A stretch of 63,075 nt of DNA, filler included, from Globobulimina sp. (Eukaryota), in assembly GCA_003354225.1 (NCBI GenBank). It is 36 parts of 36 records of this genome, joined end to end, with 100 filler letters (N's around TTAATTAATTAA, not from the genome) between each part and the next. Parts side by side here need not be neighbours in the genome. Positions count along the whole stretch, not along the records: positions 1 to 1,656 come from PIVH01013530.1; 35 more parts are not named here. The stretch is one strand, 5' to 3'. Every line of letters begins with the position of its first letter. Within the stretch, counting starts at the first letter, position 1. Made by a program: the position numbers and the translations under genes. Of this stretch, positions 1 through 63,075 are shown one piece after another. Below the pieces are notes generated by a model. The model was not told the DNA's origin. It made no database searches and saw only the letters and a program-made list of their open reading frames with translations.

Positions 1-131
1 ACATATATGTGTACATAGAAATTTTGATCATATCTATATATATATGATCACATGACTACATATATGTGTACATAGAAATTTGATCATATCTATATATGAT
101 CACACGACACACACACATGACTACATATATG
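1..131. repeat. Two-and-a-bit copies of a ~57-65-bp direct repeat with internal palindromes
   Basis: ACATATATGTGTACATAGAAATTT(T)GATCATATCTATATA..TGATCACA at 1 and 58, partial third copy CATGACTACATATATGTA at ~116-133. Confidence 0.8.
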
Positions 132-146
132 TATTTTATGACATCA

Positions 147-288
147 ACACTGCGCTGACGCGCAGTGCTGGCGCGCAGCGCCAGCGCAGTGTTGATGTCA
201 TATAAAATATATATTATTTGCATCGTTTTCAGTTTCAAACTATGCAAATAATAAATTTATCATCATTTTCAGTTTCAAACTGTATACA
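147..288 (+). repeat. Left terminal inverted repeat with GC-rich hairpin
   Basis: Reverse complement of 1515-1656 with only a few mismatches; stem 137-157/182-202 encloses GCTGGCGC-GCA-GCGCCAGC. Confidence 0.92.
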
Positions 289-351
289 AACAAAATAATT
301 TGTTTTTGTTTGCAGTTTCAAACTGAAAATATATAAATCAATCACACATTA

Positions 352-1370
352 TTACATACCATATTTATTAATCCGTTTTATTTTTTGTTTTTCAGATTTG
401 CACCATTTGTCCAAATACACTCTCCATTCAGCATCCATATCACATTCAAATTTATCTGGTAATGAATCTTTCTCGTCATCCGACATCTTGTTATACATTG
501 TCAACGTTATCCAAAATGTTTTCTCGAATTGATTCCTGTTTCCTTTCAATTGGAATTCCACCCGATGCCCGTTATAATAATCTGGCTCTCCTTCAATCCC
601 TTTGTTTTTATGGACAATATATGTAAAATATAATCTACCTCCAATTGCATTTGCTGCTGCATCCAATGCCGCTAAATCCAATACTTCAATCTCTTCGAAG
701 TCTAAACGATAAAATAACTGCTTTTTGATATTAATATCTTCGAATAACAATATATCCACACTGCGAATATCTTTTGTTATTTCATATTCATATTGTTTGA
801 ATTGAAGATACTTTTTATGTGTATCTTTCTTATTTGCTATATCTTTGAAAAAAATCGTATCCGTTGATTGCTCAGCACCCGGTTTGAAAGTTGCAGGTAA
901 CGAATATCCAGTATGTGTTATTGTTGTTTTCGGCAAATGTGTGAGTTTCCCCTTTGTATCATTTGATTTTTTCAATATAAACTGCCTCTTTAAATAATAT
1001 TTCGTTTTGTCATCACTGTGCGTAATTTCTTCATCTGTTGGCGCCTTTTGATTTGTCACTATATATTTTACTCCATCCGCTTTCTTTTCACAAATAGCTT
1101 CATCCCACCATTTAACAATTTGATGTACATGGTATAAATTGTGCATTCCGTAATAACCTGTGTATATTATATTAATTTTCAGTTTCAAACTGTATACAAA
1201 TAATTAATACCTGAATTATGCGTAATTTCAAATAATATCATTCTGATAAATGGAATCTTCTCGAAATATTTAATATAACATATTTCAGGGTCGCCAGTTT
1301 CATCCGCCCATACTTTCATAAACATTCGATATGGATTAATTTGTTGTTCGTACACTAATGCAATTGCCAT
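352..1370 (-). CDS. Orphan protein, probably spliced (exons 1370-1211 and 1157-352, ~321 aa)
   Basis: ORFs 1185-1502 and 352-1188 join in frame (..HNSG|YYGM..) by removing a 53-nt GT-AG intron 1158-1210; true start uncertain. Confidence 0.65.
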
Positions 1371-1514
1371 ATTACGCGATTTGATTTGATTTGTCTCGTT
1401 TCCTTCAATTCTCTTTGGCTTCGATAATAGTAAAAAATCTTCGTTTTCTGTATGTATATTTTTTTTATTATTTATTTTCAGTTTGAAACTGAAAATGGAC
1501 AAAAAAATATATTA

Positions 1515-1656
1515 TGTATACAGTTTGAAACTGAAAATGATGAACAATATATTATTTGCATAGTTTGAAACTGAAAACGATGCAAATAATATATATTTTA
1601 TATGACATCAACACTGCGCTGGCGCTGCGCGCCAGCAATGACCGTGAGCGCAGTGT
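1515..1656 (-). repeat. Right terminal inverted repeat with GC-rich hairpin (runs off contig end)
   Basis: Inverted copy of 147-288; ACACTGCGCT...AGCGCAGTGT stem around GCTGGCGCTGCGCGCCAGC. Confidence 0.92.
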
Positions 1657-1756
1657 NNNNNNNNNNNNNNNNNNNNNNNNNNNNNNNNNNNNNNNNNNNN
1701 TTAATTAATTAANNNNNNNNNNNNNNNNNNNNNNNNNNNNNNNNNNNNNNNNNNNN
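1657..1756. other. Artificial contig spacer (first of 35 identical N44-TTAATTAATTAA-N44 linkers)
   Basis: Same 100-bp linker recurs every ~1755 bp; intervening contigs shrink monotonically from 1656 to 1654 bp; TTAATTAATTAA gives stops in all six frames. Confidence 0.99.
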
Positions 1757-2041
1757 TGGGTTTGGTTAGCTGATAATAATAGTAAAAAAACCCATGTCAA
1801 CTCGGCCCGACTCGATCACTAACACCATGTCAACCCGATCCCTACACTCTGACTCGGCTCGGCTCGGCTCTGACTCTGACTCATAAACGACAAAGACTTA
1901 ATATGTACACAAAACAGTCTGTTATTTGTATTATGTAATAACGGCAAATTATATGAAAAATATGATTTACGTTCGCATTCGGCACATCATATCAAGTCAA
2001 TTCTGAGGATTGCATGTTTTCGCGATATTTATATTTCTGAT

Positions 2042-2614
2042 GTGATCTGCAATGACCATGTTACATTTGTAATTACTAAACATGGCCAAGTTTATTATAA
2101 GTCCTCCCTATCCAGCAAAGGTATAGAATTTGGATTGTTTGAAAATTATTGTTCAGAATTTCTAAAATATGAATGTTTTTTGGTTGATGTGAAAATTACA
2201 AAACTAAAATTAGGTTATCGCCACGCGGTTGCTCTGGATGAGAATGGATGTGTTTATCTGTGGGGATGCAATGAATTTGGACAAGTGATGAATGACACAA
2301 ATGAATGTATTTCTAAACCAAAACCATTCAATGATTATATTGAGAAAGCAGTTTCTGTTGCATTTGATTCAATTGTGTTAGGCGGAAATCATAGTTTTAT
2401 AATATCAAAAACAAATAATATTTGCTATGGATTTGGTAATAATAACTATCAGCAATTGAGACTGTACGATGACGCAAAAGCAAATGTAAACGAATTTATT
2501 CCCTCTGCAATTATGGCCACAAGAATGAGCATATTTGAAAAATTGATGAAATATAATGCAAAAGCCAATATATTTGCTATTAAACATCATACATATGTTG
2601 TTGTAGAGCAATGA
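2042..2614 (+). CDS. RCC1/BLIP-II repeat protein (partial)
   Basis: LKLGYRHAVALDENGCVYLWGCNEFGQV and IVLGGNHSFII..CYGFGNNNYQQL RCC1 repeats. Confidence 0.85.
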   Translation: MICNDHVTFVITKHGQVYYKSSLSSKGIEFGLFENYCSEFLKYECFLVDVKITKLKLGYRHAVALDENGCVYLWGCNEFGQVMNDTNECISKPKPFNDYIEKAVSVAFDSIVLGGNHSFIISKTNNICYGFGNNNYQQLRLYDDAKANVNEFIPSAIMATRMSIFEKLMKYNAKANIFAIKHHTYVVVEQ

Positions 2615-3065
2615 GATCATTTTTTGTTGTATTAGATTTGATATAATTATTTTTTGTTTTGAATCTTCCAAACGAGTTGTTCCAGTGATGGGATTTCAAC
2701 TTCGGGGCGGGGTTATTCGCCAAAACAACTCTACGCTTTCCCTGACAATTATGTTGGATTTCATACAAGTGATACAACAAAACAAAACAAAAACACATTA
2801 ACTATTTATTATTTAATTGAAATACATTTATCGTTGGATTAAAACCAAAATTCAACAAAAAAAAGAAAAAATTCAATAAAAAAAACTGACGATAAAGAGG
2901 CTGTCACAAAGACAAATCTATATAATAATACTTTTATTAGTTTTATATATCACAATTCGAAAATTAATACTTGATAATTTATAATTAACTCAACATAATG
3001 TACACAATCACAAAAAAATGTATACAATACATAGGTATAAATTGTATATTATCTCAATTCCCAAA

Positions 3066-3411
3066 TCACCATTGTTTCCTTTGCTGTTGAGGTTGACAAT
3101 ATTGCCCAGGTTGAGGTTGCGCATAAACCACACGTTGTTGCTGAGGTTGCCCATACTGTACTTGTTGGGGTTGTCCATACTGAACTTGCTGAGGTTGTCC
3201 ATATTGAACTTGTTGGGGCTGTGCATAAACTACGCGCTGTGATTGTTGTTGGGGTAATACAATCTGTCGCCCATATTGATCATAAGCCACTCTTCGTTGT
3301 TGTTGATGCGGTTGTGCCAATCTTTGCTGTTGCTGCGGTTGCGCATATTGCACTTGCTGTGGTTGTTGCTGCTGTACATAAACAACACGCGGTTGTTGTT
3401 GTTGTTGCGGC
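3066..3411 (-). CDS. Gln/Pro/Tyr-rich repeat protein C-terminus (5' truncated)
   Basis: Open frame of QQVQYGQP / RVVYAQPQ repeats with synonymous variation, followed by an AT-rich 3' region. Confidence 0.75.
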
Positions 3412-3862
3412 TNNNNNNNNNNNNNNNNNNNNNNNNNNNNNNNNNNNNNNNNNNNNTTAATTAATTAANNNNNNNNNNNNNNNNNNNNNNNNNNNNNNNN
3501 NNNNNNNNNNNNAAATATTAGTTTATATATGAGTTTTTTTATGCAAGTCTGTTTAATTACGTAAAAACAATAACTAACAGTTTGTTTAGAAAACCCAAGT
3601 GTATATTTGGCTTGTTTGTTTGTATATTGTTATTATTTATGCAAAAACAAACAACAACAATGATTCCTAGCAACAGACTGTTTATGACATTGTTTAAAAT
3701 GACTGCGAAAAAGTCCAAGTTTTACGAATATTACAAAACAATATATAAGACATTGTTCAACAAAACACACTATACCCAATATTGTTTTGATACGCTCTTG
3801 CTCGCTGTCTTAATAACAATATTGCATCAAAACAAAAGCAACAGATGGCAATCCTTTAAATT

Positions 3863-5168
3863 TTATGATGTCCAATGTTTTATTCCAATTATATCTTTGT
3901 GTTGCAATTCATAAAAATGATTCAATCGAATATCAAAACATTCCACTTTATATTTATTTGGATACGACAGATCTGCAGCTTTTTGCAACCTATCTCGTGT
4001 ACATTGGTGTAGATATACCTTATTTTCTTCATTTGCTTTGGATTCAACATTTTTATCACTACTCAGTGCTAGAAACTCTTTGTGATGATAAGAATAAGAA
4101 TCAAAAATATCCAGTAACACAGCAGAGAACAATTGGAGCAAAATGGATGGAATGACAATCATTAATGTGATAAAATAGAAATACGGTATTAAACTCCCAA
4201 ACGAATGTTTTCCAAATTCATTACTAAATATCTGTGCATAGCCAAACATAAAAACATGCCAATTATTTGCAATCAAAGCAATAAAACTCTGATGTATGGC
4301 TGCATTGAAAGAATGGAAATTAAATGATTGGAAATATTTATCTGTGAACAGTGGTGAACCCCAGCTGTGACCATCAATGTGTGTCTCATCAATCTGTGAA
4401 AAATTAATTCCAGCAAATAAATCCATTCCAATGGTAGCAAATGAGTACATTGTAAGAACCAAATGGATCAAAATTGGCGAAGATGCTCGTAAGGAATAAA
4501 TCATTGCATTCAAAACTGGATAAATACTGGTTGGAAATGCATATTTTATTAAAAAAACAGCCACAGAAAATAGTCGCAATAATTCTATCGAATCATCCAA
4601 TCGTTCAAATGCTAATTTATCACTGCCAGTGTCTAATATATTTACTGCAATCATAATAAGTGTAATGATGCCGTTCAATAAATGTCTAGATTTGCAGTAA
4701 TGTCTCCAATGAGTTCCACATAAACGGATAAAAATTTCAAACATCCAAATGTAGTCAATCACTGCTAAAGTAATGCTGATATATGGCTGACAATAATCGT
4801 TTGATAATCTTACAAACGTCAATATGCACTGAAAGATAGTAAGTAAATCGAATATCCTTCCAAATAATTGATATTTTATTATTGATTCACATAAAGACAC
4901 AATGTTGCATTTTGAGGCATGAATCTGTAAACATATAATATAAAGAGTTTAAATAAAATCATAAGGTCTTAACTGGAAGTAATTTTATTCGCGTTCCCAA
5001 ATACCACGGTATATAATGAATAAATAGTTTCTCCGTCAAATATCTCTCCCTTGTATTCACATTGTAAATGGAGACCGCATTCCAAATAATCTCTTTTTTC
5101 AAATAACTCAATGTTCCTTTCCCAAAATCACGAGATGAATGCAAAAGTTGTAAATATTGAATCTTTGA
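3863..5168 (-). CDS. Two-pore/voltage-gated cation channel, C-terminal Ion_trans domain (partial)
   Basis: Six hydrophobic segments, YSFATIGMDLFAG and pore SFIALIANNWHVFM typical of TPC domain II; in-frame 49-nt intron 4925-4973. Confidence 0.8.
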
Positions 5169-5423
5169 NNNNNNNNNNNNNNNNNNNNNNNNNNNNNNNN
5201 NNNNNNNNNNNNTTAATTAATTAANNNNNNNNNNNNNNNNNNNNNNNNNNNNNNNNNNNNNNNNNNNNAAAACTTTCTTTTTGCATGGCAACTGATCAAA
5301 CTGACAACACGACAAATGATTTTATGATCACTGATGATTACCTGGTATGTACTTGTTCCGTTTGATTGCAACATTGTTGATAATTAACAAGCAATCCATT
5401 CACAGCAAAATGACTCCAATAAC

Positions 5424-6924
5424 GTGGAATTACAGCAATTGCCAACAAATGCTAACGACAATAATGCCGAGAAAAGTGTCTATGACAAACTGAAATCCTT
5501 TGTTATGGACACTGAATTAAACAAAAACAAGATTGATAGGGATGAATTTTATAAATTATGCAATGAAAATAATATAAATAAAGATATCGGAGTCCATATC
5601 TTTAACATTGTCGCTAAAAATAATGAATCCCTTATGAGCGTACAACAATTTATATCATGGAAAGACTTATTAACCACAGACGACATGAAAAATATTACAG
5701 AGAACAATATAAATAATAATAATGAACCAGATTTTTTAGGTCCAATCGGTAAATTATCCATAGACATTGAAGAAAAGGACGAAAAAGATTCAATGATCAA
5801 CAAAATCTCCAAAATAGACAAAGCCATCTATGACACCAACAATTTGGAAGAGGAGAAATACCCATTGCACCCCCCGCGATTTTGTGAAAATGAATATGCG
5901 ACAAAACGGTGTCATCGCCCCGTCCGAAATAACGTTTTCATGGAAAAAACAGTGGAAGAATGCAACTCCGAAGAGATAAATTTCGAAGTTGAACGACTGA
6001 TTTGTTGCTTGCATTTCTTAGCTGAAGAATATAATATATACCATACACTGAAGGGGTATTTGGACGAAATTGCCAATGCCTCGCAAGTCAAAGACATCTC
6101 ATCGCCGTACGCATTCAGTCAAAAACAGAAAGGCAAAAAAGTGGCTGCAGCCCCTCGCGAATGGGAAGAAGAAAAGTTTCTCATCTTAAAAAAATCCGAC
6201 ACTGCGCACCACATTAAATGGCTGCATATGGCCTATGTGACTGAAAAAAATAAACGCTTATTCCACAAAAAGACATTTAATTCCAAAGCACCCAATTTCG
6301 ACAATGTAATCCACAAAAAAGCAAAATTGCAGCAATTGTACCTTTATTTGAAGTCAATATGGCGAGATATGATCGCCTCATTAACGGAAGCTTGGAACAA
6401 AGAGAATGAGCTTCCACCAATAAATGAGGAGTCGCCGCGTAACAATAACGCACAAAACAAAGTCTTGCAACAATTAAAAAAAACATTAGCAGTCAAATCA
6501 CAGAATGATATGATCCAAAAGTTATCGACATTTTCCAGCGACGATGACGATTTCTACCCAGGCCACGAAGACAAATACGACCCAATTTATTCCTGCACGG
6601 CCACCCGTGGCGAGATGGTCTGTTATGAGAGTTTGTGCCACGTAGTATTTAACGATAGTGTGTCGGCCAGCAATTTCCAAGGCAGCATCAGCGATTTTCA
6701 GAAAATAACCAAAGCGTTCAACATATTACGAGCCAATGACCATGCAATTGCTGCAAAAACGTGTGGATGGGTCACTACCATCGACAATATATTATCGGTT
6801 TTGCTGTATCGCGATCTTAGATGGTATAGTTATAATTTTATCGGTGAATTACGCATTTCATTGGTCATTCAAGGCACGAAAACCACCAAATTAGGCAATT
6901 ACGAAAATAAAGAACGGCTAACTG
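5424..6924 (+). CDS. Hypothetical protein with N-terminal degenerate EF-hand pair (partial)
   Basis: ~500-codon ORF; KIDRDEFYKLC..IFNIVAKNNESLMSVQQF resembles EF-hands; upstream GTATGT..CACAG intron ~5345-5406. Confidence 0.6.
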
Positions 6925-9149
6925 NNNNNNNNNNNNNNNNNNNNNNNNNNNNNNNNNNNNNNNNNNNNTTAATTAATTAANNNNNNNNNNNNNNNNNNNN
7001 NNNNNNNNNNNNNNNNNNNNNNNNGTGGATTTTGTCATGGTACCAAATATGTGGTTTTTCATTTAAGCCTTTTAATGAGTCCAACGGACCACGAGAGTAT
7101 CAAAAATGAATTCTATGGCAAAAATTAACCCAGGTAAGTACTTTTTATCATAAAATTTGTTTATTTGGCAAAGTGCCAAATTTTGGCCATCTGCGTTTCG
7201 AGACCCCATATCTCAGCAACGGAGAGTCGAGGGGACCTGGGACTTGGACAATTCGACGTAGAATGAAAAGTTACTGTATACGCGCGGGCTTTTGAGCATT
7301 TTGTACCACTTTTTAACCGTTTTGCCCCAGAAAAACCGTTTTTTGGCCTTTTTAGCCCTTTTTTGGCTTTTTTGTCTCTACCCAGCCATATAAAATCGAT
7401 CGTAGCTCCTCAGGGATGAATTTTTGGAAAAACGTTTAAGACATCAAAAATGATCGCCCTGACGAAGGGAATCGATTGCTGTACTCCGATTTCACTTTTG
7501 AGCAACTTCCGATAACCCGTTTTTCTAAGGTTTCAACAAAATGGGTACCCATTTTGGAAATTCCAAAAACTGACTTCAGCGCAAGGTAGGTCTCAGTGCG
7601 GGGAACAACTTTTGTACAGAAACTTTTTTGATCCGAGCACGTTACAAAATATAAAAACGCAAAAAACCGCCAGTCCGCATCATTTTTGCATGGACTTTAG
7701 TTCAAAACGATATATAACCATCCCATATAACGATAATTTTTATTTTGCTCATATAAAATTTGGGACGTTGTTTGTCGCGAACGTCGCGATAATTTACAAC
7801 TAACAATAGGAAGTCCGAGTGAAGACTACTAATTTATAAAACGTTTGGGAAATTGTACGTACATTTTGTTGTCTGTTTTGTGCGTACGGAAAAGGTTTAC
7901 TAATGAAGTTGGCGTATGGTTGGCGCATAGTTCAAAGGTGGCGCAGATTAGGCTTGGCGTAGATGGCGCACAGAAGCGAAGAATACAGTATACAAATAAT
8001 TAATGCGTCTATCTAGCTATAAAGTCATGCTCATCTTTGGCGGCAATTATGATAAGATGGAAGTTTTATGGGAAACTTGCGATATGCTCCCTGTGTTTTC
8101 CGGTGGAATTGTCTCTGCAGTCGAAATCGAATTAACTTGATTTGATACGATTATTTATGCTCTGTTATTACTGGTCGTTTTTATATTGTATATATGCTCC
8201 CGTTAGTGTCGATAACTTGTTTTGTGTTTACACTTATTGTTCTTAAATTCCTGGTGCCGTGCGTTGCTCTTGGTCATATAGACCGGTTTGTTAGGATTTT
8301 TATAGTAAAATTACTTTTATAATTTTCGTACTAGTAAACACCATATATAATAAGCTTTAGGATTTTTATTATTATAACCATGTCTTGCACTGTATCTTCA
8401 GATTAGCTGCCAGTGCATCAGGGCCGACAGTTTGGGTATTTTGGTAAAATCTCAACCTTCTGAACCTTTTAATTATCCAATCTAAATTATTCTAAAACTT
8501 CATTTTGGTATCCTAAAACTCTGGAAGCCCATTCTGTCATATGGTGACCTGTCAAACGATCCAGTAAAGCTCTGAACGATTTTCTATTGGGGGAAAATCG
8601 TTAGTCAAAAGGACATTGGTCAACTTTGAAGAAATTTCGGTCAGCTGATAAGAAGAAAAGCTAAAGATAAGTACAAAGATNNNNNNNNNNNNNNNNNNNN
8701 NNNNNNNNNNNNNNNNNNNNNNNNTTAATTAATTAANNNNNNNNNNNNNNNNNNNNNNNNNNNNNNNNNNNNNNNNNNNNTTGTCAAAAGCTGTTGCTTT
8801 TTTTTTTTGATCATGTTTAGTTAATTATTATTTGTGGTTTTTGTTTGTTTTTAAATGTATTATTTTGCACTGCTTTTTGTTTATTTTTCTTATAAAATTT
8901 ATGGCATTGAAAGCGATGATTATTTTAACGTACTGTTTTGATTTTTTTTTGACATTCATTGCTTTCCAAATAAACATATATTGCAGTTTTTCTTTATACC
9001 ATTCGAATTGTATGTTTTTAATTCTTTTAATCTTAGTTCTTTTTTCGAAACTCTGTATCGTTCCATTTCGCTTGTTACAAAATGGAAGATTTCTTCAAAA
9101 CTTTAAGAAAACGAGGTAGAAACTCTCAAAGATCGTTGTTATTCAATGA

Positions 9150-10340
9150 TCATGTAACTAAATGTTCTTCTTTCCATTTTTTAATTTCTCGATTTAACTC
9201 CCTGCATTCAACAATACCACTCACATCAACATATTGTTGAGTGATAGGATCCGATTTATTTTCTTCAATATACTTTGTAACAAATGATTCATTATAAATG
9301 TATCCAGATTGCATTATTCTTACTGCGCTGTCCATCAACTCATACAAAACCGGATCAACATATTTTATTGGAATATCCTCACTTTTCATATACATCCTAT
9401 TCGCCATAACATTATCAAAATTATCACTTACAACCACATCGGATATTGCATTTAAAATGCTTTCCTGTTCATTGTGATTATCTATTCCCACCATTCGCAA
9501 AGTAACATAATTAATAGACAATAACTCACAGCCTTTAAGTCTTCCGACAACGATATGCTTTCTAAACCGCCTATAACCAACACCACCAAACATATGATCA
9601 TTCACTCGATTAAACCAATAAATAATTGCATAATGACTCCAGTCATTAACACTTATTCTCCCCACTTCAACCTCCACGGCCGTCTGCATTCCAGTTCCTG
9701 TTCCATTTCCACATTCCATTTTATGTGTTTCCCAATCAGATAATTGACATTTTTTATTGCAGTAAAATGCCGATTTGCATTTACTGCATCTCCACACAGC
9801 CTCATCTCTTAAATCACAACCACAGCAACCACACATTAACACCACTGGTTCAGCTGCAATCATATCATCATTCATTGGTAGTTTTTGTTTCTTGAATACA
9901 TTATCATTGTCATCATCCAATTTCCGTTTGAGAGGCACTACATCGTTTGCCTCAATTATTGAGTTACAATCATAACGAGAATGACCTGGTTGCCCACATC
10001 TGAAACAAGTTAAACGTTTATCCAATTTCCGGACAGCATTAATGAAATTACACAATCTGTTTTGAAACTGATTGATTGCGTGATACTGCGCATCTTTTTT
10101 TTTGCCCCGCATTTGTTTTAATATATTTTCTGCAGAAATATGAGGAGATTTACATTTCGATGTCCAGGACTGTATGAATGTGCGTTGTTGTTTGGGAATC
10201 CACTGAATCCATTCTGTGAGTTGGCGTGCTTTAATTTTTTTGAATACATGTATCCATTCATCGCAATTAAACGGTTCCTTCTTTCGTTTTATTTTGAGCC
10301 ATAAATGGTTGCCGATTTTATGTATTCCTTTGATATTCAT
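9150..10340 (-). CDS. CCHC knuckle + MYND finger + SAM-like + U-box protein
   Basis: CFRCGQPGHSRYDC; CxxC..CSKCKSAFYCNKKCQLSDWETHKMEC; WSHYAIIYWF..LKGCELLSI..LRMVGI; IPIKYVDPVLYELMDSAV..SGYIY..SDPITQQ. Confidence 0.88.
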   Translation of the reverse strand: MNIKGIHKIGNHLWLKIKRKKEPFNCDEWIHVFKKIKARQLTEWIQWIPKQQRTFIQSWTSKCKSPHISAENILKQMRGKKKDAQYHAINQFQNRLCNFINAVRKLDKRLTCFRCGQPGHSRYDCNSIIEANDVVPLKRKLDDDNDNVFKKQKLPMNDDMIAAEPVVLMCGCCGCDLRDEAVWRCSKCKSAFYCNKKCQLSDWETHKMECGNGTGTGMQTAVEVEVGRISVNDWSHYAIIYWFNRVNDHMFGGVGYRRFRKHIVVGRLKGCELLSINYVTLRMVGIDNHNEQESILNAISDVVVSDNFDNVMANRMYMKSEDIPIKYVDPVLYELMDSAVRIMQSGYIYNESFVTKYIEENKSDPITQQYVDVSGIVECRELNREIKKWKEEHLVT

Positions 10341-10574
10341 TGATGTTTTGACTGTATTGTGTGTAATATGTTATTTGCGTTTTTTTTATATATACATTTC
10401 AATGTAACCTCAACTTATTTTGCCACCCCTAATGTTNNNNNNNNNNNNNNNNNNNNNNNNNNNNNNNNNNNNNNNNNNNNTTAATTAATTAANNNNNNNN
10501 NNNNNNNNNNNNNNNNNNNNNNNNNNNNNNNNNNNNTTAAAACAATTGTAGACATTTATGCTACCAATATTTAT

Positions 10575-11684
10575 TTGGCAAATACCAATGCTTTGAATAA
10601 ATACAAATATAATTTAAATGGATCATTTGTTGTTAATGAAAAAACAGATCCATCACTAGTCCAAAAACATGGTTATTCTGGTTATAAATATTTTAATTTA
10701 ATAAATCAAATTGGAAAACCAAAAGAATTATTGTTTATGGAAAAGGATACAATAAAAAAAGTACTTAATTCACAAATTGCTGACTATAAAAACAATTTGA
10801 ATTATTTGCAAAACAATGTGATTGATTATGAATTATTGGTGAATGCATATATTCGATCTCTAACACATATACGTAGACTGCCTACAGATATTATTAATTT
10901 ATTGATTTTATTCAGTTCAAAAGCAATAATTACATCGCATAAAATAAAGTATATTTATAATGAATCGGCAGACTATGAGCCGTTTGAAGGGTGGAATGAT
11001 ATTCATAACAACACAGATATAGCTCAAAATATCCATAATTTGTGGGAGATTTCAAATATTAATAATGAATACTCGTATTATACTCAATTATTGTTTGATT
11101 CTATACACGCACTGATATTTGTCCTTGATATTTCGCAATACGATGAATTTGACTGTGAGGGCAACAATAAATTGATGACTGCTTTCAATGCATTCAAATC
11201 ATTTTATAATAACCCTAAAAACAATAATATTTTGCACGAGCGTTGGTTGAATCCACTGTTAATAACATTGCCAAATCATAATATCCGGAACAAACAATGT
11301 GGAAAAATTAGTGCCTATGTTATATTCAGCAAAATGGATATATTCAAACACAAATTAATGAATCAAAAAATATCAATAAATAAATGTCCATTGTTTAATG
11401 ATTATAATTATATTTACTATAAACCTGTATATGAATCAGAATTTAAACAGCATTATAAACATGAATATGAATCAACCGACTCTGATTATGAATCAATGAC
11501 ACTATATTTTATTAAACATAAATTAAAATCGGAATTGCGCATAAATAGCATAACAAAAACAGACATAAATTGGCCTACTTACATTTGGAATGGTACCAAC
11601 GACATTTTTAAAGACATATTATCAGATCAAAGATGCAAAAATAGTTTTTCTTCTAACATAGACTATAAAATGTTCACTGTATAA
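10575..11684 (+). CDS. Divergent heterotrimeric G-alpha-like protein lacking intact G-boxes (start uncertain)
   Basis: FDSIHALIFVLDISQYDE..NKLMTAFNAF..VIFSKMDIFKHKL..CPLFNDY parallels the G-alpha C-terminal half. Confidence 0.7.
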   Translation: MANTNALNKYKYNLNGSFVVNEKTDPSLVQKHGYSGYKYFNLINQIGKPKELLFMEKDTIKKVLNSQIADYKNNLNYLQNNVIDYELLVNAYIRSLTHIRRLPTDIINLLILFSSKAIITSHKIKYIYNESADYEPFEGWNDIHNNTDIAQNIHNLWEISNINNEYSYYTQLLFDSIHALIFVLDISQYDEFDCEGNNKLMTAFNAFKSFYNNPKNNNILHERWLNPLLITLPNHNIRNKQCGKISAYVIFSKMDIFKHKLMNQKISINKCPLFNDYNYIYYKPVYESEFKQHYKHEYESTDSDYESMTLYFIKHKLKSELRINSITKTDINWPTYIWNGTNDIFKDILSDQRCKNSFSSNIDYKMFTV

Positions 11685-11889
11685 TTTTCAATGTTTAGTA
11701 AAATCTGACACTTTATATATGTCTTTAATTATTATTGGACACAAAGAACAAAAAATATCATTACCGCCCAACTGCAACAAATATAACAAAAGAAAAGGAA
11801 AAGGCATCAAAAATATTTTCTTTTTTCCTTTTATAATCAATTGCAGGATACACACAACACATATTCACAAAACAAAACAAAAAGAAACA

Positions 11890-12192
11890 TCATGTATCAA
11901 TTAATTTAGCTATTTCCATTGAAATATTTATATTATTATCAACAACATACTTTCCTGTATTTTGTTGATCCTCTTCTTCTTCTTCCTCCTCTTTTTCATC
12001 ATGCATATTATCATCGACATCATCATCGTCATCTTCATCTTCACTGAACACATCTTGTTGGTTATTTTTATTTTTTTTTAACTGTGGATATTCTTTTAAT
12101 AACATTTGCTTATTTATATCAATTAAGTTTGACCTTTTTATATTTATATACAATTTTTGATTCGAACCCGTCTCATCTAAAACCACCGCAGA
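11890..12192 (-). CDS. Acidic C-terminal fragment of unknown protein
   Basis: Open frame from contig end with D/E-rich tract, convergent with the G-alpha-like gene. Confidence 0.55.
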   Translation of the reverse strand, partial: SAVVLDETGSNQKLYINIKRSNLIDINKQMLLKEYPQLKKNKNNQQDVFSEDEDDDDDVDDNMHDEKEEEEEEEDQQNTGKYVVDNNINISMEIAKLIDT

Positions 12193-12292
12193 NNNNNNNN
12201 NNNNNNNNNNNNNNNNNNNNNNNNNNNNNNNNNNNNTTAATTAATTAANNNNNNNNNNNNNNNNNNNNNNNNNNNNNNNNNNNNNNNNNNNN

Positions 12293-12487
12293 TATTGCTT
12301 AAAAGTACTTCGCATACATTTGAAAATGATGCTTTTGCTCCGAAAAAATAAAATAGAAACACAGCAAATGATATTATGGTTGACATGTTTTTTTTTTTAA
12401 AAAAACTTAAAGTTAAATCCGTGATTATAGCATGGTACATAGAGCCTAGGTTTCCTAAATAGTTGCCGCGCAACTATTTAGTTCCGG
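12293..12487 (+). repeat. Direct terminal repeat, copy 1
   Basis: Matches 13755-13948 except one T in a homopolymer and one A/C; period 1462 bp. Confidence 0.95.
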
Positions 12488-12585
12488 CCTTTTTCAGTAC
12501 AAAAACGAAAATGAGCAACTATTTAGTTACTATTTAGCAACTATTTAGGCAACTATTTAGGCAACTATTTAGGAAACCTAGGCTC
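12442..12585. mobile_element. MITE, 26-bp perfect TIRs, 8-bp target-site duplication
   Basis: GAGCCTAGGTTTCCTAAATAGTTGCC...GGCAACTATTTAGGAAACCTAGGCTC flanked on both sides by GGTACATA; internal GCAACTATTTAG repeats. Confidence 0.9.
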
Positions 12586-12811
12586 GGTACATAATGAATA
12601 CTTGCGAGATATGCTAGCTATTAATTATGTGATACCATATTATAATACCGGTATAGGTAGAATACAATGTTTAGAAAATATTGTAACATTTAGAATTAGT
12701 TTGAATAGATGTATTACAAAATTGCGAAAAACCACCAAAGACAAAAAAAAAAGGTGCGAAAATGCGAATACAGAAATCTTATATTTATTTATACAAAGTT
12801 TTTTTATTTTT

Positions 12812-13848
12812 TTATACAGATTTATTTAAAATTTCTTCATTTTCAGTTTTATCAATTTGAGATTCAGAATCTGCATAACTTGGAATAGTAAAATATTTTG
12901 AAATCCGCCGTTTAGTGTTACAGGTACAATACCAGACCGTTGCTAAAATAACCAATACATTTACCACAATAATAAGCGCCATAGATATGGTTAAATATGA
13001 TGGAACGAAGGGATTACGGAATATCAACGACGGGATACTTGGAATGGATGCAATCTCACTTGCGGCCACACGAATACATAAAATGGTTGGCGATGATGGA
13101 TTAAGCTGAGCAACCCCGGCGGAACCAGTTATTGCTCCTAATCGAGGAAAAGCAATACTTGATGCGTCTGAACATGCGGTATCGCCATAAACCATAACCC
13201 AGCACGAATCCGGTGATAAACTGGACAATATTGATATCGATGATGGCTTGACCTGAACAGTTGCACCGACATTGCTAAAATAACCATTTGCATCCGCTAC
13301 GATGCTCGAATCGGCTGCCATGTCATGCACTATCTCATCACCGCTATAATCTTCATTTGCAAATAAACTTAATTTACAATCTACACTCGTTGAAGCACTA
13401 TCCGCTTCAACCGCGATTTCAATACAATTTGTGGTACTATCACCTTGGAATATCGCGAGACTTGGAATATCACTACGAACCCGACCATTATGCGCAAAAA
13501 CACTCCCTGCTTTCATAAGACACCCAGAATCTGCATAAAAGGTCACCACACATTTCTTAAGCATCGCCATATTTTGAATAATTACCAGATTTACATTTGT
13601 AGGATACGTTGTTGCCCCGGCAATATACGTAACATAATCACCGGAATCCATCAATCGATGCTGTATATTAATATTATATTATATTTAAATTAGAAATTAA
13701 TTAATTAATATTTGTTATTCATCAACTTAACTTCAACATTACCGGCTAAATTTGTATTGCTTAAAAGTACTTCGCATACATTTGAAAATGATGCTTTTGC
13801 TCCGAAAAAATAAAATAGAAACACAGCAAATGATATTATGGTTGACAT
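12812..13848 (-). CDS. Type I membrane surface protein with two Cys-containing beta-rich (beta/gamma-crystallin-like) repeats; possibly frameshifted
   Basis: Signal-peptide exon MSTIISFAVFLFYFFGAKA (13848-13743), intron 13661-13742, repeats CVVTFYADSGC / CKLSLFANEDYSG / CWVMVYGDTAC, C-terminal TM; obvious splice sites are out of phase by one base. Confidence 0.7.
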
Positions 13849-13948
13849 GTTTTTTTTTTAAAAAAACTTAAAGTTAAATCCGTGATTATAGCATGGTACA
13901 TAGAGCCTAGGTTTCCTAAATAGTTGCCGCGCAACTATTTCGTTCCGG
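13755..13948 (+). repeat. Direct terminal repeat, copy 2
   Basis: Near-identical to 12293-12487. Confidence 0.95.
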
Positions 13949-14259
13949 NNNNNNNNNNNNNNNNNNNNNNNNNNNNNNNNNNNNNNNNNNNNTTAATTAA
14001 TTAANNNNNNNNNNNNNNNNNNNNNNNNNNNNNNNNNNNNNNNNNNNNCTTCAAAGCACAACTACTCGATTCTTAACTAGTTTTTATAAATTTAGTCAGA
14101 GATTTTTTTTTATTCAAAAACACTAAAATGGTGGACTGCACTTTTGGTACTTCAGAAAAAGTGTGCTTGCGATACAATGTGTATCATTTACTCTACTAAT
14201 TATATTGTTAACGTTATTTCAGAAACCACTTATTGTTATAATTCTTTGTTCTAATTAAA

Positions 14260-15108
14260 ATGGTAAAACCGAAGAATCAAGGATTTTGCCAACTGTGTGC
14301 GAAAAATGTGAAAGATTTATCCAACCATCGACGTAATGTGCACAATGAAAAATTTATAATTTGTGACTACTGTAATAAAACTGTTCGACGAAACCATTTG
14401 AGAAGACATACAAACAATCTACATCAAGGATTTGAACCAAAAGAACATTTGCCCAGTAAAGTGTGCCCCTACTGTTATAAAGATTTTTGCTACTCATCCA
14501 GTGAATTTTATGTGAACCATACTACTAGTTGTGTTAAAAATCCGGCATCAGACTTTCAACAGAGAGGTTTTCACTGCAATTTTTGCCCCAAAATGTTTCT
14601 TACTGCGCATAATCTTATGCTCCATACAGTGCGACGTCATGAAACTCAGGCAGAAGAACAAGGAGAGCCAGCGACCGAACTCGAAATTACAACATTTCAA
14701 GAAAACCTGGACCCCGAAAAATTGTTTGTAAAAACAAAAGAACATGGTAAAATTAGCGAAAGGTTTAAAGCATCTGAAAAAAATGTGCAGTTCAGGCTTA
14801 GTGAACTTGCGCTACGACTCTGCAGGGTTGGTTTGATACTTCCTGTTGTTGCAAAAATACTGACACATCTTATCGATATTGGTAAATACAACCCAGAGAG
14901 CTTAATTGCTGTTACACTTGACAGTCATGGACTGGACCATGGTCACAATAGTCCTCTCCAAAAAGTGAAACATTTCCAAATTGAACTTTTCCTGATGGAT
15001 TTCGAAAAGATAATAAACAGCAGTGATATCATTCAACTCCAAAATGAGGAATTAAACATTGAAATCCGAAACATTGACCTTGAAGGAATATTAAATCCGA
15101 AACATTGA
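14260..15108 (+). CDS. C2H2 zinc-finger protein with C-terminal domain resembling the N-terminus of Polinton/Maverick pPolB
   Basis: CQLC..HRRNVH, CDYC..HTNNLH, CPYC, CNFC..HTVRRH; then LIAVTLDSHGLD..PLQKV..IELFLMDFEKIINSS..LNIEI. Confidence 0.75.
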   Translation: MVKPKNQGFCQLCAKNVKDLSNHRRNVHNEKFIICDYCNKTVRRNHLRRHTNNLHQGFEPKEHLPSKVCPYCYKDFCYSSSEFYVNHTTSCVKNPASDFQQRGFHCNFCPKMFLTAHNLMLHTVRRHETQAEEQGEPATELEITTFQENLDPEKLFVKTKEHGKISERFKASEKNVQFRLSELALRLCRVGLILPVVAKILTHLIDIGKYNPESLIAVTLDSHGLDHGHNSPLQKVKHFQIELFLMDFEKIINSSDIIQLQNEELNIEIRNIDLEGILNPKH

Positions 15109-15451
15109 CCTTGAAGGAATATTTGCAAGATAATAATATTCCTAAATTGTTGATATTTTTGATATATACTGTATACATATATGCAATACATTGCCAGGTG
15201 ATTACTTTACCACTGTTTTCAAATAAAAACTAGATGAATTTACTTGTTCTGCAGATAAATGTTTTACAAAAACATGATCACCTATCTGAGTAAGGCACAA
15301 AGTATAGGCACCCTAATTAGCATATTAACCATAGGGATTGCACTCGTAACTGTGACGTCACAGATCGTGTACAAAGTATAGGCCTCCTATACTTTGTGTG
15401 TGTTTTCAATCCTCACTGGGGCGGCTGAAATCGTGTACAAAGTATAGGCCT

Positions 15452-15704
15452 GAACCTATATAAACCTATCAAAACCAATCAAAAACCTATAGAAAACCTA
15501 TAGAAGTATATAGAGTACATGTAGAAACCTATCAAAAGTTATAGAAAACATGTTGAAACCTATCAAAACCTATAGAAAACCTATAGAAACCTATCAAAAA
15601 CATATAGAAACTTTTCAAAAACCTATAGAAAAACTATAGAAAACCTATAAAAACATATCAAAACGTATAGAAACCTATATAAGACCTGTAGAAAAATAAA
15701 CCAA
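15452..15704 (+). repeat. Degenerate 10-11-bp satellite (AAAACCTATAG / AAACCTATCA)
   Basis: More than 20 imperfect tandem units running to the contig end. Confidence 0.9.
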
Positions 15705-15805
15705 NNNNNNNNNNNNNNNNNNNNNNNNNNNNNNNNNNNNNNNNNNNNTTAATTAATTAANNNNNNNNNNNNNNNNNNNNNNNNNNNNNNNNNNNNNNNN
15801 NNNNC

Positions 15806-17140
15806 GGCACTTTCCATGACTGCGTGCACGGCAATATGCGGAACACGCGCTTCTATGCCAACATCGATGAGGTGGACACCGGCGACGGGCGGCGGTATAA
15901 GGTGGGCGATATGGGCGTGGCTGAAATGTGCAACATATTCTGCGAGCGGCTGGGCCGCGGACACATCCATTTGGAATATTGCCAGTATCACAGCAAAGGC
16001 GAGAACTGCGTGGAAGAGGAAGGGCGGCGGCATCAGCGCCAAATCTATAAACCGGAGGAGAAGAAGGAAAAAGATGAGGTGAAGCACGGCAAGTTTTGGC
16101 GGCGCAAAAGGTGGAAAGATCCGTGTTTGGATAAATATAAACAAGACTTCGATTTATGTCCGTTTGTGTGCCAACACATCAGTCACAGAGAAAAGTTGCA
16201 AGCTCTCCAGAAAAAGCAAGAAGAGAAGAAAAAGCAGAGCCAAATGCAAAGCGAGGAGAAGAAGGACGAGGCGAAGCAGGACGAGGAGGACCAGAAAGGT
16301 GCGGAGGACGCGGAGGACGGCAGCGACGACGAAGAGAGCATTTATTGCATTCACAAATTGTGGCACAAAGCCACCACAGACCACGGCGGCCATACCTTTG
16401 AATGCAAGCATCCGTTCAACAACGCACATATTATCTTTTTGTGCGACCGCAATCAGTCTATGCTCAACGACGACGGCGGCGCTTCTTTGCCGACTTTGAA
16501 GTTTATCGCAGAATATAAGGAGGAAGAGAATGATGCGGCATTTTTCAACAATCGCTTGGGTTCGTTGTACGAAGCCATTTATAAGTTTATGAAGACTCGG
16601 ATTGAGCTAAAATGCCATGACAAATGCAGTGCGATTGTTTTCAGAGAAGGCTGACATTGCGGCGGATCACATCGAGACTAATCTGGATTTTGTGCAGAAT
16701 TATTTGTTGAAGTTGCGAGCGACGCGGTGAGTGCAGGCGGGAAGGATAAGGATAAGGACGATGCCAAAGAAAGCGGCTAAAGTGGCTCCAACATCAATTT
16801 GTATGCGGCGCTGACTGCAATGAAGAAAGTGGTGAACAACGAAGAAGAGGGCATCGTTATTATTCTGTGCGATGCGTCGAATGAGGATGTGAGTGATGAC
16901 GGGGCGGCGGAGATTGTGAAGCAGTTAAAAGCGAAAATGAAGAATAAGTTGTCTTTGCAGTGCGTGACTTTGGGTGCCGAGAAGCCGATGGATGAATTGA
17001 GCCAGATTTGTAAGGCTGGCAAAGGCAAAGAGATGGTGGTTAAGGATGGCTTGCAATTATCGGGCGTCTATATGAGCATTGCAAAAGGCATTGAAAATGT
17101 CGCCAAAAGTTTGAGAGGCGGCGTCTTTATGAATCTATAA
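15806..17140 (+). pseudogene. C-terminal Cys/His-rich + vWA region of a large GTPase-vWA-type protein, disrupted
   Basis: HGNM..MCNIFCERLGRGHIHL; vWA HIIFLCDRNQSM..NRLGSLYEAI..IVIILCD..LQCVTLG; frameshifts near 16643 and 16727 and in-frame TAA 16778-16780. Confidence 0.6.
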
Positions 17141-17560
17141 AAATAACTTTGTTTTTTTTTTGTTTTGTTTTTTGTTTTGTATTCCTTTTCGTGTGTATTT
17201 TGTTTTGCTTTTTGCTTTTTGCTTTTTTTGTGATGATATATACTTATTATTATTATGTAATTTATGTATAGGTCTCTTTGTTTTTTATGGTGGAGAGAGA
17301 ACTCTGTGATACAATTTCAGATTCTTTTGTATGTTTTGAAGATATCAAACCTGAGCTTGTTTAGAATTGAGTGATGTTGGTAGATTTTGAGGTGAACATA
17401 TGCTCTGCTATATGGAGAAGACATTGGAATATGAAACAACGAAAACCTAAACGACAATTANNNNNNNNNNNNNNNNNNNNNNNNNNNNNNNNNNNNNNNN
17501 NNNNTTAATTAATTAANNNNNNNNNNNNNNNNNNNNNNNNNNNNNNNNNNNNNNNNNNNN

Positions 17561-19215
17561 CAAACAGAACAAATATCATCAAAAGAAAAATTGTAATAAT
17601 GGCAATACAGATAATTGTATACATTCCACCAATTTTCATTATGAAGAGATTGGTTATCAATGATATGTTGAGCACATTTTTCGCCCAACATAAACGCCAA
17701 CGCCATTGTACCACCATTTGTAGAATATGGCCATATGGATAAATCAATGACACGTAATCCGTCTACACCACGCAATGAGCACTGTCCATCAACGGGATAT
17801 GTATCATCTGAGCCCAAATAGCATGCAACGACGGCCACGACGTCTCAAAAATCCACTCTCTTAAACATATCACAAAAAGCAAAAAGCGATCGCATGAGCA
17901 TCAGATATCAAATATCTGTACATACATTAATTGATGATGAGTACTAATGTTTAATCCCGGAGTAATTTCTCGAACAAATATACTTTTGTTAAATGCAAAT
18001 ATCTTTCTTAATTCTTGAATACCGTGAATGACAAGATCGTAATCTCTGGAATCAGCAAAATAGTTATTATAAACATTTGGAAATATTCTTGCATCCATGC
18101 TCTTTAATGTAATGCTTAAATTTTGTGAATGTACGGATGAATCGATGATTATATTCATTTTATCATTGTTAAGATCAGCATTGAATGCATAGACAGATAT
18201 ATCATTGTAATCATATCCCAATCTATCATACAAATTGGATGATAAAAATATTCGAACACTGCCTGTAATATCAAAATATTCTGTCGTGTTTAAAAAAGTA
18301 AAGACACTGTTGTTTGGATGTGTTGTTACATTGTTTTGATTTACCTGATAAACTAAACCAATATAAGCATGATCTTGGCCATATTTCCCGATCCTATCAT
18401 TCAAATAAACTGGTTTTATACCAAACTCATGTAATTGTTCCCTGCTCCCAATGCCAGATAACATCAACAATTGCGGCGATTGGTATGTTCCAGCGGATAA
18501 AATCAACTCTTTACTGCAATATACTGAATGTAAGCTGCCATTGCCGTCATAATATTCAACGCCAATCGCTTTGTTCTCATCATTGAATAAAATACGTTGA
18601 ACTGTAGTGTTATACCAAACAGTCAAATATCCACTCGGCATTCCGATATTTCGTATATATGATTGTGCCACAGATGAACGATAATAACTTGTATTGAATA
18701 ATCCTTTGCTACCATTTGGATATTTTGCAATATTAATTTCGCCAAAACCAACGCCAAATTGCGAATAAGTACCATGCTGATGATCATTATATGGCAAACC
18801 AAATTGTATTGCTGTGTTAAAAAATGCTTTTAATTTATGTTCAAATTTCTGTGGTGGTCGATTTTTGAGGATTATGGGTCCTTTATCCCCTCTCAAAGTG
18901 CTATTTTCACCCAAATATGTTTCTACTTTTTGATAAAATGGCAAAAAATCTTTAAAGGACCAATTGTCCAAATTTAAAGCTTGTGCAACATAATCGTAAT
19001 CATGAACGCTTACTCGCGTCCAATGTTGGCCATTATGCGATTGACAGCCACCTAAGATTTTAGCACGTGGCAAAGAAGCTGTTCTCTCTAAAAGTGTGTT
19101 GTTATAATTCCAAAACGATGGCATTGATGTAGTGTTCGCCCAGTTTAATTCTTTCACATTCTGAAACCAAGGCCTTTTAATGGAATTAATGGAGTTCCTG
19201 CTATAAAATCACCGA
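17561..19215 (-). CDS. GMC oxidoreductase (choline dehydrogenase-like), partial, apparent frameshift near the catalytic His
   Basis: PRAKILGGCQSHNG, KELILSAGTYQSPQLLMLSGIG, QDH, LRGVDGLRVIDLSIWP; intron ~17862-17925. Confidence 0.88.
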
Positions 19216-19315
19216 NNNNNNNNNNNNNNNNNNNNNNNNNNNNNNNNNNNNNNNNNNNNTTAATTAATTAANNNNNNNNNNNNNNNNNNNNNNNNNNNNN
19301 NNNNNNNNNNNNNNN

Positions 19316-19718
19316 GGGCGATGGAGAATATTTTGATGGAATAAAAAATTGCTGGTCAGCATGGAATTTGTATGTAAGAGTACTAACATTAAATTGTCAA
19401 AATGTATTGTTAAAAGATAAAAATATCAATGAAACGCATCTAATGTTTGCAAAAAAAGAATTAAATAAATTTGATACTATTGTTATATTGGATAAATATC
19501 AAACGCTTAAATTGTTAGACATTAAATATGGAATAAAATTAAAACAACTTCAAACTAAATCTCAATCGAAATATTTGATCCCTTATTTAATGAATACAAC
19601 AGAAAATAATAAATTGAAACAATTTAAGAAAATGTTTGTTGAAATGAATAAATTTGATTATATCTTGTATGAATACGCAATAACATTATCATTACAAATG
19701 TTAAAACAATATATTTAA
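19316..19718 (+). CDS. Sulfotransferase-family C-terminal fragment
   Basis: AKKELNKFDTIVILD...EMNKFDYILYEYA resembles Golgi sulfotransferase C-terminal motifs. Confidence 0.55.
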
Positions 19719-19891
19719 TATCGATTCGATATTTAGCTCAATAGCTAGTTGTGACTGCAGTGGTTGTGACGCGACGTAGAATATTTTGTAAGAATGAAAA
19801 ATAAATGAATTAGCTGGAAAGAAAATGCAACAAAAAAATAGCAAATTTGTCTTTCGTTTTACATTTGTATAATATATATATAATAATATAT

Positions 19892-20970
19892 TCAATAAAC
19901 AATAATTTTCGTATTATTACATCCCAAATAAACAGCTTTTATAATTTTTTTATTCGTTTTCTGTTTAACAATATTATTAATACAATGTGGCAATGTCACT
20001 TTACTCTTTCCATCAAATGTCAGACACTGATTATGCTGATTACTACCAAATAAATAATATTTAGCATTGCGCGTTTTACAAAAAGAGTGATAATTACCAC
20101 ACTCAATCTGTTTTATTCTACATTTATTATCAACAAAATATTGTATAAGTTGTGGTGTTTCAACACATTCGATATCAATGACATCCTCTCCATGTCCACA
20201 TTGCCCTCTTTTTGAGAGCCCCCAAGAATAACATTTCCCACTCACATCAATGGCTAAGTTGTGATATAATCCACATCGGATTTCAATAATGCGCTGTTTC
20301 ATATTCATTGTAAAGCATTTTATCTTTGTCGGTACGAATACATCCTCGCTATGACCGACCCCCAGCTGCGAAAAAGCATTATCTCCGCAGCACCATACAT
20401 GTCCTTCACTGTCCAATAAAAGTGTGTGTTCACTGCCTGTTCGAATTTTTATTATATTTTTATCATCAAAAAAATCCATTTTATGCCATTTGGATGTATC
20501 AACTTTATATTCCTCCTCGCAGCCATTGACACCATTCCCTCCGTAGGAGCTCATACCGCTGCAATAAACTGTGTTACTTTGAGTATATTTAAGAATTAAT
20601 TCCAAAATTTCCTTTGGAACACTGGTTGAGGACCACCAGCGAACAATAATTTTGATTGAGTCCTCCTTTGACGATAAAGCAATCGAATATGAATGAGCTG
20701 GCTGAATGTCTACAATATCAACAATTTTACTTAACTTTTTAACCAATACCGGCTTATTTATATTCTCCTTATGTCCAATACCTTAATTAGTTGTAGTTGT
20801 AGTTGAAGTATACAATTATTTTTTGATATTTTTAACAGCATTCATATGCATTCAAACCTAATTGAAATAAATCATTCCTTCCAGTCGCATATATTTTATT
20901 TTGTAATGTTATCCAAAATGAACAGTTGCCACCAACATTGGTGCATATTTTTTTAATTTCTGTCAGATTT
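19892..20970 (-). CDS. RCC1 repeat protein (5' truncated, intron ~20783-20858)
   Basis: IRTGSEHTLLLDSEGHVWCCGDNAFSQLG, IRCGLYHNLAID..CYSWGLSKRGQCG, IECGNYHSF. Confidence 0.9.
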
Positions 20971-21070
20971 NNNNNNNNNNNNNNNNNNNNNNNNNNNNNN
21001 NNNNNNNNNNNNNNTTAATTAATTAANNNNNNNNNNNNNNNNNNNNNNNNNNNNNNNNNNNNNNNNNNNN

Positions 21071-22519
21071 CATTTGTAACATGTGATGCTGCGATGGTTG
21101 TTGGTATACTATTGGTTGCTGGTTAGATGACAATGACGATGTTAATACGGATGCACTCGGAATCGACATTTGTTGGCCATACAACATTCGTGGTGGTGGC
21201 TGTTGTTGTTGGTCAGAAGGAGTTCTTTGTTGTGCTGCAATCAATTGACGTAAATAGTGGCCCTGTATTTGCATATTCATATTAATCGCATTTGAGTGCA
21301 TTGTATCTGACGGTGAGACATTGAGAGGTTTATTTTTTGCAAAGTATGACCATGGTGGACCACTGTTATGTGCATCCATATCAATGATATCATTATTTGT
21401 GTTTTTGATTGACATCATCTCAGTATTTTGGTGATTACTCGTTGATTTACTATTTTTCTGAGAAATGCTGGGCATTGTAATCATGGTTGAATTTGATGCC
21501 GGCGATGTCATTGAAGTTCTATTTGAATTCGGTGTGGCGGCAGTTTTTATGGAAAGCGATGAAATATTCTGAAACAGATAATCTTTATTGGCAGAGGAAT
21601 GCATTGCTATTGGCGAAGCTGCGAGTTTTTGAGCAAATGCTTGTGAATAATGCATGTAATAAAGCAATATGGCTCCAAAGCAACATAGAACCACCAATAA
21701 CATCGAGAGGATTACATATAATGTGGTTGGTGTTATATAGGTTCTTTGTTGTACTGTAATTTGTTGCTGATCACCGTTGTTGTCCTCCGTTATTTCGGTT
21801 TGCGTTGATGAAACTGAACAAATTCAGGTCAAACTTATTGTGTTTTTGCAATGTATACAAGTTTACATACGGAGGGTTGGAGAGATTGTGGGTGATTTTG
21901 TTGGCGGATTACTGCACAAATCATCTGTATTTGCACATTGCCAGCCCTCGCTGTCAAAATCGCACGTGTTTTGCCAGTCGGAGGTACAGTGCATTACACC
22001 CGCATGGTACTGGAAGGTAAACTGAGTGCCGGTGGTAATATTTACATCATCCCAACCATAAATGGCATAGAATTGTAGTGGTTGCGTAAGGTTCTCGCCA
22101 GCGGATAAGCCACTGTCTGCGCCTATGATTTTAGCAGTTGGTGTTCCGTGATCGTTTGGAGGGAAATATATTGTAAGGCCAGCACACGTAAATGAACCAG
22201 TCGCACAGTCTAATAATTGAAAAGAGGAGGAATGTTGGGCATGGATTATGGCATTGGCACATGCTGTGTTTGTATTACATGTGACGGAACATGGATAATC
22301 TGATGGGCAATATATTTCTGAGTGTTTGCACCCATTTACATGTTGGCACAGTATATGACACGGTTCATTTGCGGTACAATATAATGTTTGATTTTCATAT
22401 TGTTGGTATGTGTGTGTACGTATCGTGCCACTATTTGTGTTTGTTGGTATTACAGATAAAATTAATACATAATAAGTCAACCGGATAAAGGATATTTGGA
22501 AGCATTGGAGTGAAACCAT
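21071..22519 (-). CDS. Type I membrane protein: signal peptide, Cys-rich ectodomain, PT-rich stalk, TM, Q/S-rich tail (partial)
   Basis: ORF 21863-22519 with regularly spaced Cys and PTKSPTISPT; ORF ending 21703 begins with a TM helix; splice phase between them unresolved. Confidence 0.65.
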
Positions 22520-22894
22520 GGTGTTAATACTGTTTTTTGTGTACTTGACTCATTAACTCCATTCAAAAATATCAAAAGCATATAGATTAGAGTTTTCCTA
22601 TTTGACCTTGATTTTGCTCATGATCAACTTTTTTTAATCATTTGTGAATTGTTAGAGAAAAAGCTTAAGTAAATGTTAGTCTCATCTTATCGTATCGATT
22701 AGAAACTGTAAATAAAGATCGTACTNNNNNNNNNNNNNNNNNNNNNNNNNNNNNNNNNNNNNNNNNNNNTTAATTAATTAANNNNNNNNNNNNNNNNNNN
22801 NNNNNNNNNNNNNNNNNNNNNNNNNATATTTAATATTCAAAAATCTGAATGCAGTGAGAAATCAAAACTAAAATTATGGTTAAAAAATGAAATA

Positions 22895-23275
22895 TTGCCT
22901 CCAAATATAGGTTTTATGGATATTTGGACTCGGAGTAAATATCCAGGATATTCATATTATATCAATAGGATGTTTATAATGGATACATTTCATGCTTTTG
23001 ACACATGCAGCAAACCTTTTGTATTTTTGAATGCGGTTTGTTTGCTGGACGATGGCTCTCATGGACGCAGAGTGTGCTATGCTGATTTATACTTAATTGA
23101 TAAGCAAAAATATGACATTCTTTTGTTGCATAGAAATATTAAATTCCCTCAGAATAGAACAGCAACATATTATTCAAGAGGAAGAACCCCACATATTCTA
23201 TATGACTCAACGCAAAACTGCTTGAATTGGTTGGGTGGCGACCACAAACATTATCAAATCTCGTTTTCTGATTGA
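22895..23275 (+). CDS. Hypothetical beta-rich (propeller-like) C-terminal fragment
   Basis: 126-codon ORF near contig start; weak Kelch-like ending LNWLGG..HYQISF. Confidence 0.35.
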   Translation: MPPNIGFMDIWTRSKYPGYSYYINRMFIMDTFHAFDTCSKPFVFLNAVCLLDDGSHGRRVCYADLYLIDKQKYDILLLHRNIKFPQNRTATYYSRGRTPHILYDSTQNCLNWLGGDHKHYQISFSD

Positions 23276-23377
23276 CAAGAAACTGTAATATCCACCAAAT
23301 ATCTGTATTGTTTAAATTGCTAAAAATGTTTTGTATCTTTGATTGTCAACATCAACTGAACTTTTTCTACACATATA

Positions 23378-23996
23378 ATGGGTTGCTGTTTGGCCAAAGA
23401 GAACAAAGTTAGCAATGATACAAAAGCAACAAATGAAATGGTAAAAACTGGCGAAGAAGATCTAGAGCCACAACTATTGGATGTAAAGGCCGGACTAAGT
23501 GCAAATATGGCACGTATATCACAAGATTTTAGTCCAATAAACGAAGAGAATATTACACCGCTCGATGATTATACCGGTTCAGACGGATACCCATTGCCCA
23601 AATCGTATGTAAATCCTATCGATATTCCTTTTTTATATATCGCACACATAACTAATTAGCAATGATCGTGATCCTGAGATTTTGGATATGGATATGGATG
23701 ATGATAAAGCATCGCTGGAACAGGGCCATGCGTGGAAATTGGACATAAAGTTTGACGCCAACAACAATGACATAATATTAAACATAGCGGATGAAGTAAC
23801 AAACCAAAAATGGACAAAAAGAGTAACCAACAATGAGCTGAGTGTAGATTCCGAGGCAATGCACGCTCAATATTTGAAACTGCAAAATTTCAGCGACAGA
23901 GGAAGGGCAAAATATATACCAACCTCTGATGCTCAATGTATCTTAACACTGTCGGGGGATGGTGAGATTTATGAATTTGTTGCGGAGCCAACGTAA
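23378..23996 (+). CDS. Small two-exon protein with MGCC N-terminal acylation motif
   Basis: Intron 23605-23659 (GTATGT..TTAG) joins the two ORFs in frame. Confidence 0.7.
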
Positions 23997-24408
23997 TTTA
24001 AATTAAATGTTTAGCGTAATATATGTATGATACATTTTTGTGCCTTTAATTTTTGTGCCCATAATGTATCATACTTTTTGTGCCTTTAATTGGCTGAGGC
24101 GGTCTTCATGTTTTGTTAAATAATCAAAATGAGTGTTGTTTAATCAACCAAATCTATGCTTGTATAATATTATAATTATGTAAACATTTGCAAAAATTTT
24201 TTTTAACATTTATTTTGCTGCTATCATATGTGAAGCAGGTTACTATTCGAACGGTTTTTCCATCAGCATCCATATCATCACTTCAGCATATATCACGATT
24301 TTTTTTCCGATCGTCTTCAATGACACTAACTTTCTTATATACTTGACTTTTTAGGCTTAAACTTCTAAACACTTATTCTGTGATTGGCAAGGTTTTTGGG
24401 TTAGCTGG

Positions 24409-24478
24409 AGTGGTTTTCAACTTTGAATACTAGGATTTGAATACTAGGTAAACTTCGAATACTAGGTTGAAAACCACT
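24409..24478. mobile_element. 70-bp hAT-like miniature inverted-repeat element
   Basis: AGTGGTTTTCAAC...GTTGAAAACCACT TIRs enclosing three GAATACTAGG repeats; TSD not visible at contig end. Confidence 0.65.
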
Positions 24479-24580
24479 ATNNNNNNNNNNNNNNNNNNNN
24501 NNNNNNNNNNNNNNNNNNNNNNNNTTAATTAATTAANNNNNNNNNNNNNNNNNNNNNNNNNNNNNNNNNNNNNNNNNNNN

Positions 24581-26235
24581 TTTAAAACAAACAACTCCAA
24601 CTCATGTGCATCAAATGTGAATGTTAATACTTTGCCAACGGATCGCTTGGAGCTTTTAGCATTGTCAACAGACGAATTGAGACAATATTTGGTTGAGAAT
24701 GGATACAACGATGCGTTGCACATAAATGATAAATATTTGTTAACTGAAAGAATAAAAGAAATACAACATAACAACGAAAGGATATTGAGAGGAGAATATG
24801 ATTATTATTTTGTACAAAAGAAGAATGCAGAAGACGAGGATGATGATAGTATTGTATTGAAACCAATTGAAGCGCAAATTGGTGATATAAATTGCATTTT
24901 AATTCCATATCCACAGTCCGTTATTGATGAAATTATTAAGCAACATGGATGTAGTAATACTAATAGACATTCTTATATCTTTTTATCTGAAAAGTGTTAT
25001 AAACAGTTGTGTTTATTTGAGTATCAGAGGAATTATAATGGCGCTGTTTTATTTTTCCACAATGGCTCAGATGAGGAGGGTAAGGTTGACAATGCCGAAG
25101 AATATCCAATTGCCGATGAGAAAGAGCACAAATCAAAGGATGATAAATTAATTACAATACTAAAAGACCGGGGAATGCCCGATTATTTATTATATGAAGT
25201 TATTCAAACTATGCAAAATAACATTAATTCAAACAAAAAGAAAAAAGAAAAGGAAAATGTTAATGTCAATTCACAAGACACAGAGCTTGAATTTTTAGAT
25301 GGAGAGATACCGCGATGTTCATATCATAAGTTAGTTAAAGCAGATTATGAGATTCCTTTTTATATTTATCAAGATACGAAAAGATGCGAATTATTAAAAA
25401 CATCAAAGTCATTAATAAATATATTGGAATATCATCGCAAAAAAGATGATCAAGAATCGAAATCCAATGAAAATATTAAAGTGTTACAAAATATTTTACA
25501 AAAAATGATTGCTGATAACAAAGATATGATGAATCCATCCAAGTGGTTAAAAAGCACGCAAAGTATACTACGCTTTTTAGAAATGCACAATGAAATGGAA
25601 TTATATGAAGTGATTGAAAATAAATATGTGACCACTCTCAATAATTATATTCATCCCCATTATAGGGCCGAATCACACGCCAGAAATACTGACGACAAAA
25701 TCAAAGAAAATAGTGTCGAATACAAAAAATTAATGCAAATACGAGAAAGAATCTGGCGAAATTGCTGTGTCTCGCTAGAAATACCATTGATAACCGAACC
25801 ATATTTAAGCAGACGGATGATTGCAATCTGTGACCATACAAATACATTGCCAGCGGAAACCGTATTTATTCAGTTGCGCGCAATCAATTCATCACCGAAA
25901 CATTGTTATGTTTGTTCACAGCAAATCGTGCCTGGAGCCGGGAGGTGTAATAATGGCAAATGTTGTGCGTTTGTCCCGAGATATAGTTCGCCCAAACAGC
26001 ACACAAAAATAATTATGATGCAATCAGATGCGTTAAGTCCGCTATGTTTGAAATCATATAAGACTGTGTACAGCCAGAAATTAGCAAAATTATATCCAAA
26101 TCAAAATATATTGATATTCTCAGCTTCAATCATCAATTCATTATCAAAAACATCCTCATCAAACAATGATGACACATCATATTTAAATGAATATGGGAGA
26201 TGCAAATTGTTTGATTGTATTATTGTGCCACAATT
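24581..26235 (+). CDS. Divergent cellular RNA-dependent RNA polymerase (RDR/QDE-1)-like protein, catalytic motif not seen (partial)
   Basis: LITILKDRGMPD, RRMIAICDHTNTLPAETVFIQ, KIIMMQSDALSP..KTVYSQKL..NILIFSA occur in RDR order; SAP-like helix pair at N-terminus. Confidence 0.6.
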
Positions 26236-26335
26236 NNNNNNNNNNNNNNNNNNNNNNNNNNNNNNNNNNNNNNNNNNNNTTAATTAATTAANNNNNNNNN
26301 NNNNNNNNNNNNNNNNNNNNNNNNNNNNNNNNNNN

Positions 26336-26908
26336 TAATGAATTTTCATGAATAATAAGCACTCGTTGCAATGCTTCAATATTTGTTTTTAATCTCTTAT
26401 TTTCATTTTCCATCTTTTCAAGTTTATCTAATTCGGGCGGCTGTGCTTCGGAAAAAGAAGTTGTATTAAAATTTGTATATTGATCCAATAATGTTGTTTT
26501 TGAAATAATTTGCTTGATAATGAGAGAAAAATGAGGAATTGAACAGATTGGATTGTTATATATTGCTAAATGACTCAGTTGTTTGAAAGCACATAAAGGT
26601 TGTAATGATGAAACTGTTTGGATTTTATTATTATTTAATAATAATATCTCAAGCGATGACAGATTTTCTAATCCATCGATATTTGATAGGTTATTATATG
26701 AAAGATTTAAATGTGTTAAATTAGTAAATACTTTTAAATTTTCAATGCTTGATATCCTGTTATTTGACAAATTCAATTGTTGCAATGGACAACGTATTCC
26801 TTGTAAATCTTCAATATGTTCGATATTATGATTTGATAGATTCAGCGATTGAGATTGTTCACAATCTTTCAAATGCTGGATAATGAGTCCTTGACTTACA
26901 TTTTGCAT
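26336..26908 (-). CDS. SDS22-type leucine-rich repeat protein with coiled coil (3' truncated)
   Basis: LNLSNHNIEHIEDL, LNLSNNRISSIENL, LNLSYNNLSNIDGL, LAIYNNPIC. Confidence 0.9.
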
Positions 26909-26998
26909 CCGGACTTGTGGTGTATAGAAGTTAATGATGTTCACCTCAGTTCACTGAAAATCGAAAAACATTTACAACAAAAAATCAAAGATTTAGAT

Positions 26999-27838
26999 TT
27001 AGCGCATTAATAACGTATCAACCTTGGTTGCGCAAGTATTCTGAACCAAGACTGAATGTTGCTCGTCAGTTACGGCCATATCTGTATATCCAACAATCCA
27101 TTTTTCAGCTGATTGCATCGGATGAATCATATGGTTGGTTGCTTTACTTTTAATGTTTATAAAATGTCCCCGAGGATGATTTGCATCATATTGCTTTTCA
27201 AAATGAACGCGATACAATACACATAATTTCTCATTCTGATCCTCGTCATTTATTTGTGCGACTAAATAGGATTCTAATTCAATCAATAATTGAGTGTGTT
27301 GTGTGGGATCAAACCATCCTTTGGGATTTATAAAAATGGATAGTTCATCTTTTGATGTATTATGCAATCCATATTTATCATAAAACACTGTTTGTGCGTT
27401 AATATCTCGAGTACGCGGTACATTTAAATACCATTCCTTTCGATATTGATAAAGTACAGGTGATGTATTCATACATTCTTGCATTTCATTCCCGTTTCTA
27501 TCTGTTTTATGTCTTCGGACAAATTGTATCCAATGAAATTTATGAATATCATCAATCATTGATTGGTTCTGATCCAATTTAAATTGTAGTGAAATATGTT
27601 TATGATCGGAATCAATGTCAAAATTTATTCTTTTTTTATCCATTCGTTCACAAATTACATCTTTGTAAACATGTACTTCTCCTAAATTAGTACCATTGGG
27701 AAGTGTACAATTTGCATTCACTGGTTGTACTTCTGTGCATTCTTTGCGTTGTAACCAGTTATTGTAATAACGTTTGTGGAGGGCTGTACTTATTGGAATA
27801 CCTGCTGCTAAAATTAGTTTGCGTTTCAAGGAGAACAT
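26999..27838 (-). CDS. Hypothetical protein, possible mitochondrial presequence
   Basis: 279-aa ATG ORF with basic N-terminus lacking acidic residues. Confidence 0.6.
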   Translation of the reverse strand: MFSLKRKLILAAGIPISTALHKRYYNNWLQRKECTEVQPVNANCTLPNGTNLGEVHVYKDVICERMDKKRINFDIDSDHKHISLQFKLDQNQSMIDDIHKFHWIQFVRRHKTDRNGNEMQECMNTSPVLYQYRKEWYLNVPRTRDINAQTVFYDKYGLHNTSKDELSIFINPKGWFDPTQHTQLLIELESYLVAQINDEDQNEKLCVLYRVHFEKQYDANHPRGHFINIKSKATNHMIHPMQSAEKWIVGYTDMAVTDEQHSVLVQNTCATKVDTLLMR

Positions 27839-27890
27839 TACTGAAATATGTACAGTTTTCGACTATTGCAATCGAAAACGTTCACAGAAA

Positions 27891-27990
27891 ATGAACAATG
27901 CTGCCAGGAAAAGACGATCGCAACTATTAGTAAGTGGATACGTTAGAAACTGTAGTACTCAATACATCCATACAGATATTATTAGTATCA
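27891..27990 (+). CDS. N-terminus of protein with LLVxGYxR..DI motif (truncated)
   Basis: MNNAARKRRSQLLVSGYVRNCSTQYIHTDIISI; divergent from the neighbour with only 52 bp between starts. Confidence 0.55.
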
Positions 27991-28090
27991 NNNNNNNNNN
28001 NNNNNNNNNNNNNNNNNNNNNNNNNNNNNNNNNNTTAATTAATTAANNNNNNNNNNNNNNNNNNNNNNNNNNNNNNNNNNNNNNNNNNNN

Positions 28091-28414
28091 GGTTGCCAGA
28101 TTGGTAATTTGTTCTTTTGTGAAAATATCATCAAAATTGTTCATGCCACCTTCGGTGCCAATCGCGATGATTTTTTCCAGCCTTTTCTGACCCAGTTTAA
28201 GGGTATTTTTAGGTTCCAGGTTTTTGCCGGTTGCGCCTTTGCGCAATACACCGTGACACCCAGCACAACGTTGAAAATACAAAGCTTTCGTATCATCAAA
28301 GGTTTCCTGTGCCATAGTCGGGCTTTTTGCCTCTTCTGCGACAGCAGTACCTAGAGATAACGCTGTACTGAGAGCCAGCGCAGTTGCGAAACTCGTCAGC
28401 ATTAGTTTTTTCAT
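28091..28414 (-). CDS. nirS: Bacterial cytochrome cd1 nitrite reductase, signal peptide + haem c domain (3' truncated)
   Basis: YFQRCAGCHGVLRKGATGK NirS signature, GTEGGMNNF, Sec signal peptide, AGAGGA ribosome-binding site upstream. Confidence 0.88.
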
Positions 28415-28487
28415 AGAAATATCCTCTCAGGTAGTTCAGACGGTGAAATTCACCGACTGCACATTAAGAGCCTGAGATCGGGCCGCT

Positions 28488-28501
28488 TTGATTCTGATCA
28501 A
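28488..28501. promoter_or_regulatory. FNR/DNR/NnrR-type binding box upstream of nirS
   Basis: Perfect TTGAT-TCTG-ATCAA consensus ~75 bp upstream of the ATG. Confidence 0.9.
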
Positions 28502-28575
28502 ATAAAAGAAAATAATTGTTCAACAAAATTGATAACAAAACTAATTCCAATATTTAGTTAACCCAAGTAAAAGCA

Positions 28576-29020
28576 TCAACAACAAACAGTGAAGTTGATC
28601 GAAATCAAAGCTTTGTTCTTAGTTTTGGAGAGAGTATAGACGTGGTCAAACGAGCTAAACACGGCATTGACAATGGAATGGTCTGCGAAGTTCCAAACAT
28701 TACTGAGCCATTGCGCGGCTTCACTGATGTGAGCCCAGACTGAGCTGACGTTGTGCAATTCCTGATACTGTGGCGCTTTGTATGGCCTGTCTAAATTGCA
28801 CAATTCCTTGAACAGTCTCTGGTCAGTAATGGTCGACGCCTGAAAGATCGATGGTCTGCCGATTCATCGACGCTGGGCTGAACAGACACGCCGAGATTTG
28901 AAGAATTGGATTATCGATGAACTGATCTGAAACCCGAGCTCAGTCACGTCTTTGGGCAGCGTAGAGTTGTACTGAGTGCGAGCATAGCCATTTTGTTCTT
29001 AATGAGCGATGATTGGTGAT
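28576..29020 (-). pseudogene. Decayed eukaryote-type gene fragment with GYxR..LPKDV motif
   Basis: Minus frame reads NGYARTQYNSTLPKDVTEL, followed by stops and frameshifts. Confidence 0.4.
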
Positions 29021-29845
29021 TGGTGATTGACTGGGAGTGATCAAAATGCAGCCATGATGACTTAGCTTACACTAAGACTGAAGTAAAAACCTGATGTATG
29101 GACAATGCAGTCGTTGTTGTAGACAGAGCCAATTACTGATTTCTCCATCTCAATCCACACCAACCTAATGCTGCGCATTTTTTGTGCCTTTATATTGTTT
29201 TTGTTTTCATTTACACACAATTTGTATACTTTAAATACACAGATAAAATTGATAGGAAAGCATCAAAGGACACATCTCGAGCGATTATCATAGAATAAAA
29301 GAAGATATTGGACAATAAATAGTGTTATCAAACAATGGCAATTCGATTATATATTTGTATTGTGCAAAAACAGTTGATTTTGATTGACCGAATTTTGTCT
29401 GCTTTCGTTCAATAAACAATGCATATTTAATATTATGACTTTGTACAACAAAAGGATATTGACAGCAATGGCAACGTAATTCGGAATGGATTTTATTATT
29501 ATTTTTCTGCAAAAAGTACAATTTTGTCGACACATCAAAACATTATTCAAAATATACAATGGCGAAAGAGACGACTTTCTCTAAGTATCAAACATCTGAA
29601 TTAAAACATCAAACGGAGTGTGAAAAAATGCAAAACAATCAAACAAAAACTCATACAAACAAGTCAGTCAATTATAAACGTTTTACTCTGACACCGATTG
29701 GTGGATTGATAGCATTCACTCCATTAAATACAGTTTTAATTGGTTNNNNNNNNNNNNNNNNNNNNNNNNNNNNNNNNNNNNNNNNNNNNTTAATTAATTA
29801 ANNNNNNNNNNNNNNNNNNNNNNNNNNNNNNNNNNNNNNNNNNNN

Positions 29846-30008
29846 CAGTCTCTTCAGTTCTAGCCGAGATTGGATTTTTAAACTACGATAGCGGTTTATA
29901 TACGAAACATCTATGTAACATATGCATATGCTATCTTAGTTTAAAAGCAATCTCAAAAACAACAGGCGATTTTACAATAAAAAATAAAAAATAAAATCAT
30001 ATATATAG
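29846..30008 (+). repeat. Conserved hairpin element, copy A (5' part cut by contig start)
   Basis: Stem GAGATTG/CAATCTC, TTTTAAACTA/TAGTTTAAAA, GATAGC/GCTATC (29866-29954); ends AAAATAAAATCATATATATAG. Confidence 0.9.
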
Positions 30009-30335
30009 ACATTAGACGTCGTTTGCAGCATATTGGAATGGATTAAAATCAAGATCTAGAAAATAATTTGCGTAATATTGCGATTAATGTTAATGCCGCA
30101 AATATGATGGGTACGGCCCAAGGGCCAGATATATTTTCAAGCCTTAATTGCCAACAATCTGTACTATACCAATGCGGCACAGCTAATTGAAACCACCATG
30201 AACGATTTTCATCGCATATTGGTCGTAAATACCAATTATTTGACTATTATGGCGCAGAGAATGCAGATCGATGCGTGGTTTTGATGGGGAGTGGCAGCGA
30301 TACGGTGGAACAAACCATCAACGAACTCAATAAGC
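30009..30335 (+). pseudogene. Pyruvate:ferredoxin oxidoreductase (PFOR/PNO) internal fragment, decayed
   Basis: Across frames: MMGTAQGPDIF-FQALIANNLYY..IETTMNDF-GRKYQLFDYYGAENADRCVVLMGSGSDTVEQTINELN; one stop and two frameshifts; missed by the ORF track. Confidence 0.85.
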
Positions 30336-31324
30336 CATTTTATTGGCAAATAACGGGAAATGCCAAAATGAGAAATATAAGTTATTGACATGCGCATTAC
30401 GGCCACACTGCGTATTTGTGCCTCGCGATACACATTTATATGTCAAACACAGACCTCAAAGATAAACCAGTCTTCGTATCACCTCTGAACTCTTTCCACT
30501 TAATTTCCCGAGATTTCACGAGCAGGTATACAACAACATACAATAAAAACAGATACAGAAATAAATACTAATTCAAATCAAAAACATATTTCAACACGTG
30601 ACATTTATGAATTATTAACTCGTCACTGGTTCAAATTATATTTATTTATTGGTAACAACGATAATTTATTCCCTCATTCCAATGAATGGATTGGTGTCGC
30701 TAAGAATTGGTTTCTATACATCCATATTAATAAATGACCAATCAATATATATTTGGCACAGTTATTCTCAGTACAATGGACAGACATTAATTATCATTAG
30801 TACTGAAAGAATTTAGTTTACATGTAGCAAAACAGTGAAAAATAATTATTTAAATGCAAATGCTTTTTTATAGTTTGTCACGCTGTCATTGCCATTACAA
30901 CATAACATTTGCAGCTAGATATAAGTGTGTTTTGTTGTGTTATTTTGTCAATTTTGTTTGTTTAATATGTTTTTTTTCATGTTTTCTGCGTGTTTACACT
31001 GTTGCTTTCCATTTGTATGCATTCAAAATATATAGTCAAGCGTATACAAATCTCGGGAAGATATGATAGAATTGTTTAAATATTTATGTTAGATGCATCC
31101 ATAATATAATATTGGATGTTTAGAATTTTTTTTCATATGAACGCCTTGCTACTATGTTGTTTTTTACAACTGTGTGCAGTGAGCATTTTGAAGCGAAAAT
31201 TGTTTGATCAATGCCTGGATATTGTATACAAATACGTCCATTGCCTTGAATGTTTATCCATTAATTTGATGAGTTCAGTCATAAATAAAACTAGACATTC
31301 CTTTTGGTGTAAAGAAGTTGAATG

Positions 31325-31500
31325 AATTGACTAGATCCAACTAAGTTCGGAACCTTAACATGTTAGACCATGTCACTTTTACAGTCTCTTCAGTTCTAGC
31401 CGAGATTGGATTTTTAAACTACGATAGCGGTTTATATACGAAACATCTATGTAACATATGCATATGCTATCTTAGTTTAAAAGCAATCTCAAAAACAACA
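31325..31500 (+). repeat. Conserved hairpin element, copy B
   Basis: 31382-31500 is identical to 29846-29964 (119 bp); 31325-31381 aligns with the copy at 61255-61311. Confidence 0.9.
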
Positions 31501-31975
31501 NNNNNNNNNNNNNNNNNNNNNNNNNNNNNNNNNNNNNNNNNNNNTTAATTAATTAANNNNNNNNNNNNNNNNNNNNNNNNNNNNNNNNNNNNNNNNNNNN
31601 TATATTGGAAAATTATTTTTTGAGGTTAAATAATCAGCAGTTAAATTTACATGTAATCACTCAAAATATTGAGGTGACTCGGTTATTGATTCCAAGAATA
31701 GCTGCTCGAGTAAATGGTGCTTGGTCAGCTTATGATATAAGCGTCACAAACTTCACGTTGACTGACATTATTACAAAATTAATTAATGTAATAACTTAAG
31801 ACAAGTTTTTTCAGTGCAATTTTGTCGAATGGTTTTTCACCTTTTTATTATTATTAATTAAAATTATGATGATAGAGCATAGAATAATAAATAAGACAGT
31901 GGCAGATAGAAATACTACTGAAAAAAAAAGTAATTTGGCTTAAATTAAATTAAATGTTTATTGATTTGATGTTTG

Positions 31976-33255
31976 TCATTCTTGCAATAATGTTAACATT
32001 ATCAATTCGGAAGCATCCACTTGATGCATATTAATATTTGTATCATTATTTTGAATATCAATATCCATATTAACTTGTCTTTTTTCCTTTTCTTTCTTAT
32101 TCATTCTAAACTTTTTATTTGCTAATAACAATAACCCAGTCCCAAATATATAGACATGGAAAAATAACCCAATTAACATTTCAACACAAACAGCCAGTGT
32201 AGCATAGGATGTTTTTGGTTTAATATTCAAGCCCGAACCGCATAATGTCATCATTGCAAATGAAAAATATAAAAATGTTGCCCACATTCCAATATATGTG
32301 TCTTCGCCCGTTACAAAAGCACCGTCATTGTATCCATTCCCTGACACTTGTAAATCTACAAAAACTCCGGTAAATATCAGCATTGTTGAGAGATAAGTTT
32401 GACATAAAAATGACAGCTTCAATTCTGTCATATGTCCGATATGCAAAAATTTCAATGATGTCATGAGAACCACACAAATATTCAATACATCAAATATTAT
32501 ATACATCACTGAATGCAATGTATTGTATTTATCAGCAAATGAAGTATCTGTTGTTACCCATTCAACCACATTCTTTGACACCTATTTTGACAAAAAAACA
32601 CATTTTGTTGGATATTTGTCGGGGAAAATGGTACCTGAATGACCACAACAAATAAAAATAAATATTTCCTGATTGTTCTACGCAATGCAATTATTTTGCT
32701 GTTATGTGTCAATGAACGCCAACAAGTTTCCCGCAACACCACCGACACCGCATGACTTTCATTGCGTTTTTCGAGATCTTGACCAACCCTCGAAATGCCA
32801 ATGGATATTATAATGATACTAAAAAAAACACCGAATAGCATCTGTATGGCAGCCAATATTTGTGTTGGTGGCGTTTTTGGAATAATCTCAGAAACACCGC
32901 ATAATGTTTGCTGCGAGCAACTAAAATAAAAGAATGCTATGATTCTCTCCACAAAATTACTGTTTCGAAATTCTGTTTCACGCAAATTGAATGCTTCGAA
33001 TGTTCCCAATAATTTCTTATTGTCATTGTCATAGAAATGAGCTGTATATTGGTTGAAAAATATTGATTTTAACATTTAATATCAACAAATATAAAATAAA
33101 AAACCTGTGGCATAAACACCGGTGAATATAATAATTGAGGTCATATAAAGTTGCATAATTTCATAAAAAGTGAGTTGCCATAATCTCTTCATACATATCA
33201 ATATGAGTTGTATCATTATTGTTAATTGAATCCAGCTCATAAAATCAATCAAAGT
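31976..33255 (-). CDS. K+-channel-like protein with two tandem pore (Ion_trans_2) modules and atypical filters (5' truncated)
   Basis: FFYFSCSQQTLCGVSEIIPKT..AIQMLFG and FLYFSFAMMTLCGSGLNIKPKT..CVEMLIG; introns ~32582-32634 and ~33042-33104. Confidence 0.8.
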
Positions 33256-33406
33256 NNNNNNNNNNNNNNNNNNNNNNNNNNNNNNNNNNNNNNNNNNNNT
33301 TAATTAATTAANNNNNNNNNNNNNNNNNNNNNNNNNNNNNNNNNNNNNNNNNNNNCGATTGTCTGACGAGACATTGTTAGTGTTTTAAAAATCACAACTT
33401 ATATAA

Positions 33407-34008
33407 ATGAAGGTTTTAATTGTTAATGGCTACATACGACAAGTTCAAAAAGCAATAAAACAGAAAATAATCCCAATACCGATCAATCAAATTTGTTACA
33501 ATTATTATGGCGATTATTATAAAAATATTGTCGACACATTCAAAATAGCTCATAAAAATATTACAATAGCAAAGAATGGCAAAACTGTTACAAGCAAAGG
33601 TGGTGGCGGTTGGTATGTCTATTGCAATGTATTTGGGAGTATAGGAATGGAGGCGAGCAGCAAAAATAAATATAAATATAAATGGAAGTTGACATGTAAG
33701 CAAAGGAGTGATTCAATGTTTATTGGTATTCAATCAAACAGGAATGTTGATGCTAAGTGGAATATGGATATTCTTGTGTTGGTTATAAATACAATTTAGG
33801 TAAAAAGGAAAAATATGGAATTTTCTGGGGTACCGGCGATGTAATTGAAATGAGAGTTGATTTTGAAAAACAAGAAATGGGATATTCAGTAAATGGAATC
33901 GATCAAGGAATTGCTTTTAGGAATCTACAGTTGGAAAAAACATATTATTTGGTTGTTGGAATGGATACATATTTTAAAAGACAGAATATTTTTTTAAATG
34001 ATTTTTAA
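33407..34008 (+). pseudogene. SPRY/B30.2-like protein with N-terminal LIVxGYIR motif, frameshifted near 33760
   Basis: YKWKLTC..MFIGIQS in one frame, WGTGDVIEMRVDFEKQEMGYSVNGIDQGIAFRNL in the next. Confidence 0.7.
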
Positions 34009-34062
34009 TGAAATCTCACTTCGTGAAAATCTTAAAATCAGTGTTCTATTTAGTTTGAGAAC

Positions 34063-35010
34063 ATGAAACGTAAAACACCACCAACGCCTTCACCACAAAG
34101 ATCAAAACGACGTAGGTTATCACCCTCGTCTGCAGAAAATGAGTTTGATGAATCAGAAGCAATAATATCGCCATTAATAGATATATCAACAAGAATCAAT
34201 AAAATCTCACCACGACCAACCGTATTACTCGCAAAACAATTACAATCACAACGTATTATGAGCGAAAATAAAAAAAAGAAAATAAATTTAACAGATGACG
34301 AAAGTAATATAATTCACGAGGAGCCACACGAAGAAGAGCAACAACACGATTTCGACGACGCGTCGACAGAAATTGCCCGCGGGAAACACACCCAAATCAC
34401 CAATGAATGTGATATGGATTTAGATGAAGATCCATTTGCAATCACCACTGATTCTGATATGTTCAAAGCAAAAAATACAAATAAAAATCAAGAAGACGAA
34501 TTTCAAACTGTTCCAGGTTGAGATTTGAAAAAAAAACATTTCTGCTTTTTTTTGTTGTTTGTAAATAACAAATTCTTTTGCATAGAAGCGAGAAACAAAG
34601 AGAGTGAAAGTGAAATGTATTTGGATCTGGATCAAGAATTAGAAATATCTGAAATGTTATTATCGCAACAGCAAAAACAAGACATTGCAGTGGAATATAA
34701 TGATAACGAAAGCATGAATATGTCGTTGCAGATTCAAATCGAACGTGACAGAAATCTGAATATTCCCATTACAAATCCAGCCGATGTCATTGAGCGAAGT
34801 ATGGCCATTGAAGAGGACGAGAAAGCATTGGAATTAAATGAGAACACAGAAAGCATTGCACCTATGACCCAGAAGAAATATTCTGTGGGGACAAGGAAAC
34901 AAAAACAAGCAAACACCGCCAATGTGTTGACACCAATCACAATGCGTTTGCATGAAACATTAAATCGACGCATCGCACCGACCACGAAAAGTAGAAGAAA
35001 AAAAAGAGAA
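34063..35010 (+). CDS. Low-complexity nuclear-type protein N-terminus (two exons, truncated)
   Basis: MKRKTPP..RSKRRRL NLS-like start; intron ~34518-34585. Confidence 0.6.
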
Positions 35011-35172
35011 NNNNNNNNNNNNNNNNNNNNNNNNNNNNNNNNNNNNNNNNNNNNTTAATTAATTAANNNNNNNNNNNNNNNNNNNNNNNNNNNNNNNNNN
35101 NNNNNNNNNNGACAAACAACAAACGTAACAAATGATAATACAAATATTTGCGAATTACCTATTGATGAATTA

Positions 35173-36174
35173 ATGCATAAAGGTCATACAGGAAGGACAC
35201 ATAAAATGGATACGCATAATTTGTTAGTTCCAATGCCGACAATGCAGACAATGACAGCACCACAATATAAAGAATGTAAATCTTTATATCTGCGAAATAT
35301 GAGAAATATGAGAAATGATAATAGGAATAATAATAATTGGGGTCAAAATGCATTTACATTTAGCGATATGAGTAAACCATTATTTTCAGGACCTGCCCGT
35401 GTACGGCAAAGAGCAGCATGGTTTCCATCCGGATCCTCCCGATTGTATGGGAATCGATTGCCGGAGAGAAGAAGATCAAGATTGGATTTGTATACTTATG
35501 ATAATAATAATAATTATAATAATAATGGTAGTGATGAAAGAATAAAGCTACGGAGATTACCCAAATCCAAATCCAAATCGGATGTAGACACAGATAGTTC
35601 TTCAGAGAGTGAGTATGTGGACACCGATGAGAGTGAGTCTGATTTTGTTAACAATGCGATTGATATTTGTAAGTGGGACAGTAATGACATTTATGAATGG
35701 ATTGTATCCATTGATAAGGAGAGATTTGGCAAATATAAAGATTTAAAAAAGACATTGTTGGATGAAGAATTGAGCGGTAATGATTTAATTGGTATTACGG
35801 AACAAAACTTAAAGGAATTTGGGATTACAAGATTCTCAGATAAGAAATTATTATTTAATAAGATACAAAGCATATTACCGAAAGATGTAAAGAATAATTC
35901 GAAGTCAAGAAAGAGTGAAAAGAAAGAGATTGAAGATGACGACATTCCGGATCAATTTTTAGATCCCATTAGCTATGAAATAATGGAAGATCCAGTGTTG
36001 TGCAGTAAGTCTGGCTATACGTACGAAAGGAAAATAATTGAACATTGGATAGAAACAAATGGCGCAGATCCTATGACCAGACAAAAAATTAAAAAAAAAC
36101 ATTTAACTTCAAATCGTGGATTAAAAGAATTAATTCAAGAATGGAAAAAAGCAAATAAAATAAAAGACAAATAA
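35173..36174 (+). CDS. SAM + U-box protein (putative E3 ligase)
   Basis: WDSNDIYEWI..EELSGNDLIGITEQNLKEFGI; IPDQFLDPISYEIMEDPVL..SGYTYERKIIEHWI..DPMTRQ. Confidence 0.92.
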   Translation: MHKGHTGRTHKMDTHNLLVPMPTMQTMTAPQYKECKSLYLRNMRNMRNDNRNNNNWGQNAFTFSDMSKPLFSGPARVRQRAAWFPSGSSRLYGNRLPERRRSRLDLYTYDNNNNYNNNGSDERIKLRRLPKSKSKSDVDTDSSSESEYVDTDESESDFVNNAIDICKWDSNDIYEWIVSIDKERFGKYKDLKKTLLDEELSGNDLIGITEQNLKEFGITRFSDKKLLFNKIQSILPKDVKNNSKSRKSEKKEIEDDDIPDQFLDPISYEIMEDPVLCSKSGYTYERKIIEHWIETNGADPMTRQKIKKKHLTSNRGLKELIQEWKKANKIKDK

Positions 36175-36867
36175 AAATATTGTGTACGTAATTGTTGCCT
36201 TTTTTTTTGTGTTCCAATGGTGATCAAATGTTTTAAAATCTATATTTTAAATTGAATTTATTTTGTTTGTAGTGATACAAATTGTAAACAAGTAACAAAA
36301 CAACCCCTATATCCGGCATAAGAAGCAGTGATGGGAATTCAGAAAACTTTCACAGAACTGACATGAATGAAAATGAGCGATTTGTTATTCCAAAGATATT
36401 TTCCCAGTACACACACAGAGTTTTTAAAATATTCAATGTCAGCAGTGCACAGCTGGATATATCTGGTGTTGAAACATTCGTCAATCTTCATCATCGTTTG
36501 ATCGTTTGAAGAAAAAGAAAATGTTTTTAAGTGTGGTGAGAATAAAAATTTTGTTCAGTAATACAAGTCAATGCATTCTGTTAGAATGTATCCATTGCAG
36601 CAAAATCAACCAGCATCATCAAATGCATATGTATATCGAGATAATACTTCAAGTTCTACTGGTTTTGACTCAGATCCTTCGCTGATTGGATTTTCCCAAA
36701 CGTATTCAGTTAACAAATTTAGCAATTGCTCGGATTTAATATTATCTGTAATATTGCCCCCAAATNNNNNNNNNNNNNNNNNNNNNNNNNNNNNNNNNNN
36801 NNNNNNNNNTTAATTAATTAANNNNNNNNNNNNNNNNNNNNNNNNNNNNNNNNNNNNNNNNNNNNTT

Positions 36868-37044
36868 GCGAGAGGCACAAAGAGATTGTTTGCTGGGTAT
36901 ATACCAGGCGCGACGAGGTTGATTATTACAAGTGGCATTATGGGTGAATTGTTGCCACGGCTGAAAGGGTGGGCAAACACGATGAAGGGTGGTATTGATA
37001 CAGTACAAAATAAAAACAAGAAAGAGAAAAAGGATAAGAAATAA
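36868..37044 (+). CDS. Mitochondrial carrier-like C-terminal fragment
   Basis: ARGTKRLFAGYIPGATRLIITSGI..stop resembles the G..LF.G..P...R carrier repeat. Confidence 0.45.
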   Translation, partial: ARGTKRLFAGYIPGATRLIITSGIMGELLPRLKGWANTMKGGIDTVQNKNKKEKKDKK

Positions 37045-37405
37045 TTCAAGTTATAAATGAAAAAATAGGTTTGGAACGATTTATTGTAGATTATGTTTGT
37101 GTGTTGTTTTATTTAAAATTGATGCTCTTAAAATAAAAACAAAAAACGTTGCTATATTATACGGAGTGTAGGATTTACTTTTATCAATATCCTCTCAACT
37201 AGACATTATAAAACATTGCGATTTAAACGTCGAATTCCGAATTTCCGATAGATAACCTCCGATTACAGAGGATCTTATGATAATATATGTGATTTATTTG
37301 CTGATGATGTTAATAGAATAATTATGATAACTACAATGATACCGAATATTTCCCTTTCATTTCCTACAAAGGTATACATTTTTTACTACCGAACTCTTTG
37401 AAATC

Positions 37406-38371
37406 ATGTCTGCTAAAGTAGCTTTAATATGTATCATTCAGTTTATAGCAACTTCGTATAGTCACAAGAAGGATTATTACTGTGTATTCAGTGCTGAACG
37501 TGCGCATTTGAACGGCTTTTACCAACGCGTTGACAACTACGGGTACATGTATCAACACATACATACTGCATTGTCCCGGCAATTGAGATTCTCAACACCA
37601 AAGCCTACAAGTGATGCAACCGCATCTTACAATTGGTCAATTATTTGCAAAGGCGATGTCCAGCATAGTGGCATAACAAAAGAGTCGCGCGATATTATTA
37701 TGCCTGGTGTTATCGTCAAATATGTTGAGATTCCTAAAGGTGATTTACCAACAATCATTATGAAAATAAGTGGGGCCTTTACGGAAATTATATACGTACA
37801 CTTGCGAGATGAGGATTATACGCAGCTAACACAGCATGAGTCAGCATTGCAAAAAGAGTTAGTAAATTCAACTGCAATTATTGACGATTTATCCAAACTA
37901 AATCAAGCATTAAAGACAACTTTAACAAAATACAAACAAGATTTGCAAGATTCGAGTGCCATTATTAATGAGTTACAATTAAATCTGGCACGCTACTCAA
38001 CAATGTACATTGTAATAATTGTGATTGTTAGTTTTATTTGCATGCTGAGCACAATTATGTGGTATCGGAATACGCACAATGCGAAGATTTATCATTTACA
38101 ACAAATGCGTAGATGCGTTAATCACAGGATACCATCGCCACAAAATATTGTCAAAGCAAAGGGAAAAGTTAAGAATGAGGGTAATGAAACTATGGGTCAT
38201 TGGCAACCTGAAAAATTCAGTGATATGTTGGGTAATTCGCAAGTGGTTCAAGATATGATTGTAAATGATATTGTCAATGATATGCAAACAGAAGGACACA
38301 ACAATGACAATATACCAGACTCCATCGATAAAGTTCTTGATGGCGTTGAACAGGAAACCACAATAAGTTAA
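37406..38371 (+). CDS. Single-pass membrane protein with signal peptide and juxtamembrane coiled coil
   Basis: 321-aa ATG ORF; hydrophobic N-terminus; TM YIVIIVIVSFICMLSTIMWY. Confidence 0.75.
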   Translation: MSAKVALICIIQFIATSYSHKKDYYCVFSAERAHLNGFYQRVDNYGYMYQHIHTALSRQLRFSTPKPTSDATASYNWSIICKGDVQHSGITKESRDIIMPGVIVKYVEIPKGDLPTIIMKISGAFTEIIYVHLRDEDYTQLTQHESALQKELVNSTAIIDDLSKLNQALKTTLTKYKQDLQDSSAIINELQLNLARYSTMYIVIIVIVSFICMLSTIMWYRNTHNAKIYHLQQMRRCVNHRIPSPQNIVKAKGKVKNEGNETMGHWQPEKFSDMLGNSQVVQDMIVNDIVNDMQTEGHNNDNIPDSIDKVLDGVEQETTIS

Positions 38372-38710
38372 TAAGTAAATACTCAGAGCAAATTATGTTT
38401 GCATGTTTGAGCATTTTTGTAAAAATACAGTTTCAAAAAGAATATCAATGAGAATGCGTTGTCGTATCTGATTTTATCGGGTTTATGCTTCACTAATTAT
38501 AAATTCTTATTTCTTAAACNNNNNNNNNNNNNNNNNNNNNNNNNNNNNNNNNNNNNNNNNNNNTTAATTAATTAANNNNNNNNNNNNNNNNNNNNNNNNN
38601 NNNNNNNNNNNNNNNNNNNAACCCGTAGACAGTTAACGCCGTACCGAAACATAGCCAAATCTAAAAATAACATATCATTCACCACCACCTTATTTGATAA
38701 GAATAACAAC

Positions 38711-39913
38711 GTGGTCAAAACCACAATTTGCACAAATAACAATAAGAATTATGAGATTATTACCCCGTCCAACATCCCTCCGGCAATCCCCATGCCAACC
38801 TTTGTACCATTACCAGTCACAAAAGTTGCAATTGCAGCCACACCAAAACCAAAACCAATCAAAGCAATGGCAACCAAACAGGGCCAGGCGCCGACATCGA
38901 CAGTGCTGCCTATGGTAAAAAGCAAGGCCTGTAAATTGCCCATAGATGCACTCGATTGGCGTTGTGGGATTTGTACCTTTGATAATAAGGATAATGCGAC
39001 CTTAATATGTCAAATGTGTGCAAAAACCAATCAGTGTAAAGTGGCCATTCCAGGCAGCAAAGTAAAAACAGCGCTAACTCCAAAGATTGCCTCCAATACT
39101 AAATCAATGATCCAAAGGCCCAGAGCGAGGAGTGTGCCATTTAAACCTCTCCACATTGCGAGTGTACCTATTTGTGCTTCGCCAGTGGCGGTGAAGAAGA
39201 ATACGGCATCAATGGATTGGGTGTGGTCGCAAAGAGATGAAGCCATACAAGAAAGGCAAGCTGCATCCACACAAATGAAGGTGGCACCGGTAAGCACTCC
39301 GAAAATTGTATTAACTGCAAAGCCCATCACACCAAAAGAGACAGCGCAAAAAGCAGTGGTTACTCAACAGACAGCGCAAAATGTCAAACCCACTCCGGTC
39401 AAAATGCAACCGCCAATTATAAAGAAAGGCATATTGAAAGTCAAGGCACCTCAAAAATCGATATCGACGCAGAAAACACCGATAAAAGTTACGCAAAAAC
39501 CAAGGCAGAAGGCACTGACAAAAGCTATGCAAAACCCAATAAAGAAACAGATAACAAAAGCGATACAATCACGGATACAATGCCCGGTGCAGAAGGTGGT
39601 GCTGCTTGCTCCGTTGCGAGAGTGTTGGAAATTGGATATCAAAGGAAAGGTAAATGGGAAATCATTGGAATTGTTTGTAAAGGAAACGGATGGATTTATA
39701 AAAAGTACGGATAGAGATTTAAAATGTGAATGTGCGGCAGCAAGAATAGAATATATTAATCCCTATGTGTTTGATAAGAATGATGGTATTTATACGTTTG
39801 ACATTGCAGAGGATTTTGAATGGACAAAAAGAATTTGCACTCAATACAATATTGCATGGCCAAACAACTTTGACATGAATGCGTTTTCAAATTGTGTCAA
39901 TTCATTGATCTGA
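38711..39913 (+). CDS. RanBP2-type zinc finger protein with K/T/P-rich linker
   Basis: WRCGICTFDNKDNATLICQMC fits W-x-C-x2-C-x3-N-x6/7-C-x2-C; start uncertain. Confidence 0.7.
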   Translation: MVKTTICTNNNKNYEIITPSNIPPAIPMPTFVPLPVTKVAIAATPKPKPIKAMATKQGQAPTSTVLPMVKSKACKLPIDALDWRCGICTFDNKDNATLICQMCAKTNQCKVAIPGSKVKTALTPKIASNTKSMIQRPRARSVPFKPLHIASVPICASPVAVKKNTASMDWVWSQRDEAIQERQAASTQMKVAPVSTPKIVLTAKPITPKETAQKAVVTQQTAQNVKPTPVKMQPPIIKKGILKVKAPQKSISTQKTPIKVTQKPRQKALTKAMQNPIKKQITKAIQSRIQCPVQKVVLLAPLRECWKLDIKGKVNGKSLELFVKETDGFIKSTDRDLKCECAAARIEYINPYVFDKNDGIYTFDIAEDFEWTKRICTQYNIAWPNNFDMNAFSNCVNSLI

Positions 39914-41353
39914 CGGCTACGTAGAAGTCCATCATATTTAATATTCGTTCTGTTGTTGTTGGTTATGACACCATACTCGCTTAATAGAAAATGGTTTAAT
40001 GGAATTCGTAAAAAAAAAAACTATTCATAGTCATAGATAACACGTACAAAATAGATAACACGTACAAACCATCCAAATTAACAGAATTCGTTTTTGTTTT
40101 GTTTACTTGAGTTCTTGATATAATTCGAAGGCCACAATTATCCATTAAATTTCTCAAGTTTTGCCTCTTTTGGCTACGGTCATAATAAATTGAATCAAAC
40201 GGTGGAATATTCAGTGCCGCTGCGTAAGGAACAGCCGCTTTGAACCTCTTGCCGATATAAATATAATATTGATNNNNNNNNNNNNNNNNNNNNNNNNNNN
40301 NNNNNNNNNNNNNNNNNTTAATTAATTAANNNNNNNNNNNNNNNNNNNNNNNNNNNNNNNNNNNNNNNNNNNNTGAGAGCACCAAAGATTTTATACAAAT
40401 GCCAGAGAATTACAAAACGGGAATGTTTTACAAACGGATCAAGATTAATAAATGTGGCGCGATGGACAAGTCATAATCAAACAGTTGGTACTTTTCGTGA
40501 AGTGCGTTTGATGAAATATGATACAATGAAAATGAGAGAGTTTTTACAGATTATTGGCGAACAAATTTATGATCGGATGGAGAAAAAGTTGAAATCGGGA
40601 ATATTGAAATCTGTCAACCCAAAGGATATATGATTACAAACAAGAAATATGAGTCATTTGTGTTTACAAATTTTTTAAGATATGACGCAAATCGTAGTGT
40701 TATAAGAGTTTCCAATGGTGATTATGTTCTGTATCAGTTGGTTTGACCATAAATTAATTATAAGGTGGTTGTCGTCCCATAAACACATTTGATAGAATCC
40801 TTTGTCATAACTGCAAAATTATTATGTTTTGTATTTGCGTATATCTCCCAATCTTTCCACAATATATTTTGAGTTGCACAATTTCATGATCGAATTCTTT
40901 GTCATAACTCCAAAAGTTGAAATCAGATAAGCACAATGAAAAACAGGGGTGCTTCAATGGCAGGATAATACAGTTTCAACATGCAAAAAGTGAACAGATA
41001 AATAGGTTATCAATCTGGCAAAGTAGTGATCAACTCCAAAGGTTGAAAGCCAATCACCAAAATTAAAATTAGGTCAATAGTTGTGACTGCAGTGTTTCAT
41101 TTGAAAGTTGTCTGATGGAGCTCCTCTTTTTTTGAATAGTCTCACTGCAGCCACGTTGTGGACATTAATCGATACGATTTTTGGACGTCGCAATCGGATT
41201 ACAACTTTTGGGTTGGTCGAAATCATTTAATTTATTTATTAAATGAATAGAGTTTAATTTGAACCAGATAAAAATATATAAAACAAAACCAAAGCAAAAA
41301 CGTTAAACTTATAACATGCTATGGTTTACAATCTCAATTCACATCATCACTCA

Positions 41354-41915
41354 TTATTCTTTTGTTACTATTTCGATATCGTCTTCAAAAGCGGCATCAA
41401 TCTGTTTGCTTCCTTTTAAGTCGATAAATAATTGGATAACTTCTTGAAACTCTTTTTTATGTTTAAACCTTGAATATGAATAACTTAAATATCTCAACAT
41501 TTCCTCTTTTGCTTTTTTAAATAGTAACAATAAATCCGTTAAACGTATGTCTTTATTACAAATTAAGTTCTTTTTATTTCCTAAAATGCGAATAATTTTG
41601 TATCTGTTTTTATATGACAAATTAATTTCAAATTCTCCACCAATACAAATATATTTATTATATAATTTATGTGCTCTCGATTTTGCATCAATTAGCATTT
41701 TATTGTTGATCACAGAATTTGATACATTATAATCCAATGATGATATTTCTGTGTTCAATATAATTGATTGTGGAATATTTGAATGACGAATTACATTTTC
41801 AAAGCTTAAACGTTGTTCGCATTGTGTTGATGGTTCCTGCTGTTCGATCATATCGGAGATAAATTTCTCAAATTGACTGAATTCAATAAGCGATAATAAG
41901 CACTCTATGCTAAAT
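41354..41915 (-). CDS. RGS domain (last exon of a larger gene)
   Basis: FSIECLLSLIEF..AHKLYNKYICIGGEFEINLS..LFKKAKEEMLRYLSYSYSRF. Confidence 0.85.
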
Positions 41916-42224
41916 CTGTATTGTTATAGGTGTTACTAATTTGATTTTCGATACAAAAAGCAAACACATCACGAACAGAAAGATTTATTAACGAAACAGA
42001 GTGTAAATGTAATAAAACAGATAGATANNNNNNNNNNNNNNNNNNNNNNNNNNNNNNNNNNNNNNNNNNNNTTAATTAATTAANNNNNNNNNNNNNNNNN
42101 NNNNNNNNNNNNNNNNNNNNNNNNNNNTTATTAATTAATCCACGCTCTCAGCAAGCAATTGACTAGGTGCTTTTTGAAGTTTTAAGTATTAGTACTTAGA
42201 AAAAAGTTAGTTAGCAGGAGTCAA

Positions 42225-42430
42225 TTTGGTATATAAATATGGTTATATTATAGGTTAGGGGTTAATCCAATTGGTATAACAATATGGTTATATTATAGGT
42301 TAGGGGTTAATCCATTTGGTATATAAATTTGAATATATTATGTGTTGGTGGTTAACCCACTTGATATACAGTTGTGAATATACTGTGAGTTCTGGATTCA
42401 GTCATTGTGCAAGTAATATGAATATATAAT
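42225..42430 (+). repeat. 45-bp minisatellite, ~4.5 progressively diverging units
   Basis: TTGGTATATAAATATGGTTATATTATAGGTTAGGGGTTAATCCA units at ~42226, 42271, 42316, 42361. Confidence 0.75.
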
Positions 42431-42613
42431 ATGGATTTTTTTGTAGTCGAAGTATCTATTTAAAATAAAAAACGTTCACACCAAAAGATCAAAAAAAACG
42501 TCAATAATTCCAGGATTATGGTACTAAAATGTAAGGTTTTGTGCTTTTCTGTGTGTAAATATGTTATAGACTATAATAATATACTTAAATTACACAAAAA
42601 CATTTACATTTAT

Positions 42614-43781
42614 TTATTTATTATCTTGGATAATCATTTGAGCGCCCTTTTCCCCAATCATATAACACGGTGCTTGCGTATTGCCCGATGTTAAAGTCGG
42701 CATAATTGAGGCATCACAAACACGTAAATTATTAAAACCACGAACTTTTAATCTTTCATCACAAACAGCCATTTCATCGCGATTAATGTTGCCCATTTTA
42801 CACGTTCCAACTGGATGATAAACAGTCAATGCATATATTTGTAATCTTTTTAATACTGCATCTCGATCCCAATAATGTTTATCATCATCCTCATTTCCTA
42901 ACAATTTGCATCCTAAATCAGCATAAACATTATCATTTAAAATGTCTCGCAACAACAATATGCCATCAACATACATTTCTTTATCATATTCAGTTTGTAA
43001 ATATTCCATATTAATGATTGGATATTCCAATGCTTTATTATTCCTCAAAGTGACTGAACCCATACTCGAATTATGCAAAGTACAGACTAAACCAATCAAA
43101 CTGTGTAAATCTTCATTTGTTTTTGCTTCACCAAATATATCCAAATTATCCACAAGATGATATTTATATCGTTTCTTACTATTTTTTTCATCAGCTGCAG
43201 GACCAACAATTATTTGCAAATCATTCGTTTTTATTCCCATTTTCTTTCCGGTTTCTGATTTACAAAATAACTGAACATCTGCACATATGGTCGTTAACCA
43301 TCCAGTTCCATTTAAAAAATATTCAAACAGAGTTTTAAATTTTTTGCCTTCGTTTTCATCCAATAATGGCACACTCTCTGGCACTCTTAAATAGTTTTTA
43401 TGTAACAATACGTGAAAAAAACACAATTAAACAACAAACCTTAACCGCATGGTGCACATCATATGATCCTGTAAATTTTTACCGACACCAGGAACATCAG
43501 CAACGCATTGAATGTTTTTATCTTTTAACTCATTTTGTGGCCCAATGCCAGACAGTAATAAAATGTGAGGACTGCCAATAGAACCGGCACACACAATGAC
43601 CTCTGCATTACTTTTAATTACTTTTTTATTATTCTCATCCATTTTATATATGAATTCAACCCCGTCGGCTTTCAATTTGTTATCCTCTCCATCCACAGTC
43701 AATATTTTACAAACCTGTGCGTACGGCAATATATCGATATTATATTCACTTTTTTTAGAATAGCCGTTGAATTTAAATAAA
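42614..43781 (-). CDS. GMC oxidoreductase C-terminal half
   Basis: [60 protein letters not shown]; intron ~43390-43439. Confidence 0.93.
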
Positions 43782-43881
43782 NNNNNNNNNNNNNNNNNNN
43801 NNNNNNNNNNNNNNNNNNNNNNNNNTTAATTAATTAANNNNNNNNNNNNNNNNNNNNNNNNNNNNNNNNNNNNNNNNNNNN

Positions 43882-45535
43882 ACGAATTTTATCCAAACGA
43901 TTACAAGCATTCTGTGTTGAAAATAACATATTCAACAATGATTAACAGAACGATTAATGCAAGAATTAGTCGCTACCGCCAGATCTGATATTATTGATGA
44001 TATATATTTTGATAGAAACGATAAAGAGCATAAGTTCAGAGTGCGAGAAAACAGATTTGATAGATACAAATTCTGGGCACCAAAAACCGAATGCGGTATT
44101 ATATATCGAGATAACTTAGATATAACAAGATTGAATGACTTTATCCCTATTACACAATGTAGAGAATCAAATATTGCGATTTGCGGTATCTTAATACACA
44201 CCAAACATAAACCAATTGCTATATACTCATACTACAGACCCCCGAGATACGGAGATGGATCACAACTATTCCAATTTAAATATGAAGGAGAAAAAGTAAT
44301 ACTTGGAGGTGATCTAAATTTGCATCATGAAAACTGGGGAAGCAATCATCATAATAAGTCGTCAATCAAATTTACCGATTTATTATCCCAATCAGAATTC
44401 CAATGCATAAATACAAACTCACCGACCCGGTGCGATCCGACTAATCCCACTCATGAATCAAATATATACATTTCAATGGTATCAAACAATACAAAAACAA
44501 CCAATTGGCAATCTATAAATCACAGAAATAAAAAATTGTCAGATCACTATCTAATTAAATTTGATGTGGAGCTTGAACCGCAATTTGGCTTTAATTTCAA
44601 TCGAAAAGTTTGGAATTTAAACTCCAAAAAATGGAAAGAATACACAAAACAGTTACAAAAAAGCACAGTGAAACTGCAGGAATTCGTCAACCATAATAAA
44701 AAAGTACTAAATAAAAACCCGAATAATCATAAACTACATAGAAAAATCCTTAATGAATTAACAGGAAACATCTCCCAATCAATAATAAATACTGCAAACA
44801 GTACCATCGGCAAAAAATCATATTATAATGGATATAAACCATGGTGGAATAATAAAATAAGTAAATTACAAAAGAAAGCCCGTAAATGGGAAAATAAGAA
44901 AAATAAATTTAGAAATAAAATAAAAAATGCACCAAATAACTCAACACGAGAAAATATATTCAAATATGAATTTGAAAAAGCAAATAAAAATTATAAACGA
45001 TTACGAAACCAGAAACTTAGAGAGATTAAAAAAGCAAAATTAGCATATTACAAAAAGCTAAATCACCAAATCCAACACGCTAAATCTCACTCGCGTATAT
45101 TTTACAGAGCATTAAAACAGAAAAATTACAGAAATGCCAACATAATCCCTCCAATAATAAAAAATGATCAATTAGAAACTACAAATGACCCCATTGAACA
45201 AGCAACATTAATCCATCAACATATATGTAATCCACCTAAACCAACATTTTCCCCACAACACATTAACTACCATCATACAGTTAACCACAATGCTAATGCC
45301 ATAATCAATGACATAAATTCCAATCATCCAAACCTTACCCGAAACCCCAATGATTTGCTGAATTCTATAATCCAATTCTATGAAGTCCGGAACTGTGCGG
45401 CAGAGCTGGACACAGACAAAGCAATTGGCACTGACGACATCCATAATAAAATGTTAATATTTGGAAAGGCTCCGTTATTTAGGATCCTTACCCAACTTTT
45501 TAATCTTTGTTTGAAATACCATGTATTTCCAAAAC
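43882..45535 (+). mobile_element. Non-LTR retrotransposon ORF2 (APE endonuclease to start of RT), partial
   Basis: YSYYRPP, ILGGDLNLHH..WGS, SPTR, LSDHYLI, KPWWN, KAIGTDDIHNKML..LFNLCL..VFP in one open frame. Confidence 0.93.
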
Positions 45536-45635
45536 NNNNNNNNNNNNNNNNNNNNNNNNNNNNNNNNNNNNNNNNNNNNTTAATTAATTAANNNNNNNNN
45601 NNNNNNNNNNNNNNNNNNNNNNNNNNNNNNNNNNN

Positions 45636-46401
45636 ATTGCGGCGGTCCAAATAACGGGAAAAAGCAATGTAACACATATGTTACACGTTGGGATTTTTTC
45701 AATATCCATGCTATAAACCAGCCCGTATATATTATGATAAACCATGGATCCCATTCCTCCCAAACACACAAATATCTATCATCCAAACGCACTTTGAATG
45801 TGGGGAACGTAGTCAATGAGGCATTGGTGATTGGCAATATTAACATTATCGATGGTATCAATAATATATATCTTTTAAATTGAATGGATTCAATCAATAC
45901 TTCCAAAATATTAATACGTACTATCCATGTCACCAAATGGCTCATTGCATTGTCGTCACCAAACCAATAAACCAAACATATACTCAAATTTTGCAAAACA
46001 AAGGTCATATATTTTATTCGTATTAAAGGTGTGTTAGTTACAAATGTTTCGTCGAATAAATCTTTATAAAAAAAATGATCAGTAATAAATAGAATTAGTG
46101 GCAATACCACAGATAAGGTGAAGAATGACCAGACATTGGTGGTTCCAATCAAATACAAAAGCATTCCCACCAATAATATCAATGTAAACTTGGGAAACAA
46201 TTTGAATGTATCACTTTGGACAATTACCCATCTAAGATGTTCAAAATGTTTCTCTTGTGGTGGGGGAGTAATGGTCTCTGTTGGATGTGGATCCTGTAAT
46301 GCTGGTTGGTTCTCAGTTGCTGAAATGCTATATACTCGGTCCACTGGTGATGGTGGTTCATCGTCACTTGGTGGTTGTGCATCATTTGCTGGCTTTAACA
46401 T
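45636..46401 (-). CDS. Multi-pass membrane protein of unknown function (3' truncated)
   Basis: ATG ORF with about six hydrophobic segments. Confidence 0.65.
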
Positions 46402-46504
46402 CGTAACAGTTGTTTTTTTGAAAATGATGGTTGGTAGAAAATCCTGATTTCATTTTGCTTTCGGAATCATATTACTTTAAGTTTTTTAGTGTCTTTTTAT
46501 AACA

Positions 46505-47289
46505 ATGACAGAAGGCAAGCAGTCAGAGTTAAAATCTAGTCAATGGGATTTTGAATATGAACAACAATTATCGCAAGTAAATGGACAGCATGTTTTGGAT
46601 GACATTCAACTTACACTTGATCTCAACGAATCAGACCATTCAGATGATACTAACAATAATCAACATATTCGTAACATAAAAAATGATGATAATAATGATA
46701 ATCATAGTGTTTATACATTCAAATCAACGAAATCAATAAGATCTGCAAATTCAAATAAAAGTGATTGTGACGATTTTCATAATATTTTCTTTTCATCGAC
46801 AACCAATAATAATAATAATCAATCAAACAAAAATACAGCAATTACAAACCCAATCAAACCGAAAAAAAAAAGAAAGCGAAGATTTGAAGATATGATGAAT
46901 GACAATCAAACTATTTCAATTCATGCCATATCGGCCTCACATACTAACAACAACAATTCACAAATTTCCATCCATACAATATCATCATCTTCAACTTCCA
47001 GTTCAAATACGTCATTTCAAGCAATACACACATTTTCACATTCATATTGTTCAAATAATAAAAATAAAAAAAGAAAAACCAATATCAATCGGAATAACAC
47101 CATTCCAAATAAGTGGCGATGGGATCCACATATTTTTGCAGGAAACAACAATGTATGTTTTCGCGTAAAAGGGCTATACAATCCCGCCACCATTCAAGTG
47201 GTAACCGATGAATATTTTTTAGTTGAAAGCCACAATCCGGCGCCACACAGAAAAACACCGTTATGTTTTAAATTTAAATATGAGGATTA
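46505..47289 (+). CDS. Asn/Ser-rich hypothetical protein N-terminus
   Basis: ATG ORF open to contig end with KKKRKRR NLS-like tract. Confidence 0.6.
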
Positions 47290-47405
47290 NNNNNNNNNNN
47301 NNNNNNNNNNNNNNNNNNNNNNNNNNNNNNNNNTTAATTAATTAANNNNNNNNNNNNNNNNNNNNNNNNNNNNNNNNNNNNNNNNNNNNCAAAAAAAAAT
47401 ATTAG

Positions 47406-48765
47406 TCATATAACGCCAGCACTGCTAAACTGATCATAATCATAATCATCATATACAAAAGAAGGAGGCATGCAAATGTCCATTCCACTGTCATTAAAAT
47501 CATATTCATCAATTAAATGATTCATCGCATAATCTTCATCATTTGTATTTGGTGGTGCAGCCTTATCCGTTTTTATCTGCACAGTGAACAAACAAACAAA
47601 AATTGATTCAAACTATGTCATATAAGATGAGATAATGTACAAATAAAAGAGATACCTCATTCTTATAATTGTTTGATTTCTGGTTCATTTCCAATATTTC
47701 TAATGTATTTTGTAAAGTAGATATTTTTTGTTTTGATTTTATATTATCTTTGTTTAATTTTTCAATGATATCCATCATTTTTGTGAATGCGTTTATATCC
47801 ATATACACTTTATTTATATTTGCCTCTATTTGTGGAATATTCCCATTCAATATTCCATTAATCATCTCATTATCAACATGAATATGTTTTATTTTATGAT
47901 CGACATTCATTGTTCCATTCAGTTTGACATGAATGCAATGAATGGTTCTTTCAAATTGTTTCTGTAAATATTTGTGCATGTTTCCGAAATGAAAACAATT
48001 AAACAAACAACACTTAGAAAGGTACATACCTTAAAATAATCTGTGGCTTGGCGTCTATGAGTTGGAAATGACGGATCTGAAATATTGTTCATGTTTTCTT
48101 GTAATATAGCCTGGGTTTTTGTCTTTGTGGCAATTGCATGCTCAGTAATTAAATATGATCCCCGTGAAGATTTATCCAGAAAAACATGCACTGAACATAT
48201 TTTAGCTAAATATGCACTTACTAATGCTTTATAATATAACTCATGATCGGCGGACTCTTGGTTTGGTACAGATTTGATGGCTGCTGTTCTTGCGAACTGT
48301 TTGTTTAATTAATTTACAAAATATATGCAACAGACAGCATGAGATAACATATTTGTTAACAATTAAATTCAAATATATAACACATGCCTCTATTGATTGT
48401 TGTATCATATCATAAAATAGCGATTCACCATAAATCTTCGATCTACGGCCATTTAACCAATTTCTGGCTCTTTTGCTGTATTCTTTCTTTGTTTTTGGTA
48501 AATTTTGACACCGTCTTAATATTAATCCTTTCCATTCATAAATATAAAGCAAGTATTGTCTAATTTTATTATCATTTGTATTATATTTAAATTCAATACC
48601 ATTATCATTGATGTTTCCGAATATTTGTTTATTTACTTTTGTTGTTTCTTTATTTATCAATAGATCCAATGCGCTCAATCTAATTCGAATATTCTTTTCT
48701 TCACCGACCTGTATACGATGTTCACTATGTTGTATTGTGTCTTTGTACATAAATTTACTTAACAA
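47406..48765 (-). CDS. Multi-exon hypothetical protein (boundaries uncertain)
   Basis: Chain of same-strand ORFs separated by short AT-rich intron-like gaps. Confidence 0.4.
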
Positions 48766-49251
48766 TTAATTGGGATCGCAATTGTTGTACCCATTCATGG
48801 AAATATATTTCATTTGTTTTGTTGCGATGTTTCTTCTTGGAATGTTGCATGTTGTGAGAAAGTTGACAGTTCTGATGTTTTGTTTAAGCTTAGCCAGTTA
48901 TTTGCATCTATTATAACAAAACTTTTTTTTTACAATGTCCAAACGTGCTGCAACTGATTTGCCAATGCCTCCACCAAAAAAGATGAAACTTGGTGATATC
49001 GACCTCTCTGTGGACGATTTATTCGAAAACAAAAACGTGCACANNNNNNNNNNNNNNNNNNNNNNNNNNNNNNNNNNNNNNNNNNNNTTAATTAATTAAN
49101 NNNNNNNNNNNNNNNNNNNNNNNNNNNNNNNNNNNNNNNNNNNTATTACACGAAAAGAAAATATGAGTCCATCTTTTCAGTTAAAAGCTAACCGACGTTG
49201 ACGTCCAACATATTTTCTTTTTTTATTTCAAAAAAAAAGCTAGCTTGAATT

Positions 49252-50571
49252 TTATAAAAAATCAAATGTATTTTCATGATGATTAAACTGATCAAACCCA
49301 TCCATAGATTCCATGGCAAACATGTTGCAATCTTCCATTACAAGCGGGTCCGGCGTGAGATTGCCAAATAACATGAACTCGTCATCTCGTTCAAACGTAT
49401 GAGACGGTGTAGAAATCGTAGCATTTGACGAGGAGCTAAGATTAGGAAAGGTGTCATTGATAAATGTCTCTTGGAATGGATATGCATTGTTGTTGTTTGA
49501 TGGGAATATAATCGGAGCAGTATAATTATGATTTGCTGCCGGCTGTATATGTATATATGGCACCGGCACCGGTGGAGGAGGGACGAAATGCGGACTTTGT
49601 CTGTGTTTATACGGCAACGGTTTGGATTGGCATTGCTCATAATTCATATCATTCGCTGTGGGATTGCAAAATGGCATATTTATAATGCCGGTCGCTTCTA
49701 ATTTCACCTCACTCTCATCATTATACAGCGGCGTGTCCATTGTGTTAATCACCACCGCTTTGTACGCACAACTTATTTTTTCGAGTGTATCCGTAACCCA
49801 TTTATGAGCGTAGCTGCGCGCATTGTCCCCCTTCGTCTGTCAAGAACAGTATTATGTCAGTTGCGATTGTATGGAGTACGGAGTCTGTCACTTAACAATG
49901 CTCCATGGATTGCAATGTGTGTCGCCGAGTGCAATGAGTAAGTGTTGCACGGTGAGTTTGCACTTCTTTTCATTGAAGCATTGGTCCAATATTAATGGGA
50001 GAAATTTAGTGCGCGCAAACGAGATTTGTTCGTGAAAGATGGCGTGTAATATGGTGAAATATATCAAATCATAGCTCACAATGTGCATTGCATCCGGTTT
50101 ATAGCTGCAATATCTTTGCCTGTCATTGAAGCCAAGCATGTTTTGGATGTATGTCGGTAATATGTCATGGAATAAGGGATAGAAAAAGTGGTCGCCAATC
50201 CATTCTGCTTTGTATCTGTTCCACCAATTATCTGCATTCTTGAAATAGGATTTAATGTCGTATCGAGGTTTGCGTTTAGAACAAGTGAGTCCGGCCCAAT
50301 GATCCACCTTCGAATATAATGCTTGTTTGGATGAGTGTATTAAGGCTGACAGCTCGAACGAGCAAATGCTTAACGACTCATTGTGCGATGCTATCAATGC
50401 CATGATATGGTTGGATTTTGTATCCAAGATAATGCTGTTCAGACAGGTGTTTATTAAATGGGTTACCGACTCTGCGCGAAGATCAATATTTTCTCTCATT
50501 TTCAGCTTGATCATTGGCTTACATTTCTCGAACCATTCTTTCATTTCTGAAGCAGTCTCGACATCCGTCAT
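49252..50571 (-). CDS. Two-exon hypothetical protein
   Basis: Phase-0 intron 49837-49896 (GTTAAG..GACAG) joins ORFs 49888-50571 and 49252-49755. Confidence 0.7.
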
Positions 50572-50897
50572 CGTACTTAGCTCACTAAACAGGTTTTTTC
50601 AAAAAAAAAAAAGTTCAACACAAATTATTATTATTATTATTATTATTTAGCAGTATCTTGAAGGTTTGGAGCAACAATGGCATGGACACCTCCTTCAATT
50701 TGTGAATATTGCTGAATTTGCTCATTTTCATTTTTATATTTTTGAATGAAAAGAAGAATTTTTTTGCGATGTCCTTTTTTCTTTATGTCCATATCAANNN
50801 NNNNNNNNNNNNNNNNNNNNNNNNNNNNNNNNNNNNNNNNNTTAATTAATTAANNNNNNNNNNNNNNNNNNNNNNNNNNNNNNNNNNNNNNNNNNNN

Positions 50898-52392
50898 AAA
50901 TTAAAAAAAGCAATTGAAATCTTATCACCTGCAAAGGAAAAAAAAGCTATTTATTTAAACACAGAAGAAATAAAAATAACACAATCCATGCAATCAAAAA
51001 TCACACAATTCAAAAATATTGTTAATACCATCAATATGCAAGAAAATAATATGAATCAGCAAAAAAAACAAATAATAAACCAAATTAAAAATCAATTTAA
51101 CATTTTAAGTCAGAAATTATTGGATAAAAAATTGAAATTAATTGCTGAAATAAATTTAATTATTGACAAAAAAGTAAAATCAATACAAACAGAAATTATT
51201 TGTTATAACGAATCATTGGAAGAAATTGAAAATATCAAAGAACAAAATGATGAATTAATGGATGTGCCAATCAGTATAAATAAAATTGATAAACGACAGA
51301 TAAAAGTTTGTGAAAATTATAACGCGATTTTAAAAATTATAAATGATACAAATGAAAATAATTCGGTTGCCATTACAGGAAAAATGTCATTTAATATTGA
51401 TATGGATAATGCTTTGGAAGTTATGTGTTGTTATGTGACTTTGTAAAAAAATGCAGGTATATTATAATAATTAATTATATTATATACAGTTTATAAATAA
51501 ATTAGGATGTATCACAGAAACAGGTTTGCCAATAATAGAGAAACTGAGTCATGATAATGCGGGAAACGTTAAATTATTTTGGAAAATGGCAATGAATGAT
51601 GATATCAAAAATGATGATGATAAACAAATTCATATTGAATATCATTTGATTGCTGATGAGAGTAAAAGCAATGACACAAATTGGAAATCAAAAGATGTGT
51701 TTTTGAATAATAATATTTATGCAACAATCAAAGTAAATAAAACTGGTTCATATAATTTTAAAATTAAATATTATTCAAATAAAGTCTGGTCACAATATTC
51801 GAATATTAAATCAATTGACATCAATACAATTAATACTTTACCGATTTTAAAATGGAATACTAAGGAAAATATGTATGGACATTATAATACCGGCAAAACT
51901 AAAACAATATTTGTAAATGATAATACTGTTTCAATTTATTGGGCAACAGCCAGTGTTGATTATATTATTAAAGCACAAGATGTGGATGAATTTTGTTTTG
52001 AATTCCAAGTAAAGAATGTAGCTGCAAACAGTACAAGTCTTGATTCTGCATTTGGTTTCACCCAATATCCATTGGATAAATATGTTACAAATCTTAACAC
52101 TGCATTTTATTCACAGAATGCGTATGGAGTTTATTTTAATAATACAACTGCCACGGTTTATGCTGCAACAAAACAAATAAAAACATTGACTCTTCCACAT
52201 TCTGCAAAATATAAAGAAAATGATAAAATTGGATATAAAATTAATACGAAGAAGAAAACAGCAGAATTGTTTTATAATGGAAATAGTTTAGGAGTTATTT
52301 ATGAGAATATCCCAGATGAAATTATACCTTTAGTGAGCGGTAATGGATATTCTGGCAATGTTAACATTACTGTATATACTACAAAATTTTAA
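50898..52392 (+). CDS. TRIM-like coiled coil + FN3-like + SPRY protein (5' truncated)
   Basis: Long heptad region, intron ~51420-51489, VKLFW..YNFKIKY..WSQYSNI, DKIGYKIN..ELFYNGNSLGVIYENI. Confidence 0.8.
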
Positions 52393-52651
52393 TTAATAGA
52401 TCAGCTGTCATTATTGCGTTTTCAACTAAAATTTTTCTCACATGGCACTAGCGTCAAATAATCGAAACCTAATTTGTGTGATTTTTAGCATTGTTGTATA
52501 TCTGGTCTACGTAACACGTTCCATTGGCATTGAAGAAGATGAAGTGATGCGNNNNNNNNNNNNNNNNNNNNNNNNNNNNNNNNNNNNNNNNNNNNTTAAT
52601 TAATTAANNNNNNNNNNNNNNNNNNNNNNNNNNNNNNNNNNNNNNNNNNNN

Positions 52652-53975
52652 TGCGACGCCGTATTATTGCATATACGCAACAAATACGACGGTTTACGCG
52701 ACAATTCCTGCACTATAAAATCATTGATAATAGTAAACGAATGTGGTACAACATGTAATTGAAATTGACAGCTCATCAGCTGCACCATTTGTTTTTTCAT
52801 TTTCTTTCTACACTTTCTCGCCGACTGCAACTGTTGCTTTTCAATCAGTTGTTCCTTCTCTTCCTCCTCCTGTTGAATCTGCAAAGCTTGCTGCAACGTA
52901 TCGCCATGCACCACAAAAGTACCGTGATCTGCCGATAAATCCGACATTGAATCCACAGACAACTCACTCATCGAATCATCCTCCTCATCATCAGGCTCAT
53001 CGTCAGGCAAAGGTTCCTGTTCTTGTTTCACAGTGTTCCTATTCTTTAATCCCAATGGATCCAAATCGTTTATCAGCGACGAGCTCGCGTCCGTGCGCGA
53101 CACCTCCCGTTCGTAGGTAATGTTTTCTTTGATATCATAGCTCATACTGCCGGCCCTGCGCTTCTCCTGTTTATTGTAGTCGAGCGTGAATACATCCGAT
53201 GCTTTTTTAGCTGTGCTCTGGCCGCGCTGTGCAGTTTTAAATTGATTTAGCAACGCCATGTTGCCAGTGCCTGCAGCAAAGGTGGAGGCATTTTTGTTAT
53301 GCTGATCGTAGATATTTATAGAATACGACTCGGAGTATTTCCTATTCCCGCGGCCATGGCCGGGAGTCAGCTTGTTAGTGACTGGTACTTCTAAGGTCTT
53401 CATGTCAATGTTGTTTAATGTCAGCCCCGTACAGGTATTTCCAGTGTCGTCCATGGAGACGTTGATGGAGCGCGAATGCGAGGGTCTTTTGCGCTTTTTT
53501 GAACGCGATTTGTTTTTCTTTCTCCGGTTTTCTTTGTTGATCATATACTGTTTCTCCTCATCCACATCGTCCGTGCTTTGCGGTATCTTGTTATTGGATT
53601 CCAGCGCCTTTTCGTCACTGTCGTTATCATCATACTCTTCCTCCTCGTCAGTGGAGTGTATCACCATGGTTTCGTATTTGATTTGGCTCATTATATCATC
53701 AGAGATGCCAGAATCAAGCGAGCTGCGTATATGCCGATGCTGGCGTCGCGATAAAGAGGTTTGTTTCACGAAGGGACCGTCGCTGTCGTTCATAGGTGGT
53801 ACGCTTATAGGCGCTGTATTGCGTTCTTGTGATAACATGCTTTCTGTGCTACTGTCGTCATCATCCTGTTCCACAATACTCTCCAATTTATCAGTACGGG
53901 GCTGTACAGGTTGCTGCTGCGGTTCCTGTGGCTGTGGCTGCACTTCGCCGTATACCGGCGCAGTACGCGTCCGTT
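52652..53975 (-). CDS. Eukaryotic low-complexity acidic protein fragment
   Basis: Long D/E/S/Q-rich open frame, no recognisable domain; fused to bacterial DNA at its 5' side. Confidence 0.6.
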
Positions 53976-54305
53976 CAATAGCAATCCCGTAATCGCCCCA
54001 TAGAGCAGATGCTGACGCTTGGTCATCAAACCTCGTTCAATAGGCTGGGGGCCATAAAGATTACGAAAATAATTGTCCTTATCAACACCGAGAGCATAGT
54101 CAGTATAGTCATTGAAGAAATTATTGGTTGCATGGGCAAATGTCAGCCCTAGAACCAAAACTAACCAGGGGAAAAAGTCGAATACCCCATCACGCAATGC
54201 AAATAATCCTGCTAGCGCAGCAGAGATGAAGGTCATAATGAGAACAGCGGCACGGCTTGCAATTAGCCAACGCGAAATAAGATCAAGCTCATCCCATTCC
54301 TCTTT
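53976..54305 (-). CDS. Bacterial MenA/UbiA-family prenyltransferase fragment
   Basis: RWLIASRAAVLIMTF..AHATNNFFNDYTDYALGVD..YGPQP; NDYxD..GVD is the MenA Asp-rich motif. Confidence 0.82.
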
Positions 54306-54897
54306 NNNNNNNNNNNNNNNNNNNNNNNNNNNNNNNNNNNNNNNNNNNNTTAATTAATTAANNNNNNNNNNNNNNNNNNNNNNNNNNNNNNNNNNNNNNN
54401 NNNNNCATCTATGGCTTCAACTAAAACTAAAACTAAAACTAAATTTATATATTTAATACTTTTTTATTTTTTACCAGGTGTTTTTCAACACCACCAAACG
54501 TTAATAATTAAGTACATTGCTTTTCATTTTATAATTAAATAAACGTACATACAAATACTGCGTTCTTTTTTGATTGATATTAGGTATCACTTTCAATGAA
54601 AAATGTGCGGAATAGATTGTAAATAATTTAATATGCATTCAGGTTTGATATTTGCATAAAAACTATATGATATCAAACATTATTTTCTTTTTACTCTTTG
54701 CATGACATTTCCAAAAAAGTCGACGTCAGAAAACTGCAGTGTGGCAAAAAATGTTCACTCAATTAACAAAATTCATTTGTTTATTCCCATAATGGCATGA
54801 CGGGAATAAACCAGATGTTTATATATCGCATTAATTAAAATGGTAGATTCATATAACAAAACAAAACAAAACAAAACAAAACCGTCAAAGTCAAAAA

Positions 54898-54970
54898 GGG
54901 GTACTGGCGCAATCGGAAGCGCGTAACGTTCGCAACGTTAAGGCACCGGGATCGAAACCCGGGTACTCCA
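54898..54970 (+). tRNA. tRNA-Ala(CGC), eukaryotic type
   Basis: GGGGTAC/GTACTCC acceptor stem with G3:U70, GCGC D-stem, TAACG-TTCGCAA-CGTTA anticodon arm, CCGGG-ATCGAAA-CCCGG T-arm, no encoded CCA. Confidence 0.93.
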
Positions 54971-55925
54971 TATATTTATTCTCATTCTCATTACATGTAT
55001 ACTTTTCTTTTTTTTGTTTCGTGTGCGGAAAAAAATGCATTGCTGTTTAACAATAAATAAATGTTTTGAGTTTGCAGTTAGTTTGCATTGGATTTATATT
55101 TAATATTACATACAAATAATAAAAATGTGCATAATATAACAGCGATTTCTGTAATCATCTTGTTAGTAAATGTTGACATCATTTGAGTCAAACATGAATG
55201 TTTTCAGAGCAGAGTTAGTAGCTAGAATTACGCATCGAATGTCGTTTTTTGGTGTCAAATGTTTGAGAAGATTGGAAATCTTATATTGTCATCATTAACG
55301 AATAACGATGGAAAATATTATATTCATTTGCAAAGAAAAATTAAAGCGACTCATTGAGATTATTGTGTCAATGGACAGGACACAGGCAAACCGCACCGCC
55401 ATTGATCGCATCGCATCGCATCGCATCGTATTTAGCATCAAAAGCAGAAGAAAAACTGCAACAACATACTGTCGAATTATCCAATTGCAACTATGCACAC
55501 TTTCCATTACAAAATGCACATAAAGCAAAAGCTGCGACTTTAATATCCAATCAATGAATGATAAATCGATAAAGGAGCAGTTATAAAGGAGATAAAGGAT
55601 AATATTGCATGGAAATGGTGATTTTATGATGATTTATGTGTGCAATTTGAAATTGGTGTATATGATTCTGGCAAGCTAATTTTTGTATTTTTCATATTGA
55701 AGCATTATTTTTTATTGTTTGCACTCAGGAACAGAGAGAATGACATTTTTTGTAATAAAACATGGTGCTGCCAATAGATTTGTGTTAAAAAGTCCGAAAT
55801 TATAGAAAATCAAAAAAAATCCAAGCAAAGCAACTCAATTTTCATCATATTGAAACATCACAACACAAAAAACAAGCAATCAAAAAATCAATTATTCTCA
55901 ATCTCAATTTTCGAATTAATTAATT

Positions 55926-56059
55926 ATGTCAGCCCCAGCCCCAAAATTTATTTTTATGATTTGTAAAGCAATCGGTGGCACCAAATCAGGCAACAAAGGC
56001 GCCTCAAGAGCAGCCATCGCAAATTATATTATTGAGAATTTCGGAAAGACCGCCGGTGG
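55926..56059 (+). CDS. Linker histone H1 globular domain N-terminus (truncated)
   Basis: PKFIFMICKAI..KGASRAAIANYI matches H1 winged-helix consensus P.Y..MI..AI....GSS..AI.KYI. Confidence 0.75.
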
Positions 56060-56159
56060 NNNNNNNNNNNNNNNNNNNNNNNNNNNNNNNNNNNNNNNNN
56101 NNNTTAATTAATTAANNNNNNNNNNNNNNNNNNNNNNNNNNNNNNNNNNNNNNNNNNNN

Positions 56160-56310
56160 TAGGTTAATAATAAAATGTTAATGGTTCCCGATGAAACACA
56201 ACCTTTAAGAATTCAATTTTGACTTTCAATGTTTTTATTTTGAATAATCTGTAAAAAACTGTAAATTCAAAGAGTTTAAATGTTACCTTTAACATTTTAT
56301 TATTAACCTA
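56160..56310. mobile_element. MITE with ~24-bp TIRs flanked by TA
   Basis: TA-GGTTAATAATAAAATGTTAA(T/A)GGT...ACCTTTAACATTTTATTATTAACC-TA. Confidence 0.8.
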
Positions 56311-56336
56311 TTTTCCTTCCAGTCTTAGTAAAAAAC

Positions 56337-57813
56337 ATGATAACGGCAACAATAGCATCATTACTTTTCTATAGCATGTATATATCAAATACATTATCCA
56401 AGGTCATCTATCCCCGGTCTGTTTGTGTAATTGGCGATGTCCAAGCAGATTATAACCAAAACCGTGATCCACGAATATTAATGGGCACATACGACAAAAT
56501 GGACCAATCAGCAATAGTCCTCGACGAAGATATTGTAAATACCTCCGCCCCAATATATGAACATTTAAATTTCGGCGATACTGGAGAAGATGCAAAACAA
56601 CTATATTTATTTAAGCTCCACAACATTCATGACTATAATGGCTGGGCATTATCAGAAACATTACCCCTAAAAGGTAGCAGCATCAAGGTATTCTTAACGT
56701 GTTTCCAAGACTCTTTATTCGATTGTATCGTTCATAAATGGTATTGGGGTTATAATAGCTATGCATTTCCCATCAAGTCATTAAAAATATTAGGTGGAGA
56801 CTGTGCAGGTACCATCCCCTAAAATATACACATAAATAATATTAAATCACACACATATTAACAGCGGGAATGTGCCTCAGAAATCTAACCATCCAATTAA
56901 AACCAGACAATGAGATCAATAAAGGCAACCCGTCTCCCGGCGATTACAGTAAATTAGATGGCGAATTTTATCTCATATGGGACAGTTACACCGATCGCTA
57001 TCAATGGATCAATCAACGCGACCCAGAGATGCGTTGGTATTATCGCCACCTTACCGGCCCGAAGGAGACCTACAATTGGGTGTATAGTGAGAATACAAGC
57101 GATCGTGTTGCCTGCGCCCCTGGCTATGTAGAAATGCCTTTATTTTGCAATACATTTGTGTACGCCGGGAGTGAAGGCGGGGAAGATGGGTATGTCACAT
57201 ACAATCCTGACCTATCAAATGATACATTAGGTATACCTGCCTGGGCTGCAACAAATAATCAAATTGCTACTACCTTTGAATTAGGTGTTTGTGGTGATAC
57301 TAGTTCGCCAACAGTGGAACCTACACTTGAACCAACCACTGGCACTACAAATACAATGGAACCCACAGTGCTGTCACTGCTGTGTGCTTACAAAGGGGAC
57401 AACGTCACATTGAATGGCACCGTGTTTGAAGCGTGCGAGTTTGGATATTATGGCCCTGGCGATGTAGGTCGATGCTTATCCAATGGAGAAATTGGTGAAT
57501 GGTCAGATGGATGTTTTCAAATCTCTTTCAGTGATTATTTCTACGACTTTGATAATGATATATGGCAGGTATACACCACCGAGGATGTCCGGGGTGAGGC
57601 TACCATCGCCTTGGATGGCAGCAATTCATTGCGTTTTATCCCAGAAGATGAGGCATTAGTGGGCGTAATACGCAGTAAACAACGGATAAACTGGCCTATG
57701 CGCCTACGTACAGTGGTAGAAAAACGTAAAAATGAATGTAATTTATGGGCGGTGAGTCTTGGTGTAGAATGGGATTCGCGTTCACCGTTTAGTGCCAGTA
57801 CCAACTGGGCCTG
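56337..57813 (+). CDS. Secreted/surface Cys- and Trp-rich protein with PT-rich spacer (3' truncated)
   Basis: Signal peptide, intron ~56808-56864, SPTVEPTLEPTT spacer. Confidence 0.7.
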
Positions 57814-59010
57814 NNNNNNNNNNNNNNNNNNNNNNNNNNNNNNNNNNNNNNNNNNNNTTAATTAATTAANNNNNNNNNNNNNNNNNNNNNNNNNNNNNNN
57901 NNNNNNNNNNNNNGATAGCATGGCTTATCGCTGTTTAATGACATTATTGAATTTAATCCATTAATACATACAACAAAATAGCTTATTATCTTAATTCAAA
58001 AATTATTTTCGCAATGTAACGGGACTCCAATGAATGGTCAATGGAATTGGTATGGTTTAATTATAGCAATCCGGAGTTTAGGATTTCACTTAAACGCAAA
58101 TTAAGACTTGAACTGAGTATTAACAATGCAATGATAAATGCATATGTTGTGGCCATGGCGTTATTTGCAAATATGGAAAGGGGGTCATTCATAAACATGA
58201 CTTGATTGTACGTGGCATTCTATTGAAAAAAGCACATTTTTGACAATATAATAACATGAAACCAGCTGATATTTATATAAATCACTGGGGTGAGAATGGA
58301 GAAGAACTCAGTTGTATGTAACAGTCGTTTTGAAACAGAGAGAAGATGAATGAAGTGATATACTATGGTGGAACGCACAAACAAACAGTAAAATTTATTA
58401 AGAGAATTGCTAAGCTTCGAGCAGCTTCGATCGCGAATTCAATTAATGACGAAATATCATGATCAATTTCAACTGGATATTGTTTTGAATATATGTCGTA
58501 TCGCTTCTTCATCATTATTCGATTTATAATAAAGCATATATTGAATAATATTATATTAAGACAATTTAATTTAAGTTATTTGGGGCTATCTTGGTTCATT
58601 GTTGTTTTGTTCTTGTTTGAAAAATGTATACAATGTAACTGTGTGGTTTGACGCTAACCAATTTAATTAATTTCATAGATTCCGGTCTCTTTCTTGCAAA
58701 AAAAAAATAACAACAATAAATTGTCCAATAATTAAACATAAACGTAATTAAAAGATTTGCCGAGCAGCAATAACAATTTCTTATTCATCCAAATTATACA
58801 AATTTTGTATCCAATGTCCAAATGATGCATACACAGAACTCCATGTTGCCAAAATTAATGACAGTACAAATACAATCAATCAAAATTTCTTTTGTACAAA
58901 AAAATGAATTAAATACAAAACACTGCATTTAATATTGATAAGACAGCAAAAATGACCATTTTAAAATTATTGTAATACAAAAGCAAAATTAAAACAAACC
59001 AAACAAACAA

Positions 59011-59567
59011 TCACATACATTCAAAAAGTAATAAATCTTGTTTATATCCATACGAATCACTTGTTTGTTGTATTGACATTTTTATTTGTGGATATTTAAT
59101 GTTTAATGATGATGCAATTGATGAATATACATAAAATAACCAACTTCGTCTATCTCCACCTTCTTCATCCAAATCCTTCCAAGCCCCATATAATGAACAC
59201 TTGATTTTATTTGTTTTTCTTGTTTCACTTAAAATATCCAATAAACCACATAATGAAAATTGATATGAATAAGATCCATTCCACTCTGTACATTGAATAA
59301 TAATATGATTCAAATTTGGAAATAAATTTATCAAACTACTCTTCAATAAATTCCTGCCACCAATAATCTCTTTATATGACACATTATCTTTATCCTTACC
59401 CACAGAATCTGATGATTCCACAATCAAATCTTGTAAAACTGCGGGATATGCATCTACAACATACCACAAATTGATATTTAATGTTTTCTTACTAAATCTA
59501 AACATTTTAAATGTATCCTCAACATATGCTGGGATTGATTTATTCTCTGCAAATAAAAAACTTATTA
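59011..59567 (-). CDS. Hypothetical protein C-terminus
   Basis: Frame open from near contig end to stop, followed by a U-rich 3' region. Confidence 0.55.
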
Positions 59568-60154
59568 NNNNNNNNNNNNNNNNNNNNNNNNNNNNNNNNN
59601 NNNNNNNNNNNTTAATTAATTAANNNNNNNNNNNNNNNNNNNNNNNNNNNNNNNNNNNNNNNNNNNNTGATTTAAAGATTCGTGATGTTTTAAATTCGTG
59701 ATGTATAGAATATTACATTCATACGCCCATAGGCTATAAACAGGCAGTGTTTCAAAAACGAAATGTTTTGAATTCAAACTGAAATTTTAAAAACAATGTG
59801 TTTCAAACAGGTCCTATTCTAAAGTAGTACCGAAGGGCTTTAGCTGGATGCGTTCTAAAAAGTGATTCTTGCATAAAATTATTATACTCATAAATAACAA
59901 TAAAAAGCATAGGGAATTGTATAACACAGCATAATATATATATCCTTGCATGTTATATAACTGTTTGATTGGTATTTTATGAAATATATATATATGTTTT
60001 TTTTTATATACAATTACAAAAGTATACAAACATATACAACAGAAACACAAACAAAAAATAGTTTTTTATGATTTGGCCGTATTATTTGGCTGTATTATTT
60101 GATTATTGGCCGTAATATTGGCCGTAGCCGTGATATTATTAATAGGCGTGATAT

Positions 60155-61092
60155 TGCCCATTTACACGCATATTTCGATTCTTGCTGCTTCCATAACAAT
60201 GGCAAAGAAACCAACCAGTATCAAAATGGCAAAGAAACCAACCAGTTCCACCTCGACATTGCCGGTCGTAAACTGGTAGACTTGGAAGAAAGTGCCAACC
60301 GAAGCTAACGGGATCATATATTGCGTAAAAGACACCAAAAATAAAAAATAATACGCGAGTTTCTCGCCATAATAGTCACGCAAACCGGCCAAAGGGATTT
60401 GAAATATGGTTGAGACGGACGTACATTTTATCGTTGACCATATTTGCTGATAAAGGTCTGCCAATACATCGTATTCATGGCATGGGAAGGCGTCCATTAA
60501 CGCGTTGTTTTCGTCTTTGATGCGTTTCTCAATCTCATCCATTGGCAGCGACGACATGTAGCCATTGTTCATTGTGGAGGATAAGTTGGACTGAAATGAG
60601 AATTTGGATGCGAACCACTTCCCTGAAGATGGAACCTTGTGAGATATCACGCGAATACATATTGTCGTCGGTAGCGATATGAAACCGGTCTTTTGCGTAC
60701 GATTCGTCATAGCCATAACCATATTTTCTATAAAATTTATAGATTTCCTCGTTTACGTATTGTGAGTAATAGCGAAAGTATAAATCCCTCCAACATTGGA
60801 GGTTGAATTGACGATTTTCAGTGGCAGCGTCATGTGTGGCTTGCGCTAATTTGTTATCTATCAATAATAGCCACTCAACAATCAAATTGGGGTCTAAATT
60901 GAGCGGATATTCTAATTTATCGTGGATTGCCACCAAATTATATGCAATCAAATCATTTTTTGGTGTTGCTGTGGCTGTGGATTGCCACCACAATTTCTCA
61001 TTTTTGGAGCATGCGTATCATGGCAGAGGCTTTATCCATAAAACTATATTCCTTTTCATCCATTATAATATGTCCTCGATGACTTCTTGGTC
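60155..61092 (-). pseudogene. Anoctamin/TMEM16 N-terminal fragment, decayed
   Basis: SIFREVVRIQIL, AFPCHE, QIPLAGLRDYYGEKLAYYFLFL, WKQQE in shifted frames; internal short duplications; truncated after TM2. Confidence 0.82.
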
Positions 61093-61311
61093 CTATATAT
61101 ATGATTTTATTTTTGCTTTTTTTTTATTTTTTGTGGCAAAATCGCCTGTTGTTTTTGAGATTGCTTTTAAACTAATATAGCATATGCTTATGTTACATAG
61201 ATGTTTAAAAACTGCTATCGTAGTTTAAAAATCCAATCTCGGCTAGAAGTGACTGTAAAAGTGACATGATTCAAAATTGCAAGGCTCTGCACTTAGTTGA
61301 CATTAGTCAAT
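61093..61311 (-). repeat. Conserved hairpin element, copy C (diverged)
   Basis: Reverse complement aligns to 31325-31500 plus 29965-30008, including the ATCATATATATAG end; stems preserved, one loop shortened. Confidence 0.9.
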
Positions 61312-61444
61312 TTACAAATCTNNNNNNNNNNNNNNNNNNNNNNNNNNNNNNNNNNNNNNNNNNNNTTAATTAATTAANNNNNNNNNNNNNNNNNNNNNNN
61401 NNNNNNNNNNNNNNNNNNNNNGGAGATTAGAGTAAATGAGGACT

Positions 61445-62781
61445 TTACTTGGAGATCGGGTACCATATTGTTAGATGAAACAGCCATTTATCCCCACTCA
61501 CCACTCTATCATTGCTATACATTGCCGTTGCATCCAAATTGCCATCATTTAACGCATTATACCAAAATACTGCACTATATTCTTCACTTTCCACTGAATA
61601 TCTTGTTGTTTTCTCATTTTCCTCAGCTTCAATAAACGATGTATTCCCACCACCAAAAGTGTCGCTCATTTCCAATATAACCTGAAACGTAATAAATCGT
61701 AAAAATATACTCTCTTCTACAGCATTATCAAAATGACGCGCATAAAACTGATTGGTATCAAAATGTATAACTTCCATATGCGATGACACTCCGTTGTCAA
61801 TAATATTGGCATCCACTGTCATTTTATAGGCATCAATCCCCAATACATTGGCAGTTCGTTTATATATTGTTTCAATAACTTTTGTTCTGTTCATAGCCAG
61901 CCACGAATTGCTTGAAGTCCTGGTCGGATCCGTCTGAGCATTGCGCCCATCGCCGGTGGTACTGCGATGCATAGAATTTGATGATAACTCAATAATATGC
62001 CTCGCTTCATATGCTGAGATAAAATTTGATATTTTATAGACCAAAGGATTATTATTATGCAGTTTTTCAATCTTAAATCTTAATTTATTCCCTTTATTAT
62101 TATCTTGACACGTCGGTATTTGTGAAACTTCTTTTTTGCTGCCAGTGAATAATCTGCTTATTCGATTTGCGATGGTCGGAGTTTCTACGACCGGGCTTTG
62201 ACGGGTTTTGGGCGGGTTACATTTCCAGAAATAAGCGCTGGAGTCAATCCATTTTGTTTTTTGATTGTAGGGCAGTGCAACAAATGGAACTATGGGTTTA
62301 GGTCTATTGTAAGTTGACAACCAATGTCGATTATATGTTGAATAATAATTGGATAAAAATCTTAATTCTTGATTTGTTTTTGCAACAATTGCTGGGAGAG
62401 CTGGATGATTTTCATCAGTGTAAAGATATAATATCTGTTTAGTTGGGACTGGTGAGTTACAGAGTTGGTATATATGAAATAAATAAAGTTAACTTTGTTA
62501 TGGGTGATTGTAAATGGAGGTGTTCTTTTTGATTTGATGTGCATTTGGTCAGGCGGTGCCCACAGGAATCTAGATCCTGGATTGGCTGTGAAAGATACCA
62601 TGCCACCATTTTTCGGCAGATGTCCAAAGAAACGCAGTTCTTCATTGCTGTATGGCGTTATCCACCATAATGTAATATCATGATCAGCAATATTCCTAAA
62701 CCGAAGTAACATTCCTCCGTTGTGGTTGACAGCAGCTGTAAATATTAATGAGATCAATAGTGAAAGAATTAACAATGCCAT
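61445..62781 (-). CDS. Prolyl 4-hydroxylase-like 2OG-Fe(II) oxygenase with signal peptide and VHL-beta-like N-terminal domain
   Basis: PLVYKISNFISAYEARHII, RTSSNSWL, FYARHFD, GGNTSF, AVFWYN, VVSGDKW; phase-0 intron 62435-62493. Confidence 0.85.
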
Positions 62782-63075
62782 TATTATTGTCTTTTGGCTG
62801 TTTTTTTGTTTATACCTACTTTACATAATTAATTAGGCTCTTTGCAAATTCGTAAATCAATCAGAAAATTGATGGCAATGATCCCCCAAATAAACAATAA
62901 AATAAAAAAATATATATAAAAAAATAGAGGAAAATAATATATTAAATATTATTACGATTTTCGAAAGGGTTTACCTATTTGGATTCTGAATAATTGTAGA
63001 AATTGGAATAATTATTGAAATCTTGAAAAACTGTGGTATTTTGTATTTTTAGTCAAAAAAAGAGGAAAAAGACAA

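Follow-up and report, generated by a model that had tools for sequence, protein, structure and literature searches.

Eukaryotic DNA transposons are sorted into major groups by the enzyme that each encodes, and a new group seldom turns up. In the IR/DR plan of Tc1-like elements (e.g., Minos, Sleeping Beauty), long inverted repeats with internal binding repeats go together with one gene of ~340 aa and a short intron, and arrays of subterminal binding sites are typical of the ends of En/Spm, hAT, and Mutator elements. A hairpin combined with iterated binding sites is the origin layout of rolling-circle plasmids, geminiviruses, nanoviruses, and parvoviruses. The pMV158 origin has this layout, and Replitrons—first described in 2023—have termini in direct repeat and a protein with HUQ/HUH and GYxxK motifs (PMC10288648). 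How does the locus described here compare? It combines a transposon body plan with ends that resemble hairpin-primed replication origins and with a protein unknown to every library searched.

A Compact Inverted-Repeat Unit

The window—the whole stretch of DNA that was analyzed, 63,075 nt in length—is a chain of 36 contigs of 1654–1656 bp each, unrelated to one another and separated by 100-nt artificial linkers; the assembly is highly fragmented, as these 1.65-kb contigs attest. The AT-rich, gene-dense eukaryotic DNA makes a protist a plausible host, and searches for telomere repeats and rRNA found neither. The locus lies in contig 1 (positions 1–1656; Table 1), whose end falls within the palindrome of the right arm. 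Because the contig ends there, the right arm and its palindrome are cut and half of the right hairpin is seen; the element is known from this one copy, truncated on the right. The two ends of contig 1 do not overlap each other, so the assembly shows no sign of circularity.

Contig 1 alone among the 36 contigs contains an inverted repeat longer than 27 nt. The initial annotation had identified 147–288 and 1515–1656 as inverted copies, which they are, and over a greater length than proposed. A repeat search paired 147–301 with 1502–1656 (155 nt, 92% complementary), and blastn lengthened the arms to 147–336 and 1656–1468 (191 alignment columns, 90.05% identity, E = 4e-69), the two being related by the mirror rule x <-> 1803 - x. 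About 10% of the arm positions differ, indels among them. The changes cluster in the hairpin interior, with mismatches concentrated in a 12-nt asymmetric part of the hairpin, and the spacers between the motifs described below are also 90% identical between the arms. A divergence of 10% between the arms could mean that the copy is an old or inactive one.

Are the arms two chance repeats or the two ends of one unit? The gene fills the space between them, with its stop codon 16 nt from the left arm and its ATG 98 nt from the right, which supports a compact unit. So does the recurrence of the arm motif inside the intron, the only place outside the arms where the 63 kb contain it.

On the left, the element is flanked by an AT-rich satellite whose third unit stops after 10 nt. 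Positions 114–132 are identical to 49–67 in the preceding satellite unit (19 nt), and from 133 on divergence is complete. This left boundary (132/133) is sharp, lies 4 nt outside the perfect stem, and breaks the tandem repeat as an insertion would. On the right, the element is predicted to end near 1670, for a predicted span of 133–1670 (~1.54 kb). The 132 nt outside the left palindrome, in the same contig, are unrelated tandem repeat and do not mirror the element; their continuation past the hairpin contradicts the earlier picture of "hairpin-capped" physical ends on a linear mini-replicon.

Table 1. Features of contig 1 and the adjoining linker (positions along the window)
Feature	Position	Strand	Remarks
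Left flank	1..132	.	~2.15 units of AT-rich 57/65-nt tandem repeat; unit starts 1, 58, 123
Left arm	133..336	+	4 terminal nt, 66-nt palindrome, three repeat units; putative outer boundary 133
Left GC-rich palindrome	137..202	.	perfect 21-bp stem 137-157 / 182-202; axis 169.5
Motif core, left outer unit	230..242	.	CAGTTTCAAACTA
Motif core, left middle unit	270..282	.	CAGTTTCAAACTG
Motif core, left inner unit	313..325	.	within extended palindrome ending in CAGTTTCAAACTGAAAAT
Exon 2 and stop codon	352..1157	-	exon 2, 1157..355; stop codon, 354..352; homology to P0003-P0007
Intron	1158..1210	-	53 nt, GT..AG, phase 1; motif core 1180-1192
Exon 1	1211..1370	-	starts at ATG 1370..1368
TATA-like tract (putative)	1450..1476	-	A/T only; 80-105 nt upstream of ATG, beside inner motif; a reading of the sequence
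Right arm	1468..1656	-	cut by contig end; motif cores 1479-1491, 1521-1533, 1561-1573
Right palindrome	1601..1656	.	axis 1633.5; lacks last 10 stem nt and ~4 terminal nt
Artificial linker	1657..1756	.	N44-TTAATTAATTAA-N44; outside the element, marks end of contig 1

Terminal Palindromes and a Repeated Palindromic Motif

The left GC-rich palindrome has an asymmetric interior of 24 nt composed of 13-nt GC repeats. An inner hairpin, GCTGGCGC-GCA-GCGCCAGC, at 168–186 shares sequence with the 3' half of the outer stem, and the two pairings therefore compete. Folded as DNA, positions 120–220 reach -36.1 kcal/mol (z = -8.43), which none of 200 shuffles equalled. Two-arm branched conformers of the left palindrome (-30.3 kcal/mol) lie 2 kcal/mol from the unbranched minimum (-32.3), and 64 of the 267 suboptimal structures within 5 kcal/mol contain at least two hairpins. 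A hairpin had been proposed for each arm: the left one is borne out, competing inner hairpin included, whereas the right one is interrupted by the contig end.

The exact 21-nt stem had no match in a genome-contig collection. When contig 1 was compared with Rfam (E up to 1), the palindromes alone drew matches, all to generic miRNA hairpins and all below threshold (the best at 37 bits vs. a gathering score of 67). Ten nucleotides of the hairpin interior coincide with the first bases of the Tc1 inverted repeat, an identity that we attribute to chance because the right arm does not share it.

Each arm also carries three units of 40–43 nt, each centered on a 13-nt palindrome, CAGTTTSAAACTG, of which a seventh copy lies within the intron of the gene. 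The motif produced 12 strand matches, corresponding to these seven sites, against 0.26 expected (a count reached in none of 100 shuffles). All sites fall inside 227–1576, and the rest of the 63 kb has none; the other 35 contigs of the window likewise contained neither the hairpin stem nor a paralogue of the gene. Unit spacings are 40, 43, 42, and 40 nt—about four helical turns, which would place the sites on the same side of the helix. The order outer, middle, inner holds for each arm, and the copy in the intron resembles the middle unit. A literature search on the motif strings returned a single irrelevant primer match.

The Gene and Its Intron

What does the element encode? It has a single gene, on the minus strand, whose 963 coding nt (321 codons) are uninterrupted by stops, in agreement with the intron-containing gene of ~321 aa originally placed between the arms. 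Its one intron, 53 nt long with GT-AG ends, is essentially one palindromic arm unit with CAG|GT on both sides; positions 1175–1198 are a 24-nt exact copy (100%) of the middle arm unit at 1515–1538. Homology supports the predicted splice, across which the reading frame is intact: in P0004, exon 1 aligns just ahead of the part matched by exon 2 (E = 3e-6; residues 45–98 alone, E = 6e-4). An AATAAA lies on the sense strand at 369..364, within exon 2, and the A/T-only tract at 1450..1476 is a possible promoter, judged from its sequence. Codon use (-0.83) is within the range of 22 other ORFs in the window (-1.15 to -0.79), and the GC content is similar to theirs. The frame remains open for 47 codons upstream of the ATG; we rejected a longer gene starting there, as the 44 upstream residues showed no significant similarity to the relatives of the protein (E = 0.8).

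A Rare Protein Family

Among 1.84 billion representatives, the protein has five relatives, all distant (E = 3.5e-31 to 1.6e-4); from these alignments, it is a member of a real but rare family. The initial label of orphan gene is therefore too strict, although it holds in the sense that no entry in Pfam, PHROGs, NCBIfam, or PDB corresponds to the protein. At E up to 1, neither exon matched a Pfam family, and at E up to 10 none of the seven family sequences matched one within the shared domain; stray matches concerned one member each, were sub-threshold, and fell outside that domain. PHROGs and NCBIfam yielded zero families for seven of seven sequences, PDB sequence searches with P0001, the family profile, P0003, and P0004 gave nothing below E = 0.07, and tblastn against phage and plasmid records gave no match. 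In a word-indexed search of 5.8 billion proteins, exon 2 produced 339 candidates and no matches; with the family alignment as the query, the same search returned P0005 alone, and with residues 380–720 of P0003 it returned P0003 alone. A P0005+P0006 pattern search of genome contigs gave 103 matches, none of which was confirmed.

The relatives differ in size. One of 377 aa fits on a 1333-bp contig and would thus likewise be a short, stand-alone gene. The longest, P0003 and P0004 (782 and 1250 aa), have the domain inside, preceded by 390–445 residues. Because these two carry it within much larger proteins, the shared domain might be an ordinary module of nuclear proteins, and further exons of the gene might lie upstream, beyond the contig.

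Can a fold or an enzymatic activity be assigned? For P0001, the best ESM Atlas score was 0.87, of low recognition, to beta-trefoil or lectin-like clusters; P0005 gave no usable match, and the Atlas contains a model of neither protein. Structure prediction, which the initial annotation had recommended, yielded unusable models (AlphaFold2 on a seven-row alignment; pLDDT of 39.0 for P0001 and 40.0 for P0005), and a prediction of exon 2 as a homodimer left the fold of the partner itself uncertain. No DDE, HUH, tyrosine-recombinase, or serine-recombinase signature was detected in the protein, and the family alignment contains neither a conserved YxxK or catalytic Tyr motif nor a helicase. Conserved positions in the family include D64, K66, H79, D109, D158, and R172 (exon-2 numbering). 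Two candidate activities were discarded. An HUH nuclease was suggested by "YHVHQIV," but only the first His of "HVH" is conserved, the second being S, E, or I in three of five members; a PD-(D/E)xK or His-Me nuclease, read from conserved D..DxK and H..N..D, was pattern-gazing, and P0005 lacks two of the residues. With no recombinase signature detected and the structure models unusable, calling the protein a transposase is pure inference.

Comparison with Described Systems

The IR/DR elements of the Tc1/mariner group (Minos, Sleeping Beauty, Paris, S element) are ~1.5–1.8 kb long, with a single gene of ~320–340 aa filling the interior, inverted repeats of ~200–250 nt that hold several protein-binding repeats, sometimes one short intron, and a TA target-site duplication flanking both ends. 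The match is architectural only, our arms measuring ~190–200 nt with three ordered units each. Tc1/mariner arms have two sites, whereas the three found here are themselves 13-nt palindromes; unlike Tc1/mariner, the element also ends each arm in a 66-nt GC-rich palindrome and encodes a protein in which Pfam detected neither a paired HTH nor a DD(34-41)E/D domain.

Parvovirus and densovirus ITRs (e.g., AAV) resemble the element in other respects: the same palindrome stands inverted at both ends, its interior is asymmetric, branched shapes lie no more than 2 kcal/mol above the minimum (for the left palindrome here), and repeated motifs adjoin the hairpin. Parvoviruses, however, measure 4–6 kb vs. 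~1.5 kb for the element, which has neither NS1/Rep (HUH plus SF3 helicase) nor a capsid gene by Pfam and PHROGs. Its left palindrome is not a DNA end in the contig, and its gene has an intron and host-like codon use. The parvovirus/densovirus analogy drawn earlier extends to the shape of the DNA alone: HUH and Tyr motifs are not conserved in the protein family, which also lacks a helicase. An integrated copy of a parvovirus-like replicon is conceivable; nothing pointed to the virus segment that had been considered.

The Ddp2-family nuclear plasmids of Dictyostelium likewise combine one long gene with a long inverted repeat and reside in the nucleus of an AT-rich host, a setting that the element would share if its host is of the amoeba type, but they are ~5–6-kb circles with a Rep of ~900 aa that has its own Pfam family, whereas the element's protein and its relatives match no Pfam family. 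A hairpin-telomere linear plasmid has covalently closed hairpin ends and a telomere resolvase; here, sequence runs on past the left palindrome, and no resolvase- or integrase-type match was found. The suggested likeness to Foldback and Mutator-like ends survives in the modular arms of ~200 nt made of tandem subrepeats; Foldback arms are much longer and variable, though, the MULE/SWIM domain of MULE transposases (>700 aa) is absent, and MULEs produce a 9–10-bp target duplication. The 53-nt intron, close to one palindromic unit of the element's own arms, recalls transposon-derived introns of the introner type, but it is a single case, the CAG|GT repeat is a general splice consensus, and the window holds no such intron family. 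HUH transposons (Replitrons, Helitrons, IS200/IS605; PMC10288648) are like the element in having end hairpins or palindromes together with a small protein of their own that would recognize them, and Replitrons, like the element, lack a helicase; unlike them, the element has inverted repeats, and the HUH/HUQ and catalytic Tyr motifs are not conserved in its family. Membership in the parvovirus-like, HUH, Tc1/mariner, and Ddp2-plasmid groups each failed on the protein, and a literature search on Dictyostelium plasmids and transposons and on palindromic-TIR superfamilies found nothing matching.

Interpretation and Alternatives

We favor, with a probability of roughly 40%, an unclassified transposon-like inverted-repeat element inserted in satellite DNA, with a protein that binds the repeated sites. 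The architecture looks like that of a eukaryotic terminal-inverted-repeat DNA transposon, but one in no classified family: terminal inverted repeats bound the element's own gene, as in a generic TIR DNA transposon (class II, subclass 1). The original proposal of an unclassified small mobile element retains its basis in the compact unit, the sharp left boundary, and the lack of a match to known transposase, Rep, or virus families, while its variants of a linear mini-replicon and a virus segment are not supported. Against a transposon stand the single copy, cut on the right, for which neither a target-site duplication nor a second insertion site nor an empty site was observed, the lack of the motif, the stem, and a paralogue in the other 35 contigs, and the fact that classical cut-and-paste elements have no sequence-encoded terminal palindromes.

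In the mechanism that we propose, the ~1.54-kb element would be integrated in a chromosome, inside an AT-rich 57-nt satellite. Each arm of ~200 nt would comprise two modules—a terminal GC-rich palindrome, which could extrude as a simple or branched hairpin or as a cruciform, and the three-unit array—with the promoter region of the gene at the inner edge of the right arm. The encoded protein would recognize the repeated palindromic sites, probably as a dimer, bring both ends together, and cut or recombine at or near the terminal palindromes; the seventh site, in the intron, would let it damp its own expression. DNA binding, catalysis, mobility, and autoregulation are all activities that we infer.

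Could this be an ordinary, non-mobile host gene instead? It would perhaps be the 3' part of a larger gene, flanked by an inverted local duplication, its palindromes serving as structural or regulatory DNA and offering host-factor sites at three places: the promoter (or an upstream intron), the intron, and the 3' flank. This account is favored by codon use and GC content similar to those of other ORFs, the single copy within the window, the domain's place inside the 782- and 1250-aa proteins P0003 and P0004, the frame left open upstream of the ATG, and a protein in which no transposase-like signature was detected. It is harder to reconcile with a 190-nt inverted copy of the upstream region 16 nt past the stop, which has no known role in normal expression, with arms 90% identical even in their inter-motif spacers, or with an outer boundary that cleanly breaks a tandem repeat; moreover, the residues upstream of the ATG do not significantly resemble the relatives, and the 377-aa relative is similarly short and self-contained. 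We consider a host gene unlikely.

A small extrachromosomal replicon, plasmid- or virus-like, strikes us as distinctly unlikely. It could be a circle of ~1.7–1.8 kb closed by the 57-nt repeats or a linear molecule with tandem repeats outside its palindromes, in which each hairpin-plus-iteron module would act as a replication origin, with the protein as its initiator or partition factor. A GC-rich hairpin beside iterated sites is a classic origin layout, branched hairpin conformers are energetically competitive, inverted repeats with a single gene also fit Ddp2-type nuclear plasmids of social amoebae, and the contig both starts and stops within repeats, as is common for small high-copy molecules. 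Yet neither the protein nor its five relatives match a Rep, HUH, helicase, polymerase, capsid, or Dictyostelium REP-family entry, and the family does not conserve HUH; there is no overlap between the contig ends, the tandem repeat beyond the left palindrome is broken in the way expected of a target, and the gene, host-like in its codon use, contains an intron of spliceosomal type. An assembly or amplification artefact, in the form of a fold-back chimera or a palindrome mis-join, might be suspected in so fragmented an assembly of 1.65-kb contigs, with a contig end inside a palindrome. It is very improbable: such a chimera would yield identical arms, whereas these differ by ~10%, indels included and clustered in the hairpin interior, as the initial annotation had argued in outline, and they enclose an intact, homology-supported gene and an ordered, mirrored motif array.

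What would follow from the transposon-like reading? The locus at present is a lead, not a discovery. A bolder version, which we regard as unlikely, is that it represents an undescribed class of ~1.5-kb eukaryotic mobile elements or mini-replicons with branched-hairpin ends, triple palindromic iterons, an enzyme not detectably related to DDE, HUH, tyrosine, or serine recombinases, and an intronic self-regulating operator; if that is true, the protein would be a new DNA-end-processing enzyme. If mobile, the element would add a new enzyme family to mobile elements or link cut-and-paste with hairpin-based mechanisms, and its small size would make it an attractive minimal vector. If not mobile, it would be a clean case of one palindromic operator common to a promoter, an intron, and a 3' flank.

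Inverted Repeat, Terminal Palindromes and Motif Array

What kind of structure encloses the gene on contig 1? The initial annotation had paired two inverted copies at 147-288 and 1515-1656, and the repeat proved to extend farther: a repeat search aligned the arms at 92%, and blastn carried them over 191 columns at 90% identity (E = 4e-69). No other inverted repeat in the 36 contigs exceeds 27 nt. The GC-rich fold-back described in the same annotation corresponds, at the start of the left arm, to a palindrome (axis 169.5) with a perfect 21-bp stem and an asymmetric interior composed of 13-nt GC repeats. Folded as single-stranded DNA, the segment 120-220 has an energy of -36.1 kcal/mol (z = -8.4), and none of 200 shuffles was as stable. 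The competing inner hairpin, GCTGGCGC-GCA-GCGCCAGC, is likewise present and overlaps the outer stem; two-armed conformers are just 2 kcal/mol above the minimum (-30.3 vs. -32.3 kcal/mol), and branched forms make up 64 of the 267 suboptimal structures. On the right, the contig ends inside the palindrome (axis 1633.5), leaving its stem without 10 nt, and mismatches between the arms are concentrated in 12 nt of the hairpin's interior. Within the window the stem 18-mer is confined to contig 1, and scans of genome contigs with the exact 21-nt stem and with an alignment pattern from two relatives of the protein (P0005 and P0006) gave no confirmed match.

Each arm also carries three units of 40-43 nt in mirrored order (outer-middle-inner), each with the 13-nt palindrome CAGTTTSAAACTG at its centre. 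The gene's intron holds a seventh copy, which includes a 24-nt exact match to the middle arm unit. Across the 63-kb window this motif gave 12 strand hits against 0.26 expected, all of them in contig 1.

Where does the unit begin and end? On its outer side the left palindrome is flanked by 132 nt of an AT-rich 57/65-nt tandem repeat (2.15 units); the third unit of this repeat is identical to the second over 19 nt (49-67 = 114-132) and is interrupted at 133, 4 nt before the perfect stem. The palindrome therefore stands at the edge of the unit but is not a DNA end. The tandem repeat contains TGATCATAT...ATATGATCA palindromes internally and, in unit 2, a (CA)n insertion; none of the remaining 35 contigs showed it. 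Contig 1 presents the picture of an insertion into satellite, of which the sharp boundary is the sole direct sign. The mirror rule (x <-> 1803-x) predicts a right edge near 1670 and a unit of ~1538 bp.

Features of contig 1 and of the other contigs in the window
Feature	Position	Strand	Detail
Tandem repeat	1-132		left flank
Left palindrome stem	137-157 / 182-202		21 bp
Inner hairpin	168-186
Arms, repeat search	147-301 / 1502-1656
Arms, blastn	147-336 / 1656-1468
Left-arm motif cores	230, 270, 313
Right-arm motif cores	1479, 1521, 1561
Seventh motif core	1180-1192		in intron
Coding sequence	1370..1211 + 1157..355	-	stop codon 354..352
Intron	1158-1210	-	53 nt, GT..AG, phase 1
TATA-like tract	1476-1450		A/T only
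AATAAA	369-364
First linker	1657-1756		34 further sites
24-nt-period repeat	3084-3404		contig 2 end
zf-CCHC + MYND + U-box	9150-10340	-
GMC-oxidoreductase, N-terminal domain	17901-19157	-	E = 1e-21
RNA-dependent RNA polymerase match	24617-26233	+	539-aa open frame
cbb3-type cytochrome c domain	28091-28414	-	contig-edge ORF, E = 8.7e-9
SAM + U-box	35173-36174	+
GMC-oxidoreductase, C-terminal domain	42614-43426	-	E = 2e-32
Non-LTR retrotransposon fragment	43957-45534	+	Exo_endo_phos_2, E = 3.3e-13
tRNA-Ala (CGC)	54898-54970	+	55.7 bits

The Gene and Its Relatives

The single intron-containing gene of ~321 aa reported between the arms is intact, with 963 nt, 321 codons and no internal stop. Its splice is supported by the relatives, which match exon 2 over nearly its whole length, and by exon 1, which matches P0004 immediately upstream of the exon-2 region (residues 11-98, E = 3e-6; residues 45-98 alone, E = 6e-4); a MAFFT alignment places exon 1 colinearly in P0003-P0005. 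For the 44 residues in frame ahead of the ATG, similarity to the relatives was not significant (E = 0.8). The space between the arms is filled by the gene, with 16 nt from stop codon to left arm and 98 nt from ATG to right arm; the TATA-like tract adjoins the right arm's inner motif and AATAAA falls shortly before the stop codon. GC content (32.4%), GC3 (29.6%) and codon preference are inside the range of 22 other ORFs in the window.

The protein, first taken for an orphan, had no match in Pfam, PHROGs, NCBIfam or PDB and gave nothing by tblastn against phage and plasmid records, but five relatives emerged when 1.84 billion representatives were searched exhaustively with phmmer: P0003, a EukProt entry (782 aa, E = 3.5e-31, domain 449-707); P0004 (1250 aa, E = 1.2e-13, domain 495-736); P0005 (377 aa, E = 1.3e-9), from an ENA contig of only 1333 bp; and the fragments P0006 (223 aa, E = 3e-6) and P0007 (122 aa, E = 1.6e-4). 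Pfam domains are absent from the shared region in all five. The family alignment conserves two N-terminal Tyr, one His, D-x-K-G, LKPGAxQS, N..D, LDLxAL and GRN. An HUH enzyme is ruled out, because the second His of the protein's 'HVH' is S, E or I in three of five members and YxxK is not conserved. Two AlphaFold2 runs on the shallow alignment reached pLDDT 39 and 40. Read from sequence, P0003 has NLS-like basic clusters ahead of the shared domain, and P0004 continues past it (~860-1000, ~1040-1100) with several helix-like hydrophobic segments and a long, acidic run of Asp and Ser; P0004 may be a fused gene model.

Composition of the Window

The 63,075 nt join 36 contigs ordered by size (1656 down to 1654 bp), not one genomic stretch, through 100-nt linkers (N44-TTAATTAATTAA-N44) placed every ~1755 nt. 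Features crossing one of these artificial linkers are meaningless; the element lies on the first contig (1-1656), which is complete as a contig, and sequence beyond 1656 has no relation to it. The remaining contigs are AT-rich (26-48% GC), gene-dense and eukaryotic, encoding RCC1-repeat, U-box/MYND/SAM, LRR, ion-channel and anoctamin proteins, along with GMC-oxidoreductase fragments, a weak RdRP match, a non-LTR retrotransposon endonuclease and poly-Asn tracts.

The retrotransposon fragment is an open frame running off its contig end, with an endonuclease-reverse-transcriptase domain. The two GMC-oxidoreductase pieces, on different contigs, may be halves of one gene or two paralogues, and the U-box proteins have unusual partner domains. 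The coding-type repeat on contig 2 (TTGYTGRGGTTG...CATA...) probably encodes, on the minus strand, a low-complexity protein region rich in Gln, Pro and Tyr. The cytochrome c ORF, a bacterial-type domain amid a eukaryote-like set, could stem from contamination, an organelle or gene transfer. The match to eukaryotic RNA-dependent RNA polymerase is below threshold (20.3 bits vs. a cut-off of 23.8), and the tRNA is the sole RNA gene found in the window.

What Is the Element?

The layout, one ~320-aa gene between ~200-nt arms bearing ordered palindromic-site arrays, is shared by IR/DR Tc1-like elements and other class II ends. At a probability of roughly 0.4, we favour the insertion into satellite of an unclassified inverted-repeat element built like a transposon. 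Counted against it are the single, truncated copy; the lack of a target duplication, in the one copy seen with its right end beyond the contig; the lack of a catalytic signature in the protein; the 10% divergence between arms; and the relatives, in which the domain belongs to much larger proteins. Less likely is an ordinary host gene accompanied by a local inverted duplication. Somewhat less probable again is a plasmid- or virus-like mini-replicon whose hairpin-plus-iteron modules would be origins: the DNA shape fits, but no replication or capsid protein was found, the assembly gives no circularity and at the left palindrome the DNA has no free end. Divergent arms and an intact gene make an assembly artefact very improbable.

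Among known systems, the element most resembles an IR/DR transposon end joined to a palindrome of the parvovirus type. The defining protein test failed for Tc1/mariner membership, a parvovirus-like replicon, a Ddp2-type plasmid and an HUH transposon, the last judged by features described in PMC10288648.

The unit is real, well-formed and unusual. It probably represents a new variant among inverted-repeat mobile elements, one whose protein is uncharacterised and whose mobility and mechanism are putative. In such an element, the protein would bind the 13-nt palindromes, most simply as a dimer, pair the two ends and act at the terminal palindromes, while the intronic site could serve as an operator for self-limitation.

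Follow-up and report, generated by a model that had tools for sequence, protein, structure and literature searches.

The repeat examined here is most likely the 5' module (module A), with its hairpin, of a family of mobile elements that has many copies in a foraminifer-like genome. Two copies of it lie in the window, the 63,075-nt stretch of joined Globobulimina sp. contigs that we analysed, and a third was found outside it. The copies have a common anatomy in which three or four different cargos of gene pieces keep the same order and orientation relative to module A, and in which module A and a second repeat, module B, are present in many copies as against cargo that is represented by a single contig. 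One copy of such an element would consist of module A, a cargo of decayed host-gene pieces and, in two of the three copies, module B. The explanation we favor, with slightly less than even confidence, is that the captured gene fragments are carried by a non-autonomous transposon whose two ends differ and which follows a DNA-level route of Helitron-like design.

The window is AT-rich and consists of 36 unlinked contigs of 1654-1656 bp each, sorted by length and joined by N/TTAATTAATTAA spacers. The genome is gene-dense: an open frame of at least 100 codons is present in 34 of the 36 contigs, many uninterrupted frames reach 400-550 codons, and 16 of 62 long frames match eukaryotic Pfam families at E ≤0.001. 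Because nearly every contig contains a frame of this size, a repeat that adjoins coding sequence is the base rate in this window.

Several other features of the window were observed along the way. A 531-codon open frame at 43942-45534 has an endonuclease-reverse-transcriptase domain (Exo_endo_phos_2, E 3.3e-13) and is a fragment of a LINE-type retrotransposon, and a 551-codon frame that fills its contig (24581-26233) has a weak, sub-threshold match to the RdRP family PF05183 (E 3.3e-4, 19.9 bits against a cut-off of 23.8). The contig at 1-1656 is bounded by inverted repeats of about 190 nt (147-336 and 1468-1656, 90% identity) with AGTTTGAAACTGAAAAT-type subrepeats, which enclose a 283-codon frame (355-1203, minus strand) with no Pfam match; this contig may be a TIR or foldback element. 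The contig at 12293-13948 carries a 195-nt direct repeat at both ends (12293-12487 and 13755-13948, 99% identity) around a 288-codon frame with no Pfam match, and its end repeats may reflect a tandem unit, LTR-like ends or one more assembly path that is nearly closed. Tandem arrays occupy 15453-15704, with AACCTATAGAAA-type units of about 10-11 nt and nested periods of 31 and 52, and 42176-42400, with four copies of a 45-nt unit.

Module A and its hairpin

The first copy of module A lies on the contig at 29846-31500. Its 5' part, placed by alignment (31323-31500, plus strand), continues to the end of the contig, where the sequence is the same as at the contig start; the rest of the module follows at 29846-30069 (plus strand), where family sequence continues for about 61 nt past an AG at 30007-30008. 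The second copy, at 61030-61314 (minus strand), begins with its 5' boundary TAAATTGAC at 61314, has its AG at 61094-61093 and continues as family sequence to about 61030. The 29-nt and 36-nt cores of the module match exactly at these places, with no match in 100 shuffles, which confirms the existence of the repeat as reported in an earlier note on this DNA. That note had counted three occurrences in the window. There are two, however, since the segment at 29846-29964 (plus strand) is an exact copy of 31382-31500, 119 nt long and free of mismatches; identical ends of this kind are the signature that a de Bruijn assembler leaves when a path closes, and the first two "copies" are therefore one. 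The contig is therefore self-closing, with a unit of 1536 bp that may represent a tandem array, a circle or a mere loop in the assembly graph. The rest of this unit (30463-31322, no strand assigned) has no family, repeat or protein match, and a 77-residue frame within it (30504-30734) found no relative among 1.84 billion representatives.

The two window copies of module A are 85% identical (177 of 208 positions). A third, independent copy was the sole locus returned by one scan of metagenome contigs and lies on a contig of 1517 nt, L001. Scans of genome-contig and viral-contig collections returned no further copy of module A, and nhmmer profiles of modules A and B found no extra copy in the 36 window contigs. 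The anatomy described here is thus read from three copies, none of which has both outer ends on its contig. In all three, the 5' boundary is sharp and reads T(A/G)AATTGAC, as TGAATTGAC at 31323 in the self-closing copy, at 61314 on the minus strand and at position 398 of L001. The 300 nt upstream of this boundary are unrelated between L001 and the self-closing contig (local score 17 against 14.3 ± 2.2, p 0.14). Three copies that share a sharp 5' boundary below unrelated upstream flanks support a mobile family. Module A measures about 285 bp and extends from T(A/G)AATTGAC to about 60 nt beyond the AG.

The position of this AG matters for how the module is understood. All three copies retain a tail of the form AAAATAAAATC(AT)nAG; the two window copies do not differ in it (AAAATAAAATCATATATATAG), as the earlier note had recognized, and L001 has the same tail with a longer (AT)n. 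The note went on to place coding sequence straight after the AG, and here our results differ. The first 45 nt past the AG are still family sequence, with 26, 36 and 23 of 45 positions identical in the three copy pairs against 12 ± 3 for random placements. In local alignments, the family homology of the self-closing contig extends to about +61 (30069), and that of the other two copies reaches +63 or beyond; past +63, homology between L001 and the anoctamin-bearing copy is not significant (p 0.14). Detectable gene homology begins only at 30071 (62 nt past the AG), at 60921 (172 nt) and at position 711 of L001 (93 nt), and stop codons are present between the AG and these points. With the AG some 60 nt within the family, the apparent acceptor-like tail in front of coding sequence reflects a misplaced boundary; the AG marks no junction and is not a splice acceptor. 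We also considered the short frame after the AG of the anoctamin contig as an anoctamin N-terminus and rejected it, as tblastn E values there were only 5.7-9.6.

The conserved core of module A is an 89-nt hairpin at 29866-29954 (plus strand; the same bases as 31402-31490), with its counterpart in the second window copy placed by folding at 61157-61240 (minus strand). The hairpin spans 89 alignment columns in all three copies and lies about 80 nt inside the 5' end of the module. Its predicted RNA fold has an energy of -44.6 kcal/mol (z -3.1), its DNA fold a z of -3.8, and none of 200 shuffles did better in either case, in agreement with the stem described in the earlier note. Across the three copies, 3 of 68 paired columns vary, compared with 7 of 21 unpaired columns of the hairpin (Fisher p 0.0012) and 40 of 92 columns outside it (p 6.5e-9), so the claim that divergence spares the stems is upheld as well. 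Covariation, which the note had proposed to look for, did not appear: among the 38 base pairs 33 are invariant, two changed on one side, one is broken and none is compensatory, a comparison of three sequences with low power. The stems show sequence conservation, not covariation.

Searches for a known RNA or signal in the element gave nothing. Modules A and B have no Rfam match at the gathering score or up to an E value of 1, ARAGORN found nothing tRNA-like on the element, and a scan for bacterial promoters and terminators, which is not meaningful for a eukaryote, returned no match. A tRNA-like A box in TAGCCGAGATTGG had been spotted by eye only; no tool supports it and we dropped it. The 5' arm of the hairpin contains a run of five T, and a run of this length would stop RNA polymerase III.

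Cargo, module B and copy abundance

Downstream of module A, all three copies carry decayed and internally broken pieces of unrelated genes, and all four pieces have the same orientation as module A. In the self-closing copy, a fragment of a pyruvate:ferredoxin oxidoreductase (PFOR) occupies 30071-30334 (plus strand) and corresponds to about residues 200-292 of bacterial-type PFORs, as judged by tblastn with 11 PFORs (P0003-P0013); against residues 247-289 of PDB 1b0p its E value is 1.6e-7. The middle of this piece is out of frame and the end is back in the first frame, which amounts to two compensating shifts. The frame is lost and regained about 80 nt further on, within 30135-30215, and both shifts fall at runs of four T; they could be two compensating indels or two homopolymer errors. 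The PFOR piece ends at 30334 and is abutted by a second fragment, similar to 3-beta-HSD/epimerase, that starts at 30337 and extends to 30462 (plus strand; PF01073, positions 157-191 of 280, E 3.6e-6, 26.7 bits against a cut-off of 22). This fragment was the sole match above cut-off when 43 further short frames of the three contigs were compared with Pfam.

In the second window copy, module A is followed by a spacer (60922-61029, minus strand) in which a 14-nt sequence is exactly repeated 55 nt apart, at 60922-60935 and 60977-60990, and where one contig of run X1 has a 50-nt joint that "goes back". An anoctamin fragment follows at 60155-60921 (minus strand), corresponding to residues 152-411 of P0001 in three frames. 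It has an 8-nt gap near 60605, and 27 nt are duplicated in tandem at 60193-60246. Contigs of runs X2-X4, the last of which comes from a related organism, contain an intact version of this gene that is about 96% identical to the window piece and has 8 more letters at 60605 and 5 more near 60204-60213, where the window frames switch. The intact version departs from the window sequence at 60921 and 60157, and its loose ends, as read by eye, continue the protein. In run X1 we found only the broken anoctamin copy, and X2 and X3, from the same sample, carry the intact version; this hole in X1 proves nothing. The PFOR and anoctamin fragments of the earlier note are accordingly real, frameshifted and broken off.

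In the third copy, the sequence after module A is again a decayed gene piece, so that the association seen in the window extends to a further copy. This cargo derives from a Maestro-type HEAT protein, is 71-77% identical to P0014-P0017 and covers positions 711-1087 of L001 in three frames and then 1163-1336. The piece omits about 200 internal residues, and the sequences on either side of this skip abut at 1083-1087. Cargo and protein are collinear over 765 nt in the anoctamin piece and about 390 nt in the HEAT piece, and no intron was seen; cargo is collinear with contigs of X2-X4 as well. No part of the cargo genes was detected by tblastn upstream of module A in the two copies that have an upstream flank.

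Module B, the second many-copy repeat, occupies 59668-60058 (minus strand) of the window and shares its start with L001 1430-1517: this stretch of L001 aligns with 60045-59958 of the window at 83% identity over 89 nt (E 2.7e-19). The module runs to the contig end in both. Two of the three copies share the arrangement of module A, cargo and module B, both in order and in orientation, with an A-to-B spacing of about 740 nt in L001 and about 970 nt in the window; no module B was detectable in the self-closing copy by similarity or by nhmmer profile searches. Stutter repeats made of 13-14-nt units that resemble the last bases of the anoctamin piece lie between cargo and module B at 60059-60154 (minus strand). 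The window copy of module B is cut at 60058. Contigs of run X1 have a loose end at this position whose reverse complement is an exact match to L001 1420-1441 and does not occur in the window, and module B extends at least 22 nt further upstream in L001 and the X1 contigs than in the window copy. The inner breakpoints thus vary from copy to copy, both for module B and for module A, whose family sequence stops at about +61 in the self-closing copy and no earlier than +63 in the other two.

The known part of module B folds no better than shuffles (z -1.0). Between it and module A there is no inverted similarity, and the two are unlike in either orientation. We discarded an LTR interpretation, with module A as the LTR and a primer-binding site behind it, given that A and B differ and that a TGG-like motif after module A is not conserved. 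Module B has the look of a composite, as its depth is uneven and loose ends occur within it. Within it, a stretch of 42 nt (59784-59826) occurs in many contigs of X2, X3 and X4 with different flanks and a high summed depth; this is a short and very abundant repeat in its own right, with no Rfam match.

Copy abundance was assessed in run X1, which looks DNA-like and in which 338 records were compared over the whole 1654-nt stretch; hundreds of repeat contigs cover modules A and B. Summed word depth, which is not a copy number, reaches 2000-3300 over module A (61124-61291) and 1500-4000 over module B, and the anoctamin piece is covered by one 837-nt contig with a depth of 7.3. The depth summed over A and B, set against this one contig, points to a large family with a single-looking cargo and bears out the high copy number that the earlier note had suspected. 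The family majority letters at 61133 and 61135 are present in 19 X1 contigs and in the self-closing copy; the second window copy differs. Cover of A and B in X2-X4 is thin or missing, and because the kinds of runs X1-X4 are off record, this has no bearing on expression.

Origin of the element

The transposon we favor would use modules A and B as cis-acting ends and the invariant hairpin in module A as a recognition signal for the copying machinery. Its cargo would be acquired through template switching during DNA-level copying of the element, and the self-closing 1536-bp contig would represent a tandem or circular form of one copy. An asymmetric-end design is suggested by the lack of resemblance between A and B, and a Helitron-like DNA-level route is favored by these unlike ends together with gene pieces that lie side by side, a conserved stem-loop, a self-closing contig and the presence of cargo in every copy. 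The earlier note had proposed a capture element of Helitron or Pack type. The capture part of this proposal is strengthened by the third copy, by the second fragment behind PFOR, by the co-orientation of the pieces and by module B. Several observations argue against the transposon we favor. Among the three copies that could be read, none shows both outer ends; the 5' end does not start with the TC of canonical Helitrons; cargo looks single in X1, so that no amplification after capture is evident; the self-closing copy has no detectable module B; and intron-free, collinear cargo would fit an RNA origin too.

This last point leads to the alternative that we take most seriously and regard as possible but rather doubtful, namely that the copies are chimeric retrocopies. 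Reverse transcriptase would start on the RNA of a retroelement, of which module B would be the 3' part, jump to one or more host mRNAs and finally to module A, either an abundant RNA or the element's own 5' region, copied to the 5' end of the RNA. Direct fusion of co-oriented parts is what such jumps would leave, and module A, the four gene pieces and module B are all co-oriented, with hardly any filler at the fusion of the PFOR (30334) and HSD-like (30337) pieces and with the sides of the HEAT skip abutting at L001 1083-1087. The absence of visible introns over the 765 and about 390 collinear nucleotides of cargo, the apparent uniqueness of each cargo, the stutter repeats at the junction with module B and the LINE-type endonuclease/reverse-transcriptase frame in the window (43942-45534) are consistent with it as well. 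Missing introns say little, however, in a window with so many uninterrupted frames of 400-550 codons, and module B matches no family, which makes it only a putative retroelement 3' end. The 5' parts of LINEs are usually rarer than their 3' parts, yet the summed depths of A and B in X1 are similar, as far as sums that are not copy numbers can be compared. A precedent exists in Magnaporthe, where bipartite and tripartite chimeras combine a non-coding RNA, a SINE and a LINE 3' part, but only 1 of 34 chimeras in that survey is tripartite (PMC2104539), whereas here cargo follows module A in all three copies.

We think it unlikely that A and B are ordinary dispersed repeats, SINE- or MITE-like, in rearranged DNA rich in pseudogenes, and that module A, cargo and module B do not move as a unit. 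In such DNA, the long palindrome of module A may favor breaks and template switching during repair, with gene debris accumulating alongside. The gene density of the genome, with a frame of at least 100 codons in 34 of the 36 window contigs, fits such a setting, the end of homology between +55 and +63 after the AG in all three copies means that module A could be a discrete element of about 285 bp, and the composite make-up of module B, with its uneven depth and internal loose ends, agrees with a patchwork. Against this, two of three copies repeat the order, orientation and similar spacing of A and B, each of the four gene pieces shares its orientation with module A, and these pieces start in mid-protein where the family sequence or a short spacer stops, with no part of the same gene across module A.

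A structured non-coding RNA gene family, whose functional product would be the hairpin and to which the gene pieces would be bystanders, is very improbable. The fold surpasses all shuffles and conservation of the stems far exceeds that of loops and flanks, as expected of such a family; on the other side stand the absence of covariation at 38 pairs (three sequences, low power), the lack of any Rfam match up to E 1 or of anything tRNA-like, and the five-T run in the 5' arm, an RNA polymerase III stop. The linked module B and the co-oriented cargo would also be left unexplained. Least tenable of all is the introner-like mobile intron that the earlier note had offered, in which the element or its 3' half ends at the AG and the gene piece is the next exon: the AG-ending tail is indeed present in all three copies, but the two available upstream flanks are unrelated and do not continue the same gene, family homology runs on for about 60 nt so that the ends do not match splice sites, stop codons precede the gene homology, and neither AG nor GT stands at the limits of the anoctamin homology (60921 and about 60151).

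The capture of gene fragments by transposons is well documented for plants and for some animals; it creates chimeric transcripts, pseudogene noise and cross-talk of small RNAs. For Foraminifera or Rhizaria, our literature search turned up no paper on the subject. A family with many copies and with mosaics of host-gene pieces between its modules would help to explain the load of truncated gene copies in the assembly, and it carries a warning for annotation, as PFOR-, anoctamin- and HEAT-like matches that adjoin the repeat are debris and not genes. The ends of the family could be used to trace the movement of gene pieces in these genomes, and the element may also mark a variant mechanism of transposition. 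The capture transposon can be taken further, to a hairpin-guided foraminiferal element of rolling-circle type, with ends unlike those of canonical Helitrons, that picks up a new host-gene piece in almost every round of copying and whose circular or tandem replication form is the 1536-bp contig. We consider this extended version quite improbable; if true, the family would shuffle gene fragments at high frequency, and would do so in a lineage about whose transposons very little has been learned.

Relation to known systems

Introners are spliceosomal introns derived from transposons. Like them, the element is multi-copy, forms a hairpin, contains a sequence ending in AG and adjoins coding sequence, but it does not have one gene on both sides, and its AG is internal to the repeat and followed by stop codons. 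Pack-MULEs and other Pack-type TIR transposons are reportedly non-autonomous elements whose conserved ends bracket captured fragments of host genes. The roughly constant inner boundaries of the ends and the differing cargo recall this design. The parts of A and B present on the contigs are unlike in either orientation, however, and so contain no terminal inverted repeats, and all cargo is co-oriented; we therefore rejected a Pack-type TIR transposon over the sequence available on the contigs.

Chimeric retrogenes provide a second comparison. Mammalian U6-L1 chimeras are said to be one case of LINE template switching. In Magnaporthe, WEIRD-MGL and the tripartite WEIRD-SINE-MGL are described as chimeric retrogenes that arose by the same process (PMC2104539). 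A 5' part with a fixed start, directly fused and co-oriented transcript copies and a 3' part derived from a repeat are features that these chimeras share with our element. The differences are that host-gene cargo is present here in every copy, that the 5' part is not a known RNA and that neither flanking direct repeats nor a tail is seen, the outer ends being off the contigs.

The architecture recalls that of Helitrons, although details of the ends set the element apart. Canonical Helitrons (HLE1) start with TC at the 5' end and have a short hairpin just before their 3' CTRR (PMC11417382); here, all three copies start with T(A/G)AATTGAC, and the 89-nt hairpin lies about 80 nt inside the 5' end. 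Canonical Helitrons insert between A and T and leave no target-site duplication; the base before the 5' boundary is T, A and G in the three copies here, and no 3' flank is on the contigs. For HLE2, with TIRs of about 12-16 nt and insertion between T and T, we found no inverted similarity between module A and the known part of module B, whose outer end is missing, and a T before the boundary in one copy of three. Because the 5' end lacks TC, and the outer 3' end and insertion site lie beyond the contigs, we do not class the element as a Helitron. In maize, over ninety percent of the Helitrons identified carry gene fragments (PMC3288121), and those elements resemble ours in their unlike conserved ends, their mosaics of several host-gene pieces, a stem-loop near one end and their many copies. 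A closed or tandem form, as the self-closing contig may be, would likewise fit rolling-circle copying.
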